Shown in pieces: positions 1-64,000 of a stretch of 64,000 nucleotides of DNA. The notes under the pieces are model-generated. The model saw only the letters and a program-made list of their open reading frames with translations, made no database searches and was not told where the DNA came from. Both the position numbers and the translations under genes were made by a program. The DNA comes from an uncultured Actinomycetes bacterium (GTDB lineage: Bacteria > Actinomycetota > Thermoleophilia > Gaiellales > F1-60-MAGs149), in NCBI GenBank assembly GCA_963779685.1, contig CAVZZG010000003.1, positions 44,950 to 108,949 of the forward strand. The letters are read 5' to 3'. The stretch's first letter is position 1. Each line of letters begins with the position of its first letter.

Positions 1-560
<560 letters not shown>

Positions 561-711
561 GCGATCCTCCTTGGATTTTGAAAAAACGTCTGAGTTGCGA
601 AAGACGGTCCGAGACCGGAAACGTCCAGAATATTCCGAGATGCCCCGTTCCGACCGCTTGTTGCCGAAATAGGTGGTGTCCAACCACCTGCAAGGCCTCG
701 ATGGAAATTTT

Positions 712-738
712 CTAGCACTCACTTTCGAGGAGTGCTAG
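712..738 (-). promoter_or_regulatory. CIRCE operator (HrcA binding site) in the groES leader
   Basis: CTAGCACTC-N9-GAGTGCTAG is a perfect 9-bp inverted repeat that matches the CIRCE consensus TTAGCACTC-N9-GAGTGCTAA at 16 of 18 positions. It lies about 150 nt upstream of the groES start. Confidence 0.85.
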
Positions 739-744
739 CAACTT

Positions 745-773
745 ATTTAAGCCGCTTGATTTGACATGGTTAA
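745..773 (-). promoter_or_regulatory. Putative sigma70-type promoter of groESL
   Basis: The minus strand reads TTAACC (773-768), a 17 nt spacer, then TTAAAT (750-745), ending 6 nt upstream of CIRCE. Housekeeping-type promoters typically sit just upstream of CIRCE. Pattern match only. Confidence 0.45.
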
Positions 774-946
774 TTCGGGCGTGGCGCGGTCGTCTTGCGG
801 CGTGCGCGAACTGCCCTGGCGAGGCTGTCAGCAGTCTCCCTGACCGTTGCTGCTAATGCCTTGAAATTAAACAGTTAATTTACTTTTTAGGCTTGCAATG
901 GAACCCGTTCGGCCTTGAAGATTTAATCCTCCACAACGGAGGCGGA

Positions 947-1230
947 ATGGCTTCGGCGGAATTGCTTCGGCGGACTTTCGACGGCAGCTTGCAGGCTACG
1001 GGCTGACCACGGCGCAGATCTTCTACCGGCGCCCGGATCACCGCTGGTTGCTGCAAAGCTATGTCTGGCAGCACTACGATCTGTTCCCGGAATTTCCCGA
1101 GCTGCAACGTTTCCTCGATTTCTGGCAGACCAAGCTCGAAGGCCCGCTGCATTCGGTGCAGGTCGCGCACTCCAAGCTGATCAAGCCGGCAGAACTCAAG
1201 GCCATCAACGGCGAATTCCGGCTGCACTGA
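947..1230 (+). CDS. usg: Usg-family protein with an unresolved 5' end (apparent 1-nt deletion near 960)
   Basis: Frame 1 reads ...ADFRRQLAGYGLTTAQIFYRRPDHRWLLQSYVWQHYDLFPEFPELQRFLDFWQTKLEGPLHSVQVAHSKLIKPAELKAINGEFRLH, which is Usg-like. That frame has no canonical start upstream of the TTG at 1048. The only ATG, at 947 (MASAE..), is in the adjacent frame, which suggests a lost base in gaa(a)tt. Confidence 0.6.
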
Positions 1231-1317
1231 GTTGACCTTCCGTCGGTGGACGGAAGGATCGGATGGGACGTTAGCCTTGCCTCACGCACGATGACGTGCG
1301 GGCAGGGGAGAACGCCC

Positions 1318-2145
1318 ATGATCGGTCGCAACGGCGTGTACGTCATCGCAACAATTCTCGGCGCCGCATGTTTCTCGCCCGGCGCAATGGCGCAGGACAG
1401 CTACCCCAACCATCCGATCACCCTGCTGCATGGTTTCGCCGCCGGCGGCAATTCCGACACGATTTCGCGCACCATCGGCGAGCCGCTGTCGCAACGGCTC
1501 GGCCAGCCGGTCATCGTCGAAGCGCGCGCCGGCGCCGGCGGCAATCTCGCCTCCGACCGTCTCGTCAAGTCGCCGCCCGATGGCTACACGCTGATCACCT
1601 TGACCGGCGGCCACGCGGTGTCGGGCGCCATCTACAAGTCGCTGCCGTTCGACACGGTCGAATGACTTTCAGATGATCTCGATGCTGATCTATTTTCCGT
1701 TCGTCATCGCGGTGAAAAGCGATTCACGCTTCCAGTCGCTGACGCAGCTGATCGCCGAGGCCAAGGCCAAGCCGAACACGATCAATTATTCTTCCGCCGG
1801 CGTCGGCTCGACCCAGCATCTCGCCGGCGCGTTGTTCTGCGCCATGGCCGGCATCGAAATGATCCACATTCCCTACCGCGGCGGCACCGGGCCGATCACC
1901 GATCTGCTTGGGCGGGCAGGTGGACATCCTGGTCGACACCCAGACCGTGACGCTTGCCGCATATCGCTTCCGGCGCGATCCGCGGACTCGGCGTGACCAG
2001 CCCGGAAGAATGGCCGTCGCTGAAAGGCATTCCGCCGGTCGGCAAGACCGTGCCGGGCTACGACGTGCGCTCGTGGATGGGCGTCGCCGCGCCGAAGGGC
2101 TTGCCGGCGGCGATCACCGAGCGGCTCAACAGCGAAATCCGTTAC
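1318..2145 (+). pseudogene. Bug/TctC-family tripartite tricarboxylate transporter substrate-binding protein; three frameshifts and 3'-truncated
   Basis: The Bug-like sequence (signal peptide, then ..AQDSYPNHPITLLHGFAAGGNSD.., ..NYSSAGVGSTQHLAGALF..IPYRGG.., ..GGQVDILVDTQTVTL / PHIASGAIRGLGVTS..) is spread over four frame segments. One-nt insertions occur near 1663, 1911 and 1956. Similarity ends near 2140, before the expected C-terminus. Confidence 0.8.
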
Positions 2146-2150
2146 GTCAC

Positions 2151-3797
2151 CGCGCGCGCGCCGGTCCCCTCGAGGAGCGGGCGGCGGCCGGGGGCCCGGC
2201 CGATGTCCGGCCCGACCTGACCGACCACCAGGAGGTTGCGGTCGCCCGGGTGCTGGCGGCCGTCGACGCACGCGACCCCGGCGCCATCCTCCTCTTCGGC
2301 GTGACCGGGTCGGGAAAGACCGAGGTCTTCCTGCGCGGCGTCGAACGCGCGCTCGCGGCCGGCCGGTCGGCGATCGTGCTGGTGCCCGAGATCGCGCTCG
2401 CACCCCAGACTGCGGGACGGGTGGCCGCGCGCTTCGGCCCGATCGTGGCGGTCGTGCACTCCGGTCTCACGGCTGGTGAGCGCGCCGCCGAGTACGCCCG
2501 CATCGCGCGCGGGGAGGCCCGGGTCGTGGTCGGTGCCCGGTCGGCCATCCTGGCCCCCGTCCGCGACCTCGGCCTGATCGTGATCGACGAGGAGCACGAG
2601 TCGGCCTACAAGCAGGACTCCGATCCGCGCTACGACGCGCGAGCCGTGGCGATGGTGCGCGCTCGTCACCACGGCGCGCCGGTCGTGCTGTCGTCGGCGA
2701 CGCCGCGACCGGAGACCTGGCACCTCGTGCCCCGGGTCGAGCTGCCGGCGCGGGTCGCCGGGTCGCTGCCGCCGGTCGAGGTCGTCGACCTCACCCGCGA
2801 CGGGTCCTACCCGGTGTCGCGGCCGCTGCACGACGCGCTCGGTGGCATCGCCGACGACGGCGGCCGCGCGATCCTGCTTCTGAACCGTCGTGGTGAGGCG
2901 CCGGCACTCCACTGCCGCGAGTGCGGGATCACGTTCCGGTGCCCGGACTGCGACGTGGCGATGACGCTCCACCGCGCCCCGCCCGGCCTGCGCTGTCATC
3001 ACTGCGGCCGGGACGCGCCCGTCCCCGCCACCTGTCCGGCGTGCAACGCCGTCGACATCGCCCGGATCGGAGCGGGCACCGAGCGTCTCGAGCGGGTCAT
3101 CGCCGACCGCTACCCGGCGCTGGAGGTGATGCGCCTCGATGCCGACGTGACGGCGCGGCGCGGGGCGCTCGAGGAGACCCTCGACCGGTTCGGCAGCACC
3201 GAGCGCGCGGTCCTGGTCGGCACGCAACTGGTCGCCAAGGGCCACCACTTCCCCGGCGTGCGGCTGGCTGCCGCGGTCGACGCCGACGTCGGGCTCGCGC
3301 AGCCCGACTTCCGTGCCGAGGAGCGCACGTTCGCGCTCCTCGTCCAGCTCGCCGGCCGCGCGGGCCGCGAGGGCACGGGCGGCCGGGTGCTGATCCAGAG
3401 CTGGAGCCCCGAGAGCCGGGTCGTGCGGCTGGCGGCGCGGCATGCGGTGGCGGCATTCCTCGACGGCGAGCTCACGCGGCGCGAGCTGCTCGGGTACCCG
3501 CCCTACCGCCGCATCGTCCGGGTTCAGGTCACGGCCGACTCGATGGCCGTCGCGAACACGGTCCTGCACCGCCTGGCCGACGCCGCCAGGCCCGCACTCG
3601 GCGGCGACGCGCTGCTCGGCCCGGCGCCGCTCGGGCGGCTGCGCGGGCGCGAGCGCGCCCACCTGATCGTCAAGACGGGCCGCGCGCGCCGCGCCGCGGC
3701 CGTCCTCGGGGGCCTGGCAGCGCGGGACGCGGCGGCGATGCGTCGCGCCGGCGCCACGATCGTGGTCGACGTCGACCCCCAGTCGATGGTCGGATAA
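2151..3797 (+). CDS. priA: Primosomal protein N' (PriA helicase), 5'-truncated at the junction
   Basis: It carries Walker A GVTGSGKTEV, DEEH (VIDEEHESAYKQ), a Cys-rich zinc insertion (CRECG..CPDCD..CHHCG..CPACN) and the C-terminal PriA domain. Recognisable PriA sequence starts at ..PDLTDHQEVAV, so roughly 180-200 N-terminal residues are missing. Confidence 0.85.
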   Translation, partial: RARAGPLEERAAAGGPADVRPDLTDHQEVAVARVLAAVDARDPGAILLFGVTGSGKTEVFLRGVERALAAGRSAIVLVPEIALAPQTAGRVAARFGPIVAVVHSGLTAGERAAEYARIARGEARVVVGARSAILAPVRDLGLIVIDEEHESAYKQDSDPRYDARAVAMVRARHHGAPVVLSSATPRPETWHLVPRVELPARVAGSLPPVEVVDLTRDGSYPVSRPLHDALGGIADDGGRAILLLNRRGEAPALHCRECGITFRCPDCDVAMTLHRAPPGLRCHHCGRDAPVPATCPACNAVDIARIGAGTERLERVIADRYPALEVMRLDADVTARRGALEETLDRFGSTERAVLVGTQLVAKGHHFPGVRLAAAVDADVGLAQPDFRAEERTFALLVQLAGRAGREGTGGRVLIQSWSPESRVVRLAARHAVAAFLDGELTRRELLGYPPYRRIVRVQVTADSMAVANTVLHRLADAARPALGGDALLGPAPLGRLRGRERAHLIVKTGRARRAAAVLGGLAARDAAAMRRAGATIVVDVDPQSMVG

Positions 3798-3807
3798 CCT
3801 CCGCGCG

Positions 3808-4362
3808 ATGGCAGGCAGACGAGACGACGCCGATGAGGAGCGCCGCGCGCGGGCGCAGGTGCAGATCCGGCAGTTCCCCGACCCCGTGCTCAAGCAGCGC
3901 GCGCACGAGGTGGAGGTGTTCGACGAGGATCTGGCCGCGCTCGTCCAGCGCATGATCGGCCTCATGGACGACGCGCACGGAGCCGGGCTGGCGGCGCCCC
4001 AGATCGGGCTTCTCCGCCGCCTCTTCGTGTACCACCTGGGTGGCGAGGATGCCGATCCCGTCGCGCTCGTGAACCCCGAGATCATCGAGACCAGCGAGGA
4101 GACCGAGGTCGACGGCGAGGGCTGCCTCTCGCTCGCGCTGCTGATCGAGAGCGGCCACCAGGTGCCGGTGGAGCGCCATCTCCGGATCCGCGTGCGCGCC
4201 AGCGATGCCGCCGGCGAGGGCATGGAGTTCGACGCCGAGGGTCACGAGGCGCGCGTGATCCAGCACGAGATCGACCACCTCGACGGCACGCTGATCCTCG
4301 ACCGCACGCCGAAGGAGTCGCGCCAGGAGGCCATGCGCATCCTGCGGGATGCCCTGACGTGA
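3808..4362 (+). CDS. def: Peptide deformylase
   Basis: It has the three Def motifs: GAGLAAPQIG, EGCLS and HEIDHLDG. It is followed by fmt with a 4-nt overlap. Confidence 0.95.
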   Translation: MAGRRDDADEERRARAQVQIRQFPDPVLKQRAHEVEVFDEDLAALVQRMIGLMDDAHGAGLAAPQIGLLRRLFVYHLGGEDADPVALVNPEIIETSEETEVDGEGCLSLALLIESGHQVPVERHLRIRVRASDAAGEGMEFDAEGHEARVIQHEIDHLDGTLILDRTPKESRQEAMRILRDALT

Positions 4363-5267
4363 CGCGCGTCGGCTTCGCCGGGTCGTCGGCCTTCGGCGCG
4401 GGCTGCCTGCAGCGGCTGCTCGATGCGGGAGTGGAGGTCGCGACGGTGCTCAGCCAGCCCGACCGGCCCTCGGGCCGCCGGCGCCGGCCGACGCCCACGC
4501 CCGTGGCAGCGTTCGCGCTCGAGTGCGGCCTGCCATTGCTGCGCCCCGATCGGGCCGCCGATGCCCTGCCGTCGCTCCAGGCGGCCCGGCTCGACCGGAT
4601 GGCGATCTGCGCCTACGGGCAGTTGCTCGGCCCCGCGCTGCTGGCTGCGCTGCCGTGGCTCAACCTCCACCCGTCGCTCCTGCCACGCTGGCGGGGCGCT
4701 GCGCCGGTCGAGCGCGCCATCCTGGAGGGAGACGACCTGACGGGTGCGGCGGTCATGGCGGTGGTGCTCGAGCTCGACGCCGGTCCGACGGCCTCGGTCG
4801 ACCCGTTCCCGATCGGCCCCCGCGACGACGCCGGCACGGTCATGGAGCGAGCGCTCGACGTCGGCGCGCCGCAGCTGGCGGCGGCGCTCGCCCGCGACCC
4901 CGCGCTCACGGCACAGGCCGCGGAGGGCGTCACGTACGCCCGGAAGCTCGAGCCGGTCGATCGGTTGCTGGACCCGGCGGAGACGGTCGTCCAGGCCGAT
5001 CGGCGCGTTCGCGCCCTGTCGCCGCACATCGGCGCGGCGCTGACGCTCGGCGGCGAGCGATTCGTCGTGTGGTCGGCCGTCCCCGTCACGGCGGATCTGG
5101 ATCCCGGTGAGGTCGACGCCGGCGACGGTCGCATCGTCTGCGGCTTCGTCGACGGCGCGCTGGAGCTGACGACGCTGCAGGCGCCGGGCCGGCGCCCCGT
5201 GCCCGCCGCCGACCTGCTGCGCGGCTGGCGCCAGCCGCTCTCGCCGGCCGTGCGGGCCGGCGGGTAG
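4359..5267 (+). CDS. fmt: Methionyl-tRNA formyltransferase
   Basis: Motifs SQPDRPSGRR and NLHPSLLPRWRGAAPVERAI are typical of Fmt, and def-fmt synteny is conserved. The GTG start overlaps the def stop. Confidence 0.95.
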   Translation: MTRVGFAGSSAFGAGCLQRLLDAGVEVATVLSQPDRPSGRRRRPTPTPVAAFALECGLPLLRPDRAADALPSLQAARLDRMAICAYGQLLGPALLAALPWLNLHPSLLPRWRGAAPVERAILEGDDLTGAAVMAVVLELDAGPTASVDPFPIGPRDDAGTVMERALDVGAPQLAAALARDPALTAQAAEGVTYARKLEPVDRLLDPAETVVQADRRVRALSPHIGAALTLGGERFVVWSAVPVTADLDPGEVDAGDGRIVCGFVDGALELTTLQAPGRRPVPAADLLRGWRQPLSPAVRAGG

Positions 5268-5271
5268 AGGC

Positions 5272-6540
5272 GTGAGTCAACTCGCGCCACAGGTCAACGA
5301 CCGGCTCGTCGCGCTGCGCGTCATCACGCGGGTCGAGGAACGTGGTGCCTACGCGGACCGCGCCTTCGTCGCCGAGGCGGCGCGGGCGAAGCTGGATGCG
5401 CGCGACCGGGCCCTGGCGGCGTGGCTCGCGTTCGGGACGATCCAGCGGCGGCGGACGCTCGACCACGTCTGCGCCGCCGTCGCCGGCCGCGACCCCGCCC
5501 GGCTCGATGCGACCGCCCGTGACGTGATCCGCCTCGGTGCCTACCAGCTCCTGTTCGCCAACGCGATTCCGCCGCACGCGGCCGTGTCCACCTCGGTCGA
5601 CCTGATCCGCGAGGCCGGCAGCGGGCATGCCGCAGGGCTCGTCAACGCCGTGCTGCGGCGGATCGCGGCCGACGGGCCAGCCGTGCTCGCAGGCCTTGGC
5701 GAGGCCACCGCCGAGGAGGCCGCCATCCGGCATTCCTATCCGGACTGGATCGCCCGCCTCTGGTTCGATGCCTACGGGGCCGACGAGGCGCGCGCACTGC
5801 TCGCGGCCGGCAACCGGCCCGCCGAGGCGGCGCTGCGGGTGTCCACGCTCCGCCCGGGAGCCGCGGCCCGGGTCGCGGCCGCGCTCGCGGCGGTGCCGCA
5901 CCACGTGGTTGGCGACGCGCTGGTGATCGACGGGCCCTTCGACCTCGCGGGTTCGGCGATCCACGCCGACGGCGACGTGGTCGCCATGAGCCGGTCGTCG
6001 CAGCTGATCGCGCCGTTCCTCGGCGTCGAGCCCGGCCTGCGCGTCCTCGACGCCTGCGCCGCGCCCGGCGGGAAGGCGGGCCACCTGGCAGCCCTCCTCG
6101 GTGGCGGCGACGGGCTCGTCTGCGTCGAGCGCGACCGCAAGCGCGCCGGCGAGCTCGTCCGTTCGCTCGACCGCCAGGGCGTCCGGGGCGCCGAGGTGCT
6201 CTGCGCCGACGCGACGAAGCTCGCGGCATCCGCCGGGACGTTCGACGCGATCCTGATCGACGCCCCGTGTACCGGCCTCGGCGTCGTCGCGGCCCGCGCC
6301 GACCTTCGGTGGCGCCGCCGGGAGACCGATGTCGGCCGCCTTGCAGCCGTGCAGCGCAAGCTCGTCGACGCGCTCGGCCCACGGCTGCGACCCGGCGGCC
6401 GCATGGTCTACGCCGTCTGCACGCTGTCACCGGCCGAGAACGAGGGCGTGGTCGTCGACCTCGTCGTCGACGCCGAGCTCCGCACCTGGCCGCACCGCGG
6501 TGACGGCGACGGCTTCTACGCGGCCCGGATCACCCGCTAG
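5272..6540 (+). CDS. rsmB: 16S rRNA (cytosine967-C5)-methyltransferase RsmB/Sun
   Basis: An N-terminal NusB-like region is followed by the SAM motif DACAAPGGK and the catalytic motif DAPCTGLG. The fmt-rsmB synteny is conserved. Confidence 0.9.
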   Translation: MSQLAPQVNDRLVALRVITRVEERGAYADRAFVAEAARAKLDARDRALAAWLAFGTIQRRRTLDHVCAAVAGRDPARLDATARDVIRLGAYQLLFANAIPPHAAVSTSVDLIREAGSGHAAGLVNAVLRRIAADGPAVLAGLGEATAEEAAIRHSYPDWIARLWFDAYGADEARALLAAGNRPAEAALRVSTLRPGAAARVAAALAAVPHHVVGDALVIDGPFDLAGSAIHADGDVVAMSRSSQLIAPFLGVEPGLRVLDACAAPGGKAGHLAALLGGGDGLVCVERDRKRAGELVRSLDRQGVRGAEVLCADATKLAASAGTFDAILIDAPCTGLGVVAARADLRWRRRETDVGRLAAVQRKLVDALGPRLRPGGRMVYAVCTLSPAENEGVVVDLVVDAELRTWPHRGDGDGFYAARITR

Positions 6541-6549
6541 GGGCACGCC

Positions 6550-6900
6550 GTGCCCGCGGCCGGGGCCTACCCTCGTGAGGTGCGCTGGTTCTGCCCCCGT
6601 TGCCAGGGTTCCGTCGACTCGCCGGTCGCCACCGCGTGCCTCGCCTGCGGCGGCGTGCTGAGCGCCGACCGGCGCGTCCACGAACCCGACTTGCCCGTCA
6701 TGGGGCACGAACCCTCCGATCACTGGGTCGCCGTCTGCCAGGCCCGCCCCGAGCCCGCCGCGACGGAGCTCCAGGACGTCCTCGAGGGCTCCGGCATCCC
6801 CGCCATGCTGCTCCCCGGCGCCGATGGCCGGCCGTTCGTCGCGGTCCCCTCGCGGCAGGTCCGCGCGGCCCGCGAGCTGCTGGACGCGCTCGCCGCCTAA
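6550..6900 (+). CDS. Hypothetical protein with an N-terminal CxxC..CxxC zinc ribbon and a small C-terminal alpha/beta (DUF2007-like) domain
   Basis: 116-aa ORF containing CPRCQGS..CLACGG. Third-position GC looks coding. No function can be inferred. Confidence 0.5.
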   Translation: MPAAGAYPREVRWFCPRCQGSVDSPVATACLACGGVLSADRRVHEPDLPVMGHEPSDHWVAVCQARPEPAATELQDVLEGSGIPAMLLPGADGRPFVAVPSRQVRAARELLDALAA

Positions 6901-7284
6901 GGCCGCCCTACCGCGGCCTGCGACACACGATTACGCCCACCACCGCCTTCGTCGGCGGAGCCGCGGTAGGCGGGGCGTCAGTTTCCCGTCTGCCGTCGGG
7001 CGTTCGCCAGGAGGACGGGCCACCACAGGAATCGCACGCTCGCCTGCGGCTCGCATGCATTTCCCATGGCGGCGCCATCCCCCCGCTGCGATTCGCCAAC
7101 GGGCGCGCCCTCAACAGCCGACGATTCTCGACCACCGCCACCCCTGACGCCGCGCCCGCCCACTACGACCGTCGAGCGAACGCAAGCTCCGGGACAGTCC
7201 CTTACACGGAGCGCATCGAGTGGCCGGCACCCGACTGGGACTGTCCCCGTCCACAAGCCGCCGCTTCCTCACAGGCAGCGAGGC

Positions 7285-7420
7285 GATCGGAGCGAGCGCC
7301 CACCACCACCCCCGAGCGAACGCCAACTCGCCCACCACAACCCCCGAGCGAACGCCCGCCCGCCCACCACCACCCCCCGAGCGAACGCCGCGCCGACCAC
7401 GACGCCCGAGCGAACGCGGC
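7285..7420. repeat. Degenerate ~32-nt tandem repeat built around CGAGCGAACGC
   Basis: CGAGCGAACGC occurs at 7313, 7345, 7378 and 7407 (spacing 32, 33 and 29 nt). There is a related copy near 7290 and a distal copy at 7173. All lie in the ~550 nt non-coding gap upstream of rpe. Confidence 0.6.
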
Positions 7421-7451
7421 TCGACGGCCTCCCGCCCGCCATAATCCGGTC

Positions 7452-8123
7452 ATGCCCTGGCTGACCGACCTGCAGGTGTGCCCGTCGATCCTGTCCGCCG
7501 ACTTCGGGGCGTTCCGCGCGTCCGTCCGCGAGCTGCTGGATGCCGGCGCCCGAACGTTCCACGTCGACGTGATGGATGGCGCATTCGTGCCGGTCATCAC
7601 GTTCGGGCACGGCGTCGTGCAGGCGATCGCCGATGACGTGCACGCCGCCGGCGGAGCACTCTCGGTGCACATGATGGTCGAACGACCCGAGCGGTTCATC
7701 GCCGACTTCGCCGCCGCCGGCGCGGACGGGTTCACCGTGCACGTCGAGGCCACGCTCCACGTCCATTACTGGCTGTCGAAGATCCGCGAGGCCGGCATGG
7801 CGCCCGGCATCACCCTGAACCCGGGCACGCCGGTCGCGGCCGTCACCGAGGTGGCGCACCTGTGCGACACGCTGCTCTGCATGAGCGTCAACCCGGGGTG
7901 GGGTGGGCAGGCATTCATCCCCGCCTCGCTCGACCGGATCCGCGCCCTGCGCGAGCTGGTGGCCGACGGGGCGGGTGTGGAGATCGACGGCGGCGTCGGG
8001 CCGGCCACCATCGCCGATTGCCGGCGTGCAGGCGCCAACCGCCTCGTCGCGGGTTCGGCGATCTTCTCGACCCCCGACCCGGCCGCGGCGTATCACGACC
8101 TCGTGCAGCGGGCGACTGCGTGA
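7452..8123 (+). CDS. rpe: Ribulose-phosphate 3-epimerase
   Basis: The internal ATG at 7452 of ORF 6600..8123 gives MPWLTDLQVCPSILSADF..HVDVMDG..MSVNPGWGGQAF..DGG, a full-length Rpe. The upstream part of the ORF is Pro-rich and non-coding. Confidence 0.93.
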   Translation: MPWLTDLQVCPSILSADFGAFRASVRELLDAGARTFHVDVMDGAFVPVITFGHGVVQAIADDVHAAGGALSVHMMVERPERFIADFAAAGADGFTVHVEATLHVHYWLSKIREAGMAPGITLNPGTPVAAVTEVAHLCDTLLCMSVNPGWGGQAFIPASLDRIRALRELVADGAGVEIDGGVGPATIADCRRAGANRLVAGSAIFSTPDPAAAYHDLVQRATA

Positions 8124-9232
8124 CCGAGGCCGACGAGGTCCACCTCCGTCGCGCGCTCCACCTGGCCGAACGCGGGCTGCGCACCACCGCGCCGAACCCG
8201 GCCGTGGGGTGCGTCATCGCCCGCTCCGGGTCGGTGCTGGGCGAGGGCTGGCACGTCGCGCCGGGGACGCCGCACGCCGAGCGCGCCGCGCTCGCCGCGT
8301 GTACCTCGGATCCGCGCGGGGCCACGGCCTTCGTCAGCCTCGAGCCGTGTAGCCACGGCGGTCGCCCGGTGCAGCCGTGCGCCGACGCGCTGGTCGAGGC
8401 AGGCCTTGCGCGCGTCGTCATCGGCGCGGCCGATCCCGCGCCGTGGGTGGACGGCGGCGGCATCGCACGACTCCGCACGGCGGGCATGACCGTCGAGGTG
8501 GCGGATGCCGAATCGCCGACCGGGGTGGCGGCGCGCGCGCTCACGGCGGGCTTCCGACGCCGGGTCACCGACGGCCGCCCGTGCGTCACTTACAAGGCGG
8601 CCGAGACGCTCGACGGCCGCACGGCCACGCGCGACGGCGACTCGCGGTGGATCTCGTCGGCCGCCAGCCGGCGACTCGTGCACGAGTGGCGGGCGTGCAG
8701 CCAGGCGGTCCTGGTGGGGATCGGTACGGCCATGGCGGACGATCCGCAGCTCACGGCGCGCGACTGCGAGCCCCCGGCGGAGCGCCAGCCGCTGCGCGTC
8801 GTGGCCGATCGGGCGTGCCGGCTCCCGCTCGGCTCGGCCCTCGCGCAGTCGGCGACGACCCATCCCGTGCTCGTGCTCTGCGCCGATAATGCGCCCGCGC
8901 CGCGCCGGTCGGCGCTCGAGGCGGTCGGGGTCGAGGTGGCCGCCGTGCCCGATGTGGCGGCCGGCCTGCGGCTGCTGGCGGAGCGAGGCGTGAACGACGT
9001 GCTGTGCGAAGGCGGGTCGACGCTCGCCGGTGCGCTCCTCGCCGGAGGGCTACTCGACCGGCTCCGGCTGTTCGTGGCGCCCATGGTCCTCGGCGACGAG
9101 ATGGGCAGGCCGCTGGTCGGGCGCGCGCTCCTCGCCGCGGCCATGACCGAGGCGCTTCCGGTGACGTCGCTGACGGCGCAACCGGTCGGCCCCGATATCC
9201 TGCTCGACGCCTGGCTCTCCCTCCCCGCCTGA
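8120..9232 (+). CDS. ribD: Bifunctional riboflavin biosynthesis deaminase/reductase RibD
   Basis: The GTG at 8120 overlaps the rpe stop (GTGA). Deaminase motifs HAE and LEPCSH are followed by a reductase domain. Confidence 0.93.
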
Positions 9233-9909
9233 TGTTCACCGGCATCGTCAACGAGATCGGCACCGTCACCGCCGTCCAGCACGGGCCCGAGGGCTCGGTG
9301 ATCGCGGTTGCCATGACATCGGTCGCCGAGCGGCTGCGTGTCGGCGACTCGGTGGCCGTCGACGGGTGCTGCCTGACGGCCGTCGCGGTGACCGCGGATG
9401 GCGCCGCCTTCGAGGCGATGCGCGAGACGCTCGACCGCACCACGCTCGGCGATCTCGGGGTTGGTGACCGCGTCAACCTGGAGGGCGCGCTGCGGGCCGG
9501 TGACCCCCTCGGCGGGCACAACGTCCAGGGGCACGTCGACGGCGTCGGCGGCCTCGTCGGCGAACGCATGGAGGGCTTCAGCCGGGTGCTCGAGATCGTG
9601 CCGCCGGCCGGCCTGCTGCGCTACCTGGTCGAGAAGGGGTCGATCGCGGTGGCCGGCGTCTCCCTGACCGTCTCGGCCCTGACACGGGACGGGTTCGAGA
9701 TCTGCCTGATTCCCCACACGCAGCACGCCACGACCCTCGGCGACCTCGCGGTCGGCAGCCGCGTCAACCTCGAGGCCGACATCTTCGCCAAGTACGTCGA
9801 ACGCCTCGTCGACGCCCGCCTGGAGGCGCCGCTCTCGACCCGCAGCCAGGAGCCGGGCGGTGCTTCGCTGCGTCCCGGCAGCGGTCAGGCCGCTCCCTCG
9901 GCCGAGTGA
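9232..9909 (+). CDS. ribE: Riboflavin synthase alpha chain
   Basis: The N-terminus [12 protein letters not shown] is canonical and the internal lumazine-binding repeat is duplicated. The ATG overlaps the ribD stop by 1 nt. Confidence 0.9.
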
Positions 9910-10012
9910 CGGCGACATCGCTCCGCTCCGCGCCCTTCGCCCGGCGGGGTGGCTCCGAGTTTCGCCAAACCTGCTGCTACCATCGAGGTTCGAGACGCCT
10001 CCTGAGGAGCGC

Positions 10013-11332
10013 ATGAGCCAGTCCGAATCGGTGTTCGCGGCGATCGACAGAGCGATCGATGACATCCGCAATGGCAAGATGGTGATCGTCGTCGACTCGC
10101 CCGACCGCGAGAACGAGGGTGACCTCTGCATGGCGGCCGAGTTCGTCACGGCTCGCGACATCAACTTCATGGCCACCCACGGCCGCGGCCTGATCTGTCT
10201 CACGCTCACGCCCGAGCGCTGCGACGAGCTCGACCTGCAGCCGATGGTGCCGAACAACCAGACGCCGTACGGCACCGCCTTCACGGTCTCCATCGAGGCT
10301 CGCGAGGGCATCGCCACCGGTATCTCGGCGGCCGACCGCGCCCACACCATCCGCGTCGCGGTCGATCCCTCGAAGGGCGAGCGCGACCTGATCCACCCCG
10401 GCCACGTGTTCCCGCTCCGGGCCCGTCCCGGCGGCGTGCTCGAGCGCACGGGGCAGACGGAGGCGTCCGTCGATCTCGCACGGCTGGCAGGGCTGACGCC
10501 CGCCGGCGTCATCTGCGAGGTGATGAAGGAGGACGGCACCATGGCCCGGGTGCCCGACCTCGCGCAGTTCGGCCGCGAGCACGGCATCGGCATCATCACG
10601 GTCGCCGACCTGATCGAGTACCGCCGCCGCACCGAGAAGCTGATCGAGCGCATGGCCGCGGCGACGCTGCCCACGGTCTACGGCGAGTTCCAGGCGGTCG
10701 GGTACATCTCGAAGCTCGACGGCAAGCACCACCTCGCGCTCGTCTACGGCGACGTCGACGGCGCAGCCGACGTGCTGGTGCGCGTCCACTCCGAGTGCGT
10801 CACCGGCGATGTGTTCCACTCGCTGCGCTGCGACTGCGGCGAGCAGCTCGACCAGGCCCTGCGGCACATCGTCAGCACCGGCCGCGGCGTGCTGCTCTAC
10901 CTGGCGCAGGAAGGGCGCGGCATCGGCCTGCTGAACAAGCTCCGGGCGTACGAGTTGCAGGAGACCCAGGGCCTGGACACGGTCGAGGCGAACGCGGCGC
11001 TCGGCTTCGCGCCCGACCTCCGCGAGTACGGCATCGGCTCGCAGATCCTGGCCGATCTGGGCCTCTCCACGATCAAGATCCTGACCAACAACCCGCGGAA
11101 GATCGAGGGGCTCGAGGGATTCGGCCTCACCGTCACCGAGCAGGTGGCGATCGAGACCACGCCCCAGGAGCACAACCTCGCCTACCTCCGCGCCAAGCGC
11201 GACAAGCTCGGGCACCGCCTCCACCACCAGCACCTCAAGCTGCAGGAGGGCATCCTGCCGTCCGAGCCGCCGAGGGTCGAGGATCCCGACGCCCCCACCG
11301 GTGCGCCCGTCGCGCCGGTGAAGGCTCCGTGA
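10013..11332 (+). CDS. ribBA: Bifunctional 3,4-dihydroxy-2-butanone-4-phosphate synthase / GTP cyclohydrolase II
   Basis: The RibB part has DRENEGDL and HGRGLICL. The RibA part has [18 protein letters not shown] and [11 protein letters not shown]. The ATG at 10013 lies within ORF 9860..11332. Confidence 0.95.
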
Positions 11333-11841
11333 AATCCGCCGCCGACGGCGGCATGGCAGCCCCCGACGGCTGCGTGCTGGTCGAGGCGCGGCCGCTCGAT
11401 GCGGCGGCGCGGATCGCCATCGTCGCGTCGCGCTACCACGCCGACATCGTGCAGCGCCTCGTCGATGGCGCCTTCGACGAGCTCGGCCGCCGCGGGGTGC
11501 CGCCCCAGCGCGCGACCCTCGCCTTCGTGCCGGGAGCGTTCGAGCTGCCGCTGGCCGCGAAGGAGTTCGCCGGCCAGGGTCGGTATGCGGCGGTGGTGTG
11601 CCTCGGCTGCGTGATCCGCGGCCAGACGCCGCACTTCGAGTACGTGTGCGCCGAGGCGGCGCGCGGCGTGACGCTGGCATCGCTCGAGACCGGCGTGCCG
11701 ATCTCGTTCGGCGTCATCACCGCGGACACGCACGACCAGGCGCTCGCCCGGGCCGGCGGCGACGTCGGCAACAAGGGGGCGGAGGCGGTCGCTGCAGCGC
11801 TGGAGGTGGCCGGCCTCCTCGGGGGCATCCGCACGGGGTGA
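11329..11841 (+). CDS. ribH: 6,7-dimethyl-8-ribityllumazine synthase
   Basis: Lumazine synthase signatures IAIVASRYHADI, VPGAFELP and FGVIT are present. The GTG at 11329 overlaps the ribBA stop; an alternative ATG lies at 11353. Confidence 0.92.
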   Translation: MKSAADGGMAAPDGCVLVEARPLDAAARIAIVASRYHADIVQRLVDGAFDELGRRGVPPQRATLAFVPGAFELPLAAKEFAGQGRYAAVVCLGCVIRGQTPHFEYVCAEAARGVTLASLETGVPISFGVITADTHDQALARAGGDVGNKGAEAVAAALEVAGLLGGIRTG

Positions 11842-12779
11842 ACGTGCTCGGAACCCGTGTCGCGGTGATGCAGGCACCCATCGGCGGTGCCTGCGACCGC
11901 AGGCTCGTGCTGGCGGTCTGCGAGGCCGGCGGTGTGGGGAGCCTCGCGGGTTCGTGGGAGGAGCCGTCGGCGCTTCGCAGCGAGATCCGTGCCGTGGCGA
12001 GGGCGGCGGCGGGACCCTTCGCCGTCAACCTCGTGCTCGACTTCCCCCAGGACGAGCGGATCGAGGTCTGTGCCGAGGAGCGGGTGCCGATCGTGACGCT
12101 GTCGTGGGGGATCCGTGCCGACCACGTCGCGCGCCTCCGGGCCGCGGGCTGCCGGGTGCTGGTGCAGGTCGGCTCGGTGGCGGCCGCCGTCGCCGCCGAG
12201 GGCGCCGGCGCGGACGGCCTCATCGCCCAGGGCGTCGAGGCCGGCGGCCACGTACAGGGCGAGACGGGCCTCGCCGTCCTGCTGGCAGGAATCCGGCGCG
12301 TGTCGGGCCTGCCACTCGTCGCAGCCGGCGGCATCGCCGATGCGCGCACGGCGGCGGCCGCCCGCGCCGCCGGCGCCGGTGCCGTCATGCCGGGCACCAG
12401 GTTCGTCGCCTGCCTCGAGTCGACCGCCTCGCAGATGTGGAAGGACCGGATCGTGGCGTCATCGGCGGAGGACACCGTGTTCACCCTCCTGTTCGACGTC
12501 GGCTGGCCGGACGCCGCCCACCGGGTCCTGCGCAACTCGACCTACCGGGCGTGGGAGGCAGCGGGCATGCCGGCCTCCGGCTCGCGGCCCGGCGAGGGCG
12601 AGGTGATCGCCCACGTGGGCGGGCAGCCCGTGGTGCGCTACAGCGACATGCCGCCGCACGACCGCGCCGAGGGCGACCTCGAGGCGCTGTGCCTGTACGC
12701 CGGGCAGGGCGTGGAGGTGATCGACGCCGTCCTCGAGGCCGGCGAGATCGTCGAGCGGCTCGCCGCAGCCGCGCCCTGA
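11838..12779 (+). CDS. Nitronate monooxygenase (2-nitropropane dioxygenase family, FMN-dependent)
   Basis: NMO-like TIM-barrel motifs are APIGGA.., GADGLIAQGVEAGGH and AAGGIAD. The GTG start overlaps the ribH stop (GTGA). Confidence 0.85.
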   Translation: MNVLGTRVAVMQAPIGGACDRRLVLAVCEAGGVGSLAGSWEEPSALRSEIRAVARAAAGPFAVNLVLDFPQDERIEVCAEERVPIVTLSWGIRADHVARLRAAGCRVLVQVGSVAAAVAAEGAGADGLIAQGVEAGGHVQGETGLAVLLAGIRRVSGLPLVAAGGIADARTAAAARAAGAGAVMPGTRFVACLESTASQMWKDRIVASSAEDTVFTLLFDVGWPDAAHRVLRNSTYRAWEAAGMPASGSRPGEGEVIAHVGGQPVVRYSDMPPHDRAEGDLEALCLYAGQGVEVIDAVLEAGEIVERLAAAAP

Positions 12780-12815
12780 GCGTTGATCCACCGCGGGGCG
12801 GTGGATCAACGCTCA
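12777..12815 (+). terminator. Perfect 18-bp stem / 3-nt loop palindrome that starts at the NMO stop codon
   Basis: TGAGCGTTGATCCACCGC-GGG-GCGGTGGATCAACGCTCA. There is no U-tract. It shares an 11-bp core with the palindrome at 12950. Confidence 0.55.
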
Positions 12816-12949
12816 TTCGGGTCGAGTGGCGTCGGGCCGGCTGGGGGCGTGGTGTTGCAGTTGGCGTTCTTTGCGTGGTCTCGGTGTGTTCGGCCTGATC
12901 GGGCCGCGGGTCCGTGCGGCCACGGCCATCGCTGTACTGAACTCAATAT

Positions 12950-12992
12950 CCGTAGCTGTGATCCACCGCTCCGCGGTGGATCACAGCTACGG
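12950..12992 (-). terminator. Perfect 20-bp stem / 3-nt loop palindrome that overlaps the pdxH stop codon
   Basis: CCGTAGCTGTGATCCACCGC-TCC-GCGGTGGATCACAGCTACGG. It has the same TGATCCACCGC/GCGGTGGATCA core as 12777-12815. Confidence 0.55.
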
Positions 12993-13604
12993 TGAGAGCC
13001 GTTCGACGACCCAGCCGGCGCCGTGGGGCCGGTAGCGGAGCCGGTCGTGGCTGCGGTCGTCCCTGTGCTGCCAGAACTCGAACAGCTGCGGCGCGACCCG
13101 GTAGCCGACCCAGTGGGGCGGTGCCGGCACGTGCCCTTCGCCGAAGCGCGCCGCGATCTCGGACTTCTGGCGATCGAGCACGTCGCGGTCCTCGATGACC
13201 TGCGACTGCAGCGAGGCCCACGAGCTGATCCGGCTGCCCACCGGCCGCGCTTCCGCGAAGGCCGCCGACTCCGCGGCAGAGGTCTCCGTGACGATGCCCT
13301 CGATCCTGACCTGGCGTCCGACCGGCTCCCAGTTGAACAGCAGCGCGGCGTGCGGGTTGACCGCGAGCTCGATGCCCTTGCGGCTTCGGCGGTCGGTGCA
13401 GAACACGAAACCGGTCGGGCCATGCTGCTTGAGGAGGACCATCCGGACGCTCGGCCGGCCGTCTGCGGCCGCCGTGGCCACGGCCAGCGCCTCCGGCATC
13501 GCGACGCCGTGACCGCGTGCGTCGGCGTACCACGCCGCGAACTGCGCGAACGGGTCAGCCAGGACATCCTGCTCCGCCAGCGGTCGCGTGCGGACGTCGC
13601 TCAA
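12987..13604 (-). CDS. pdxH: Pyridoxamine 5'-phosphate oxidase
   Basis: The C-terminal 205 aa of ORF 12987..13886 are PdxH-like (..RMVLLK..GFVFCTDRRSRKG..FEFWQHRDDRSHDRLRY..). The TTG start at 13604 overlaps the stop of the upstream gene (TTGA). Confidence 0.88.
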   Translation of the reverse strand: MSDVRTRPLAEQDVLADPFAQFAAWYADARGHGVAMPEALAVATAAADGRPSVRMVLLKQHGPTGFVFCTDRRSRKGIELAVNPHAALLFNWEPVGRQVRIEGIVTETSAAESAAFAEARPVGSRISSWASLQSQVIEDRDVLDRQKSEIAARFGEGHVPAPPHWVGYRVAPQLFEFWQHRDDRSHDRLRYRPHGAGWVVERLSP

Positions 13605-14164
13605 CGCGGCGCGCTCTCGGCGATCGCGGGGACGAGGGCGCCGAAGGCCGTCGGGTCCTCGCGGCAGAGGTGCGCCGCGAGCGCCCGGTACTGCTCGGCG
13701 ACGGCCCCGGCCGGGGCGACCGGATACTCCATCTCGTAGACGATCCGCCCGACTCCGGCCTGGATCGCCTCCTTGAGGCAGCCGAAGCAGGGACTCAGCG
13801 TGGTGTACAGCGTCGAGCCGTCGCTGCGCAGCCCGAAGCGGGCCGCCGCCAGCAGGGCGTTCTGCTCGGCGTGGACGCAGATGCAACGGTCGAGCGCGCG
13901 ACCCGGCAGGTGTTCGGGATCGGCCATCTCGCCCACCAGCCCCTGACGGTGCAGCTCGCGGTCGCGGCAGCGCACGCAGCCGCCGTCACGGCAGTTGGTG
14001 AAGCCGTGGGGCGTGCCGTTGTAGCCGGTCGAGACGATGTGGTCGTCGAGGACCAGCACGGCGCCGACCTGCGACCCGAGGCAGTTCGCAGCCGCCCGCA
14101 CCGCGCGCGCGATCTCCATGAAGTAGTGGTCGCGCCGGATCTGACGAGGGCTCAGCCGCTCCAC
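13601..14164 (-). CDS. dCMP deaminase / ComEB-like cytidine-deoxycytidylate deaminase
   Basis: It has DHYFMEIA, then HAEQNAL and SPCFGCLK (zinc ligands). The proposed GTG start at 14164 is 15 nt after the rpmB stop. The longer ORF extending to 14446 overlaps rpmB. Confidence 0.82.
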   Translation of the reverse strand: MERLSPRQIRRDHYFMEIARAVRAAANCLGSQVGAVLVLDDHIVSTGYNGTPHGFTNCRDGGCVRCRDRELHRQGLVGEMADPEHLPGRALDRCICVHAEQNALLAAARFGLRSDGSTLYTTLSPCFGCLKEAIQAGVGRIVYEMEYPVAPAGAVAEQYRALAAHLCREDPTAFGALVPAIAESAPR

Positions 14165-14178
14165 AGGCCGGCCGGCGC

Positions 14179-14370
14179 TCAGAGAGCCTTCTGGACCTTG
14201 CCGCTCTTGAGGCAGCGGGCGCAGACGTAGGCGCGCTTCTGCACGCCGTCCACGAGAATCCGGATGTGCTGCAGATTCGGGTCGAATCGCCGCCTCGTCG
14301 CCACCATGGAGTGGCTGCGGTTGTTGCCGAACGAGGGCTGGCGACCACAGACGGAGCAGACGCGGGACAC
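14179..14370 (-). CDS. rpmB: 50S ribosomal protein L28
   Basis: [34 protein letters not shown].. is canonical L28. The start is uncertain: GTG at 14370 or ATG at 14397. Confidence 0.9.
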
Positions 14371-14423
14371 GGCCGCAGTATGCTCTAGCCCCGTCATGAG
14401 GGCAAACGGCAACCGTTCCCGGG

Positions 14424-14789
14424 ATGGCTGCCGTCGATCCTGACACCGTGTCCGGCGAGATCTTGATCTCGGATGACGTGGTGGCCCAGATCGTCGGATT
14501 GACGGTGCTCGAGTGCTACGGCATCGTCGGGATGGCGTCGCGCCGGCTCGTCCACGGCGTCGCGCGGCTGCTCGGTCGCGATGCGCTCACGGCCGGCGTC
14601 GAGGTCGAGCGCGGCGCCGATGGCGGCGTCGGCATCGACCTCTACGTCGTGACGGAGCACGGGCTGAACCTCGCCGAGGTGGTCGAGAACGTCCAGACTC
14701 GCGTCAGGTACGAGGTCGAGCGCCTGACGGGGTTGCGGGTCGCCGCCGTGGGCGTCCACGTCCAGGGCGTCCGCCGGGACGAGCAGTGA
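14424..14789 (+). CDS. Asp23/Gls24-family alkaline shock protein (YloU-like)
   Basis: [23 protein letters not shown].. is typical of Asp23. It is divergent from rpmB and upstream of the DAK2 gene, as in the yloU-yloV-recG arrangement. Confidence 0.88.
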
Positions 14790-15415
14790 CGGATGCCGCG
14801 CTGCTCGACCGGGCGCGGGCGGTCGCGGCCGGCGCGGCGGCCGCGCTGGCGTCGGCGCAGGCACGGCTCGACAGCATGAACGTCTATCCGGTCCCGGACG
14901 GCGACACGGGTACGAACATGGCCCGGTCTCTGGCCGCGGTCGTCGAGGCGCTGAGCCGCACCGGGCCGCTGCCGGCTCCCGCACTCGCAGGCGTCGTCAC
15001 CAGGGCGGCCCTGGCCGGTGCCCGCGGGACGTCCGGGGTCATCCTCTCCCAGATCCTGCGCGGGCTCTGCGACGTGCTCGGCGAAGCGGCATCGGCCGAC
15101 GGGCCGGCGTTGGCCGCCGCCCTTCGCAGCGCTTCAGCCGCCGCCGACCGGGCGGTGCGACAGCCCGTCGAGGGCACGATGCTGAGCGTCGTCCGCTCCA
15201 TGGCCGCCGCGGCCGGCGACGCCGCCGGCGAAGAAGCCGAGGACGTCCTCCGGGCGGCGGTGGCGGGCGGCGTAGAGGCGCTCGCGCAGACGACCGAGGT
15301 GCTCGCAGTGCTGCGCGATGCGGGTGTCGTCGACGCGGGCGGCGCGGGCCTGCTGGCGATCGCCCAGGGCGGCCTTGCCGGCTTCGCGCGGGCCTCGCGT
15401 GCGCCTTCCGGGTGA
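14786..15415 (+). CDS. DAK2 (DhaL-like) domain protein; only the N-terminal module of YloV-type proteins
   Basis: LDSMNVYPVPDGDTGTNM is the DAK2 signature. The GTG overlaps the asp23 stop. At 209 aa it lacks the C-terminal half seen in YloV. Confidence 0.82.
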   Translation: MTDAALLDRARAVAAGAAAALASAQARLDSMNVYPVPDGDTGTNMARSLAAVVEALSRTGPLPAPALAGVVTRAALAGARGTSGVILSQILRGLCDVLGEAASADGPALAAALRSASAAADRAVRQPVEGTMLSVVRSMAAAAGDAAGEEAEDVLRAAVAGGVEALAQTTEVLAVLRDAGVVDAGGAGLLAIAQGGLAGFARASRAPSG

Positions 15416-15494
15416 TGGGCGGGCACCGAGCCTGGTGAAAACCGTGCAAAGCGCCATTCGCAGGCTCGCGACCTGGCGCGTACAACGAGACTAG

Positions 15495-16094
15495 GTGACC
15501 GAACTCATCGACCTGCGCCAGTTCCTCCGCGTCGGCGACCGCGGTGCCTTCACGCGGTCCGACGGCAGCGACCTGACCGTGCAGTTCACCCACATCTCCA
15601 CGCGCTGGGCCACGGTCGAGGCGGTTTCCGGGGCGCTCGTGCCCGAGACTTCGGTGCGATCCGAGCTCCGCCGGGACGGCACCCGCCTGGTGGTGCAGTT
15701 CGAGGTGCTCGACGTCACGCCGCGCAACGGCGTGGACGTCGTCGAGCTCCGGTCGGGCAGCGCAGTCGTGCTCGGCGAGCGCGCCCAGCGCCGTCCGATC
15801 GACGAGGGCGACGCGACGGCGGTCCTGGTGCTGCCGGGCGACCACGTCGTGCGGGTGCCGGTGACGGTGGTCGACGTCTCGGCGTCGGGCGTCTCCTTCC
15901 AGGCCGAGGACCGGTTCGCGCCGGGCGACGAGATCTCGCTCGTGCGCGACGGCGAACACGCCTTCCGGGTCCACCTCCGGGTCGTGCGCCGAGGCGCGGG
16001 CAGCGGGGGGCGCGCGTCCTTCGGGTGCCGCATGATCGCGGCCACCGAGCACGACGAGGAAGAGCTGCGGGCCTTCGCGGCCATCGCGCACTGA
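15495..16094 (+). CDS. PilZ-domain protein (putative c-di-GMP receptor)
   Basis: RAQRRPID (RxxxR) is followed 28 residues later by DVSASGVSF (DxSxxG), which is the bipartite PilZ signature. The 199-aa ORF has coding-like GC3. Confidence 0.62.
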   Translation: MTELIDLRQFLRVGDRGAFTRSDGSDLTVQFTHISTRWATVEAVSGALVPETSVRSELRRDGTRLVVQFEVLDVTPRNGVDVVELRSGSAVVLGERAQRRPIDEGDATAVLVLPGDHVVRVPVTVVDVSASGVSFQAEDRFAPGDEISLVRDGEHAFRVHLRVVRRGAGSGGRASFGCRMIAATEHDEEELRAFAAIAH

Positions 16095-16122
16095 CCGTGA
16101 CCGCGTAGGCCGGGGCTGCACA

Positions 16123-18243
16123 ATGCCCGGCGTGAGATCCTTCGCCGGCGAACTCGACGACGCGAAGCCGCGTCCCGCCACGGCGCCCGACGACGCGCCG
16201 TTCGCGGCTGCCGTCCCGGGTGGGCGCGCCGGCGCGGCGCTGGCCGAGCTGGGCATCGAGACCGTCGGCGACCTCCTGGACACGTTGCCATTCCGGTTCG
16301 ACGACTTCTCGACCGTCGAACCGCTCGCGACGCTGGCCGATGGCCGCGAGGCCACGGTGCTCGTCACGGTGGAGTCGGTCGGGGAGCGCCGGACGAGCCG
16401 GCGGAACCTGCGCATCATCTACGCGCGGGTGGGCGACGCCATGGGAGGCGAGGCCACCCTGACCTGGTTCAACCAGCGCTACCTCCTCCGCGCCCTCGAG
16501 CCGGGCATGGTGATCCTCGCCCGCGGCGAGGCCCGCGTCTCGGGCCGGCGGCCCGAGCTGTCGGTGCGCACCCACGAGATCGTCGCGACGGCCGACGAGG
16601 CCGCCGAGGGAGCGGCCGGCGAGGCGCTCGGCCTCGCTCCCGTCTACCACGCGTCGGCCCGGCTCTCGTCGCGGGCGCTGCGCCGGCTGGTGGGGGACGC
16701 GCTGCCGCTGACGGTGCGGATGCCGGATCCGATCCCGCCGCGGGTGCGTGCACGACGGGAGCTCCCGCTGCGCCGCGATGCCGTCGTCGCCGGGCACCGC
16801 CCGCGGGTGGCCGGCGACGTGGCGGTCGCCCGTGCCCGGCTCGCGTACGAGGAACTGCTCCTGCTCCAGATCGCGGTGCTCGGTCTCCGCCGCGACGTCG
16901 ACCAGCGCTCGGCGGCCCTGCCGCTGGCCGCGCCAGGCGATCTCAGCCGGCGGTTCCTGGAGGCCCTGCCCTTCGCGCTGACGGGCGCCCAGGAGCGTGC
17001 CATCGCCGAGATCAGCGCCGACCTCGGCCGGCCCACCCCGATGCAGCGCCTCCTGCAGGGCGATGTCGGGTCGGGCAAGACCGCCATCGCCCTGGCGACC
17101 CTGCTGCGGGCCGTCGAGGCCGGCGGCCAGGGCGCCCTGATGGCTCCCACCGAGGTGCTCGCCGTCCAGCACCTGCAGACCGCCGAGCGCCTGCTGGCCG
17201 GCATCGGCGTGGAACTCGCACTCCTCACGGGCGACGTGCCCCGCCGCGAGCTGGACGCCCGCCGCCAGCGGATCGCCGCCGGAGAGCCGCTGATCGCGGT
17301 CGGGACGCATGCGCTGCTGCACGCCAGCTGGGGCCGGCTCCTGGTCGCCGTGATCGACGAGCAGCACCGGTTCGGCGTCGACCAGCGCGACGCGCTGGCG
17401 TCGGACGGGTCGGTGCCGCACGTCCTGCACATGACGGCGACGCCGATCCCGCGATCGCTGGCCCTGACGCTGTACGGCGATCTCGACGTGACAACGCTCG
17501 ACGAGCTGCCGGTGGGGCGCCGTCCGGTGCGGACGGCCGTGGTCTCCGAAGATCGCCGGGCCGACTGCTACCGGTGGCTCGTCGAGCAGGTGCGGGCCGG
17601 CGGCCAGGCCTACGTCGTCTGCCCGCTGGTGGAGGGATCCGTCACGGTCGAGGCGAGAGCCGCCGAGGACGAGGCAGCCGCGCTCGCCGCCGGTCCGCTG
17701 GCGTCGCTGCGCATCGGCTGCGCTCACGGTCAGATGAAGGCCGCCGAGCGTGGCGCGGTGATGCGGCGGTTCGCGGCCGGCGAGCTCGACGTGCTGGTCG
17801 CGACCACCGTCATCGAGGTCGGGGTGGACATCCCGAACGCGACGATCATCGTGATCGAGGATGCCGACCGCTTCGGCCTGTCCCAGCTGCACCAGCTTCG
17901 CGGGCGCGTCGGCCGCAGCGCCGAGCAGTCGTTCTGCTTCCTCTTCGAGTCGGTCGAGCCCACCGAGGACGGCCGTCGGCGCCTGCGGGCGCTGGTCGAT
18001 CACGCGAGCGGGTTCGATCTGGCCGAGATCGATCTGGACATGCGGGGCGAGGGCCACCTGCTCGGCCAGATCCAGAGCGGCCGCTCCGACCTGCGCCATG
18101 CGCGGCTGGCTCGCGACCGCGAGTTGCTCGAGCAGGCCAGGTGCGACGCCCAGGGGCTGATCGCCGCCGGCGGCGACGAGATCCTCGAGGTCGCCGCTGC
18201 GGATCGCTTCGGCGCGTTGATCGCCGGGATCCGCCGGGGATGA
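16123..18243 (+). CDS. recG: ATP-dependent DNA helicase RecG
   Basis: It has a wedge domain, Walker A GDVGSGKT, DEQHRFG and helicase C motifs (QLHQLRGRVGR). 706 aa. Confidence 0.95.
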   Translation: MPGVRSFAGELDDAKPRPATAPDDAPFAAAVPGGRAGAALAELGIETVGDLLDTLPFRFDDFSTVEPLATLADGREATVLVTVESVGERRTSRRNLRIIYARVGDAMGGEATLTWFNQRYLLRALEPGMVILARGEARVSGRRPELSVRTHEIVATADEAAEGAAGEALGLAPVYHASARLSSRALRRLVGDALPLTVRMPDPIPPRVRARRELPLRRDAVVAGHRPRVAGDVAVARARLAYEELLLLQIAVLGLRRDVDQRSAALPLAAPGDLSRRFLEALPFALTGAQERAIAEISADLGRPTPMQRLLQGDVGSGKTAIALATLLRAVEAGGQGALMAPTEVLAVQHLQTAERLLAGIGVELALLTGDVPRRELDARRQRIAAGEPLIAVGTHALLHASWGRLLVAVIDEQHRFGVDQRDALASDGSVPHVLHMTATPIPRSLALTLYGDLDVTTLDELPVGRRPVRTAVVSEDRRADCYRWLVEQVRAGGQAYVVCPLVEGSVTVEARAAEDEAAALAAGPLASLRIGCAHGQMKAAERGAVMRRFAAGELDVLVATTVIEVGVDIPNATIIVIEDADRFGLSQLHQLRGRVGRSAEQSFCFLFESVEPTEDGRRRLRALVDHASGFDLAEIDLDMRGEGHLLGQIQSGRSDLRHARLARDRELLEQARCDAQGLIAAGGDEILEVAAADRFGALIAGIRRG

Positions 18244-18794
18244 GGATCGTCGCCGGCGAGTTCGGTTCGAGGCGGCTCGTGGCCCCGCCCGGACGCGCGA
18301 CCCGGCCGAGCTCCGACCGCTTGCGCGGCTCGCTGTTCGCCGCCCTCGGAGACATCCCGGGCGCGGTCTGCCTCGACCTCTTCGCCGGCTCGGGCGCGCT
18401 CGGCCTGGAGGCGCTTTCGCGGGGGGCGGCGAGCTGTGACTTCGTCGAGCAGGACCGTGCCGCCGTTGCCGCGCTGAAGGCGAACGTCGCCTCGCTCGGC
18501 GTCGGGGCGCGGGTCACCGTCCGGATCGCCGACGTGCGCGGCGCGCTGCGTCGCGCCGTCCGGGAGGGCCGGCGCTACGATCTCGTCCTGATCGACCCGC
18601 CGTACCGGCTCGTGCAGGCCCTGCTCCCCGACCTCGACCGCTCGCTGTACCGGATCACCTCCGTGGGCGGTCGCGTCGCCTTCGAGACGGCCGAGGCCGA
18701 CGCACCGGCGCTCGCGGGCTTTCGGCTAGCATCCCGCCGTCGCGTGGGCGCAGCAGCGCTGACGCTCTTCGTCCGGACGGAGGACGCACCCTGA
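18240..18794 (+). CDS. rsmD: 16S rRNA (guanine966-N2)-methyltransferase RsmD
   Basis: Motifs are MRIVAGEFGSRRL..RPSSDRLR, DLFAGSGALGLEALSRGA and DPPY. The ATG overlaps the recG stop (ATGA). Confidence 0.9.
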   Translation: MRIVAGEFGSRRLVAPPGRATRPSSDRLRGSLFAALGDIPGAVCLDLFAGSGALGLEALSRGAASCDFVEQDRAAVAALKANVASLGVGARVTVRIADVRGALRRAVREGRRYDLVLIDPPYRLVQALLPDLDRSLYRITSVGGRVAFETAEADAPALAGFRLASRRRVGAAALTLFVRTEDAP

Positions 18795-19279
18795 ACCGCA
18801 TCGCCATCTGCCCTGGCAGCTACGACCCCGTTACGCTCGGCCATCTCGACATCATCCGCCGCGCCGCGTCGCTCTTCGGACAGGTCGTGGTCGGTGTCGT
18901 TCGTGCGCCGAAGCACAAGGAGACGCTGTTCACCATCGAGGAGCGCATCGCGTTCCTGGAGGACTCCCTCGCCGACATGCCGAACGTGAGCGTGCGACCG
19001 TTCATGAGCCTGGTGGTCGAGTTCGCACGCGAGCAGGGCGCGACGGCGCTCGTCAAGGGTCTGCGCGCGGTCTCCGACTTCGAGTGGGAGTTCCAGATGA
19101 ACCACCTGAACAAGCGATTGGCGGAAGACATCGAGACCGTCTACCTGATGAGTTCGAGTCGCTACTCGTTCATCTCGTCGAGCGGTGTGCGGGAGATCGC
19201 GGAGTTCGGCGGGCCCGTCGCCGACCTCGTCCCGGAAGCGGTCGTGCGGGCATTCAGCGCACGCTACGCTGCGCAGTAG
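18791..19279 (+). CDS. coaD: Phosphopantetheine adenylyltransferase
   Basis: ..IAICPGSYDPVTLGHLDIIRRA.. is the CoaD nucleotide-binding motif. The ORF track starts only at 18887 (GTG), which would delete that motif. The nearest in-frame candidate is the CTG at 18791, overlapping the rsmD stop. Confidence 0.82.
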   Translation: MNRIAICPGSYDPVTLGHLDIIRRAASLFGQVVVGVVRAPKHKETLFTIEERIAFLEDSLADMPNVSVRPFMSLVVEFAREQGATALVKGLRAVSDFEWEFQMNHLNKRLAEDIETVYLMSSSRYSFISSSGVREIAEFGGPVADLVPEAVVRAFSARYAAQ

Positions 19280-19291
19280 GAGAGGGCTCGC

Positions 19292-19795
19292 ATGGACGTA
19301 CTCGTTCTCATCGACAAGCTCGACGACCTGGTGCACCAGGCGAAGCCGCTACCGCTGACCGATCAGGTTCGCGTCGATCGCGAGGAGATCTGGGAGATCC
19401 TCGATCAGATGCGCGCGACGATCCCCGAGGAGATCAAGCAGGCGCGCTGGATCGTCAAGGAGCGCCAGGAGATGCTCGGCGAGGCCAAGCGGGAGGCCGA
19501 GCGGATCGTCCAGGAGGCGCGTGAGCTTGCCCAGCGAGAGGCATCGCAGCAGGAGATCGTGCGGCTCGCCGAGCGCCAGGCCCAGCAGATCATCGAGGCC
19601 GCGAAGCAGCGCGAGCGCGAGGTCCGACTGGGTGCCGAGGATTACGCCGATCAGATCCTCTCGACCCTCGAGACCAACCTCGGCAAGTTCCTCTCGGCGG
19701 TGCAGCGCGGGCGCGAGCAGCTCGCCCAGGGCCGCAGCGACCTCGGCGGCCCGACGGGCGCCACGCACGGGTTCGACGTCTCCACGCGCGGGTGA
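19292..19795 (+). CDS. Conserved coiled-coil protein of unknown function (ATP synthase b-like / DivIVA-like heptads)
   Basis: 167-aa ORF with a good RBS (GGAGAGGG) and a Glu/Arg/Gln-rich helical core. It lies between coaD and yceD. Confidence 0.6.
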   Translation: MDVLVLIDKLDDLVHQAKPLPLTDQVRVDREEIWEILDQMRATIPEEIKQARWIVKERQEMLGEAKREAERIVQEARELAQREASQQEIVRLAERQAQQIIEAAKQREREVRLGAEDYADQILSTLETNLGKFLSAVQRGREQLAQGRSDLGGPTGATHGFDVSTRG

Positions 19796-20262
19796 GCCTC
19801 GACCTCCGGTCGATCCGGCTCGCCGCGGGCGAGCAGCATCGCGCGGCGGTCGAGGTCGAGATCGCGCCGTTCACGATCGGTGGCGAGCCGTACGCGGCGG
19901 TTCCGCCTGGCCTCCCGGCCGAACTCGTGATCACCCGCCTGGCCAGCGGATGGGTGTTCGACGAGTCGTTCCACGTCGACGTGCACGGCGCCTGCCACCG
20001 TTGCCTCGAGCCCGCGGTCGTGCCGCTGTCGGTGGAGGTCGAGGAGTTCCACGCCTCCCAGCCCGGTCCGGGCGCCGAGGAGGACATGACCTGCGAGTAC
20101 CTCGCCGACCAGGTGCTCGACACCGATCGCATGGCGTCGGACGCCGTCGTGCTGGCGATGCCGCTCGTGGTCCTGTGCCGTTCGGACTGCGCAGGCCTCT
20201 GCCCCAGTTGCGGCGCCGACCTGAACCGGGGTCCGTGCGGCTGCGAGGAGCAGGCCCGGTAG
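19792..20262 (+). CDS. yceD: YceD/DUF177-family protein (large-subunit rRNA accumulation)
   Basis: It has CHRCLEP... and a C-terminal C..CAGLCPSCGADLN cluster. It lies immediately upstream of rpmF, as usual. Confidence 0.85.
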   Translation: MSLDLRSIRLAAGEQHRAAVEVEIAPFTIGGEPYAAVPPGLPAELVITRLASGWVFDESFHVDVHGACHRCLEPAVVPLSVEVEEFHASQPGPGAEEDMTCEYLADQVLDTDRMASDAVVLAMPLVVLCRSDCAGLCPSCGADLNRGPCGCEEQAR

Positions 20263-20319
20263 CGACCGCTCGGCGCGTACCGCGCTGACGTGCGGTCGCT
20301 TTCGCTATTCTCCGACCCG

Positions 20320-20499
20320 ATGGCCGTACCGAAGCGAAAGACGTCGAAGTCTCGGCGGGATCGCCGCCGCGCGCAGCATGGCATCGAGGTCGCGGCCGCC
20401 GCGACCTGCGAGCGCTGCCGGTCGCCGAAGCTCCCGCACCGAGTCTGCCCGACCTGCGGAACGTATCGCGGACGGGCGTACCAGGCCCCGACCGGCTAG
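20320..20499 (+). CDS. rpmF: 50S ribosomal protein L32
   Basis: [20 protein letters not shown]...CPTCG is canonical L32. The internal ATG lies within ORF 20290..20499. Confidence 0.93.
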
Positions 20500-20511
20500 C
20501 GGGCCCGCCCG

Positions 20512-21510
20512 ATGTCGGCCGTCACGGTGGCCCTCGACGCGATGGGTGGCGACCGGGCACCCGAAGAGATCGTCGCAGGCGCCGTGGACGCCGTGCGGCC
20601 GGGCGTGCTCGACGTCGTGCTGGTCGGCCGCGAGACGGCGATCCGTTCCGCCCTGGGGGGCGACCCGCCGGCGGGCATCTCCATCCGCCACACCGACGGC
20701 GTGATCGACTTCGAGGAAGAGCCGGCGTCGGCCGTCCGCGGGAAGCCGGACGCGTCGCTGGTGATCACGGCGGCGGGCGTCCGCGACGGCTGGGCCGATG
20801 CGGCGGTCTCGGCAGGGTCGACCGGGGCGATGCTGGCAGCGAGCCTGTTCGCGATGCGGCGGATTCCCGGCGTGGTGCGACCGGGGCTGGCGACGTGCCT
20901 GCCAGGGCGTCGCGGGCCGATCACGCTGATCGACGCTGGCGCCAACGCCGATTGCAAGCCCGAGATGCTGGTGCAGTTCGCCCACATGGGGTCGTGTTTC
21001 GCCGAGGACGTGCTGGGTATACGGGAGCCTCGGGTGGGGCTGCTGACGATCGGCGAGGAGCCCGGCAAGGGCAACGAGCTCGCCCGCGAGGCGCAGGTCC
21101 TGCTGACAGCCGATCCGCACGTGCGGTTCGTCGGCAACGTCGAGGGCCGCGACCTCATCGGCGACCGTGCGGAGGTGATCGTCACCGACGGGTTCACCGG
21201 CAACGTGGCCCTCAAGACCGCCGAGGGCACCGCGAAGGAGATCTTCCAGCTCGTGCGCCGGGCCGCGGACTCGTCGTCGCGGGCGCGGATCGGCGGGTTG
21301 CTGCTGCGTCCGGCGGTGCGCGAGCTACGGGTGCGCATGGACCCCGAGACCTACGGCGGCGGGTTCCTGCTCGGCCTCCAGGGGATCGCCGTGGTCGCAC
21401 ACGGCTCGTCGTCGCGGCGGGCGATCGCGAATGCGCTGCGCATGGCCGCCGAGGGCGTCAGTCACGACGTCTGCGCCCACGTCGCGGCCCGCGTCGGTCG
21501 CACCGCGTAA
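20512..21510 (+). CDS. plsX: Phosphate acyltransferase PlsX
   Basis: Full-length PlsX (AVDAMGGDRAP, GANADCKPE, VTDGFTGNVALKT). The rpmF-plsX synteny is conserved. Confidence 0.95.
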   Translation: MSAVTVALDAMGGDRAPEEIVAGAVDAVRPGVLDVVLVGRETAIRSALGGDPPAGISIRHTDGVIDFEEEPASAVRGKPDASLVITAAGVRDGWADAAVSAGSTGAMLAASLFAMRRIPGVVRPGLATCLPGRRGPITLIDAGANADCKPEMLVQFAHMGSCFAEDVLGIREPRVGLLTIGEEPGKGNELAREAQVLLTADPHVRFVGNVEGRDLIGDRAEVIVTDGFTGNVALKTAEGTAKEIFQLVRRAADSSSRARIGGLLLRPAVRELRVRMDPETYGGGFLLGLQGIAVVAHGSSSRRAIANALRMAAEGVSHDVCAHVAARVGRTA

Positions 21511-21559
21511 CCCGCTCTGCTACATTCGCCGCCGCACGGTTCAACCCACGGAGGGCGCA

Positions 21560-21805
21560 TTGGCAGGCCGCGAAGAGGTCTTCGATCAGATCAAGGAGAT
21601 CCTCGTCGAGCGACTCGACATCGACGAGGGCGACGTTCGACCGGAGGCGTCGCTGCGCGACGACCTCAAGGCCGACTCGCTCGATCTCGTCGAGCTGATC
21701 ATGGACCTCGAGGAGCGTTTCGGGGTCAAGATCTCCGATGAGGAGGCCCAGTCGATCGGCACGGTCGGCGAGGCGGTCGACTTCATCGTCGAGCGCGCTG
21801 ACTGA
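21560..21805 (+). CDS. acpP: Acyl carrier protein
   Basis: The phosphopantetheine attachment motif is LKADSLDLVEL. The TTG start at 21560 is preceded by GGAGGG. 81 aa. Confidence 0.9.
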   Translation: MAGREEVFDQIKEILVERLDIDEGDVRPEASLRDDLKADSLDLVELIMDLEERFGVKISDEEAQSIGTVGEAVDFIVERAD

Positions 21806-22478
21806 CCTCCCGGAACTGGTCGACGCGCTCCCGGCAGAGCTGCGCGGCCGGGTGTTCAGCCACTCGTCGTGGCACGAGGACCGTGGGGCGAGCTACGAGC
21901 GACTCGAGTTCCTCGGTGACGCGATCCTCGGGGCGGTGATCGCCGAGGAGCTGTGCCGGCGCCACCCGGACGTCGACGAGGGCGTGCTCGCCAAGTTCAA
22001 GGCCCAGGTCGTGTCGGCCCAGTCCTGCGCCGAGGTCGCCCGCGGGCTCGGGCTCGGGCAACGGCTCGAGACGCAGGGCCGGTCGCTGGGCCGCGACGAC
22101 GCCTCGGAGCTGGCGGCGAACCCTGGCGTGCTGGCCGCGCTGACCGAGGCCGTCATCGGTGCGATCTTCATCGAGCGCGGCTACGACGTCGTGCGTCCGG
22201 CGGTGGTCGGCGCCTTCGCGGAGCGCATGATCTGGGCCGAGGTGACGCGGGTCGATCACAAGACCGCCCTCCAGGAACACCTGCAACGTCAGGGCCGATC
22301 CGTAGAGTACGTCGTTGTGGACGTCACCGGCCCCCCGCACCGCCGCCAGTTCCTCACCGCCGCGCTCGTCGCCGGCTCCGAGCTCGGCCGCGGGGTCGGC
22401 GCCACCAAGAAGGCCTCCGAGCAGGAGGCCGCGCGCGCCGCGCTGCAGGTGCTCGAGGGCACGACGGGGTCCGCCTGA
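21738..22478 (+). CDS. rnc: Ribonuclease III
   Basis: The RNase III signature is ERLEFLGDAILG, followed by a C-terminal dsRBD (..GPPHRRQF..GATKKASEQEAA). The start is ambiguous: the ATG at 21738 overlaps acpP by 68 nt, and alternatives are a CTG near 21798 or the GTG at 21852. Confidence 0.85.
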   Translation: MRRPSRSARSARRSTSSSSALTDLPELVDALPAELRGRVFSHSSWHEDRGASYERLEFLGDAILGAVIAEELCRRHPDVDEGVLAKFKAQVVSAQSCAEVARGLGLGQRLETQGRSLGRDDASELAANPGVLAALTEAVIGAIFIERGYDVVRPAVVGAFAERMIWAEVTRVDHKTALQEHLQRQGRSVEYVVVDVTGPPHRRQFLTAALVAGSELGRGVGATKKASEQEAARAALQVLEGTTGSA

Positions 22479-25400
22479 TGCATCTGCGATCGATTCGCCT
22501 GCGCGGGTTCAAGAGCTTCGCGGAGCCCGCCGAGCTGCACTTCGAACCGGGTGTCGCCGTGATCGTCGGTCCGAACGGGTCGGGCAAGTCGAACGTGGCG
22601 GAGGCGCTGCAGTGGGCCATGGCGAGTCAGCCGCCCGGGGAGATGCGGGCGCAGGTCGCCGCCGACGTCCTGTTCGACGGTTCGGCCCGGCGCCAGGCCG
22701 CCGTGCTCTGCGAGGTCGAGCTCGTGCTCGACAACGCGTCCGGTCGCTTCGGCACGGGACGTCCGGAGATCTCGGTCATGCGCCGGCTGCGCCGCGACGG
22801 CGAGGCCTCCTACCTGCTGAACCGGGTCGCCGTGCGCCGGCTCGACGTGCAGGAGGCGCTGGCCGATGCCGGCCTCGGCCGCGAGCTGCACGCCATCGTC
22901 AACCAGGGCCGCATCGACGAGATCCTGCTCTCGCGGCCGAGCGATCGGCGCGGGTACATCGAGGAGGCGGCCGGCCTCGGCAAGTACAAGCGCCGCCGTC
23001 ACCGCGCCATGCTCAAGCTGCATCGCACCGACCAGAACCTCATCCGGGCCCGCGACCTCGAGAACGACCTCAAGACGCGCCTGCGACCGCTCGCGCTCCA
23101 GGCCTCGGCCGCCGAGCGCGCGGAGGCGCTGGCCGGCGAGATCGACGCCGCCAGGATCGAGGTGCTGTCGTCGCGCATCGCCTCCGGGCGGCGCGCCCGC
23201 GCACGCATCGCCGCCGAGCTGCAGACCTGCCGCAGCGGCGCGGGTGCCCTCGACGAGGCGATCGCGGCGTCCGACGCCGAGCGCCGGGCCCTGGAGGAGG
23301 AGGTCTCGGGCCTGCTGTCAGCCCAGGAGCAGGCCGCCGGGCGCTTCTACGCGCTGGCGACCGGCCTCGACCGGCTGGTGGCCCGGCGCGAGTCGCTGGC
23401 GGAGCGGCTGGCGACGCTCGCCGACAGCCGCCGGCGATTCCTCGCGCGCGCCGAGCGCCTCGAGGGTGACGCGGCCACGGCGGCCACTGCTGCCACCGAA
23501 GCCGGAGCGGACGTCGAGCGGCTCTCCGGCACACTGGCTGCGATGGGCGATGGGGCCGACGACCCCGAGCTCGAACGGCTCACCGCGGAGGTGGCCTCGG
23601 CCCTGGGCGTGTCCCTGGCCGCACGTCAGGATCTGGCCGAGCTCGACGGCCGCACCGCACGCGCCGAGCGCGACGGGCGGGAGAGCGCCGAACAGGCTGG
23701 CGCCGCAGAACGGCGCGCGGCCGCGGCCGAGGAGGAGGTCGGGCGGCTCACGGCCGAGCGCGACGCCTCCGACGCAGCGGCGGCTGTCGCCGACGGTGCC
23801 GCGTTGCAGGCAGCCGCGGTGCTCGAACGGGCGAGGGCGGCGGCAGGCGCGGCCAGCGCCGACGTCGCGGCGGCGCGGGAAGCGGACGGGGCTGCGCGTG
23901 CCGAGCACGCCGCAGCGCTCGTGGCGGCGAAGGCCGCCGACACGCGGCTGTCGGGCGCGACTCGCGCCGCCGAGCGTGGGGATGGCCTCGCGCCCGCGGT
24001 CCGCAGGCTCCGGGACCGGGGAGTCTCACTCGCCCTCGACCTCGTCGACGCCCCGCCCGAGCTCGAGGTCGCCGTTGCGGCGGCCGTCGCCTGGCGGGCC
24101 GGCGAGGCGGTAGCGACGGACGCCGCGGAGGCCGTTGCCCTGCTCGCGGACGACGAACTCTCCGGCGCAGCCCTGCTCTGCCTCGATCGACTGCCTGCCC
24201 GCACGACGCCCTCGGTCGGCGTCCCGCTCGCCTCGCTGGTGAAGCTCCGCCCGGGCGCGCCGTCCGGCTTGCTCGAAGGCGTCGTGGTGGTCGACGACGC
24301 CGCGCAGCTGCCGACGCTGTCGGCGGGTGTCGCGGTGATGCGCGACGGGCGCGGCTTCGACGGCGACCGCGGGATGGCGTTCCGCGCTGCCAGCGGTGGC
24401 GCGGTCGTTCTCGAGCTCCGTCGCGAGCTGGACGCCGCCCGCGCGGAGGCTGCCGAGGCCGCGGCCGCGCTGGCGACCACGGGGCGCGCTGCCGGCGAGG
24501 CGGCGGCGGCGTTCGCGGCCGCGGAGCGCGCCGATGCGGTGGGCCGCGAGACCGTCGTCGAGGCCGCGCGCGCGTTCGAGGAGGCATCGCGCCTCGGCCG
24601 GGAGGCGGCTCGAGCCGCCGAGAGTGCCGCCCTGCGCGTGGAGCGCGCGGGGGAGCGCCTGGCCGTGGCGCGGGAGGAGCAGGGCCGGCTTCGAGAACGG
24701 TCGGCCGCAGCCGTCGCCGAGGCCGTCGAGCTGGGCGTGCGGAGAGCCGAGCTGGTGGAGCGCGCCGCGGTGCTCGAGCGGGAGCATGGCGAGCTCGATC
24801 GCCGGCGTCGCGACGTTGCGGAGCGGGTCGCGCGGGAGCGCGCCGAGCGGGCGGCGGGGCTGGAGCGGGTCGAACGGCGCAGGGCCGATCGCGCACGGCA
24901 CGCCGAGGCGGCCGATACGGCGGCGCGGCGGGCCGAGGCGAACCGGTCGCGGGTGGTCACGCTGGACGGCCTGATGGCAATGGTGCCGGCCGTGGTCGAG
25001 CTGCTCGGAGCCGCTGCGCGGTGCGTGGAGGCCATCCGTGGTCCGGAGCAGGAACGCCTGAGGGAGCTCGAGGCCCGTGCCGGCGAGCTGTCGCAGCGCA
25101 TGACGGACGTCTCGGGGCGGGCGCACGAGCTGCAGCGGCAGGCGCGCGAGGCCGCCGCCGCGACCACGACCCTCGAGGTCGAGGCCGCGCACGCCGAGGA
25201 GCAGCTCGGCGATCTCGTCCGGCGGCGGGCGGAGGTGCTCGCCCGGCGATCGGTGGAGGCAGTCGAGCGGATCGAGCCTCTCCCGACCGAGGACGAGGTG
25301 GCGCTCGATGCCCGCATCGAGCGTCTGGAGCGTCGCCTGGAGCAGCTCGGCGCGGTCAACCCGCTCGCCCGCCAGGAGTACGAGGAGGCCCGCCAGCGCC

Positions 25401-26026
25401 ACGAGGAGACGGCCGAGCAGATCGCCGACCTGGAGGCCTCGATCCGGGAGCTGCGCCGGCTGGTGCGCGATCTCACGGCGACCATCACCGAGCGCTTCGA
25501 CGCGACGTTTCACGAGGTCGAGCGGCACTTCACCGACACGATCACGACACTCTTCCCGGGCGGGCGGGGGAGACTCAGGCTGGTCGATGCTGACGTCCCC
25601 GACGCAGACGCCGCCGATGTCGACGCCGCTGCCGACGCACCACCGGAGCCCGCCGAACCCGGCGTGGAGCTCGAGATCTCGCCGGCCGGCAAGCAGATCT
25701 CACGCCTGCAGATGCTCTCCGGCGGCGAGAAGGCGCTCGGTGCGATCGCGTTCCTGTTCGCGATCATGCTCGCGCGGCCCTGCCCGTTCTACGTCCTCGA
25801 CGAGGTCGACGCGGCCCTCGACGACATCAATGTCGACCGGTTCCTGCAGCTCGTCGACCGCTATCGCGGCCACGCGCAGTTCATCGTCATCACCCACCAG
25901 AAGCGCACCATGGAGGCGGCGGACGTCCTCTACGGCGTGACCATGGCCGGCGACGGCATCTCGAAGGTCGTCTCGCGCCGGCTACCGGCGGCGCACCGTG
26001 AGCCGGCCGACCTGGTCGCCACGTAG
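22478..26026 (+). CDS. smc: Chromosome partition protein Smc
   Basis: Walker A GPNGSGKSN, long Ala/Glu/Arg coiled coils, a hinge, the signature motif LSGGEKAL and Walker B FYVLDEVDAALD. The ATG overlaps the rnc stop by 1 nt. 1182 aa. Confidence 0.95.
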   Translation: MHLRSIRLRGFKSFAEPAELHFEPGVAVIVGPNGSGKSNVAEALQWAMASQPPGEMRAQVAADVLFDGSARRQAAVLCEVELVLDNASGRFGTGRPEISVMRRLRRDGEASYLLNRVAVRRLDVQEALADAGLGRELHAIVNQGRIDEILLSRPSDRRGYIEEAAGLGKYKRRRHRAMLKLHRTDQNLIRARDLENDLKTRLRPLALQASAAERAEALAGEIDAARIEVLSSRIASGRRARARIAAELQTCRSGAGALDEAIAASDAERRALEEEVSGLLSAQEQAAGRFYALATGLDRLVARRESLAERLATLADSRRRFLARAERLEGDAATAATAATEAGADVERLSGTLAAMGDGADDPELERLTAEVASALGVSLAARQDLAELDGRTARAERDGRESAEQAGAAERRAAAAEEEVGRLTAERDASDAAAAVADGAALQAAAVLERARAAAGAASADVAAAREADGAARAEHAAALVAAKAADTRLSGATRAAERGDGLAPAVRRLRDRGVSLALDLVDAPPELEVAVAAAVAWRAGEAVATDAAEAVALLADDELSGAALLCLDRLPARTTPSVGVPLASLVKLRPGAPSGLLEGVVVVDDAAQLPTLSAGVAVMRDGRGFDGDRGMAFRAASGGAVVLELRRELDAARAEAAEAAAALATTGRAAGEAAAAFAAAERADAVGRETVVEAARAFEEASRLGREAARAAESAALRVERAGERLAVAREEQGRLRERSAAAVAEAVELGVRRAELVERAAVLEREHGELDRRRRDVAERVARERAERAAGLERVERRRADRARHAEAADTAARRAEANRSRVVTLDGLMAMVPAVVELLGAAARCVEAIRGPEQERLRELEARAGELSQRMTDVSGRAHELQRQAREAAAATTTLEVEAAHAEEQLGDLVRRRAEVLARRSVEAVERIEPLPTEDEVALDARIERLERRLEQLGAVNPLARQEYEEARQRHEETAEQIADLEASIRELRRLVRDLTATITERFDATFHEVERHFTDTITTLFPGGRGRLRLVDADVPDADAADVDAAADAPPEPAEPGVELEISPAGKQISRLQMLSGGEKALGAIAFLFAIMLARPCPFYVLDEVDAALDDINVDRFLQLVDRYRGHAQFIVITHQKRTMEAADVLYGVTMAGDGISKVVSRRLPAAHREPADLVAT

Positions 26027-26046
26027 GACCTCTGGCGCCGGCCGCC

Positions 26047-27033
26047 GTGACGATCGACTACTCGCAGATGTTCGTCGGGCTCGAGGGCGCCGCACGGGCC
26101 GAGAGCTCGCCGGCCGGTGAAGAACGGCGCCGCGGGCTCTTCCGCCGGCTCGCGGACAATCTCTCGAAGAGTCGCCGGGCGCTCACTGCACAGCTGGCGA
26201 CGATCGCCTTCGACCCGGCCGACGATTCGGTCTGGGAGCAGATCGAGGAGGCGCTGCTGCTGGCCGATTGCGGCGTCCCGGCGACGGTCGAGATCGTGCG
26301 CCGGCTCGAGGAGCGCAGCGCAACGGGCGGGCTCCGTACCCAGGACGACCTGCTTCGCGCTCTCCGCGAGGTCATCGCCGACATGCTGTCGGGCGCGGAG
26401 TCGCGCATCGACGTGTCGCATCGCCCGACGGTCGTCCTCGTCGTCGGTGTCAACGGCACCGGCAAGACGACGACGGTCGGCAAGCTCGCCGAGCACCTCC
26501 GCCGGGCCGGCGCATCCGTCGTCGTCGGCGCCGCCGACACGTTCCGCGCGGCCGCCGGCGAACAGCTCGAGACGTGGGCCGAGCGCGCGGGCGCCGACTT
26601 CGTCGGCTCGGTGCACGGCCAGGACCCGGCCGCAGTGGCGTTCGACGCCGTCAGCGCCGGCCTCGCCCGCGGCCGCGACGTCGTCCTCATCGACACCGCC
26701 GGCCGCCTCCACACCCAGTCCAACCTCATGGAGGAGCTCGCCAAGGTCCGCCGCGTCGTCACCCAGCGCCTCGCCGACGCGCCGCACGAGACCCTGCTGG
26801 TGGTCGACGCGACGACGGGCCAGAACGGCCTCCAGCAGGCCCGGCTGTTCGGCGCCGCCGTACCCCTCTCCGGCGTCGCCCTCACCAAGCTCGACGGCAC
26901 CGCCAAGGGCGGCATCGCCCTCGCCATCGCCCACGAGCTCGGCCTCCCGATCAAGCTCATCGGCGTCGGCGAGACGCTCGACGACCTGCGCCCCTTCAGC
27001 GCCGCCGACTTCGCAGCCGCTCTCGTCGGGTAG
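26047..27033 (+). CDS. ftsY: Signal recognition particle receptor FtsY
   Basis: NG-domain motifs GVNGTGKTTT, DTAGRL and TKLDGTAKGG. Confidence 0.95.
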   Translation: MTIDYSQMFVGLEGAARAESSPAGEERRRGLFRRLADNLSKSRRALTAQLATIAFDPADDSVWEQIEEALLLADCGVPATVEIVRRLEERSATGGLRTQDDLLRALREVIADMLSGAESRIDVSHRPTVVLVVGVNGTGKTTTVGKLAEHLRRAGASVVVGAADTFRAAAGEQLETWAERAGADFVGSVHGQDPAAVAFDAVSAGLARGRDVVLIDTAGRLHTQSNLMEELAKVRRVVTQRLADAPHETLLVVDATTGQNGLQQARLFGAAVPLSGVALTKLDGTAKGGIALAIAHELGLPIKLIGVGETLDDLRPFSAADFAAALVG

Positions 27034-27068
27034 CCGGAACCGGGGCGCGGTCTCCGCGGCCGGGTGGG

Positions 27069-27716
27069 TCAGGCTGCGGCGAAGGCTTCCGGGTAGAGGC
27101 GGATGACGAGCTCCTTGGCCTTGCCGTGGCGGGCGGGCTCGAGCTTGCGGCCGTAGAGCTGGCGGAGCTCGGCGTCGATGTCGCCCATGAAGCGGGCGGC
27201 GCGCTGACGCTTGGCCTCGACCTCGAGGCGGGCCTCGGGGTCGCCGGCGGGGTAGGTGACGCGGTCCCAGGTCAGCTCGAGGCGGTGGAGCCCGTTGACG
27301 TAGAGGTGCGAGCTGCGGCGGTTCTTGAGCTCGCCGATGTTCTCGAGCTCGACGTCGTCCGGCAGGTCGGCGGGCTCGGCGATCAGCTCCCACAGCTTGT
27401 AGCGATGGATGAGGGAGATGAACTCGGCCGAGTCGACCGGCACGTGGTCGATGGGCACCTCGACCTCCTCGCGCTGGCGGGCGCCGTCCTCGCGCCGCTC
27501 GGTCGGCCCCTTCCAGGTCAGGAGCGGGTGGGGCAGGTTCGACTGGCGCCGGATCCGCAGCGAGCAGCCAGAGCGCCGGACCCGGAACTCGGGGGTGTCC
27601 CAGAACGAGTCGACGATCTCGAACGTCAGCGACTCCGCGAGGGCGAAACCGGCGAGCTCCGCGGGAACCATCATCGCGTCGGTCGACCTGTACAGGTACT
27701 GGAGCTCGATCTCCAC
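27069..27716 (-). CDS. CYTH-domain protein (class IV adenylate cyclase / triphosphate tunnel metalloenzyme family)
   Basis: The GTG at 27716 gives VEIELQYL.., the ExExK-type CYTH start, followed by alternating charged beta strands (..LRIRRQ.., ..EVEVPI.., ..LEVEAK..). The longer ORF extending to 28136 is antisense to ffh. Confidence 0.78.
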   Translation of the reverse strand: MEIELQYLYRSTDAMMVPAELAGFALAESLTFEIVDSFWDTPEFRVRRSGCSLRIRRQSNLPHPLLTWKGPTERREDGARQREEVEVPIDHVPVDSAEFISLIHRYKLWELIAEPADLPDDVELENIGELKNRRSSHLYVNGLHRLELTWDRVTYPAGDPEARLEVEAKRQRAARFMGDIDAELRQLYGRKLEPARHGKAKELVIRLYPEAFAAA

Positions 27717-27750
27717 CGACCGGTATTGGAGCACAGTAGGCTTCGGCCAC

Positions 27751-29118
27751 GTGTTCGACTCCCTCTCCGACCGGCTGACCTCGGCACTCGGCGACCTTCG
27801 CAGCCGGGGCAAGCTGACCGAGGAGGACGTCCAGCGAGCCATGCGCGAGATCCGTCTCGCCCTGCTCGAGGCCGACGTCAACTTCCGGGTCGTCCGCGAC
27901 TTCGTCGCGAAGGTGCGCGAGCGCGCCGTCGGCGAAGGGGTGCTGACGGGGCTCAACCCGGGCCAGCAGGTCGTCAAGATCGTCAACGAGGAACTGACCG
28001 CGCTGATGGGGACGGGCTCCGCGAAGCTCTCGTTCGCCAGCCACGGCGCGACGGTGATCCTGATGGCGGGTCTGCAGGGGTCGGGCAAGACCACCGCCTC
28101 CGGCAAGCTCGCGATGCTGCTCGCCAAGCAGGGCAAGAAGCCGGCGCTGGTCGCCTGCGACGTCTACCGGCCCGCCGCTGTCGACCAGCTGAAGACCCTC
28201 GGCGCGCAGGTCGGCGTGCCGGTCTTCGATCGCGGCACCGACACCGACCCGGTGGAGATCGCGAAGTGGGGGGTCGAGGCCGCTCGCCAGCAGGGTCGCG
28301 ACGTCGTCATCGTCGACACCGCCGGGCGGCTGCACGTCGATGACGACCTGATGGCCGAACTGGTGCGCATCCGGGATGCCGTGAAGCCCCACGACGTGCT
28401 CCTCGTGCTCGATGCCATGACCGGTCAGGACGCCGTCAACGTGGCGGAGACGTTCCGCGAGCGGGTCGCCTTCGACGGCATCGTGCTGACGAAGCTCGAC
28501 GGCGATGCCCGGGGCGGCGCGGCGCTGTCGGTGCGGGCCGTCACGGGCGTCCCCGTCAAGTTCGCGTCCGTCGGCGAGAAGCTCGACCAGCTGGAGGAGT
28601 TCCACCCCGACCGCATGGCATCGCGGATCCTGGGGATGGGCGACGTCCTGACGCTGATCGAGCGGATCGAGGAGAACGTCGACCACCAGAAGCAGGCCGA
28701 GCTCGAGGCCAAGATCCGCAAGGCCGAGTTCAGTCTCGACGACCTGCTCGACCAGCTGAAGACGATCCGCCGCATGGGTTCCCTCGGCGGTCTCATGAAG
28801 ATGATCCCCGGCATCGGCAAGCAGCTGCAGGGCGTCGACATCGACGACCGGCAGCTCGACAAGGTCGAGGCGATTATCCTTTCCATGACGCCGGAGGAGC
28901 GGCTGAGACCGGATATCGTGAGCGGGTCACGGCGCACGCGCATCGCGCGGGGCTCCGGGACCTCGGTGCAGCAGGTCAACGCACTCCTCCAGCAGCACAA
29001 GCAGATGAAGAAGATGATGCGCACGATCGCCGGTGGCGGTGCGCCGCGGATCCCGGGGATGCCCGGCCTGCCGGGCCAGTCCACGGGAGCGTCCAAGAAG
29101 CGCAAGAAGAAGAGGTGA
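27751..29118 (+). CDS. ffh: Signal recognition particle protein Ffh
   Basis: VFDSLSDRL.. at the N-terminus, G-domain motifs GLQGSGKTT, DTAGRL and TKLDGDARGG, and a Met-rich M domain with a Lys-rich tail. Confidence 0.95.
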   Translation: MFDSLSDRLTSALGDLRSRGKLTEEDVQRAMREIRLALLEADVNFRVVRDFVAKVRERAVGEGVLTGLNPGQQVVKIVNEELTALMGTGSAKLSFASHGATVILMAGLQGSGKTTASGKLAMLLAKQGKKPALVACDVYRPAAVDQLKTLGAQVGVPVFDRGTDTDPVEIAKWGVEAARQQGRDVVIVDTAGRLHVDDDLMAELVRIRDAVKPHDVLLVLDAMTGQDAVNVAETFRERVAFDGIVLTKLDGDARGGAALSVRAVTGVPVKFASVGEKLDQLEEFHPDRMASRILGMGDVLTLIERIEENVDHQKQAELEAKIRKAEFSLDDLLDQLKTIRRMGSLGGLMKMIPGIGKQLQGVDIDDRQLDKVEAIILSMTPEERLRPDIVSGSRRTRIARGSGTSVQQVNALLQQHKQMKKMMRTIAGGGAPRIPGMPGLPGQSTGASKKRKKKR

Positions 29119-29128
29119 CCGCAAGGTG

Positions 29129-29365
29129 ATGAAGATGCGCCTGACCCGTCTCGGGTCGAAGAAGAACCCGATCTACCGGATCGTCGTGGCCGACTCGGCG
29201 TCGCCGCGCGACGGTCGCGCGATCGAGTACATCGGCCGCTACAACCCGCAGCTCGAGCCGTCGCTGATCGAGATCGACGCCGAGCGCGCCCGCCACTGGC
29301 TCGCCCGTGGCGCGCAGCCGTCCCAGCCCGTCCGCCGCCTGCTGTCCAAGGCCGGCGTCGTCTGA
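29129..29365 (+). CDS. rpsP: 30S ribosomal protein S16
   Basis: MKMRLTRLGSKKNPIYRIVVADSASPRDGR.. is canonical S16. Confidence 0.93.
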   Translation: MKMRLTRLGSKKNPIYRIVVADSASPRDGRAIEYIGRYNPQLEPSLIEIDAERARHWLARGAQPSQPVRRLLSKAGVV

Positions 29366-29370
29366 CGCCG

Positions 29371-29628
29371 ATGGCCGCCAGCGAGCTGCCGCAGGACGTC
29401 CGGGGGCTCTGCGAGTACCTGGTCCGCCGGCTCGTCGATGAGCCCGACGCCGTCCGGGTCGACGAGGCGATCGAGGACGGGCAGCTGGTGTTGCGCGTCC
29501 ACGTCGCGGAGCCGGATCGCGGGAAGGTGATAGGCCGGCAGGGCCGCGTCGTCCGCGCGCTCCGCACCGTCACACGTGCCGGCGGAATCCGCACCGGCCA
29601 GCGCGTCAACGTCGAGATCGAGGCCTGA
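29371..29628 (+). CDS. KH-domain RNA-binding protein (YlqC/UPF0109)
   Basis: It has the GKVIGRQGR GXXG loop and the conserved position between rpsP and rimM. Confidence 0.85.
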   Translation: MAASELPQDVRGLCEYLVRRLVDEPDAVRVDEAIEDGQLVLRVHVAEPDRGKVIGRQGRVVRALRTVTRAGGIRTGQRVNVEIEA

Positions 29629-29662
29629 CGCGGAGGCTCCCCATCCGTGGCGCCCGGCGCGG

Positions 29663-30133
29663 GTGCGGGTCGGCACCGTGGGCCGAGCGCACGGGCTGAA
29701 CGGCGCCGTCTACGTCGAGGCGCCCTGCGGATGGTTCGGGTTCGGGCCCGGATCACGCGTCGAGGTGGGCGGCCAGGCCCGTCTGATCACGCAGCGGACG
29801 GGCACGGACAACCGCCCGATCCTGCTGTTGGACGGCATCGGCGATCGCACGGCCGCCGACGAGCTCCGCAACCAGGCCATCGAGGTCGGCGCCGAGGCGC
29901 TGCCCGAGCCAGAGCCGGACGCCTTCTATCGCTTCGACCTCATCGGCTGCGATGCGTTCCAGGGCGACTGCAAGCTCGGCAAGATCGCGGCCGTCGAGGA
30001 TGGCGTCGCCCACGACGTGCTCGTGCTCGACTCCGGCCTGCGGGTGCCGTTCGTGACGGCGCTGGTGCCGGTCGTCGACGTGCCCGGGCGCCGTCTCGAG
30101 ATCGCGGCGGACGTCCTGCTCGCCGATGCCTGA
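29663..30133 (+). CDS. rimM: 16S rRNA processing protein RimM
   Basis: VRVGTVGRAHGLNGAV.. forms the N-terminal barrel, followed by a PRC-barrel C-terminus. The GTG at 29663 is chosen because it follows the KH gene stop. Confidence 0.85.
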   Translation: MRVGTVGRAHGLNGAVYVEAPCGWFGFGPGSRVEVGGQARLITQRTGTDNRPILLLDGIGDRTAADELRNQAIEVGAEALPEPEPDAFYRFDLIGCDAFQGDCKLGKIAAVEDGVAHDVLVLDSGLRVPFVTALVPVVDVPGRRLEIAADVLLADA

Positions 30134-30827
30134 GATCGACGTCTTCACGCTGTTTCCGAGCTGGTTCTCGTGGCTGGTCGAGGAGCGCCACGTCTCGAAC
30201 GCGCTCGCCGGCCCGCTGGCGCTTCGCCTGCACAACCTGCGCGACTACTCGCCACTGAAGCACCGCATGCTCGACGACGAGCCCTACGGCGGCGGCGCGG
30301 GGATGCTGATCCGGATCGACGTCGTCGTGGCGGCCCTCGAGGGCGCGCTCGGCGCCGGCCTCGACGAGCTGCGCAGCGGTGCCCGGATCGCCGTCCTCGA
30401 CCCGGGTGGCACCCGGTTCGACGACGCCTATGCCCGCGATCTGGCCGCCAGCGAACGGCTGGTGCTGCTGTGCGGGCGCTACGAGGGCTTCGATCACCGC
30501 GTCCACGAGCACGTCGCCACGGAGGCGATCTCGCTCGGCCCCTACGTCGTCTCCGGTGGCGAGGTCGCTGCCATGGTCGTGATCGACGCCGTGGCGCGCC
30601 ATCTCGAGGGCGCACTCGGCGACGCCGACTCCGCCCACCGGGACTCGTTCTCGCCCGCACTCGACGGCGGCATCGAGCACCCGCACTACACGCGGCCCCC
30701 GGAGTTCCGCGGCTGGGGGGTGCCTGCGGTGCTGCTGAGCGGCGACCACGGCGCCATCGCCCGCTGGCGTGCCGAGCGCGGGGCGCAGCGGACGGAAGCG
30801 GCGAGCCGCCGCCCGCCCATCGAGTAG
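30126..30827 (+). CDS. trmD: tRNA (guanine37-N1)-methyltransferase TrmD
   Basis: IDVFTLFP.., [23 protein letters not shown] and [11 protein letters not shown] are TrmD motifs. Confidence 0.95.
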
Positions 30828-30864
30828 CATCCGACCTGCCGTTCACGGAACGAGGACGACTGCG

Positions 30865-31210
30865 ATGAAGACGCTCATCCACGACATCGAGGCCATGCAG
30901 CTCCGGGACATCCCGGTGTTCAAGGCCGGCGACACCGTCCGCGTGCACTTCCGCGTGATCGAGGGCAACCGCCAGCGCGTGCAGGTCTTCGAGGGCATCG
31001 TGATCAAGCGCCAGGGCCACGGCGTTCGCGAGACCTTCACGGTCCGCAAGCAGTCCTTCGGGGTCGGCGTCGAGCGCACGTTCCCGCTCCACTCGCCGAA
31101 GATCGACCAGATCGAGGTCGTCGCCGATCGGCGACGTGAACCGCGCCAAGCTGTACTACCTCCGGGACAAGGTCGGCAAGAAGGCCCGCGTCCGGGAGAA
31201 GCAGCGCTGA
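30865..31210 (+). CDS. rplS: 50S ribosomal protein L19, with an apparent +1 frameshift near 31126-31131
   Basis: L19-like sequence runs to ..[13 protein letters not shown] in frame 1. The conserved C-terminus [26 protein letters not shown] continues in frame 2 and ends at 31210. As written, the ORF instead reads a junk tail to 31242. Confidence 0.85.
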
Positions 31211-31359
31211 CCGGTCGGTCGCGCGTTTTCCGGGTATCGTGAGCCCGTGAGCGACGGGCGTCAGCGAATCCGAGGGCATGCCCGTGCCCGCAGATCCCGG
31301 TGCCGTGGCGCCGGCTCCGGTCGGTCCGGAGCCGCCGTGCCGCCCGGGCGCCGGCCGGG

Positions 31360-31966
31360 ATGTTCACGAGCCTGCGCAACATCTTCGGGCCGTGGATCGA
31401 GCTGATCGTCGTCGTCGGGCTCGCGTTCGGCGTGGCCTACTGCATCCAGTGGCTGATCGTGAAGCCCTACCGGATCCCGAGCCCGTCGATGGAACGCACC
31501 CTGCTGGTCGGCGACCGCGTGATCGTCGCCCGCTTCTGGTACCGGTTCACCGACGTCTCGCGCGGCGACATCGTGGTGTTCCACCCACCCGAGGACCTCG
31601 AGCGCGGGGCGACGACGCCCGACTCGCAGACGTTCATCAAGCGGGCGGTCGGCCTGCCCGGCGACTGGGTCGGGACGACGAAGGGCCAGGTCTACATCTG
31701 CTCGGCCCGCCCGGCATCGCGCAAGACACCGCTCGCCACGCCGGCTGCCGCGCCCTCAACGAGCCCTACACCGAGGGCGTGTCGCGCAGCTGCCAGGGCC
31801 GGCGCGACTTCGGCCCGACGCTGATCCCGCCGACCATTACCTCATGCTCGGCGATAACCGGGAGGACTCCGAGGACGGCCGGTGCTTCGGCCTCATCCCG
31901 AAGGGATGGATCCTCGGGCGCGCGTTCGCACGCATCTGGCCGCTGCAGCGAGTCGGCCTCCTCTAG
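31360..31966 (+). pseudogene. lepB: Signal peptidase I paralog 1, interrupted by two -1 frameshifts (possibly sequence errors)
   Basis: PSPSMERTL (Ser box) and IKRAVGLPGD (Lys box) are in frame 1. ..GIAQDTARHAGCRALNEPYTEG..DFGPTLIPP is in frame 0. DHYLMLGDNREDSEDGRCFGLIP..IWPL..* is in frame 2. The shifts are near 31705-31715 and 31830-31833. Confidence 0.75.
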
Positions 31967-31972
31967 CTCCAC

Positions 31973-32614
31973 ATGCGCGATCTGCTGAAGCGCATCCGCG
32001 GGAACTTCTGGGGCGACCTCGGGATCACCGTCCTGACCGCACTGGCGATCGCGTACGTGTTCCAGCTGTGGATCGCCAAGCCGTTCGTCGTGCCGTCACC
32101 GTCGATGGTGCCGACCCTGCTCGAGGGCGACCGGCCGTTCGCGGTGCGGTTCCTGTACCACTTCACCGACCCCAAGCGCGGCGACATCCTGATCTTCCAC
32201 CCGAACGGCAAGGGCGACCGGCAGTTCCGGCCGCTGGACGGTCAGAAGTCGTGGTCCGAGCCGTACTTCGTGAAGCGCGTCATCGGCCTGCCGGGTGAGG
32301 TGATCGGGTCGGCCCAGGGCCACGTCTACGTGTGCGCGGACGGCAAGTTCCCCGTCGACCCCGCGCATCCCGAGCAGACCGCCGGCTGCAAGCTCCTCGA
32401 CGAGCCGTACGTCCACGGCCAGAAGTCGTACGGATCCGATCAGGGATCGGACTTCGGGCCGGAGAAGATCCCGGCCGGGTACTACTTCATGATGGGCGAC
32501 AACCGCACCTTCTCCGACGATTCGCGGTACTGGGGGCCGATCCCGCGCAGCCAGATCGTCGGCCGCGTCTTCATGATCTACTGGCCGCTCAACCGGATCC
32601 AGTTCTTCCTCTAG
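31973..32614 (+). CDS. lepB: Signal peptidase I paralog 2
   Basis: An N-terminal TM helix is followed by PSPSMVPTL, VKRVIGLPGE and MMGDNRTFSDDSRYWG. Confidence 0.9.
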   Translation: MRDLLKRIRGNFWGDLGITVLTALAIAYVFQLWIAKPFVVPSPSMVPTLLEGDRPFAVRFLYHFTDPKRGDILIFHPNGKGDRQFRPLDGQKSWSEPYFVKRVIGLPGEVIGSAQGHVYVCADGKFPVDPAHPEQTAGCKLLDEPYVHGQKSYGSDQGSDFGPEKIPAGYYFMMGDNRTFSDDSRYWGPIPRSQIVGRVFMIYWPLNRIQFFL

Positions 32615-32617
32615 GCC

Positions 32618-33214
32618 GTGCCTCGCATCCGTTCCCACCGGCTGCTCGTCGTCGCGGCGATCGCCGCCGTGGCGCTCACGTGGTGGTTCGTCCGCCCGTA
32701 CCGGATCCCGACCCCCTCGATGGTGCCGACGTTCCGGCCGGGCGACCAGGTGCTCGCGGCCCGCGTCTACGCCTTCGCCGATCCCGAGCGCGGCGACCTG
32801 GTGGTGTTCCATCCCAACGGCAAGGGCAACAGGGTGTTCCAGGCGAACACGGTCTCGTCCGAGACGTACGTGAAGCGCCTGGTAGGGCTGCCCGGCGAGT
32901 CGATCGGGAGCCACAACGGGCGCGTCTACGTATGCCGAGACGGCATCGAGCCTCCGCAGGCCGGCGGCCCCGACTCGACCCCCGGGTGCCGGTATCTCGC
33001 CGAGCCGTACGTCCACGGTCAGGCGACGGGCCCGTGCGGCTCGCCCGGCGGCGACTTCGGTCCCATCCTCCTGCGGCCGTCCAGCTACTACCTGCTCGGC
33101 GACAACCGGATCGGCTCGGAGGACTCCCGCTGCTTCGGCCAGGTCTCGCGCGATCAGTTCATGGGCGAGGTGTTCCTGCTCTACTGGCCACCCGGCCGGA
33201 TCGGCGTCCCGTGA
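32618..33214 (+). CDS. lepB: Signal peptidase I paralog 3
   Basis: It has PTPSMVPTF, VKRLVGLPGE and LLGDNRIGSEDSRCFG. Confidence 0.9.
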   Translation: MPRIRSHRLLVVAAIAAVALTWWFVRPYRIPTPSMVPTFRPGDQVLAARVYAFADPERGDLVVFHPNGKGNRVFQANTVSSETYVKRLVGLPGESIGSHNGRVYVCRDGIEPPQAGGPDSTPGCRYLAEPYVHGQATGPCGSPGGDFGPILLRPSSYYLLGDNRIGSEDSRCFGQVSRDQFMGEVFLLYWPPGRIGVP

Positions 33215-33215
33215 C

Positions 33216-34112
33216 GTGCTGACGCCCACGCCATCGCTGCGACGACCTCGTCCGGCCGCCCCCCGCGTGCTCGCCTTCGCTCGCCTGGGACGCTGGCCCC
33301 GGCCGCTCGGCCTGTTCGGGCTGGAGCTGGTGGCCGCGATGGTGGGGTCGCTGTGGCGACCCGGCATCGTGGCGTTCGCCCTCGTCTGGGCGACGGCCGC
33401 CGCCACGCTCGTGCTCGATGCCCGCCTGCGCGGACGGCGGGGGGTCGTGGCCGGGCTGTTCGGCGTCGCCCTCGGGCCGCTCGGTTGCGTCGTCATCAGC
33501 TTCGGCGCCCGTCGGGCCGTCCGCAAGGTGGGGCCTCGCTTCCGGGGAGCGGTGGCCCGGGCCGTCGTCGCCGGCGTGCTGGGCGGCGTCGTGGCCGCGG
33601 CCGGCGGGTACTGGGCCATCGACCGGGTCGGCTCGACGGCCTTCGCCCCTGCCAGCGGGATGGCGCCGAGGATCGCGAAGGGCGACCTGATCGTCATCTC
33701 GCCGGGCCTCGAGACCCGTGTCCGCCGCGGTGACATCGTCGCCGTCTCGTCCTTCCCCGGAGCCCGTCACGTCCGCCGCCGCGGCCGTATCGTCGGGGTC
33801 GGCCGGGTCGTCGGGCTTCCGGGCGACTGGGTCGGGGCGACGAGCCAGGGCCTGTACATCTGCGTCTCGGCGCCGGACATCACCGCCGATGTCTCGCGCG
33901 AGAGCGGCTGCCTGTTCCCCGACGAGCCGTACACGAGCTCGGCGACGCCGCCGTTCGGCCCCGTCCAGGTGCCGGCGGACTCCTACTACGTCCTTGGAGA
34001 CGATCGCCAGGTCGTGACGGATTCGCGCCTGTACGGGGCCGTGCCGGCCTCCGCGGTGGCCGGGCGCGTGGTCGCGGTAATCTGGCCGCCGTCGCGGATC
34101 GCGCTTCGCTAG
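33216..34112 (+). CDS. Signal peptidase I-like protein with both catalytic residues substituted and an N-terminal multi-TM extension
   Basis: It aligns with paralogs 1-3. The Ser box reads PASGM (catalytic Ser to Gly) and the Lys box reads VGRVVGLPGD (Lys to Gly), while VLGDDRQVVTDSR is retained. About 130 extra N-terminal residues contain several hydrophobic segments. Confidence 0.72.
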   Translation: MLTPTPSLRRPRPAAPRVLAFARLGRWPRPLGLFGLELVAAMVGSLWRPGIVAFALVWATAAATLVLDARLRGRRGVVAGLFGVALGPLGCVVISFGARRAVRKVGPRFRGAVARAVVAGVLGGVVAAAGGYWAIDRVGSTAFAPASGMAPRIAKGDLIVISPGLETRVRRGDIVAVSSFPGARHVRRRGRIVGVGRVVGLPGDWVGATSQGLYICVSAPDITADVSRESGCLFPDEPYTSSATPPFGPVQVPADSYYVLGDDRQVVTDSRLYGAVPASAVAGRVVAVIWPPSRIALR

Positions 34113-34132
34113 TCACGGATCGCGCGTCTTCG

Positions 34133-34828
34133 GTGACCGGCGGCTCGGGTAGGCTCTCGCCGATGGCCGTCGCCGCCCGATCCCGCACCCGCGGCAGTGC
34201 CCTGCGGCGGCTGCTGGCGCACGACAGGTCGTTCGGCAGCCGCTACGTGGCGGGGGCGGACGAGGCCGGCCGGGGCGCGCTGGCGGGCCCGCTGGTGGTC
34301 GCAGCCGTCCTGCTCGAACCGTTGTCCGTGACCGTCGCGGAGCGGCGGGCGCTCCGCCGCCTCGACGACTCCAAGCGCTGTACGCACGCCGCCCGCGTCG
34401 CCCTCCTGCCGGCCGTCTTCGAGACCGCCCGCCGCATATCCGTCGTGGTGGTCCCAGTGGGCGAGGTGGACGCGACCGGGATCCACCGGGCCGATCTCGC
34501 GGCCCTCGCACGGTGTCTGCGCGAGGTCGCGCCGGCCGACGACGTCACCCTGCTTGCGGACGGCTTCCGGGTGCCGCTGGAGCGGGACCACGTGGCCGTC
34601 ATCGACGGCGATACCAAGAGCGCGGCGATCGCCGCCGCATCCATCGTCGCGAAGGTCACCCGCGACCGCCTCATGGAGCACCTCGCCGAGGTGCACGAGG
34701 GCTACGGATTCGAGCGTCACGTCGGGTACGGCACGCCGGAGCATCTCGCGGCGCTGCGCCGGCTCGGGCCGACGGCGCTGCACCGGCGCAGCTTCGCGCC
34801 GTGCAGCCAGCTCACGCTCGGCGTGTGA
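34133..34828 (+). CDS. rnhB: Ribonuclease HII
   Basis: Catalytic motifs are GADEAGRGALAGPLVVAA and DDSKRC. The alternative start is the ATG at 34163. Confidence 0.9.
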   Translation: MTGGSGRLSPMAVAARSRTRGSALRRLLAHDRSFGSRYVAGADEAGRGALAGPLVVAAVLLEPLSVTVAERRALRRLDDSKRCTHAARVALLPAVFETARRISVVVVPVGEVDATGIHRADLAALARCLREVAPADDVTLLADGFRVPLERDHVAVIDGDTKSAAIAAASIVAKVTRDRLMEHLAEVHEGYGFERHVGYGTPEHLAALRRLGPTALHRRSFAPCSQLTLGV

Positions 34829-35151
34829 CGACCGCCCGGTACGGACGCGGCGGCGAGCGCTACGCGCTGGCGCTCTACCTGCTGCGAGGCTACCGCGTGC
34901 TCGGACGGCGCGTGCGCACGCCGGCGGCCGAGGTCGATCTCGTGCTCCGGCGCGGCCGCACGCTGGTGCTGGTGGAGGTCAAGCGCCGCCGGGTCGCCTC
35001 GCCGGAGACCCGCTGGATCGAGCCGGCCCAGATCGAACGGCTGCGGGCGGCGGCGCGCATCCTGCGCTCGTCGCAGCCCTGGGCCGTGCAGGTGCGGATC
35101 GACCTGGTCACGATCGAGGGGGCACGGCCCACGACCAGGCGCCTTCTGTGA
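34825..35151 (+). CDS. yraN: YraN-family (UPF0102) endonuclease-like protein
   Basis: GERYALALYLLRGYRVLGRRVRTPAAEVDLVLRRGRTLVLVEVKRR is the YraN core. The GTG overlaps the rnhB stop. Confidence 0.85.
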   Translation: MTTARYGRGGERYALALYLLRGYRVLGRRVRTPAAEVDLVLRRGRTLVLVEVKRRRVASPETRWIEPAQIERLRAAARILRSSQPWAVQVRIDLVTIEGARPTTRRLL

Positions 35152-35197
35152 CGCTGCGCGCAGCCGCTGCTACCCGGCGGGCGGCGATGCTCGGCCG

Positions 35198-36658
35198 GTG
35201 GAGCTGGCGCGCGCCTGCACGATCGCGATCGAGGGACTCGATGCCGTGCCGATCGACGTCGAGGCGCACGTGCTCGACGATCCCACCGCCCCGTCCCGGA
35301 TGACGATCGTCGGCCTTCCGGATGCGGCCGTCCGCGAGGCACGGGAAAGGGTGCGCTCCGGGATGCGCTCGGCCGAGCTGCGGTTCCCCGGCGGACAGAT
35401 CGTCATCAACCTCGCGCCGGCCACGCTGAAGAAGGCCGGCGCCGGATTCGACCTCGCCATCGCGCTGGCCATCCTCGCCGCCACCGGACAGGTGCCGTAC
35501 GAGGCGCCCCGGTCGGTCGCCGCGCTGGGTGAGCTGGGGCTCGATGCATCGGTCCGTCCCGTGCGCGGCGCCATCGTCGCCGCCGAGATGGCCCGCCGGC
35601 TGGGGCTCGACGGCGTGCTGTGCGCCGCCGAGGTCGCCGGCGAGGTCGGGCTGGTGCCGGGCATCCGCGCAGTGCCGTGCCGGACGCTCCGTGACGCGGT
35701 GGCGTTCCTGCGCGACGGGGTCATCCCCGAGGCCCCGCTATCGCCCGTTCGACCGGCTGCGCCGGCACTGCCCGACCTCGCCGACGTCCGCGGCCAGCCG
35801 ACCGCCCGCCGCGCGCTCGAGATCGCGGCAGCGGGCGGCCACAACCTGCTGCTCGTCGGGCCACCAGGGGTCGGCAAGACGATGCTCGCGCGGCGACTGC
35901 CGGGCGTGCTGCCACCGCTCGGCGATCAGGAGGCGCTGGAGACCACCCGGATCCACTCCGTCGCAGGCCTGCTCGACGCCGGCGTCGGCCTCGTGAGGAG
36001 CCGGCCGTTCCGGGCCCCGCACCACTCGGCGTCGGCTGCGGCCCTCATCGGCGGCGGACCTCGGCTCAGGCCCGGCGAGCTGCCGCTGGCCACCAACGGC
36101 GTGCTCTTCCTGGACGAGCTGCCCGAGTTCCGCCGGGATGCGCTGGAGGCGTTGCGCGGGCCGCTCGAGGACGGCGTGATCCGGATCGCCCGGGCCCACG
36201 GCGTGGCCGTCTACCCCTGCCGCACCGCCCTGATCGCCGCCATGAACCCGTGTCCGTGCGGGCCGGGCGGCGACGGCTGCCTCTGCCAGCCGGATCAGAT
36301 CCGCAGCTATCGCCGCAAGATCTCGGGGCCCCTGCTCGACCGCATCGACCTATGCGTCCAGCTCGCGCGGCCCGAGGCGGCGGTGCTCCGCACCGATCGC
36401 CCCGAGTCGTCGGCGGTCGTCGCCGGGCGCGTGCTGCAGGCCGTCGAACGACGGCGGGCGCGGGCGGGGGAGACGCGGCTGTCCGACGACGCCGAGCAGA
36501 TGCTGCGGCGGGCGATCGACCGTATGCGGCTCTCGCCGCGGGCCGTCGCGCGCTCGGTGCGGGCAGCGCGGACGATCGCCGACCTGGCCGCGGCCGGCGA
36601 TGTCGGCCCCGACCACGTGGCCGAGGCGCTCTCGCTGCGGGTGGGGAGGATCGCGTGA
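35198..36658 (+). CDS. comM: YifB/ComM-family Mg-chelatase-like AAA+ ATPase
   Basis: An N-terminal Lon-protease-like domain (VNLAPATLKKAGAGFDLAIALAIL) is followed by Walker A GPPGVGKT, GVLFLDELPEF and a Cys cluster. Confidence 0.93.
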   Translation: MELARACTIAIEGLDAVPIDVEAHVLDDPTAPSRMTIVGLPDAAVREARERVRSGMRSAELRFPGGQIVINLAPATLKKAGAGFDLAIALAILAATGQVPYEAPRSVAALGELGLDASVRPVRGAIVAAEMARRLGLDGVLCAAEVAGEVGLVPGIRAVPCRTLRDAVAFLRDGVIPEAPLSPVRPAAPALPDLADVRGQPTARRALEIAAAGGHNLLLVGPPGVGKTMLARRLPGVLPPLGDQEALETTRIHSVAGLLDAGVGLVRSRPFRAPHHSASAAALIGGGPRLRPGELPLATNGVLFLDELPEFRRDALEALRGPLEDGVIRIARAHGVAVYPCRTALIAAMNPCPCGPGGDGCLCQPDQIRSYRRKISGPLLDRIDLCVQLARPEAAVLRTDRPESSAVVAGRVLQAVERRRARAGETRLSDDAEQMLRRAIDRMRLSPRAVARSVRAARTIADLAAAGDVGPDHVAEALSLRVGRIA

Positions 36659-37515
36659 TCGCGCGCGGCGCCCTCCACTACCCGGCGGCCCTGGCGGAAC
36701 TCGCCGATCCCCCGGCGGAGTTGTACCTGCGCCCGCCCGCCGGCCCGGCGACGCTGGCAGCGTTGCTGCGCCCGCCGGTCGTCGCCATCGTCGGCGGCAG
36801 GAGGGCATCCGAGATCGGCATGGCCTTCACGCGCCGGCTGGCCCGCGAGCTCGCCGCGGCGGGCGTGGGCATCGTCTCGGGGCTCGCCAGGGGCATCGAC
36901 GGCGCGGCACACCTCGGAGCGCTCGACGCCGGCGGGCGCACCGTGGCCGTGCTCGGCTGTGGCATCGACCGCGACTATCCGCGATCGAACGCCGGTCTCG
37001 CCGCCCGGATCGCAGCCCTGGGGGCGATCATCTCCGAGTATCCGCCCGGCACCGAACCGGCGCCGTGGCGGTTCCCGGCCCGGAACCGGCTGGTCGCGGC
37101 CCTGGGACAGGCCGTCGTGGTCGTCGAGGCGTCCCGGCGCAGCGGCGCGCTGATCACCGCTGCCTGCGCGCTCGACCTCGGCCGGGAAGTGCTCGCCGTG
37201 CCGGCCTCGCCCTGGGTGGACGCGGCGGCCGGCGGCAACGGCCTCTTGCGCGACGGTGCCACACCGGTCACCGGTGCCGGCGACGTGCTCGTTGCGCTCG
37301 GCCTCGACCCGGCCCTCGCCGGCGCCGCCGACGACCCTGACCTGCGCCAGGACGCCCGGCGCCTGCTCGACGCCATCCGACGGTGCCCGGCGGGCCCCGA
37401 CGCCCTCGCGGCGCGACTCGGGCTGACGGCCGCGACGCTCGCGGGCCTCGTCTCCGAGCTGGAGCTCGCGGGGGTCGTGACCCGCGAGGCCGACGGGTCG
37501 CTCTCCGCCTCCTGA
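36655..37515 (+). CDS. dprA: DNA-processing protein DprA
   Basis: It has IVGGRRAS..G, SGLARGIDGAAH and RFPARNRLVAAL. The GTG overlaps the comM stop. Confidence 0.9.
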   Translation: MIARGALHYPAALAELADPPAELYLRPPAGPATLAALLRPPVVAIVGGRRASEIGMAFTRRLARELAAAGVGIVSGLARGIDGAAHLGALDAGGRTVAVLGCGIDRDYPRSNAGLAARIAALGAIISEYPPGTEPAPWRFPARNRLVAALGQAVVVVEASRRSGALITAACALDLGREVLAVPASPWVDAAAGGNGLLRDGATPVTGAGDVLVALGLDPALAGAADDPDLRQDARRLLDAIRRCPAGPDALAARLGLTAATLAGLVSELELAGVVTREADGSLSAS

Positions 37516-37572
37516 GAGATCGTCCGGTGTGCTACGAATCCTGCAACGATCGACGAGAGGATCCGGCGAGCC

Positions 37573-38181
<609 letters not shown>

Positions 38182-38220
38182 TCCCCGGCGCCCCCTGCCC
38201 GGGGTAGAATGGGCAGGCCG

Positions 38221-38293
38221 AGGGGCGTAGCTCAGCTGGTAGAGCATCGGTCTCCAAAACCGAGGGTCGCAGGTTCGAGCCCTGTCGCCCCTG
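38221..38293 (+). tRNA. tRNA-Trp (anticodon CCA)
   Basis: It folds by hand into a cloverleaf. The acceptor stem is AGGGGCG/CGCCCCT. The D arm is GCTC-AGCTGGTA-GAGC. The anticodon arm is TCGGT-CTCCAAA-ACCGA. The T arm is GCAGG-TTCGAGC-CCTGT. The CCA end is not encoded. Confidence 0.9.
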
Positions 38294-38304
38294 CTCCGTG
38301 GAAC

Positions 38305-38349
38305 AAGGGAATCCCCCGCATTCATCAGGAATCCGGGGGGTTCCCTTTT
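38305..38349 (+). terminator. Intrinsic terminator downstream of tRNA-Trp
   Basis: AAGGGAATCCCCCG-(15 nt)-CGGGGGGTTCCCTT forms a 14-bp stem with one G-U pair and runs into TTTT. Confidence 0.7.
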
Positions 38350-38428
38350 CCACAGGCGGCGACGCCTATCGAGCTCCGCCTGGCCGTCGTACTCCACCAC
38401 GGAACCGTTCCAGAACGGACGATTCGGT

Positions 38429-38833
38429 CTACGTCGCGTCCATGACGTATGCGAACAGCGCGAGCCCGACACCACCGCCGAGAATGATGGCCATCGGGAC
38501 GCCCATCGGTCGATCGAGCCCGGGGATCGGGGTGTCGCCGACCCTTCCGCGGAGGAAGACGATGATCGCCACCACGAACCACGATATGCCCCACACGACG
38601 ATGCCCCCTGTGCTCACACCGAGACGTCTGGCGATGAGCGCCGTCTCGATAGCACCGAGGAGACAGGCTCCGGCCCACCGCAACCGCACGTAATCAGGTG
38701 CGACTGGCCCGGCGTCGACCCCGGCCGCCGGCGGGGGGAACCAGGCTCGAATCACCCGACGGTTCGTGCCGCGGAGCTCCTCGTTGACCGCGACGACCAG
38801 GAGGACGATCACCACGCCGGCGATGTAGTTCAC
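38429..38833 (-). CDS. Hypothetical membrane protein (about 4 predicted TM segments)
   Basis: 134-aa ORF with hydrophobic helices. No recognisable family. Local GC is lower than the flanks. Confidence 0.5.
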   Translation of the reverse strand: MNYIAGVVIVLLVVAVNEELRGTNRRVIRAWFPPPAAGVDAGPVAPDYVRLRWAGACLLGAIETALIARRLGVSTGGIVVWGISWFVVAIIVFLRGRVGDTPIPGLDRPMGVPMAIILGGGVGLALFAYVMDAT

Positions 38834-39028
38834 GACCCCACCGTCACGGACGCATCGATGTCCACGAGCACCACTGCCACGATCCTAGCCGCGCCGAATC
38901 ACGAACGCGAGCACGTCGCGCCGGGCCTACCGCCGAGCCGGGAACGCGGATACGGGCGCGCATCGCTTTGCGCTACGGCATGAAGCGGCGCCAGACCGGC
39001 TTGGAGAAGTCGAGGTAGCATTGCCGGG

Positions 39029-39373
39029 ATGACCAGTCGCACGGCGTGGCGTTGGTACGCCGTCGGCGCGTGCGTCGTCGGGCTCGCGCTGATCGCGACG
39101 GTCGTGGTCATCGACCCGTTCGCGTGGCGCGGCGACATTTGGTGCGGAAACCAGCCGTACACCTCGCTCGGCTCCTTCTTCGTCGTGGGAGCCGGGCTCC
39201 TCGCTGGAACCGGGGTGTTCCTCCCACCGGTCTGGCTGCCGACCGGGTCAAGCCGGCGTATGGCCGGCCTGTACTTCCTCAGGTTCGGGGTCGCCCTGGC
39301 CGGTGCGTTGTTCGCGGCCGAGGCCGTCTGGAGCTACATGCTGGACGTCACACCCCAGGCTGGGTGCCTCTGA
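39029..39373 (+). CDS. Hypothetical membrane protein (about 3-4 TM segments)
   Basis: 114-aa ORF with several hydrophobic segments and no recognisable family. Confidence 0.45.
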   Translation: MTSRTAWRWYAVGACVVGLALIATVVVIDPFAWRGDIWCGNQPYTSLGSFFVVGAGLLAGTGVFLPPVWLPTGSSRRMAGLYFLRFGVALAGALFAAEAVWSYMLDVTPQAGCL

Positions 39374-39453
39374 CCCAGGCGTGCCGGTGGGCAACGTGAC
39401 CCCGGCTGGCAGTCGCAAGGATTGCGGCCGCGGAGCGCGGCGCGGCCGGCCGG

Positions 39454-42195
39454 TCAATCCTGAGGCAGACCACGCGGCCCCATCGCATCCGCGAGTTCGG
39501 CCCGCGAGCCGATGGCGAGCTTCTGATAGACGTGGCGCAGGTGGTACTCGACGGTCTTCGGGCTGAGGAAGAGGATGGCGGCCGTCTCGCGCGTCGTCCG
39601 GCCCGATGCGAGCACCGTCGCGACCGTGTACTCCTGCGCCGTCAGCTCGTCGAACCGCTCGTCAGCGCGCGGCAGGGCCGTCTCGCCTGCCGCTGCCAGC
39701 TCGGCCGCCGCGCGCGCGGCCCAGCGAGCTGCGCCGAGGCGGTCGAACGCCGCGAAGGCCGCGCGTAGCTGCTCGCGCGCGGCGCTGCGACGGCGCGCGC
39801 GGCGCAGCCGCTCGCCGTAGAGGAGCCGTGTGCGGGCTAGCTCGAAGGCGTCGGGCGTGCGTGCGTGCAGCTCGATTGCCGTGCGGAATCGCTCGTCGAT
39901 GTCGGCGTCGACGGCGAGCAGGCCCTCCGCCCGGCGCAGCCGGGCGATCGCCCATGGCTGGCCCTTGGCGAGCGCCGCCGTGGCATAGACGCCGAGGCAC
40001 GCCGCCGCCTCGCCCGACCTGCCGCTCGCGACCAGGACCTCGACCAGCTCTGGCTCCGGGGCGAGGTCCGGGTCGCCGACGCCGAGGTCATCGATCAGCT
40101 CCCGCCGTGCTCGCAGCGCCGCCACCGATGCTGGCAGATCGCCGCGGCCGGCCTCCAGGTCGGCGAGGGCTGCGAGCCGCCAGATCTCGTAGGTGCGGCA
40201 GCCGACCTCCACGCACCGGCCGCGCAGGTGATCGATCCGCCGCATCGCCGTCTCGTGGTCGCCCAGGCGGGCTTCGAGCCAGGCCAGGCCGGCGAGGGCT
40301 GTCGCGGCGTCCAGCGCCGCGCCGATCTGTTCGGCGAGGGCGATCGCTTCCTCGTAGAGCGCGACGGCGATGCGCCACCGGGCACCCGCGGCCGCCTCCC
40401 GCGCGAGATCGCGCAGCAGCTCCACGAGCAACCCAGTCGAGATCTCCCTCCGCGTCAGGGTCTGCGCCGCGCTGAAGAGGCGGGCGCCGGCGCCCGCCTC
40501 TCGCAGGAACAACGCCCCGGCCGTTGCCCACCGAAGCGACCGGGGGTTGTCGAGCACCTCAGGGACGCGGTCGAGCTCGGCGAGCGCCTCGCTCAGGCGA
40601 CGCGGCCCCTCCCGGTCGGCCTCACCGGCGAAGATCAGCGCCATTCCGAGCAGCATCGAGGCCTCACGACGCTCCTCCGCAGGCGCTACCTCGAGCATCC
40701 GCCGTGCCATCACGACCATCCTCCGCGCGTCGCCGGCCACGAAGCACGTCCAGATGCCGGTGGCGCGCGCGTGCGCGGCGGCGCTCGGCTCGAAGGCGTC
40801 CAACCCCGCGGCCGCGCCGTCGAGGAGGTCGATCGCCGCGTCGAGCGGACCCGTTCGGGCGGCGATCAGACCAGCGAGCGCGCGCAGCTGCACCTCCTCG
40901 ATCGGATCCCCGACGATGCCTCGCGCCTCATCGACCAGCCCGGCGGCCTCGGCGAGGTCGCCTGCCTCGGCGGCTGCGGCCGCGGCGGCGTGCAGCCGGC
41001 GCGACCGCCGCGGCGGCTCGTCCGTGAGCCGTGCCGCGCGGCTCGACGCTCGCGCGGCGGCGGCGTGCGCACCCCGTGCGGTCGCCCGCCCGGCAGCCGC
41101 GTCGAGCGCGGCCGCCGCGACCTCGTCGCTGCCGGTCGCTGCGCTGGCGAGATGCCAGGCCCTGCTGTCCACCCGGTCGCGTCCGAGCACCTGCGCGAGT
41201 GCCCGGTGTGCAGCTCGCCGTTCCGCCGGAGCGGCGGAGTGGTAGCACGCCGCCTGCGCAAGCGGGTGGTAGAAGCGCAGCGCGCCGTCGGCGAGGGCTA
41301 CGAGGCCACTGGCCTCAGCCTCCTCGAGCCCCGCCTGTGCATCGGTGCCGATCACGGCGCACGCCGCCTCGATCTCCGTAAACGCCGCCCGGCCATCGGC
41401 GGCGGCGAGCAGCACGACGCGACGGGCGTCGGCCGAGAGGGGTCGGGCGCGGCGGAGGAACGCCTCGGTGATCCGATCGGACACCGCCACCAGCGACGAG
41501 TGTTCGCCCTCGCGGAGAGCGACGGGGTCGATCTCCGTCAGCCCGAGCGGGTTGCCCGTCGTGATCGCCAGGGCACGCTCGATCGCCGATGGCGAGGCCG
41601 GCCTGCCCGTGCGGGCGCTCAGCAGGACACCGGCCGCGTCGGCGTCGAGTCCCCGGAGCACGAGGAGCGGCAGGTCGGCTGCATCGTCGCCCGCCCCCTC
41701 GCGATCGCCCATCGCGAGCAGCACGGCCACGTGATCGGCACCGAGGCGGCGAGTGGCGAACAGCAGTGCCTCCGCGGAGGACCGGTCGAGCCAGTGGGCG
41801 TCGTCCACCGTGACGAGCAGGGGCTGCTCCTCGGCGAGCGAGGCCAGCAGGCCGAGCGTTGCCGCACCGACTGCGAAGCGGTCGCCCGGCGCCGGCGGGC
41901 CGAGGGCGAGGGCCCCGCGCAGGGTCGAGGCGAGCCGGTCGGGGAGGTTATCGATCGACGGCAAGACCGGCCGCAGGAGCTCGAGTAGCCCGCCGAACGG
42001 CACGGCCGCCTCGGACTCGACGCCGCGCGTCGCCAGCAGCTGCATGCCGGTCGCCCGGGCACGCACCGCCTCGATCAGCGCGGTCTTGCCGACCCCTGGC
42101 TCTCCACGGATCACCAGCACACCGGCACTGCCGCTCCGCGCCGCGGCGAGCATGCGCTCCACGCGCTCCAGCTCCGGATCCCGGCCGACGAGCAC
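39454..42195 (-). CDS. LAL-type (large ATP-binding LuxR family) transcriptional regulator
   Basis: N-terminal AAA/STAND P-loop GEPGVGKTAL with a Walker B-like LLVTVDDAHWLD. A long Ala/Leu-rich TPR-like middle region. C-terminal LuxR HTH (LTAQEYTVATVLASGRTTRETAAILFLSPKTVEYHLRHVYQKL). 913 aa. Confidence 0.9.
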   Translation of the reverse strand: MLVGRDPELERVERMLAAARSGSAGVLVIRGEPGVGKTALIEAVRARATGMQLLATRGVESEAAVPFGGLLELLRPVLPSIDNLPDRLASTLRGALALGPPAPGDRFAVGAATLGLLASLAEEQPLLVTVDDAHWLDRSSAEALLFATRRLGADHVAVLLAMGDREGAGDDAADLPLLVLRGLDADAAGVLLSARTGRPASPSAIERALAITTGNPLGLTEIDPVALREGEHSSLVAVSDRITEAFLRRARPLSADARRVVLLAAADGRAAFTEIEAACAVIGTDAQAGLEEAEASGLVALADGALRFYHPLAQAACYHSAAPAERRAAHRALAQVLGRDRVDSRAWHLASAATGSDEVAAAALDAAAGRATARGAHAAAARASSRAARLTDEPPRRSRRLHAAAAAAAEAGDLAEAAGLVDEARGIVGDPIEEVQLRALAGLIAARTGPLDAAIDLLDGAAAGLDAFEPSAAAHARATGIWTCFVAGDARRMVVMARRMLEVAPAEERREASMLLGMALIFAGEADREGPRRLSEALAELDRVPEVLDNPRSLRWATAGALFLREAGAGARLFSAAQTLTRREISTGLLVELLRDLAREAAAGARWRIAVALYEEAIALAEQIGAALDAATALAGLAWLEARLGDHETAMRRIDHLRGRCVEVGCRTYEIWRLAALADLEAGRGDLPASVAALRARRELIDDLGVGDPDLAPEPELVEVLVASGRSGEAAACLGVYATAALAKGQPWAIARLRRAEGLLAVDADIDERFRTAIELHARTPDAFELARTRLLYGERLRRARRRSAAREQLRAAFAAFDRLGAARWAARAAAELAAAGETALPRADERFDELTAQEYTVATVLASGRTTRETAAILFLSPKTVEYHLRHVYQKLAIGSRAELADAMGPRGLPQD

Positions 42196-42292
42196 CGCAC
42201 GATTCTACGCCGCCGCCATGACCAGGGGTGGGCCCCTGATGCGGAGGTCGATGGCGCGGCGTAGCGTCACCGCCAACGCGAAAGGAGCGGGA

Positions 42293-43360
42293 ATGGCAGC
42301 GAACGTGATCGACGAGGAACGGCTCGGAGCGTTCATGAACCAGGCGGTGACCGAGCTCGGCGCAACGCTCGGTGCGGCACTCGTGGTGATCGGCGACCAG
42401 CTCGGCCTCTACCGGGCCATGGCCGACGGCAGTCCGCTGCTCCCGGCGGAGCTCGCCGACCGGACGGGCACCACGGAGCGCTACGTCCGCGAGTGGCTCT
42501 GCGCCCAGGCGGCAGGCGGTTACATCGAATACGACGCCGCGACACGCCGCTTCCGCCTGCCGCCCGAGCAGGCGCTGGCGCTCGCCGACGAGACCAGCCC
42601 GTTCTTCCTCTGCGGGGCGTTCCAGGGCATGACGAGCCTCGTGCGCGACGAGCCGAAGATCCGCGCGGCCTTCCAGAGCGGCTCCGGTGTAGGGTGGCAC
42701 GAGCACCACCACGACCTCTTCGAGGGCACCGAGCGCTTCTTCCGCACTGGCTACAACGCACACCTGATCCACGACTGGATCCCGGCACTCGACGGCGTCG
42801 AGGAGCGCCTCCGCACCGGCGCGAGCGTTGCCGACATCGGCTGCGGGCTGGGCGCGTCGACGATCCTGATGGCGCGCGCCTACCCGGAGTCGACCTTCGT
42901 CGGCTTCGACTACCACGACGAGTCGATCCGGCTCGCGACCGAGCGCGCATCGGCGGCGGGCGTGGGCGACCGCGTCCGCTTCGAGGTCGCCTCAGCGAAG
43001 CAGTTCCACGGGCGGGACTACGATCTCGTCGCAATGTTCGACTGCCTGCACGACATGGGTGATCCCGTCGGCGCGGCGCGCCACGTGCGCCAGGCCCTGC
43101 GGCCCGACGGCACGTGGCTGGTGGTCGAGCCCTTCGCCGGCGACGCCGTCGAGGAGAACCTCAACCCCGTCGGGCGTGTCTACTACGGCGCCTCGACGCT
43201 CGTCTGCACGCCAGCCTCGCTCTCGCAGGAGGTCGGTCTCGGCCTCGGCGCCCAGGCCGGCGAGGCGCGGCTGCGCGACGTCGTCACGGCCGGCGGCTTC
43301 ACCCGCTTCCGCCGGGCGACCGAGACGCCCTTCAACCTCGTGCTGGAAGCGCGGCCATGA
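42293..43360 (+). CDS. Class I SAM-dependent methyltransferase with an N-terminal winged-helix dimerisation-like domain
   Basis: RBS AAAGGAG, then ATG at 42293. SAM motif I is VADIGCGLGAS. It also has the acidic loop FDYHDES and the post-II motif DLVAMFDCLHDMGDP. Confidence 0.85.
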   Translation: MAANVIDEERLGAFMNQAVTELGATLGAALVVIGDQLGLYRAMADGSPLLPAELADRTGTTERYVREWLCAQAAGGYIEYDAATRRFRLPPEQALALADETSPFFLCGAFQGMTSLVRDEPKIRAAFQSGSGVGWHEHHHDLFEGTERFFRTGYNAHLIHDWIPALDGVEERLRTGASVADIGCGLGASTILMARAYPESTFVGFDYHDESIRLATERASAAGVGDRVRFEVASAKQFHGRDYDLVAMFDCLHDMGDPVGAARHVRQALRPDGTWLVVEPFAGDAVEENLNPVGRVYYGASTLVCTPASLSQEVGLGLGAQAGEARLRDVVTAGGFTRFRRATETPFNLVLEARP

Positions 43361-45492
43361 GCGACGCCGTCACGCGCACGACGCTCGCCCGTCAGCCGGA
43401 CGAGGCCGGGTTCGTCGAGCGTGACGGCGTGCGGATCGCCTACGCGAGCTACGGCTCCGGGCCGGAGACGATCGTGCTCCTGCCAAGCTGGACGCTGGTC
43501 GACGCGCGGCAGTGGCGGGCCCAGGTGCCCTACCTCGCCCGCCACTGTCGCGTCGTCACGTTCGACCCGCGCGGGAACGGCGGAAGCGACGCCCCGCTCG
43601 AGCCGGCCGCCTACGCCGAGCGGGAGGTCGCGCTCGACGCCGTCGCCGTCATGGACCAGCTCGGCATCCAGCGGGCCGGCATCGTCGGCCTGTCGAGCGG
43701 CGCGCTACCGCTCGTCGTGCTCGCGGCCGAGCATCCTGAACGCGTGCGCGCCGCGGTCGTGATCGCCGCGGCCGTTCCGCTCGTCGACACCCTCGAGCAG
43801 GCGGTCGACTTCGAGGCCGTGGTCGACGATCCGCAGGGCTGGGAACGCTATAGCCGGCACGCCTGGCTGACCGACTTCGACGGCTTCGTGCAGTGGTTCA
43901 CGGGCGAGATCTTCAGCGAGCCGCACTCGACCAGGGCGTTCGAGTACCTCGTCGGGCTCACCGAGGGCACGACCGGCGAGACCCTGGCACGAGCGGTGGA
44001 CGGTGAGGCCCTCGACGAGGAGGAGGTGCGGCGGCTCGCGCGCAGCATCCGCTGCCCGCTGCTCGTCGTGCACGGTGACGAGGACCGCGTCACGGCCTAC
44101 GCCGGCGGCGTCGAGTTGGCGCGTGAGACCGGCGCGCCGCTCGTCACCTACCACGGCGTCGGCCACCAGCCGGCGGTGCGGGAGCCGGTGAGGCTCAACC
44201 TGCTGCTCCGCGACGCGTTGCTTGCGCCGCGAACGCCTGCGCCGTTCACGCGCGCCGTCCGCCGCGCGCCGCGCGCGCTGGTCGTGTGCTCGCCGATCGG
44301 GCTCGGCCACGTCCGCCGCGACCTCGCCGTCGTGGCCGAGTTGCGCCGACGCGTGCCGGGTCTCGAGATCGAGTGGCTCGCACAGCACCCCGTCACTGCG
44401 GTCCTGCAGGAGCACGGCGAGCGTGTGCACGCAGCCAGCCGCGAGCTCGCCAGCGAGTCGGCGCACTGGACGGCGGCGAGCTCCGGACATCGCCTCCCGG
44501 CGTTCGAGGCCTTCCGGCGCATGGACGACATCCTGCTTGCCAACTACCTGCTCTTCGACGACGTCGCGCACGACGGCGCGTACGACCTCTGGCTCGGCGA
44601 CGAGGCCTGGGACGTCGACTACTTCCTGCACGAGAACCCGGAGCGCAAGAGCGCCGCGTACGTGTGGATGACCGACTTCGTCGGCTTCGCCGCGCTGCCG
44701 GATGGAGGTGAGCGCGAGGCGACCCTCGTCGCCGACTACAACGCCGAGATGGTCGAGCAGGTCGAGCGGTTCCCCCGCCTTCGCGACGCCGCGATCTTCG
44801 TCGGCGACCCGGCGGACATCCCTCCGGGCCGGTTCGGGCCCGATCTCCCCGAGGTACGGCCATGGGTCGAGCGGCGATTCGACTTCAGCGGTTACATCAC
44901 CGATCCGCACCAGCCCGGCCCGGGCGATCGTGCGCGCCTGCGCGCGGAGCTCGGGATCGACGACGGACCGCTCTGTGTGGTCGCCGTCGGCGGCTCGGGC
45001 GTCGGGTCGGCGCTGCTCGAGCGGGCCGTGGCCGCGCTGGCGTACGTCCGCCGGCAGGTGCCGGGCCTCAGCATGCTCGCGGTGGCCGGACCCCGGATCG
45101 ATCCGGCGTCGCTGCCGGCGGCCGAGGGCCTGGAAGCGGTCGGCCACATCGCCGACCTGCCGGCCTGGCTGGCCGCGTGCGACGTCGCAGTCGTCCAGGG
45201 CGGCCTGTCGACCTGCATGGAGCTGGTCGCTGCGGGAACGCCGTTCGTCCAGATTCCGCTCGATGACCACTACGAGCAGCAGGTGCACGTCCGCCACCGG
45301 CTCGTCCGGCATGGCGCCGGCCCGGGCCTGGCATTCGACGACGCGTCACCGGAGGGCCTCGCCGCCGCGATCGTCAGACGCCTCGAGGAGCCGCCGCCGC
45401 GCTACCTCGCCGTGCCCGCCGACGGTGCGGCGCGCGCCGCCGAGCAGATCGCGCCGCTGCTCGTGCAACAGGGCAGCAGGCAGCTCTGGTGA
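43357..45492 (+). CDS. Fusion protein: N-terminal alpha/beta-hydrolase fold plus C-terminal GT-B (GT1/GT28 MGT-like) glycosyltransferase
   Basis: Residues 1 to ~290 carry the nucleophile elbow GLSSG, HGDEDRV and a terminal His (HGVGH). From residue ~300 there is SPIGLGHVRRDL.., then ..VAVGGSGVG.. and VVQGGLSTCMELVAAGTPFVQIPL..HYEQ. The ATG overlaps the methyltransferase stop (ATGA). Confidence 0.78.
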   Translation: MSDAVTRTTLARQPDEAGFVERDGVRIAYASYGSGPETIVLLPSWTLVDARQWRAQVPYLARHCRVVTFDPRGNGGSDAPLEPAAYAEREVALDAVAVMDQLGIQRAGIVGLSSGALPLVVLAAEHPERVRAAVVIAAAVPLVDTLEQAVDFEAVVDDPQGWERYSRHAWLTDFDGFVQWFTGEIFSEPHSTRAFEYLVGLTEGTTGETLARAVDGEALDEEEVRRLARSIRCPLLVVHGDEDRVTAYAGGVELARETGAPLVTYHGVGHQPAVREPVRLNLLLRDALLAPRTPAPFTRAVRRAPRALVVCSPIGLGHVRRDLAVVAELRRRVPGLEIEWLAQHPVTAVLQEHGERVHAASRELASESAHWTAASSGHRLPAFEAFRRMDDILLANYLLFDDVAHDGAYDLWLGDEAWDVDYFLHENPERKSAAYVWMTDFVGFAALPDGGEREATLVADYNAEMVEQVERFPRLRDAAIFVGDPADIPPGRFGPDLPEVRPWVERRFDFSGYITDPHQPGPGDRARLRAELGIDDGPLCVVAVGGSGVGSALLERAVAALAYVRRQVPGLSMLAVAGPRIDPASLPAAEGLEAVGHIADLPAWLAACDVAVVQGGLSTCMELVAAGTPFVQIPLDDHYEQQVHVRHRLVRHGAGPGLAFDDASPEGLAAAIVRRLEEPPPRYLAVPADGAARAAEQIAPLLVQQGSRQLW

Positions 45493-45613
45493 TCGACGTG
45501 ACGGCGTAGGAGCCGCGGATCGGGAAGCGCGCCCGGCACTTTTGCGGGAAACCCGCACACTTGCGCGGCCTCACTGCTTCACAACGACCGGCCGACCTGT
45601 TATTACCCAGTAC

Positions 45614-46438
45614 ATGGCAGAAGGAGAGGGCAAGGGACTCGGCATCATCGCTGGACTCGCAGTGGCGCTCGGCGGCGGGATCGTCGTGCTGGCGCTGCTG
45701 GTGCTGTTGTTCAGGTCGATGGATTCGAGCAGCGCGAGTTCGACGGTCACCGTCACGGCGGCGGCGACCACGTCAACCGCCCCGGCGACGACCGCGGCGG
45801 CGGCGACGAGCCAGCCTGCCGAGGTGGTGCTGGGTGCGCGCACGTACGTCGCGTTCGCCTGTGGCGCCTGCCATGGCTGGAAGGGAGAGGGTGGCGTCTC
45901 GCCGGCCGTGCCGCCGCTGAACGTCGCCTCCCAGGAGTTCACGCCCGCCCAGCTGCGCGCGATCATCAACCATGGTGCCCCATCGCCCCTCCCGGCCGAC
46001 CCGAAGCAGCCGTTCATGCCGGTCTGGGGTCCGGTCATCTCCGACCAGCAGGTCTCGGCGCTCGTCGCGTACATCAACGCCAAGCTCCCGACGATCGAGG
46101 GCATCGCCCCACCGGACGTGCCGGCAGGCGCTTCCGACGAGGTCGCCGGCTCGATCCTCTACCAGAGCTACGGTTGCATCAACTGCCACGGCCCGAACGG
46201 CCTCGGCGGCGTGCCGAACCCGGCCAACCCCGCCGGCGAGCCGATCCCGGCGCTGTCGGGGGCCGACTTCCGCAAGGAATTCAACACGCCGGAGAAGATC
46301 TCGTCGATCATCCTCGACGGCAGCGTGCTCGGGTCCAGCGCCCGCCCGATCGTCTCGATGCCCCACTGGCGGGGCATCCTCACGGACGCCGAGGTGGCGC
46401 AACTCGTCGCCTTCATCGACACGCTCAAGAAGCGGTAG
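45614..46438 (+). CDS. Membrane-anchored diheme c-type cytochrome
   Basis: Two CxxCH motifs (CGACH, CINCH). An N-terminal TM helix is followed by a Ser/Thr/Ala-rich linker. Each heme domain has a distal Met (FMPVWG, SMPHW). Confidence 0.85.
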   Translation: MAEGEGKGLGIIAGLAVALGGGIVVLALLVLLFRSMDSSSASSTVTVTAAATTSTAPATTAAAATSQPAEVVLGARTYVAFACGACHGWKGEGGVSPAVPPLNVASQEFTPAQLRAIINHGAPSPLPADPKQPFMPVWGPVISDQQVSALVAYINAKLPTIEGIAPPDVPAGASDEVAGSILYQSYGCINCHGPNGLGGVPNPANPAGEPIPALSGADFRKEFNTPEKISSIILDGSVLGSSARPIVSMPHWRGILTDAEVAQLVAFIDTLKKR

Positions 46439-46455
46439 GCGCCGGTCGCGTTCGC

Positions 46456-47124
46456 TCAGGCGGCGTCGGTCATCTGGCGCCGAAGCGGTGAGAGCACGGC
46501 CCACAGCTCGTAGGACGAGACCACGCGGCGGCTGCGATCGCCGAGTGGAGGCCCGCCCGCGAACAGCGGTGGCCACACGCTGATGCCCTGATCGGCGTTG
46601 AGCTGCAGCATGTGGGCCTCCCAGCCCGGCCAGCGGAGCCGCTCGTAGAAGCCGCCCAGCTCGGTCGTGATCATCCACTGCAGCCAGGTCGAGTAGCTCA
46701 GGCCGAGGTCCTGCCACTCGAGCGTGTCGGGCGCGAGGTAGTACACGTTGCCGGCGCCGACGTCGCCAAGGCCACCGCCGTTGATGGCGAAGAACCCGCC
46801 GACGGCGTCGTGGGCGACGACGATGGCACGATCGAGCGGCTCGAAGTCGTCGGACGGCGTGTTCCAGGCCAGCAGGCCGTAGCGGATGCGCGGGCCGCCG
46901 GCGCCGAGGATCCGCAGCCAGCCGCCCTCCAGCAGGAGCCCCCCGCAGTGCGTGACGAAGGCTCCGAGCAGGGACCGCGGCGTCAGTTCCAGCGCCTGGA
47001 GCGTCTGGTGGATGCTCACGAGATCGGGGCCGAGGACGCGACAGTCGGGAGACTTGTCGATCCAGGCCTCGATTGCGGGCCATGCGTCGTCTGGTTGGTC
47101 CATCCCATCGCAGCATGCACCCAT
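46456..47124 (-). CDS. DUF2625-family protein
   Basis: ..VVAHDAVGGFFAINGG..GNVYYLAPDTLEWQDLGLSYSTWLQWM..FYERLRWPGWE..DQGISVWPPL.. matches my recollection of the DUF2625 family. The start is the ATG at 47124 or 47103. The rest of ORF 46456..47466 is antisense to the next gene. Confidence 0.68.
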   Translation of the reverse strand: MGACCDGMDQPDDAWPAIEAWIDKSPDCRVLGPDLVSIHQTLQALELTPRSLLGAFVTHCGGLLLEGGWLRILGAGGPRIRYGLLAWNTPSDDFEPLDRAIVVAHDAVGGFFAINGGGLGDVGAGNVYYLAPDTLEWQDLGLSYSTWLQWMITTELGGFYERLRWPGWEAHMLQLNADQGISVWPPLFAGGPPLGDRSRRVVSSYELWAVLSPLRRQMTDAA

Positions 47125-47178
47125 CCGGCGAATTCTGCTGCCTCGATCCCACCCGCGCGGGAGCGATACGCTGCATCT

Positions 47179-47475
47179 GTGAAGCGAGGCCTCATGATCG
47201 CGCTGTTCGCCGCACTCCTCGCGGGTGCGCTGGGCAACATCGTCGAACGGGCCGTGTACGGCGCCACCGAGAGCGAGCGGCAGCGGGCCGCGGCCCTCGC
47301 CGACGCCCAGCGCAACGGTGACGCCGTGGCCGCCGAGCGCGTGCTGGCCGCGAACGCCGTCGACGTCGGCCCGCGCGAGATGGCGTTCACGATGCTGCCG
47401 TTCATCCTGGTGCTCGGCGGCTACGCCGGGTACGTCGTGGTCACTCGGCGCAGGTCGGAGCAGCATCCGGCGTGA
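47179..47475 (+). CDS. Hypothetical small membrane protein (2 TM segments)
   Basis: The tail of ORF 46612..47475 has GTG at 47179 or ATG at 47194. It has hydrophobic N- and C-terminal helices. Confidence 0.45.
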   Translation: MKRGLMIALFAALLAGALGNIVERAVYGATESERQRAAALADAQRNGDAVAAERVLAANAVDVGPREMAFTMLPFILVLGGYAGYVVVTRRRSEQHPA

Positions 47476-47624
47476 CGGTGCTGTTCGCGGTGCTGACCGC
47501 CGGCCTGGCCGCGATCGCGGTTGCCGCCGCGCGGGCGCATGCGTGGGTCGTCGCGATCGGCGCCGGCGCCCTCGCGGGTTTCATGGCGACCTTCGTGCGA
47601 GCGACTCTGCGACGCCGAAGATGA
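47472..47624 (+). CDS. Possible 50-aa two-helix membrane peptide (below the ORF-track cutoff)
   Basis: VTVLFAVLTAGLAAIAVAAARAHAWVVAIGAGALAGFMATFVRATLRRRR*. The GTG overlaps the previous stop (GTGA) and its stop overlaps the xerC ATG (ATGA). Confidence 0.35.
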   Translation: MTVLFAVLTAGLAAIAVAAARAHAWVVAIGAGALAGFMATFVRATLRRRR

Positions 47625-48526
47625 GTCTGCGTCCCGGCGGCGAACGTCCTGGTGTGGCGGACGACGTGAGCTGGTATCTGGAGGGCGCCCGGGCGAACGG
47701 GATCGCTCCGGCGACGGTGCGCAGCTACGGCACCGACCTGCGCGCCTACGTGCGGTGGCTCGCCGAGCGCGACCGCACGCCGGCCTCGGCGACCCGCGCT
47801 GACGTCCGCGCCTACGCCGCCTCGCTTGCCGCCCGCGACCTCGCAGCATCGAGTCGCGCGCGAGCCCTGTCCGCGATCCGCGGCCTGCACCGCCGGCTGC
47901 ACGATGCCGGCCGCGCCCCGCGCGACCCGGCCGCCGAGCTGCGAGGGCCGCGACGACCCCGCCGCCTCCCCGCGGCGCCCGGCGTCGCCGACGTCGCCCG
48001 GTTGCTCGACGCCCCGTGGCCGGAAGGCCCGCTCCCGCTCCGTGACCGTGCGCTGCTCGAGCTCCTCTACGGTTGCGGTCTGCGGGTTGCCGAGGTGTGC
48101 GCGCTCGACCTCGGCGACGTCACGGCCCGCGAGGTGCGGATCCACGGCAAGGGCGCGCGGGTGCGCATCGTCCCGATCGGCGCCGCGGCAGCCGCGGCGA
48201 CCGCCGCCTGGGCGGCGCGTGGCCGTCCGCAGGTCGCGCGGCCGGAGTCCGGCCGTGCCCTGCTGCTGAGCACCCGTGGACGCCGCATCGAGGTGACCAC
48301 CGCCCGCCGCGTCCTCGCCCGGCGAGCCGCCGCAGTCGGCCTCGACCACCTCCATCCGCATGCGCTGCGCCACGCCTACGCCACCCACCTGCTGGAGGGT
48401 GGTGGGGATCTGCGAGCAATCCAGGAACTTCTGGGGCATGCTTCGTTAGCCACCACCGAGATCTACACCCGGGTCACGGTGGGGCATCTCCGTCAAGCCC
48501 ACGCCCTCGCGCATCCACGAAATTGA
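47621..48526 (+). CDS. xerC: Tyrosine recombinase XerC/XerD
   Basis: An N-terminal SAM-like domain is followed by catalytic residues R (GLRVAE), HxxR (HALRHAYATHLL), H and Y (LGHASLATTEIYTRV). It lies in a dprA...xerC-whiG neighbourhood. Confidence 0.9.
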   Translation: MSLRPGGERPGVADDVSWYLEGARANGIAPATVRSYGTDLRAYVRWLAERDRTPASATRADVRAYAASLAARDLAASSRARALSAIRGLHRRLHDAGRAPRDPAAELRGPRRPRRLPAAPGVADVARLLDAPWPEGPLPLRDRALLELLYGCGLRVAEVCALDLGDVTAREVRIHGKGARVRIVPIGAAAAAATAAWAARGRPQVARPESGRALLLSTRGRRIEVTTARRVLARRAAAVGLDHLHPHALRHAYATHLLEGGGDLRAIQELLGHASLATTEIYTRVTVGHLRQAHALAHPRN

Positions 48527-49302
48527 TGGCCCAAAGCAAGGTCGCAATCGAGGATATCTGGCAGAAGTACAGCGAAACGCGCGACAAGGCGCTTCGCGAT
48601 CGCCTGATCCTGAACTACGCCCCCCTCGTCAAGTACGTGGCGAGCCGGCTCGGCACGAGCCTGCCTGCCCACGTCGACGAGGGTGATCTCGTGTCCTACG
48701 GCCTGCTCGGCCTGATCGGCGCCATCGAGCGCTACGACCCCGACCGCGAGATCAAGTTCGAGACCTACGCGATCTCGCGGATCAAGGGCTCGATCATCGA
48801 CGAGCTCCGCTCGCTCGACTGGGTGCCGAGGTCGGTCCGTTCGCGGGCCCGCGAGATCGAGCGCGCCATGCTCGAGCTCGAGAACCGGCTCAAGCGCCCG
48901 CCGTCGGACGAGGAGGTCGCTGCCGAGATCGGGATCTCGGTCGACGACTTCCAGGACTCGCTCACGGCCATCTCCCGCTCGTCGGTCGCCGCGCTGGACG
49001 AGCTCTGGCAGATCTCCACCGGCGGCGGCGACACCGTCAGCCTCATCGACACGATCGAGGATCCCAACGCCGAGGATCCCACGCGCAAGATCGCCCAGTC
49101 CGAGGTGAAGGAGGCGCTGGCGGACGCCATCCAGCGGCTCCCCGAACGAGAGCGCCTCGTGATCACGCTCTACTACTACGAGGAGCTCACGCTCCGCGAG
49201 ATCGGCGAGGTGCTGCACGTCACCGAGTCGCGCGTCTCGCAGCTGCACACGAAGGCGATCCTGCGCCTGAAGGTGCGCCTTCAGGGCAACCTCAACCGTT
49301 GA
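48526..49302 (+). CDS. whiG: FliA/WhiG-family (sigma-28 type) RNA polymerase sigma factor
   Basis: Region 2 is ..LVSYGLLGLIGAIERYDP..FETYAISRIKGSIIDELR. Region 4 is LYYYEELTLREIGEVLHVTESRVSQLHTKAILRL. The ATG overlaps the xerC stop by 1 nt. Confidence 0.9.
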   Translation: MAQSKVAIEDIWQKYSETRDKALRDRLILNYAPLVKYVASRLGTSLPAHVDEGDLVSYGLLGLIGAIERYDPDREIKFETYAISRIKGSIIDELRSLDWVPRSVRSRAREIERAMLELENRLKRPPSDEEVAAEIGISVDDFQDSLTAISRSSVAALDELWQISTGGGDTVSLIDTIEDPNAEDPTRKIAQSEVKEALADAIQRLPERERLVITLYYYEELTLREIGEVLHVTESRVSQLHTKAILRLKVRLQGNLNR

Positions 49303-49931
49303 CGACCCGGCTCGCGGGGTTCGCCGGTCGCGTCGGCTCCGTCTCGGTGTTCACGCTCCTCGCGGTGCTGCAGGCGGATGCCGCCCGCGGCACGGTCCAG
49401 AGCTCGGCCCGCGTCTTCCACGCCCTGACTGCCTGCCTGTGGCTCCTGTTTGCGTGGGCCGCCCTCCGCCGCGCAACCCCTGTGAAGCGCGGACCGGTGC
49501 TCGGCGCCGCCGTGGGGTTCGCGTCGATCCCGGCGGCCGTCGCGCTCTCCCTGGCCGGCTCGGACGCGGCGGCCGCGCCGTGGCGGATCGCCACGGCGGA
49601 CGTGCTGCTCGCCGTCGGCCTTTCCTGGGCGCTCGTCTCGGCGGCCTGGCTGGGTCGGTGTTTCGGGGTGTTCCCGGACGCCCGAGGGCTGGTCACCACC
49701 GGGCCGTATGCGGTCGTGCGCCATCCGCTGTACCTGGGCGAGCTGACGGGCATGGCCGGCGTCGTGCTCTGCTCGACGCGTTCGGTCGTCGCGCTGGGAG
49801 CCTTCGCCGTCCTGGTCGCCATCGACCTCGCCCGCACGGTGTACGAGGAGCAGACGCTGCGGTCGGCGTTCCCGGACTACGACGACTACGCCCGCCGTGT
49901 CCGCTTCCGGATCGTCCCGGGTGCCCTCTAG
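49299..49931 (+). CDS. Isoprenylcysteine carboxyl methyltransferase (ICMT/PEMT) family membrane protein
   Basis: It is multi-TM and has the C-terminal motif LVTTGPYAVVRHPLYLGE...EEQTLRSAFPDY. The TTG overlaps the whiG stop. Confidence 0.8.
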   Translation: MTTRLAGFAGRVGSVSVFTLLAVLQADAARGTVQSSARVFHALTACLWLLFAWAALRRATPVKRGPVLGAAVGFASIPAAVALSLAGSDAAAAPWRIATADVLLAVGLSWALVSAAWLGRCFGVFPDARGLVTTGPYAVVRHPLYLGELTGMAGVVLCSTRSVVALGAFAVLVAIDLARTVYEEQTLRSAFPDYDDYARRVRFRIVPGAL

Positions 49932-49947
49932 TTGGGCTCGGCGGCGG

Positions 49948-50629
49948 TCAGGTGAGCGACACGTCGGTCGTCTCGCGCATCTCCTCGAAGTAGGCCACGG
50001 CAGCGGCGCGCGTGTGCACTTCGAGTTTGCGCAGGATGGCCTTGACGTGCGATCTCACGGTCTCGATCGACACCACGAGCTCTGCCGCGATCTCGCCGGT
50101 GCGGAGACCGCCGGCCAGCATGCCCAGGATCTGCCACTCACGGTGGGTCAGGTGCGCGCCCCGTGCTCGGCGGTGCTCGGCGCGCCTCGCCGCCACCCGC
50201 TGGTACTCGTGCACCAGGAGCGAGGTCATGCGGCGCGAGAGCGGAGCCTCGCCCTGGGCGGCGGCGGCTAGCGTCTCGCCCAGCCGCGATGCCGCCATGT
50301 CCTTCGTCAGGTAGCCGTCGACGCCGCTGCGGAGCGCGCGGAACAGGTCGGCCGGCTTCTCCGACGAGGTCAGGACCACGATCCGGGCATCGTCGTTGAG
50401 CGATCGCAGCTCGACGCCGAGATCGAGTCCATCGCCGTCCCGCAGGTAGATGTCGAGCAGCACCAGGTCGAACTCGAGCCGCGGCGCGAGTGCCCGGGCC
50501 ACCGGCACACGAGCCGGCCTCGCCGGCGATCCGGAAGCCATCCTCGGTGAGGATGTCGACCAGGCCGCGGCGGGTCAGCTCGTGGCCTTCGACGATCAGA
50601 ATCCGCAGGGGTTTTCCGTCATAACCCAA
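49948..50629 (-). pseudogene. NarL/LuxR-family response regulator RR-1, with a +1 frameshift near 50503 (possibly a sequence error)
   Basis: The N-terminus MGYDGKPLRILIVEGHELTRRGLVDILTEDGFRIAGEAGSCA is in one frame (ORF 50138..50629). ..VARALAPRLEFDLVLLDIYLRDGDG..LuxR HTH is in the next frame (ORF 49948..50541). An extra G lies in gtgccGgtgg. RBS GAGGA precedes the TTG start. Confidence 0.8.
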
Positions 50630-50690
50630 CGCAGGTCCTCAGATATGGGGAGAGGGGAGAGGGTGTCGCGTCTTGACGATACCGTGTCGC

Positions 50691-51012
50691 CCCACCGGCG
50701 AGCATCGGTGGGAATCTGCGGATAGCTGCGGGCATACCGCAGATCGAACCCGGCACCTCTCCGCAGCGCCCTTGTGTCCCGAGTCCGGAGTTCGTCGGCA
50801 GGTCGGCGCGAGGAGCAAGCCTGGCAAGGAGCAGGCCCGAGAGGCAGGCTGGTGGCCTGTCCGAGGGCCCGCGATCTCGGCGATCTGGTGGATACCAGAT
50901 CGCCTCACACGCTGGGCAAGCATGGCTTGCCCAGCTCCACCGGCTTCCCGGTGGAGCCTGGCAAGAGCAACTTGCCAAGCGTATGAGGTGATGTGCTACC
51001 CAGCGCATCACC
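50691..51012. other. Hairpin-dense spacer: at least 8 consecutive stem-loops, 5 of them abutting between 50881 and 51012
   Basis: Stems are at 50692-50711 (6 bp), 50714-50744 (8 bp), 50833-50870 (imperfect), 50881-50902 (9 bp), 50911-50935 (11 bp), 50935-50956 (9 bp), 50959-50977 (7 bp) and 50987-51012 (7+2 bp). Each has a different sequence. Confidence 0.5.
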
Positions 51013-51067
51013 GATCAGGCGCCGCTCCGCAGCACCGGGAATGCCGGCGAACTTCCGACTCGGGACA

Positions 51068-51739
51068 CTAAGTGGTCGCGAGCACGCCGTCGGCGTCGTC
51101 GAGCCGCGCGATGGCGGCGGCCCGGGTGTGGACGCCGAGCTTGCGCAGGACCGCCTTGATGTGCGACCGCACCGTCTCGGTCGAGACGACGAGCTCGCCG
51201 GCGATGTCCACCGTGCGCTTGCCGTCGGCCAGCATGCACAGCACCTGCCACTCGCGCAGCGTGAGGCGGGCGCGGACGGCGCTCGCCCGCTGCCCGTGGG
51301 CCTGGTTGAGCCGCTGGTACTCCTGGACGAGCTGCGCGGTCATGCGCCGGGAGAGCGGCGCCTCGCCGCGGGCGGCGGCACGCAGGGTCTTGACCAGGCG
51401 CCCGGGGGGCATGTTGCGCCCGAGGTAGCCGTCCACGCCCCGTCGCAGCGCGCGGAAGAGGTCGGTCGGCCGCTCGGTCGTGGTCAGGACCACGACCTTG
51501 GCGTCGGGGTTCTCACGCCGTAGCTCGGCGGCCAGGTCGATGCCGTCGCCGTCGTCGAGGTCGTGGTCGACCAGGGCCAGGTCGTACCGCGCGACCCTGG
51601 GCACGAGCGCGCGCGCCGCCGCGCACGATCCCGCCTCCGCGACCACGCGAAACCCGGCCTGCGTGAGCACGCCGGCGAGGCCGGCGCGGGACGGTCGTTG
51701 ATCCTCGATCAGAAAGATCCGCAGGGGCGCCTGGGACAC
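51068..51739 (-). CDS. NarL/LuxR-family response regulator RR-2 (paralog of RR-1)
   Basis: The GTG at 51739 is preceded by GAGGAGGG. The receiver has the acceptor Asp in LALVDHDLDDGDG, followed by a LuxR HTH (LTLREWQVLCMLADGKRTVDIAGELVVSTETVRSHIKAVLRKL). Confidence 0.88.
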   Translation of the reverse strand: MSQAPLRIFLIEDQRPSRAGLAGVLTQAGFRVVAEAGSCAAARALVPRVARYDLALVDHDLDDGDGIDLAAELRRENPDAKVVVLTTTERPTDLFRALRRGVDGYLGRNMPPGRLVKTLRAAARGEAPLSRRMTAQLVQEYQRLNQAHGQRASAVRARLTLREWQVLCMLADGKRTVDIAGELVVSTETVRSHIKAVLRKLGVHTRAAAIARLDDADGVLATT

Positions 51740-51915
51740 TTCGCCCTCCTCGGTGGTCGTGCTCGTTCGCAACCGCACCCGCGGCGCGGGGATGCGCCGG
51801 CACGCTGGGGAGGGGCGGATGCTTCGCACCGGTGTATCACGGGTCGTCGCGCGCCGCAACCGCCGGATCCGGTCGGCCGGCCATTCCTGTGCGAGAATCC
51901 GTCCGGGAGAACCGC

Positions 51916-52212
51916 ATGGCACCCGACCTGACACCGCAGATCCTGATCGCCGTGGCCGGCCCGGCCGTGCTGCTCGTCTGGGTGGTCGTCCATCACTACC
52001 AGCCGTCCGGATTGCGTTCGCTCGTGCTGCACCTCGTCGGCGGGCTCGTGCTCACGGCGCCGCTGGCCGGAGTGCTCATGGGCGCTGCCAAGGGGCTCCC
52101 GGGATTGCTGCATCCGCTCGTCGTGCTGTCGCTCGGCCAGATCGCGATCGCCTACCTCTTGCTGGTGGGCTACTGGGTCCTGCGAGCCGGCGTCGGCGCC
52201 GTCATCCGCTGA
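51916..52212 (+). CDS. Hypothetical small membrane protein (3 TM segments)
   Basis: The ATG at 51916 lies within ORF 51832..52212. The 98-aa product is very hydrophobic and the gene is divergent from RR-2. It is followed by an 8-bp GC hairpin at 52232-52255. Confidence 0.45.
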   Translation: MAPDLTPQILIAVAGPAVLLVWVVVHHYQPSGLRSLVLHLVGGLVLTAPLAGVLMGAAKGLPGLLHPLVVLSLGQIAIAYLLLVGYWVLRAGVGAVIR

Positions 52213-52310
52213 TATTCGCCGCGGGCCGCGCCCGCCGCTCCCCGGCAAGCGGCGGACAACGACCCGCGCATTCCGGGCTGGGCCCGGAAATCCCGGTGAC
52301 GTCGGCGACG

Positions 52311-53210
52311 TCACTTCAACGCGTTGTTGAGGAGTTCGTCGTAGATCCGGAATGCCGCCGGCCCGAGAACGATCAGGAGCAGCGAGGGCAGGATCAGGAA
52401 GAACGCCACCAGCACGATCTTCACTGGCGCCTTCTGCGCTCGTTCCTCGGCCGCCTGACGGCGCCGGAGTCGCATGTCGATGGCCAGGTTCTTGAGGATC
52501 TGCGCCAGCGGCACGCCGAGCGTCTGGCCCTGCACGAGCGACTGCGCGAACACCTTCAGGTTGCGGCTGTCGACGCGGTCGACGACGTGCTGGACGGCCT
52601 CGTTCCGTGCGACGCCCATGCGGATCTCCTGGAGCATCAGGCTGAACTCCTCGCGCAGTGGACCGGCCATGCGTCCGATCGCAGCCTGGGTGGCGGCCTC
52701 GAACCCGAGGCCGGCCTCGACGGTGATCGCGATCAACTCGATGAAATCGGGGACGTCGTGGTCGAAGGTCGCCGCGCGGTGCCGGATGCGACGGTTGAGC
52801 ACGAACTCCGGCAGCCGGAAGGCGACGATGATCGAGATGCCGACCAGCGCGATGTCGAGAAGCGTGTGGCTCTGGGCGAGCACGGCCGCCCCGGCGATGG
52901 CCGCCACGACCGGCAGCCCGTAGCGGAACAGGAGGATGCCCTCGGGCGTCGCGTTGAAGATGCCGGCGCGGACGAACTGCTGGCGGACGCGGGCCTCGTA
53001 GCCGCTCGGTGAGATCCGCTGCAGGAACCTGTGCGCCATGGACGCATCGGCGCTCGTCGCGGGAGCGGCCCGTCCGGCGATCGTCCCGTAGCCGTAGTCG
53101 TCGAGCCGTCTCACCGACGCGCCCACCGTCATGCGGGGCAGGGCGATGGCCCAGAGGAGGGCGGCGATGGCGAACCCGGTGAGGAGGAAGAAGATGGTGT
53201 AGAGCAGCAT
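52311..53210 (-). CDS. tadC: Tad pilus platform protein TadC (T2SS-F family)
   Basis: A T2SS-F domain (..DFIELIAITVEAGLGFEAA..) lies between TM segments. It is the last gene of the tad operon. The hairpin at 52296-52314 overlaps its stop. Confidence 0.9.
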   Translation of the reverse strand: MLLYTIFFLLTGFAIAALLWAIALPRMTVGASVRRLDDYGYGTIAGRAAPATSADASMAHRFLQRISPSGYEARVRQQFVRAGIFNATPEGILLFRYGLPVVAAIAGAAVLAQSHTLLDIALVGISIIVAFRLPEFVLNRRIRHRAATFDHDVPDFIELIAITVEAGLGFEAATQAAIGRMAGPLREEFSLMLQEIRMGVARNEAVQHVVDRVDSRNLKVFAQSLVQGQTLGVPLAQILKNLAIDMRLRRRQAAEERAQKAPVKIVLVAFFLILPSLLLIVLGPAAFRIYDELLNNALK

Positions 53211-53222
53211 GGCGGGCTCCGA

Positions 53223-55052
53223 TCAGAGGTCGATGCGCACGATGCGGGAGATCAGGAATGCGCCGAGTGCGGTCATGGCGGCGGCGGAGCCGAGCAGGAT
53301 CTGGCCGGCGGTGCGGTCGAGCAGCTCGTGCATCAGGTCGGGGTTGGCGAGGTACAGGAAGGCGCCCATGCCGATGGGCAGGATGATCAGGATGATCATC
53401 GTCATGCGGCCCTGTGCGGTGAGCGACTGCACCTCGCGCTGGAGCCGCTGGCGCTCGAGCACCGACGCGGCCACCGAGTCGAGGATCTCGGCCATGTTCC
53501 CGCCGATCCGCGACTGGATGGCCACCACGGCGATCACCCAGTCGAGGTCGCGCGACCGCATCCTCACGCCGAGCTCGTCCATGGCGAGGTCCAGGTTGCC
53601 GCCGAGGCGGGTCTGGGAGATGACGCGGCGGAACTCCGACTTCGACGGCTCGGCCGCGTTGTCGGCGACCGAGTCGATCGCCTGCTGCAGCGAGAAGCCG
53701 GCTCGCAACGACTGCGAGAGGATCGCCAGGTTGTCCGGCAGCTGGTCCTGGAACGCCTTCATCCGCTGGGCCGCGCGGTGCTGCACCGACATCCAGGCGA
53801 TGAGGGGCACGAGCAGCCCGAAGAGGATCGCCCACGGGTTTCGCAGCACGACTGCGAGGACGAGGCCGACGAGCGTGCCCCCGGCGCATGCCAGGTAGAC
53901 GAGCTGGCTCGGCCGGATCGGGATGTCGGCCCGGTCGAGCTCGAGCGACAGGCGCTGCGCCCATGCCACGTCCTTCAGCCGCTTGTCGGTGCGGTCGAGA
54001 AGGTCGTCGAGGAACAGCGACTGTCGCGCCTCGTGGGCCTCGGCAGTCATGTGGTACTCGGAGACCCGGTCGGCCATCGACATCCGTCGCGTGCGGGCGA
54101 ACAGCAGTGCGATGGTCAGCACGGCCAGGGCGACGATGCCGGCGACGGCTGCGACCACCCACGACTCCTGCCAGAAGGCCGTCCGACGCCCGATCACCGG
54201 CGCCGGCGGCAGGCTGTAGTTGGCCGCCGCCGGGGCGAAGCCCGGCGCGCTGATGAGGGCGTGCCCCGCGGCGCCCGGCGCCGTCAGGTTCGACGTGAAG
54301 GAGACCTCGTAGAGGGTGGTCAGCGACGCCGTCAGGGATCGCCCCAGGGCCTCGAGGCGCTGTGCGTCCGGCGCCTGGCTGTAGGTCCCACCGGTGCGTG
54401 CGGCCACGCCGCGCAGTGCGTTCGGGTCGAACGCGTGCGAGGCCAGGCCGATCGTGAAGACCCGGACGTCGGCCGTGGAGGCGGCGGCTGCCACCGTGTC
54501 GAGCGTGGCCTTCGATCCGTTGTCGCTGCCGTCGGACATGACGACGATCACGCGCGATTGCGCGGGCTGATGCGACACGTCGGTGATCACGCGCCCGAGC
54601 GCGTCGTACAGCTGCGTGCCGCCGCCGGTGGTGACGGTTGCGAGCGCGGCGGTCTGGGCCGCGGCGGTGGCGCCGAACGGCGCCACGACGGCGACCTCGT
54701 TGTTGAAGCGGTAGACCGCGCTGCGGACGTTGGGCGGGTTGTCTGCGACCAGCGACCGGGCCGTGGCGAGGGCGGCCTTGAGCGGTGCGCCGGCCATCGA
54801 GGAGGAGGCGTCGATGAGGAGCGCCATGGCGACCGGGTCGGCGGACGTGCTGACGCTGACGCCGTGGATCGGCTCGCCGTTCTCGGTGACCTGGATCTCG
54901 TTCGGGTTCAGGGTGCGCCCGGTGGCGGCGATCAGCCACGTCTGCTCGGCTCCGTTGCCCGAGATCTGGCGGACGGTCACGAGCGAGTCGGCCACCGCGG
55001 CCGGCACCGCCAGCGAGAGGACGACGATCGCGATCAGGCAGCGGCGGATCAT
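53223..55052 (-). CDS. tadB: vWA-domain::TadB fusion (secreted von Willebrand A module fused to a T2SS-F platform protein)
   Basis: A signal peptide is followed by a vWA domain with an intact MIDAS (LIDASSSM, GGGTQLYDA, MSDGSDN), a TM segment, then a TadB-like T2SS-F domain (..LPDNLAILSQSLRAGFSLQQAI..) with C-terminal TM helices. 609 aa. Confidence 0.85.
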   Translation of the reverse strand: MIRRCLIAIVVLSLAVPAAVADSLVTVRQISGNGAEQTWLIAATGRTLNPNEIQVTENGEPIHGVSVSTSADPVAMALLIDASSSMAGAPLKAALATARSLVADNPPNVRSAVYRFNNEVAVVAPFGATAAAQTAALATVTTGGGTQLYDALGRVITDVSHQPAQSRVIVVMSDGSDNGSKATLDTVAAAASTADVRVFTIGLASHAFDPNALRGVAARTGGTYSQAPDAQRLEALGRSLTASLTTLYEVSFTSNLTAPGAAGHALISAPGFAPAAANYSLPPAPVIGRRTAFWQESWVVAAVAGIVALAVLTIALLFARTRRMSMADRVSEYHMTAEAHEARQSLFLDDLLDRTDKRLKDVAWAQRLSLELDRADIPIRPSQLVYLACAGGTLVGLVLAVVLRNPWAILFGLLVPLIAWMSVQHRAAQRMKAFQDQLPDNLAILSQSLRAGFSLQQAIDSVADNAAEPSKSEFRRVISQTRLGGNLDLAMDELGVRMRSRDLDWVIAVVAIQSRIGGNMAEILDSVAASVLERQRLQREVQSLTAQGRMTMIILIILPIGMGAFLYLANPDLMHELLDRTAGQILLGSAAAMTALGAFLISRIVRIDL

Positions 55053-56395
55053 CGGAGGCTCCTCGTCTTCGTCGCCGGAGCCGCGAAGAGTGCAGCCGGG
55101 ATGTCGACGCCGTGCCGGGCGAACTTCGCCGAGAGCGCGGGCCGGAGCCCCGTCGGTACGAGCCCGCCGCGCTCGGCGTGGACGGTGCTGCGCGGATCGA
55201 GCTTGTAGACGAACAGGTCCTGGAGGGTGACGGCGTCGCCCTCCATGTGGAGGACCTCCGTCACCTGGGTGATCTTCCGCGAGCCGTCGTCCATGCGGTC
55301 GAGGTGCACCACGAGATCGAGGGCTGCGCAGATCTGCTCGCGGATCGCCTTGTGCGGCAGGCTGAACCCGGCCATCAGCACCATCGTCTCCAGCCGGCTC
55401 ATGGCGTCGCGGGGCGAGTTGCAGTGGATGGTCGACAGCGACCCGTCGTGGCCGGTGTTCATGGCCTGGAGCATGTCCAGCGCCTCGGCGCCGCGGACCT
55501 CGCCCACGATGATGCGGTCGGGCCGCATGCGCAGGGCGTTGCGTACCAGGTCGCGGATCGTGATCTGACCCTTGCCCTCGATGTTGGGCGGGCGGGACTC
55601 CAGGCGCACGACGTGGCGCTGGCTCAGCTGGAGCTCGGCCGCATCCTCGATCGTGACGATCCGCTCCGTCGACGGCACGAAGCTCGACACGACGTTCAGG
55701 AGCGTCGTCTTGCCGGCACCGGTGCCGCCGGACACGAGCAGGTTCAGCTTGGCGTGGACGCAGCGCGAGAGGAAGTCCTCGAGGCCCGGCGTGAGGGTGC
55801 CGAGGGCGACGAGATCGTCGGAGGTGAAGCGCTTGCGGGCGAACTTGCGGATCGTCAGCGTGGGCCCGCCGATCACCAGGGGATGGACGATGGCGTTGAC
55901 GCGCGACCCGTCCGGCAGGCGGGCGTCGACCATCGGCGACACCTCGTCGACGCGGCGGCCGACGGTGGCGACGATCTTGTCGATGATCCGCCGCAGGTGG
56001 GCGGCGTCGTTGAAGTGGGCGTCCGTCTCGTAGAGCAGGCCGGCCCGCTCGATGTAGATCTGGGACGGGTCGTTGACCATGATCTCGGTGACCGTCTCGT
56101 CCTCGAGGAACGGCTCGAGTGGCCCGTAGCCGATGATCTCGTCCGTGATCTCGCGGATCAGGCGGTCGCGATCGGGCCGCGAGAGCGGGTCGCTGGCGTG
56201 CGCGAGCGCCGCGGTGACGGCGTCACGCACGCTGCGGCTGAACTCGGGGCCCTTGAGATCGTCGCTCGACAGGCGTGGGCCGAGCGTCGCGATGACCTCG
56301 CGGTGGATGGTCGTCTTGAGCTCCGTGAACGGGTCGGGCCCGCTGACGGGTAGTGCGGGGCCGCCGTTGGCGGCAAGCCGGTCGGTCAGGGACAT
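55049..56395 (-). CDS. cpaF: Tad pilus secretion ATPase TadA/CpaF
   Basis: Walker [10 protein letters not shown], an Asp box, Walker [10 protein letters not shown] and a His box ([10 protein letters not shown]). The ATG at 56395 is preceded by GGGGAGG. The longer ORF extending to 56530 is an R-rich extension. Confidence 0.95.
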
Positions 56396-56396
56396 C

Positions 56397-57602
56397 TCAC
56401 GACCTCCCCATGAGTCGTGCCAGGTTGTGGTGGGACGACGGCGTCGCGTGGGCCGCGGCAACCGCCTTGCGAAGCTCGTGGATGGCCTTCGACACGCCGT
56501 TGCGGCGGTTCTTGACGACGAGCGGCGCACCCTCGTTGTACGACCGCGGTACGGCGGCGTCGTACGGGATCACGACGTCGACCTTCCGGCCGAGCGCCTC
56601 GGAGGCGCGGGCGACGGCGAGGCCGCCCTTGGAGCTGGCGCGGTTGACGACCACGCGCACGTCGTCGCGTCCGCGGCCCATCAGCTCGAGCGTGTCGAGC
56701 CCCAGCCGGGCGTCCTTCAGGCTCGGGACGTCCATGGAGGCGAGCAGCACGACCTCGTCGGCACCGTCGACCGTCGCGATGACGACCGGCGAGAAGGCCG
56801 GTGCGGAGTCGACCACGATGAACTCGTACAGCCGACGGGCGACGGCGAACACTCCGGCGATGCGTTCCGCCGTCACGGCGTCCGCCTGGTCGGGCCGGGT
56901 GGGTCCGATCAGGACGTCGAGGCCGCTTGCCGCGTGCTGGGTGACGTAGCCGGCGAGCTTCTCCTCGTCGAGCATCCCGGGGCCGTTGACGAGGTCGTAG
57001 ATGGTGCGCTCGGGCGAGAGTCCGAGCACGATGGCGCAGTCGCCGAACTCGAGATCGAGGTCGATGAGCAGGGTGTGCCGGCCCTCGGCGGCCAGTGCGC
57101 AGCCGAGGTTGGTCGCGGTGAGCGTCTTTCCCGACCCGCCTTTCGGGCCGACGATGGCGATCAGGCGACCATCGGGCTGGCCGGCGGCTGCGGCTCGGTC
57201 GCGGCTGCGCCGCGCGCACGCCTTGTGCAACGCGAGCGCGACCTCGTCCGGCGGCTCGGAGCCGATCATGACGTCCTCGGCTCCGGCTGCGAGGGCTTCG
57301 CCGACGAAGCTTGCGGGCGCGAGTGGCGCGAGGACCACGATCGGCATGTCCGGGCGCGCGCGGCGGAGGCGTGCGACGACTGCGATCGTGCCCGTGCAGT
57401 CGCCGTCTGCAGCGACCAGGGCGGCGTCGAGCCGTTCGCGAACCGCCAGTTCCGCCGCCCGGCTCGGGCCGGGTTCGGTGAGGGTGTAGTCGATGCCGTC
57501 GACCTCGTCCGCGTACGCCGCGAGCAGGGTCGTGGCCGCGTCGTTGACGGGGAGCGCCATCACGTGGATGGTGCGCTCTGCGGCTGGCTCCGGGGTGGCC
57601 AT
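56397..57602 (-). CDS. cpaE: TadZ/CpaE-like pilus assembly ATPase (receiver-like N-domain plus ParA/MinD-like domain)
   Basis: It has the deviant Walker A GPKGGSGKT, DLDLEFGD and a MinD-like core. The N-terminal ~120 aa have a CheY-like layout. Confidence 0.85.
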   Translation of the reverse strand: MATPEPAAERTIHVMALPVNDAATTLLAAYADEVDGIDYTLTEPGPSRAAELAVRERLDAALVAADGDCTGTIAVVARLRRARPDMPIVVLAPLAPASFVGEALAAGAEDVMIGSEPPDEVALALHKACARRSRDRAAAAGQPDGRLIAIVGPKGGSGKTLTATNLGCALAAEGRHTLLIDLDLEFGDCAIVLGLSPERTIYDLVNGPGMLDEEKLAGYVTQHAASGLDVLIGPTRPDQADAVTAERIAGVFAVARRLYEFIVVDSAPAFSPVVIATVDGADEVVLLASMDVPSLKDARLGLDTLELMGRGRDDVRVVVNRASSKGGLAVARASEALGRKVDVVIPYDAAVPRSYNEGAPLVVKNRRNGVSKAIHELRKAVAAAHATPSSHHNLARLMGRS

Positions 57603-57607
57603 GGCCG

Positions 57608-58507
57608 TCAGCTTCCCGACGGGGTGGACTGCGACGTCTGTCCCGCCTTCTGCACGGACTGCGGGCTGATGACCTGGAAGCCCTTCAGACCGGCGATCAT
57701 CGACTCGAGCGTCGTGACGGTGGAGCGGCTCGAGCTGTCGCGCCAGGAGTCGGTCGGCCGCTCGCCCCGCAGGGTCAGCCAGATCTTGCCGTTCTCGAGC
57801 GCGAAGACGAGCTTCTGCGCGTCGGCGTCCGTGATCGAGAGCGTGGCGTACAGCGGCACGCCCGACGAGGTGCCGGTGTTCCCGGATCCGGTGTTGCTGG
57901 CGGTCGAGCTGGTGTTGGTGTCGTTCTGCGAGATCGACAGCACCTCGATGCCGCGCAGCAGCGTGACCGTCATCGGCTCGGGCTGTCCGTAGGCGGTCGG
58001 CGAAGGCTTCTTGGTGGCGGGGTCGATCGCCACCGGGGTGACCATGAAGGTCGCGACCACATCGACCCAGTCGTTGGCTTTCAGCGTGCCGACGAGTCCG
58101 CGGCTCGTGTCGACGGGCACCTGGACGGCGCGGTAGTTGCCCTTCACCGTCAGCGCGGTCAGGTTGTTCGGCGCCTCGGGAAACTGGGAGGCGACCAGGA
58201 ACTGGCCCTGGGCGATCGCTGTTGCGGCGACCGTACCCTTCAGCCGGTTGAGGTCGACGATGGCCGAGTCCGGCATGCCGGACTTGCTGATCTTGATGGC
58301 CGAGTAGCTGCTGTCACTCAGCACCTTGTCACCGGAGGTGCCGGCCGGGATCGCCTTTGCGGCGACGTAGGCCGTCACCGTGTCCGCCCGCTTGTCCACG
58401 GCCGATCGGTAGCGTGAGACGTAGAGGACGACTGCGGCCGCGGCGCCCACCGCGAGGACGAGCGCCACCATCATGGTGGCGAAGCGAGAGCTGAAGATGC
58501 GAGACAT
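57608..58507 (-). CDS. cpaB: Flp pilus assembly protein CpaB/RcpC (SAF domain)
   Basis: The ATG at 58507 is preceded by GGAGGA. It has an N-terminal TM anchor, a SAF-like region (..IPAGT..) and a Ser/Thr/Asn-rich linker. Confidence 0.83.
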   Translation of the reverse strand: MSRIFSSRFATMMVALVLAVGAAAAVVLYVSRYRSAVDKRADTVTAYVAAKAIPAGTSGDKVLSDSSYSAIKISKSGMPDSAIVDLNRLKGTVAATAIAQGQFLVASQFPEAPNNLTALTVKGNYRAVQVPVDTSRGLVGTLKANDWVDVVATFMVTPVAIDPATKKPSPTAYGQPEPMTVTLLRGIEVLSISQNDTNTSSTASNTGSGNTGTSSGVPLYATLSITDADAQKLVFALENGKIWLTLRGERPTDSWRDSSSRSTVTTLESMIAGLKGFQVISPQSVQKAGQTSQSTPSGS

Positions 58508-58539
58508 GGAAGGTCCTCCGGGTTGGGCTTCCTGAGGTG

Positions 58540-59037
58540 CTACGGCTTGGTCACGCAGACGTCGCCGCCGGTCGCGCCGCCCGGCAGGTTGGAGCCCTGC
58601 TGTTCGACGCGCATGACGCTCGTGCCGGTGAGGGTCAGGGTCGGGCCGTGGCCGATGGCGGCGCCGAGCGCCGTCACCCACCGGTAGTCGTACGTGACCC
58701 GGACTCGCACCGCAGAGCCGATATCGAGATTCCCGTCGAGGGCGCGGATGCAGATCCGCGATCCGCTGGGCGCGAGCGTGCAGGCGGCGCCGAGCCAGTT
58801 GTTGGCCGAGGTGCAGCTGCCATTCGAGCCGGAGCTGTTGACGGCGGCCTGGCGCGCTCCGTCGCGGGCCGCCTCGGTGACGTCGTTCTTGGTGAACATG
58901 ATGACGCCGAACTCGAGGATCCCGACGAGGAGGAGCACGAAGACGCTGAGCGTGAGCGCGAACTCGACAAGCGCCACGCCGCGCTGCGGCTGACGCTGGT
59001 TGCTCGGGGTATGAGGGCGTGTGCGGGTCATCGGCAT
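58540..59037 (-). CDS. tadE: TadE-like pseudopilin
   Basis: RGVALVEFALTLSVFVLLLVGILEFG is the TadE/TadF N-terminal motif. 165 aa. Confidence 0.8.
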   Translation of the reverse strand: MPMTRTRPHTPSNQRQPQRGVALVEFALTLSVFVLLLVGILEFGVIMFTKNDVTEAARDGARQAAVNSSGSNGSCTSANNWLGAACTLAPSGSRICIRALDGNLDIGSAVRVRVTYDYRWVTALGAAIGHGPTLTLTGTSVMRVEQQGSNLPGGATGGDVCVTKP

Positions 59038-59048
59038 GGTGATGAGGG

Positions 59049-59074
59049 CCGGGCGCCCGGGTGCGGGCGCCCGG
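59049..59074 (-). terminator. GC-rich hairpin immediately after the flp pilin gene (possible attenuator)
   Basis: CCGGGCGCCCG-GGTG-CGGGCGCCCGG is an 11-bp perfect stem. It lies 9 nt after the flp stop and 11 nt before the tadE start. No U-tract. Confidence 0.5.
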
Positions 59075-59083
59075 CCCGGATGG

Positions 59084-59242
59084 TCAGAGCGACCCCGTGA
59101 TGCTGGTGAGGACGCCGGTGATCGAGGTGCCGAGCGTGCGAAGAGCGACGACGCATGCCACGGCGACGAGGACCAGGATCAGGCCGTACTCGGCGAGGGT
59201 CTGGCCCTCCTGCCTGCGCAGGTGGGTGAGGATGTCGTCCAT
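59084..59242 (-). CDS. flp: Flp-family type IVb pilin (52 aa; below the ORF-track cutoff)
   Basis: Hand translation gives MDDILTHLRRQEGQTLAEYGLILVLVAVACVVALRTLGTSITGVLTSITGSL*. It has the Flp motif G/QTxxEYGLI plus a hydrophobic helix. RBS GGGAG is 6 nt upstream. Confidence 0.85.
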   Translation of the reverse strand: MDDILTHLRRQEGQTLAEYGLILVLVAVACVVALRTLGTSITGVLTSITGSL

Positions 59243-59244
59243 GG

Positions 59245-59718
59245 TCACTCCCTTGTCCGCCCCGGAGGCGCCGCCGGAATGGCGGTGCGGCCGATGGGGC
59301 TCCCCGGCCGCGGTTGATCGGTGAGGTCGTCCCCGGCCCTTGGCCGACGGAGCGGATGGAGCAGTTCGAGGAGTCCCTCGATGCTCGGGTTGAACGTGGC
59401 GTTCAACTCCTGCGAGATCGCGTGCTCCATGCTTTCGTCGCGGCCGTAGCCGAGGACGACGAGCTCGGTACCGGCGTCCGCCAGGCGGCTTCCGGTCTCG
59501 ATGGCGAGCTGGAGATCATGCGAGGCGGTCAGGTCGATCACCGCGAGCTGCGGTGTCGCCCAGGCTCGTGTATCGCTCAGCGGGCACGAGCCCACGTCGG
59601 CGTGGCTGCCGAGGGCGAGCTCCAGGCAGTGCCGGGGGATCGCCCCGACACCCGCCAGCAGCACGTACGGGCGGCCCGTCTCGATGCCGTGTCGCGTGGT
59701 CTCCATGTCGTCCATCAT
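59245..59718 (-). CDS. Hypothetical protein with a weak receiver-like (pseudo-receiver) pattern
   Basis: 157-aa ORF with coding-like GC3 over the first ~120 codons. It shows a beta/alpha alternation (YVLLAGV, LAVIDL, ELVVLGYG) but lacks the acidic pocket and the conserved Lys. The tail is low complexity. Confidence 0.45.
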   Translation of the reverse strand: MMDDMETTRHGIETGRPYVLLAGVGAIPRHCLELALGSHADVGSCPLSDTRAWATPQLAVIDLTASHDLQLAIETGSRLADAGTELVVLGYGRDESMEHAISQELNATFNPSIEGLLELLHPLRRPRAGDDLTDQPRPGSPIGRTAIPAAPPGRTRE

Positions 59719-59834
59719 CCCGCCCGGCCCGATCGGTTCCGATTGCCCATCTAGGGGGAGCGCGGGCCCGGAATGGGCGGTCTTTCACCACCCGGTTGGG
59801 GGAGGGGTGGGGGAGGCCTCGCGGGACCGCGCAT

Positions 59835-59860
59835 CGACGTCCCACCGGAGTGGGACGTCG
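59835..59860 (-). terminator. Hairpin downstream of the tadG-like gene
   Basis: CGACGTCCCAC-CGGA-GTGGGACGTCG is an 11-bp perfect stem that starts 17 nt after the stop at 59877. Confidence 0.5.
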
Positions 59861-59876
59861 GTCGTTCGCCGCTGCT

Positions 59877-61421
59877 CTACCGCACCAGCCGGACGCCGCC
59901 CTGGGTGATCAGGTGGCCGATCTGGTTGAAGATGTCGTAGAGCTGGCCGGGGGTCGGCTGGTTGAAGAAGTAGGTGTCGTTCGACGCCATCATGCGCACG
60001 GTCGTGCCCGAGCTGATGGCCGGGCTCTCGCCCGCCAGCGGCAGGCCCAGGGCGCCGTTCGAGTATCGCTCGGGGTTGAACCCGCCAGCACCCGAGGCAT
60101 CGCCCTTGCACCGCTGGCCGTCGTTCGCGAAGCCGAAGTCGAGCGCGTAGCCGATCGAGAACCAGGTGATCCCGCGGGAGGCGGCGTAGGGCGCCCTGCC
60201 TCCCCAACCACCGGGCCCGTGGACGGCGTCGTTGTCGACGTTGTTGGACACCGACGAGCCGCACGGGTGCTGCTTGTCGAAGGTGGACTTGAGGGCGCTG
60301 GCCGCGTTCAGCCCCGTCCAGTTGTTCCACTGGTTCGCGCCGCCATCACCGAGCATGACCACGATGCGCCGGCAGTTCGCGCAGGTGCGTCCATGCAGCG
60401 CCAGCTCGGCGTCCGCCGCCCGGGCGGCCTCGTTGATGACGGTGTTGCCCTCGCCCGGCACGCAGCGGATCGCCGACACCAGGCGCGACGTGTCGATCAG
60501 CGCATTGGTAGCCGGGTTCACCCACTGCCAGGTCGCATCGAGCGGTGTTCCGAGCGGGCGCAGCGGCACGAGCAGCCAGTTGCCGTTCACCCCCGCGGTC
60601 GGGTTGCCCGGATAGGCGGTGGTGTTCGAGCTTCCGGTCGCGCAGTAGTTCGAGCCGAGCGGGTTGGCAGCGTTGTACGCCGGCGCGACGGGGCTCGAGG
60701 TACTTCCGCCGGGATTGAATCCCGAGAGGACGACGAAGCCGACCCGGTCGTAATGCCCCTGGGAGTCGGGGACCGGGTTGAAGAACTTGATGAAGCTGAG
60801 GATGCCGTTCTTGGCGTTGGCCAGATCGGACGGCGGGTTGTAGGTGAGGACGTTGCAGTTCGGCACCGTCGCCCCGGAGGCGTTCTGGCACATCGACCCG
60901 GTGCGGTCGAGCACGATCATCACGTCGAAGTCGACCTCGTCCGTGGAACACGGACTGCAGGCCGCGGCCATCGCGTGCGGGTTGAACGCATCGAAGTTCT
61001 GCCCGACCATCCTCCCGAACGCCTTCGCGAACGTGTTCTCCGACCGTATCGAGTGATCCTTGACCTCGAAGTAGTCGAACCGCGGCGCGCAGCTCGACTT
61101 GTCGGACGCGCCGGTCGGCATGCAGCCGTAGTCGAACGTGAACCCGGCGGCGTCGTAGCCGTTCAGCTGCAGGTACTGGCGGGCCACCTCCTGCGCCGTC
61201 TTCACACACCCGAAGCCCGACGGCGGGCTGACTCCCTCGAGGCACGGCAGGAACGCACCGCCCGCAAGCGCTGCGCCGTCCTCGGCCGCCTGCAGGTCGC
61301 GCTTCTTCCAGTACGCGCTGCCCACGTCGATCGCGATACCCGCGAGTCCGAGGAACACCACCAGGCTCAGCGCGAACCATGTCAGGTAGAACCCGCCCTG
61401 TCGGCGCCGCGAAGCTTTCAT
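59877..61421 (-). CDS. tadG: TadG-like pilus-associated protein with a vWA domain
   Basis: The ATG at 61421 is preceded by GGGAG. The N-terminus ..GGFYLTWFALSLVVFLGLAGIAIDVGSAYWKKRDLQAAEDGAALAG is the TadG/Flp-pilus-assembly motif. The vWA MIDAS is VLDRTGSM and it is Cys-rich. 514 aa. Confidence 0.8.
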   Translation of the reverse strand: MKASRRRQGGFYLTWFALSLVVFLGLAGIAIDVGSAYWKKRDLQAAEDGAALAGGAFLPCLEGVSPPSGFGCVKTAQEVARQYLQLNGYDAAGFTFDYGCMPTGASDKSSCAPRFDYFEVKDHSIRSENTFAKAFGRMVGQNFDAFNPHAMAAACSPCSTDEVDFDVMIVLDRTGSMCQNASGATVPNCNVLTYNPPSDLANAKNGILSFIKFFNPVPDSQGHYDRVGFVVLSGFNPGGSTSSPVAPAYNAANPLGSNYCATGSSNTTAYPGNPTAGVNGNWLLVPLRPLGTPLDATWQWVNPATNALIDTSRLVSAIRCVPGEGNTVINEAARAADAELALHGRTCANCRRIVVMLGDGGANQWNNWTGLNAASALKSTFDKQHPCGSSVSNNVDNDAVHGPGGWGGRAPYAASRGITWFSIGYALDFGFANDGQRCKGDASGAGGFNPERYSNGALGLPLAGESPAISSGTTVRMMASNDTYFFNQPTPGQLYDIFNQIGHLITQGGVRLVR

Positions 61422-61513
61422 GACTCCCTGATGATCCGCCCGCCCGGCCACGGAACCGATGCCCTCGGTGGGTGAGCCGTGGGGGACTTGCGGGGGATAT
61501 CGGCCGCGGCGTA

Positions 61514-61787
61514 CGTCCAAGTGCACGAGGCGCGTCGTCCAAGTGGACGGCCTGCGCGACGAGTGGCGGTGCCAAGGAGCTGCGCCGGCGGCGTCCGGCT
61601 CTGCGAGCCGGCTGGCGACGCCTCGCCGAGCTCTCCGTCGGAGCGCTCGGCCTCGCCAGGGGAACGGCGAGCGCAGGTCGAGGTCTCGTGCACTTGGACA
61701 TGGCGCGTCGTGCACTTGGACGCTTGCCGCGCCACGGCCCGCAGGGAAGGTCGTCCACTTGGACGGTGCGCGTCGTGCAATTGGACG
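61514..61787. promoter_or_regulatory. Array of six 14-bp dyad boxes (CGTSCA-NN-TGSACG) arranged as three 36-nt two-box modules
   Basis: The boxes lie at 61514-61527, 61536-61549, 61687-61700, 61709-61722, 61752-61765 and 61774-61787. Boxes within a pair are 22 nt apart and joined by NNNGCGCG. Boxes 2 and 5 are perfect palindromes. A TACAAT -10-like hexamer at 61793 follows box 6. Confidence 0.6.
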
Positions 61788-61830
61788 CTCGGTACAATCG
61801 CCCCCACGTACCGCCTGTCAAAGGAGCGTC

Positions 61831-63897
61831 ATGGCGCAGGAGCCTGGGAAGATCCGCAACGTCGCCGTCCTCGGTCATCGTGGGTCGGGGAAGACGTCCC
61901 TCGTGGAGTCGATGCTCTTCGAGGCCGGCGCGACGACGCGGCTCGGCTCGGTGCCCGACGGCACGACGGTGTCCGATTACGACGACGACGAGAAGCGTCG
62001 CTCGATGTCGATTGCATCCACGGTCTGCCATGCGTCGTGGGAGGGGCGCCGGATCAACCTCATCGACACGCCCGGCGACCCGTCGTTCCAGGGGGAGGCG
62101 CTGGCGGCGTTGGGCGTGGTGGAGGGGGCGATCGTCGAGATCTCCGGGGTGGCCGGGGTCGAGGTGTCGACGGACCGGCTGTGGCGTCGTGCCGAGGAGC
62201 GGCGCCTGCCCCGCCTGGTGCACGTCAACCTGCTCGATCGCGAGCGGGCGGACTTCGATGCGGCGGTCGCGTCCCTGAAGAAGCTGTCCGACAAGATCGT
62301 CGTGGTGGCGATGCCGATGGGCGTCGAGCAGGGCTACCGGGGCATGATCGACCTCGTCCACATGGTCGCGTACCCGGATCCGGGCTCCAAGAAGGAGGGC
62401 TCGGGAGAGCCGATCCCGGAGGAGTTCGCGGCCGAGGCGACGCGGCTCCACGAGGCCCTGATCGAGATCGTGGCCGAGTCGGCCGACGAGCTGATCGAGA
62501 AGTACCTCGAGGGGCAGGAGATCTCGGCCGAGGAGATGGCGTCGGCGCTGAAGGCGATGGTGGCCCGGGCCGAGGCCTTCCCGGTCACCTGTGGTTCTGC
62601 GACCCGCAACTCGGGAACCCACGCACTGCTCGATCTGATCGTCGAGGCGCTGCCCTCGCCGAAGCGGGCGGGCGGCATGCGGGGTCGCAACGCGGCCGGT
62701 GACGAGCTGACGATCGGCCTCGACGACGGCACGGCCGCGTACGTGTTCAAGACCATCGCCGATCCGTTTGCGGGAAAGCTCTCGATCTTCCGCGTGATCG
62801 CCGGCACCATCACGGGCGATTCGCAGCTCGTCAACCTCCGGACGCGCGGCAAGGAGCGCATCGGCGGGCTGGTGGACCTGCAGGGTAAGGAGCACGCGAC
62901 GGTCACGAGCTTCGGGCCCGGCGACATCGGCGCCGTCGCCAAGCTCAAGGACGTCACCACCGGCGACCTCCTCCTCGACCGCGAGCGCGATCTCGCGATC
63001 GACTCCGTGCCGCTGCCGGCCCCGGTGGTCTCGGTGGCGATCGAGCCCGGCCGCAAGGGCGAGGAGGAGAAGATGGCCTCGGCCCTGCGGCGGCTCCAGG
63101 AGGAGGACCCGACGCTGGTCGTCCACCGCGACGAGCGCACCGGCGAGATGCTGGTCGAGGGCCTCTCGCAGATGCACATCGAGGTCACGGTCGAGAAGGT
63201 GAAACGCCGGTTCGGCGTCGAGGTGATCACGCACCCGCCCCGTGTCCCCTACCTCGAGGCCGTGCGCAAGGCCGCGCGCGGCCACGGTCGCCACAAGAAG
63301 CAGACCGGTGGCCGCGGCCAGTTCGGCGATTGCCACATCGAGGTCGAGCCGCTGCCCGCCCACGAGGGCTACCAGTTCATCGACAAGATCGTCGGCGGCG
63401 TCATCCCGCAGAGCTTCCGGCCCGCGGTCGACAAGGGCGTGCAGGAGGCGATGCAGAAGGGCGACCTGGCCGGGTTCCCGGTGGTGGGCGTCCAGGTGCG
63501 CCTCGTCGACGGCTCGTACCACACGGTCGACTCGAGCGAGATGGCCTTCAAGATCGCCGGCACGATGGCGTTCCGCGATGCCTACCAGAAGGCCGACCCG
63601 GTGCTGCTCGAGCCGGTCATGGCCGTCGAGATCTCGGTGCCCGACGAGAACGTCGGCGACATCACGGGCGACCTCAACTCGCGGCGGGGACGCCTGCTCG
63701 GCATCGAGCCCCGCGGCTCCGCCACCGTGGTGCGGGCCGAGGCACCGATGGGCGAGATGCTGACGTACTCGCAGACGCTCACGTCGGTTACCGGCGGCCG
63801 CGGCGACTACTCGATGAGCTTCCTCCGCTACGAGGAAGTGCCGGCGCACATCGCCGGCAAGGTCATGGCCGAGGCCAAGAAGGCGGCCGAGCATTAG
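61831..63897 (+). CDS. fusA: Elongation factor G paralog (EF-G2-like translational GTPase)
   Basis: RBS AAAGGAG, then ATG at 61831. G1 is VLGHRGSGKTS, G3 is DTPGDPSF, and domains II-V are EF-G-like (..HKKQTGGRGQFG.., ..GSYHTVDSSEMAF..). 688 aa. The extension of ORF 61459.. upstream is non-coding. Confidence 0.92.
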   Translation: MAQEPGKIRNVAVLGHRGSGKTSLVESMLFEAGATTRLGSVPDGTTVSDYDDDEKRRSMSIASTVCHASWEGRRINLIDTPGDPSFQGEALAALGVVEGAIVEISGVAGVEVSTDRLWRRAEERRLPRLVHVNLLDRERADFDAAVASLKKLSDKIVVVAMPMGVEQGYRGMIDLVHMVAYPDPGSKKEGSGEPIPEEFAAEATRLHEALIEIVAESADELIEKYLEGQEISAEEMASALKAMVARAEAFPVTCGSATRNSGTHALLDLIVEALPSPKRAGGMRGRNAAGDELTIGLDDGTAAYVFKTIADPFAGKLSIFRVIAGTITGDSQLVNLRTRGKERIGGLVDLQGKEHATVTSFGPGDIGAVAKLKDVTTGDLLLDRERDLAIDSVPLPAPVVSVAIEPGRKGEEEKMASALRRLQEEDPTLVVHRDERTGEMLVEGLSQMHIEVTVEKVKRRFGVEVITHPPRVPYLEAVRKAARGHGRHKKQTGGRGQFGDCHIEVEPLPAHEGYQFIDKIVGGVIPQSFRPAVDKGVQEAMQKGDLAGFPVVGVQVRLVDGSYHTVDSSEMAFKIAGTMAFRDAYQKADPVLLEPVMAVEISVPDENVGDITGDLNSRRGRLLGIEPRGSATVVRAEAPMGEMLTYSQTLTSVTGGRGDYSMSFLRYEEVPAHIAGKVMAEAKKAAEH

Positions 63898-63913
63898 TGT
63901 CGCGAGCTCCTCG

Positions 63914-64000
63914 GTGAGGCGCCTCGACCGCCAGTCCGCCATCGTGCGTTGCGACTGGTGCAAGCGCACACTCCTGCTCGGTGAGAAGGTCGCCGCGTTC
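63914..64000 (+). CDS. Possible start of a downstream ORF (runs off the right edge)
   Basis: The GTG at 63914 opens VRRLDRQSAIVRCDWCKRTLLLGEKVAAF.. with no stop before the window ends. There is too little sequence to judge. Confidence 0.2.
   Translation, partial: MRRLDRQSAIVRCDWCKRTLLLGEKVAAF

What the first reader, a model, noticed from the sequence alone, without database searches (positions are those of the whole stretch)
61514..61787. Six phased 14-bp dyad boxes in three two-box modules between the Tad locus and an EF-G paralog
The 409-nt divergent spacer contains six boxes matching CGTSCA-NN-TGSACG. Box 1 (61514) is CGTCCAAGTGCACG, box 2 (61536) is CGTCCAAGTGGACG, and boxes 3 (61687) and 4 (61709) both contain CGTGCACTTGGAC. 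Box 5 (61752) is CGTCCACTTGGACG and box 6 (61774) is CGTGCAATTGGACG. Boxes 2 and 5 are perfect palindromes. They come in pairs exactly 22 nt apart (two helical turns), joined by NNNGCGCG, giving a 36-nt module present three times. Modules 2 and 3 keep roughly the same phase. Module 1 is also about 85% complementary to modules 2 and 3, so a long-range RNA or cruciform pairing is possible. Box 6 ends 5 nt before a TACAAT -10-like hexamer, 38 nt upstream of the EF-G paralog ATG. Boxes 1-2 lie about 95-125 nt upstream of tadG. This looks like a cooperative multi-dimer operator array controlling one or both divergent units, and I cannot match the half-site to a known regulator.
Basis: seen in the sequence. 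Interest (0 to 1): 0.7.

Follow-up and report, generated by a model that had tools for sequence, protein, structure and literature searches.

The report
Phased dyad-repeat array inserted between genes
The six boxes are real, but they are one local copy of a short palindromic repeat family that appears and disappears in intergenic DNA of this bacterial class (Thermoleophilia), inserted just upstream of the EF-G paralog's promoter; they are not a conserved, dedicated control site for the neighbouring genes.

Summary
Five exact and one near-exact CGTSCANNTGSACG boxes lie in three 22-nt pairs within 274 nt (0.04 exact matches expected in 64 kb).

- **Same module elsewhere.** The two-box, 22-nt module recurs at many intergenic sites in other Thermoleophilia/Gaiellales genomes, in arrays of up to 8 in-phase boxes. 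Of 106 neighbour distances, 69 are exactly 22 nt.
- **No promoter bias.** These arrays sit in divergent, tandem and convergent spacers.
- **Unstable.** Box number differs between close relatives, and one array is reduced to a 19-nt remnant.
- **Regionally concentrated.** On two long contigs nearly all arrays fall in a ~50-kb domain.
- **Absent from orthologues.** Six orthologous EF-G loci (68-80% identity), three with the same divergent layout, have 130-150-nt spacers and no boxes. They keep only the TACAAT -10 and the ribosome-binding site.

The window's boxes plus a unique 137-nt core therefore form a ~275-nt lineage-specific insertion ending 5 nt before that -10.

Best reading: a new REP/BIME-like family of extragenic dyad repeats, probably the target of an unknown DNA-binding protein, that incidentally replaced the promoter-upstream DNA here. 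A dedicated operator remains possible but is unsupported. The binding protein and the regional concentration are unexplained.

The parts
61514..61527 (.). Box 1, CGTCCAAGTGCACG
   Evidence: Exact pattern match.
61536..61549 (.). Box 2, CGTCCAAGTGGACG; 22 nt after box 1
   Evidence: Exact match.
61687..61700 (.). Box 3, CGTGCACTTGGACA; one mismatch at the last base
61709..61722 (.). Box 4, CGTGCACTTGGACG; 22 nt after box 3
61752..61765 (.). Box 5, CGTCCACTTGGACG; reverse complement of box 2
61774..61787 (.). Box 6, CGTGCAATTGGACG; 22 nt after box 5; ends 5 nt before the -10 hexamer
61514..61549 (-). Module 1 (boxes 1-2), inverted relative to modules 2 and 3. Its reverse complement carries the linker GACGCGCCTC, also found in metagenome locus L043.
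61687..61722 (+). Module 2 (boxes 3-4)
   Evidence: Direct-repeat family D1.
61752..61787 (+). Module 3 (boxes 5-6); 87% identical to module 2 over 39 nt and 89% complementary to module 1 over 36 nt
61550..61686 (.). GC-rich 137-nt core between the inverted modules, with small inverted repeats of its own. It has no counterpart in any other locus held.
   Evidence: pairs I10, I11, I13; blastn; plasmid and phage searches.
61514..61787 (.). The whole ~275-nt lineage-specific segment, missing from orthologous spacers. As a single strand it folds with module 1 paired to module 3.
   Evidence: Orthologue comparison. Folds give z-scores of -5.8 and -6.4.
61422..61513 (.). Ancestral part of the spacer. 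It reads as homologous to the L044 spacer (CGATGCCCT..GGGTG..CGTGGG..) up to box 1 and presumably carries the tadG promoter.
   Evidence: Read by eye; the MAFFT runs did not align this flank to the orthologues.
61793..61798 (+). TACAAT, a -10-like hexamer conserved in the EF-G orthologues (GGTACAATCGCC in L044, CGTACAATCGCC in L040, TCTACAATCG in L041, CTACGATCG in L039)
61822..61826 (+). AGGAG ribosome-binding site, conserved in orthologues
61831..63897 (+). EF-G paralog, 688 aa, with all five EF-G domains
59877..61421 (-). TadG-like gene, 514 aa (Pfam Tad, PF13400); last gene of the Tad/Flp pilus locus

Best explanation
The six boxes are a local copy of a previously undescribed family of extragenic dyad repeats in Thermoleophilia-type Actinomycetota. 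The unit is a 14-16-bp near-palindrome, (C)CGTSCA-NN-TGSACG(G), amplified in a strict 22-nt register into modules of two boxes and arrays of up to eight. Arrays gain and lose units and appear or disappear in intergenic DNA, much as REP/BIME or BOX-type elements do.

Shown for the window: a ~275-nt composite (one inverted module, a unique 137-nt core, two direct modules) sits in an otherwise 130-150-nt divergent spacer and ends 5 nt upstream of the conserved -10 of the EF-G paralog.

Inferred:
- The box is kept because a dimeric sequence-specific DNA-binding protein recognises it, with neighbouring dimers on the same helical face. That protein could be a transposase-like or an architectural factor.
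- Arrays grow by slippage or recombination in 22-nt steps.
- Any effect on EF-G or tadG transcription is a by-product of replacing the -35/upstream promoter DNA, not an ancestral regulatory design.
For: - **Family.** An exact two-box pattern scan found 38 loci, about 25 of them in Gaiellales, Thermoleophilia or 'uncultured Actinomycetes' genomes assembled from metagenomes, often several per genome. Three more arrays turned up in L050-L052.
- **Register.** Among 106 neighbour distances of 200 nt or less, 69 are exactly 22 nt, against one each at 21 and 23. The flanking C and G extend the box to 14 bp in 100 and 108 of 119 boxes. L050 has 8 consecutive boxes in phase.
- **Only the boxes are shared.** Between the window and other lineages, linkers differ and the 137-nt core is unique.
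- **Placement.** Arrays lie almost always outside genes, with no promoter bias:
  - tandem: PfkB>AMP-ligase, ksgA>ispE;
  - divergent: DUF3054<>RsgA, ferredoxin<>SCP2;
  - convergent: DAO><GntR, flagellin><ORF.
- **Instability.** The DUF3054<>RsgA spacer holds a ~195-nt six-box array in L026 but only the 19-nt remnant TGAGCACGGAACGCCCGTC in L050, between exactly alignable flanks. Orthologous arrays have 3, 3 and 5 modules in L008, L014 and L033.
- **Insertion in the window.** Orthologous EF-G upstream regions in L039-L042, L044 and L045 have no boxes. Three with the same divergent layout are 130-150 nt long, and the flanks on both sides of 61514-61787 correspond to the L044 spacer: the promoter side in the alignment, the tadG side read by eye.
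- **Hairpins.** Gaiellales-type modules fold into 17-bp hairpins as single strands, with z-scores of -7 to -8, as REP/REPIN units do.
Against: - **Copy number and spread.** In the two long contigs the arrays are concentrated in a ~50-kb domain (24-72 kb of a 4.17-Mb contig; 344-400 kb of a 1.54-Mb contig), with one or two elsewhere. That is not the genome-wide dispersal of REP elements.
- **No REP hallmarks.** The boxes are not preceded by a GTAG motif, and no REP-associated (RAYT-type) transposase turned up among the subset of genes annotated around the arrays.
- **Weak hairpins here.** The window's own modules barely fold as hairpins (z = -1.4, +0.1, -2.7).
- **Protein site is equally consistent.** Conservation of the box with a variable linker of fixed length is also what a true transcription-factor site would show.
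- **Limited view of this genome.** Only 64 kb could be read, and it holds a single cluster.
- **Circularity.** The conservation count is partly circular, because the loci were fetched by exact pattern match.
Confidence: 0.5

Rival explanations
1. Dedicated operator array. A dimeric regulator, for example one of the two NarL-type response regulators or the large LuxR-type (LAL) regulator beside the Tad locus, binds the boxes cooperatively. It may loop module 1 to modules 2 and 3, repressing or activating the EF-G paralog and/or tadG.
For: - The box has a 6/7-2-6/7 inverted-repeat layout. From general knowledge, that is the layout of high-affinity sites for NarL/FixJ-type (GerE helix-turn-helix) dimers such as NarL '7-2-7' and BldM.
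- Three GerE-domain regulators lie within 22 kb.
- Box 6 ends 5 nt from the conserved -10.
- In relatives some arrays end 27-28 nt before start codons (AMP-ligase, ispE).
- A GerE-type response regulator is also encoded inside the array-rich domain of the Gaiellales genomes.
Against: - No boxes in six orthologous EF-G upstream regions.
- Arrays occur between convergent genes.
- Arrays are gained or lost between close relatives.
- The recognition helices of the window's response regulators (STETVRSHIKAVLRKL) and the Gaiellales one (SPKTVKNHISNILMKL) differ.
- RR-1 appears frameshifted.
Confidence: 0.2
2. Chromosome-architecture sites. The boxes are binding sites of a protein that marks or organises a particular chromosomal domain, in the manner of parS/ParB, RacA ram sites, MatP matS or replication-fork-trap Ter sites. 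The window's array would be one such site, possibly at the edge of a domain that continues beyond the window.
For: - Arrays are strongly concentrated in a ~50-kb stretch in two long contigs, and in the first 24 kb of a 47-kb contig.
- Placement is independent of gene orientation.
- Asymmetric boxes are mostly CACTTG-oriented in the left part of the domain and CAAGTG-oriented in the right part, in both long contigs.
- The window's cluster lies 2.2 kb from the window's end, so any continuation would be unseen.
Against: - No canonical parS or dif-like site in any held locus.
- The position of the domain relative to the replication origin or terminus is unknown.
- GC skew in these loci tracks gene orientation, so it is uninformative.
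- The polarity pattern rests on about 5 independent clusters.
- Arrays vary between close relatives, which would be odd for essential segregation sites.
- Only one cluster in 64 kb of the window.
Confidence: 0.15
3. A single non-autonomous transposon (MITE). 61514-61787 would be one miniature inverted-repeat element, with modules 1 and 3 as terminal inverted repeats.
For: - The ends are inverted repeats: 36 nt at 89%, extendable to 59 nt at 76%.
- The size, ~275 nt, fits.
- The segment is a clean insertion relative to L044 and L041.
Against: - The core has no second copy in any held sequence, in plasmids or in phages.
- No clear target-site duplication.
- In relatives the modules occur without any shared internal sequence and in variable numbers.
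Confidence: 0.07
4. RNA element. The region is transcribed, and the long module 1:module 3 stem or module hairpins act as a terminator, stabiliser or switch.
For: - Both strands fold far better than shuffles (z = -5.8 and -6.4).
- Gaiellales modules form strong hairpins.
Against: - The conserved -10 lies downstream of the whole segment, so the EF-G mRNA should not include it.
- No Rfam match.
- No terminator-like site.
- Non-complementary linkers and direct-oriented boxes break the hairpins in many family members, including the window's module 2.
Confidence: 0.04

Closest known systems
REP/BIME elements and REPINs of Enterobacteria and Pseudomonas
   Same: - Short GC-rich extragenic palindromes occurring singly, in pairs and in clusters.
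- Copy number differs between relatives.
- Some units form strong hairpins.
- From general knowledge, REP elements are bound by proteins (RAYT transposase, IHF, gyrase).
   Different: - Strict 22-nt register with up to 8 units.
- 14-bp dyad with only a 2-nt centre.
- No GTAG tetranucleotide.
- No RAYT gene seen.
- Tens of copies, not hundreds, concentrated in one ~50-kb domain instead of dispersed.
BOX elements of Streptococcus pneumoniae (boxA-boxB(n)-boxC) and similar modular intergenic repeats
   Same: Modular intergenic elements in which an internal unit varies in copy number between loci and strains, and which can alter expression of neighbouring genes (general knowledge).
   Different: - No sequence relation.
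- Here the repeated unit is a dyad of 14 bp plus an 8-nt linker, not a 45-bp boxB.
- No fixed terminal modules.
Tandem phased operator arrays (GlpR/DeoR-family 20-21-bp tandem operators; MetJ met-box arrays; NarL 7-2-7 sites)
   Same: Dyad sites repeated head to tail at about two helical turns, which would place cooperating dimers on one face. The 6/7-2-6/7 half-site geometry resembles NarL/BldM-type sites. These comparisons are recalled from the literature, not tested here.
   Different: - Half-site sequence matches none of these.
- Arrays are not tied to promoters.
- They are not conserved in orthologous promoters.
- They occur at unrelated genes.
Centromere-like repeat arrays and regional site families (plasmid parC/sopC iterons; chromosomal parS clusters; RacA ram sites)
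   Same: Many copies of a short dyad, partly in tandem arrays, confined to a limited chromosomal region.
   Different: - No similarity to parS.
- No partition genes seen nearby.
- Array content differs between close relatives.
BldC-type direct-repeat sites (PMC5859096)
   Same: Arrays of variable length bound cooperatively by a small helix-turn-helix protein; AATT-centred units in the Gaiellales variant.
   Different: - The BldC unit is 9 bp, AATTxxxx(C), head to tail.
- The window's boxes mostly lack AATT.
- The small HTH-like ORF found next to some arrays does not co-occur with boxes.

Membership tests
REP/BIME (REPIN) elements | Extragenic location | tested here: met
   Nearly all of 119 exact boxes lie between predicted genes. 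Exceptions are one conserved box inside ispE and one module inside a peptidase gene in L034.
REP/BIME (REPIN) elements | Each unit is an imperfect palindrome able to form a stable stem-loop | tested here: inconclusive
   Gaiellales modules fold well (z = -7 to -8). The window's modules do not (z = -1.4, +0.1, -2.7).
REP/BIME (REPIN) elements | Hundreds of copies dispersed round the chromosome | tested here: not met
   On the 4.17-Mb contig only 5 of ~520 8-kb blocks have an exact module, and 4 of them lie within 24-72 kb. The window's own genome could not be scanned.
REP/BIME (REPIN) elements | Associated RAYT (Y1 transposase) gene flanked by the repeats, and a conserved GTAG 5' of the hairpin | tested here: inconclusive
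   No GTAG next to the boxes; the flanks are CC/GC/TC and GG/GA. No Y1 transposase among the ~80 proteins annotated. Whole genomes were not searched.
MITE | Terminal inverted repeats | tested here: met
   Modules 1 and 3: 36 nt at 89%; 59 nt at 76%.
MITE | Several copies of the whole element, including its internal sequence, and a target-site duplication | tested here: not met
   The core 61550-61686 has no other copy in the window, in 52 loci, in plasmids or in phages. No duplication is evident at the junctions.
Transcription-factor operator of the tadG/EF-G divergent promoters | Dyad site overlapping or adjoining core promoter elements | tested here: met
   Box 6 ends 5 nt upstream of the conserved TACAAT. 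No transcription start site has been mapped.
Transcription-factor operator of the tadG/EF-G divergent promoters | Conservation of the sites in orthologous regulatory regions | tested here: not met
   No box at up to 1 mismatch in the spacers of L039, L040, L041, L042, L044 and L045.
Transcription-factor operator of the tadG/EF-G divergent promoters | Sites elsewhere restricted to promoter regions of a coherent regulon | tested here: not met
   Relatives show arrays in convergent spacers and beside unrelated genes. This was not testable in the window's own genome.
Transcription-factor operator of the tadG/EF-G divergent promoters | A cognate regulator that binds the boxes | not testable with these tools
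   Candidates (two NarL-type response regulators, one LAL regulator) are identified only by domain.
ParB/parS centromere | Match to the conserved parS palindrome tGTTtCAcGTGaAACa | tested here: not met
   No match at up to 2 mismatches in the window or any locus. The box sequence is unrelated.
Known RNA families (Rfam 15) | Covariance-model match | tested here: not met
   Only a sub-threshold chance hit (19.7 bits against a cut-off of 37) in the spacer, and nothing at arrays in 17 related loci.

The most novel reading that the evidence does not exclude
The boxes are the recognition sites of an unknown Thermoleophilia DNA-binding protein that coats phased arrays and marks one ~50-75-kb chromosomal domain. 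That would be a non-parS centromere-like, terminus-like or fork-trap system, with box polarity switching across the domain. The window's array would be an outlying or edge site of the equivalent domain.
Probability: 0.12. Interest if true: 0.85.

Novelty: new variant of a known kind. Interest (0 to 1): 0.5.

Why it matters
- **For annotation.** A striking 'operator array' next to a gene need not be that gene's regulator site. Comparison with orthologous spacers and a search for the motif at other loci changed the reading here.
- **For biology.** The family appears undescribed; sequence and keyword searches of the literature found nothing. It combines three features not usually seen together:
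  - a dyad conserved across a bacterial class;
  - an exact two-helical-turn register maintained in arrays of up to eight units;
  - confinement to one chromosomal domain in some genomes.

  Identifying the protein that reads the box would show whether this is selfish DNA, a global regulator's target, or a chromosome-organising system in a poorly studied class of soil Actinomycetota.
- **Locally.** The insertion replaced the DNA upstream of the -10 of an EF-G paralog, so it is a natural experiment on promoter rewiring by repeat insertion.

Tried and rejected
- **Known RNA.** Rfam at gathering and at permissive thresholds found nothing.
- **Promoter or terminator scans of the spacer.** No hits.
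- **Phage or plasmid origin.**
  - The pattern scan of viral contigs found 0.
  - BLAST against plasmids and phages gave only weak GC-rich chance matches to the core.
- **Window-type module in metagenomes.** A single hit, L043. Even the sample holding the 87%-identical EF-G gene therefore yielded no exact window-type module, if that contig is in the collection. No DNA was available for that contig.
- **The window's own genome.** The EF-G protein exists in the protein collection at 100% identity on a 2.47-Mb contig, but the contig could not be retrieved.
- **A conserved 57-aa HTH-like ORF beside the largest arrays as the binding protein.** It gives only a weak HTH_17 hit (E = 0.028) and no PDB relative. 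Genomes with the ORF at 63-68% identity and the same synteny have no boxes at all. Rejected.
- **GntR/FCD regulators beside arrays in two lineages.** They are not orthologous. Rejected.
- **Same response regulator in the window and in Gaiellales.** About 35% identity and different recognition helices. No support.
- **parS and dif.** Absent.
- **DnaA boxes.** GTCCAC in some boxes resembles the core of the actinobacterial TTGTCCACA, but most family members read GTGCAAT. Rejected by inspection.
- **Boxes as -35/-10 elements.** TTGGAC and TGCAAT occur at the wrong spacings (6, 11-12 or 28 nt). Rejected by inspection.
- **GC skew to place the array-rich domain relative to origin or terminus.** Skew follows gene orientation, so it is uninformative.
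- **Substitution test on orthologous modules.** Fixed positions are 100% identical, against 76% for linkers and 52% for flanks. The test is partly circular because loci were fetched by exact match, so it is reported only as suggestive.

Full report
**1. The observation**

The region reads as the first stage described. The six boxes are:
- Box 1, 61514: CGTCCAAGTGCACG
- Box 2, 61536: CGTCCAAGTGGACG
- Box 3, 61687: CGTGCACTTGGACA
- Box 4, 61709: CGTGCACTTGGACG
- Box 5, 61752: CGTCCACTTGGACG
- Box 6, 61774: CGTGCAATTGGACG

Five match CGTSCANNTGSACG exactly, and they are the only exact matches in 64 kb. Shuffles give 0.04. At up to one mismatch there are 11 matches against 1.4 expected.

Each pair is 22 nt apart, start to start. 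The three 36-39-nt modules form one repeat family, and module 1 is its inverted copy.

The flanking genes are a TadG-like gene (59877-61421, minus strand) and a complete five-domain EF-G paralog (61831-63897, plus strand). The spacer is 409 nt. TACAAT lies at 61793-61798, 5 nt after box 6.

Minor corrections:
- Boxes 2 and 5 have perfect arms but a non-palindromic centre.
- The linker is NNGCGCGT.
- Boxes within a module are direct repeats of a near-dyad.

**2. The same module exists elsewhere**

A scan of one genome per species for two boxes 22 nt apart returned 38 stretches. About 25 are from Gaiellales, Thermoleophilia or 'uncultured Actinomycetes' genomes assembled from metagenomes, usually several per genome. 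The remainder, from other phyla, are simple tandem repeats such as GTGCACGTGCAC or isolated chance-like hits.

In the Actinomycetota loci the boxes form arrays. Over 27 loci I counted 119 exact boxes and 30 one-mismatch boxes beside them. Of 106 neighbour distances of 200 nt or less, 69 are exactly 22 nt, against one each at 21 and 23. A second mode at 43-49 nt separates modules.

The base before the 12-mer is C in 100 of 119 boxes, and the base after is G in 108 of 119.

Three further loci, fetched for another reason, also carry arrays. One has eight consecutive boxes at the 22-nt period.

The commonest variant in Gaiellales is GTGCAATTGCAC-GGAACGTTCC. Another Thermoleophilia genome uses GTGCAATTGGAC with linkers such as GGAGCGGCCC. 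The window uses GTSCACTTGGAC with NNGCGCGT. Only the boxes are shared between the window and the other lineages.

**3. Where the arrays sit**

With a GC3-based gene caller and Pfam on the neighbours, arrays are almost always intergenic. They occur in every kind of spacer:
- Between co-directional genes: PfkB kinase > AMP-dependent ligase, ending 27 nt before the ATG; ksgA > ispE, 28 nt before the ATG; rsmI > metG.
- Between divergent genes: DUF3054 <> RsgA; ferredoxin <> SCP2.
- Between convergent genes: FAD oxidoreductase > < GntR/FCD; flagellin > < ORF.

The neighbouring genes have nothing obvious in common. This is not the pattern expected for operators of a regulon.

**4. The arrays are unstable**

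Four of the Gaiellales genomes are close relatives; a GntR protein is 94-97% identical among them. They share arrays at orthologous positions, but the number of modules differs: 3, 3 and 5 in L008, L014 and L033.

The DUF3054<>RsgA spacer carries a ~195-nt six-box array in L026. At exactly the same place in L050, between alignable flanks, there is only the 19-nt remnant TGAGCACGGAACGCCCGTC. L050 instead has a ten-box array downstream of RsgA.

**5. The window's array is an insertion**

Homologues of the EF-G paralog were found and six orthologous loci were read:
- L041 (79% identity) and L044/L045 (80%) share the divergent gene/EF-G layout; the upstream gene is a Tad-family protein in L041 and not annotated in L044/L045.
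- L039 (75%), L040 (73%) and L042 (68%) have other upstream neighbours.

None has a box, even at one mismatch, in the upstream spacer. The three divergent spacers are 130-150 nt long.

What is conserved is the -10-like hexamer and its surroundings (GGTACAATCGCC in both L044 and the window), the AGGAG ribosome-binding site and the start codon.

By eye, the window's left flank (61460-61513) matches the L044 spacer right up to box 1. The alignment resumes on the promoter side at the conserved GGTACAATCG (61791-61800).

So boxes 1-6 and the 137-nt core between them are one ~275-nt lineage-specific segment, placed immediately upstream of the -10. The core has no other copy anywhere I could look.

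A metagenome scan for the window's own module type found only one other contig, L043. It carries three to five GTCCAACTGGAC boxes and the same linker, GACGCGCCTC, about 110 nt upstream of a secreted-protein gene.

**6. Single-strand structure**

As a single strand, the whole segment folds with module 1 paired to module 3 (z = -5.8 and -6.4). The window's individual modules barely fold (z = -1.4, +0.1, -2.7). Gaiellales modules with the palindromic linker make 17-bp hairpins (z = -7 to -8).

Many family members have non-complementary linkers or direct-oriented asymmetric boxes. Hairpin potential is therefore not the conserved property. The box and the 22-nt register are.

The conserved -10 lies downstream of the segment, so the EF-G mRNA should not contain it. 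No Rfam family matches.

**7. What it most likely is**

The combination of features best fits a REP/BIME-like or BOX-like family of repeats:
- a short conserved dyad;
- a fixed register;
- extragenic location without promoter bias;
- variable copy number;
- gain and loss between close relatives;
- absence from orthologous spacers.

The box is conserved across lineages whose EF-G orthologues are only ~62% identical, while linker sequence is free and linker length is not. That argues for recognition by a sequence-specific dimeric protein, with neighbouring dimers on one face of the helix. This step is inference; no binding protein was identified.

At this locus the insertion replaced the DNA upstream of the EF-G -10 and pushed the two divergent promoters apart. 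It may well change expression, but as a by-product.

**8. What does not fit**

On the two long contigs the arrays are not dispersed. Four of the five positive 8-kb blocks of a 4.17-Mb contig lie between 24 and 72 kb, and all five on a 1.54-Mb contig lie between 344 and 400 kb.

Within that domain there is roughly one cluster per 4-8 kb, at least 40 times the density elsewhere. The domain includes housekeeping genes (rsmI, metG, ksgA, ispE, rsgA), so it is not a mobile island.

Asymmetric boxes are mostly CACTTG-oriented on one side of the domain and CAAGTG-oriented on the other, in both contigs. This rests on few independent clusters.

I could not place the domain relative to the replication origin or terminus. 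No parS or dif was found, and GC skew follows gene orientation. This observation is what keeps an architectural reading alive, and it is the most interesting loose end.

**9. The operator reading**

The box has the 6/7-2-6/7 geometry typical of GerE-type helix-turn-helix dimers (general knowledge). Two NarL-type response regulators and a large LuxR-type (LAL) regulator sit beside the Tad locus. Binding by one of them is therefore a fair experiment.

I put this reading at about 0.2.

**10. Novelty and score**

Neither sequence searches nor keyword searches of the literature found the motif. The BldC direct-repeat system differs in unit and geometry.

I class the feature as a new variant of a known kind: extragenic palindromic repeat families. 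Its unusual features are the strict 22-nt register and the regional confinement.

Interest is 0.5. The feature is real, undescribed and carries an unexplained regional pattern, but its function is unknown and the specific regulatory claim is weakened.

Noticed in passing
Loci L006, L037, L007, L008 (CAVRMM010000002.1, 24-72 kb) and L016, L022, L002, L033, L019 (CAVTAC010000009.1, 344-400 kb): Box arrays are confined to a ~50-kb chromosomal domain that includes housekeeping genes. Asymmetric boxes are mostly CACTTG-oriented on one side and CAAGTG-oriented on the other. The domain's position relative to the replication origin or terminus is unknown.
   Followed up: partly
L002:4139, L007:7469, L035:5269: An exact GTGCAATTGCAC box lies inside the ispE coding region at the same position in three related genomes, 461-470 nt from the ksgA>ispE module. 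It is one of the very few boxes inside a gene.
   Followed up: no
L014:6937-7110, L008:1162-1335, L033:5964-6137, L026:903-1076 (all minus strand): A highly conserved 57-aa ORF (MANHLTPDEVAKEFGIDTRDVIRLCIEEHVPIYHGKIDKTLF...) follows the NIF3 gene. It has more than 1000 homologues in soil metagenomes, no Pfam family above threshold (HTH_17 at E = 0.028) and no PDB relative. It is not correlated with the boxes.
   Followed up: yes
window 49948-50629 (minus strand): The first NarL-type response regulator is split between two overlapping reading frames: 50138-50629 encodes the receiver N-terminus, and 49948-50541 the rest plus the GerE domain. This is either a frameshifted pseudogene or a sequencing error.
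   Followed up: no
window 61793-61830; L039, L040, L041, L044 upstream of EF-G: The EF-G paralog has a conserved promoter-proximal block, (G)TACAATCG(CC), 33-55 nt before the ATG, plus AAGGAGC, across orthologues of 73-80% identity. No -35-like element is recognisable in any of them.
   Followed up: partly
window 53223-55052 (minus strand): One Tad-locus protein fuses an N-terminal von Willebrand factor A domain to a TadB/TadC-type (T2SSF) membrane domain. The locus also encodes Flp pilin (59084-59248), TadE-like proteins, RcpC/CpaB, a CpaE-like ATPase and TadA.
   Followed up: no
window 1-2000: GC content is 60%, against 69-76% in the rest of the window. There is no rRNA or tRNA there. It could be foreign DNA or a long non-coding stretch.
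   Followed up: no
L050:2336-2635: The longest array seen: eight boxes at exactly 22-nt intervals plus two more. The public gene caller read it as part of a 255-aa ORF with no Pfam match, so such arrays may be producing spurious protein predictions.
   Followed up: partly
L043:1953-2041: A short soil-metagenome contig has GTCCAACTGGAC boxes at spacings of 14, 22, 22 and 19 nt and the same linker as the window's module 1. It lies ~110 nt upstream of a gene starting with a signal-peptide-like sequence. It is the only other example of the window's module variant.
   Followed up: partly
window 61586-61651: The unique core of the inserted segment contains its own inverted repeats: 61586-61601/61605-61620, and 61625-61637/61639-61651 at 92% complementarity. 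These are unrelated to the boxes.
   Followed up: no
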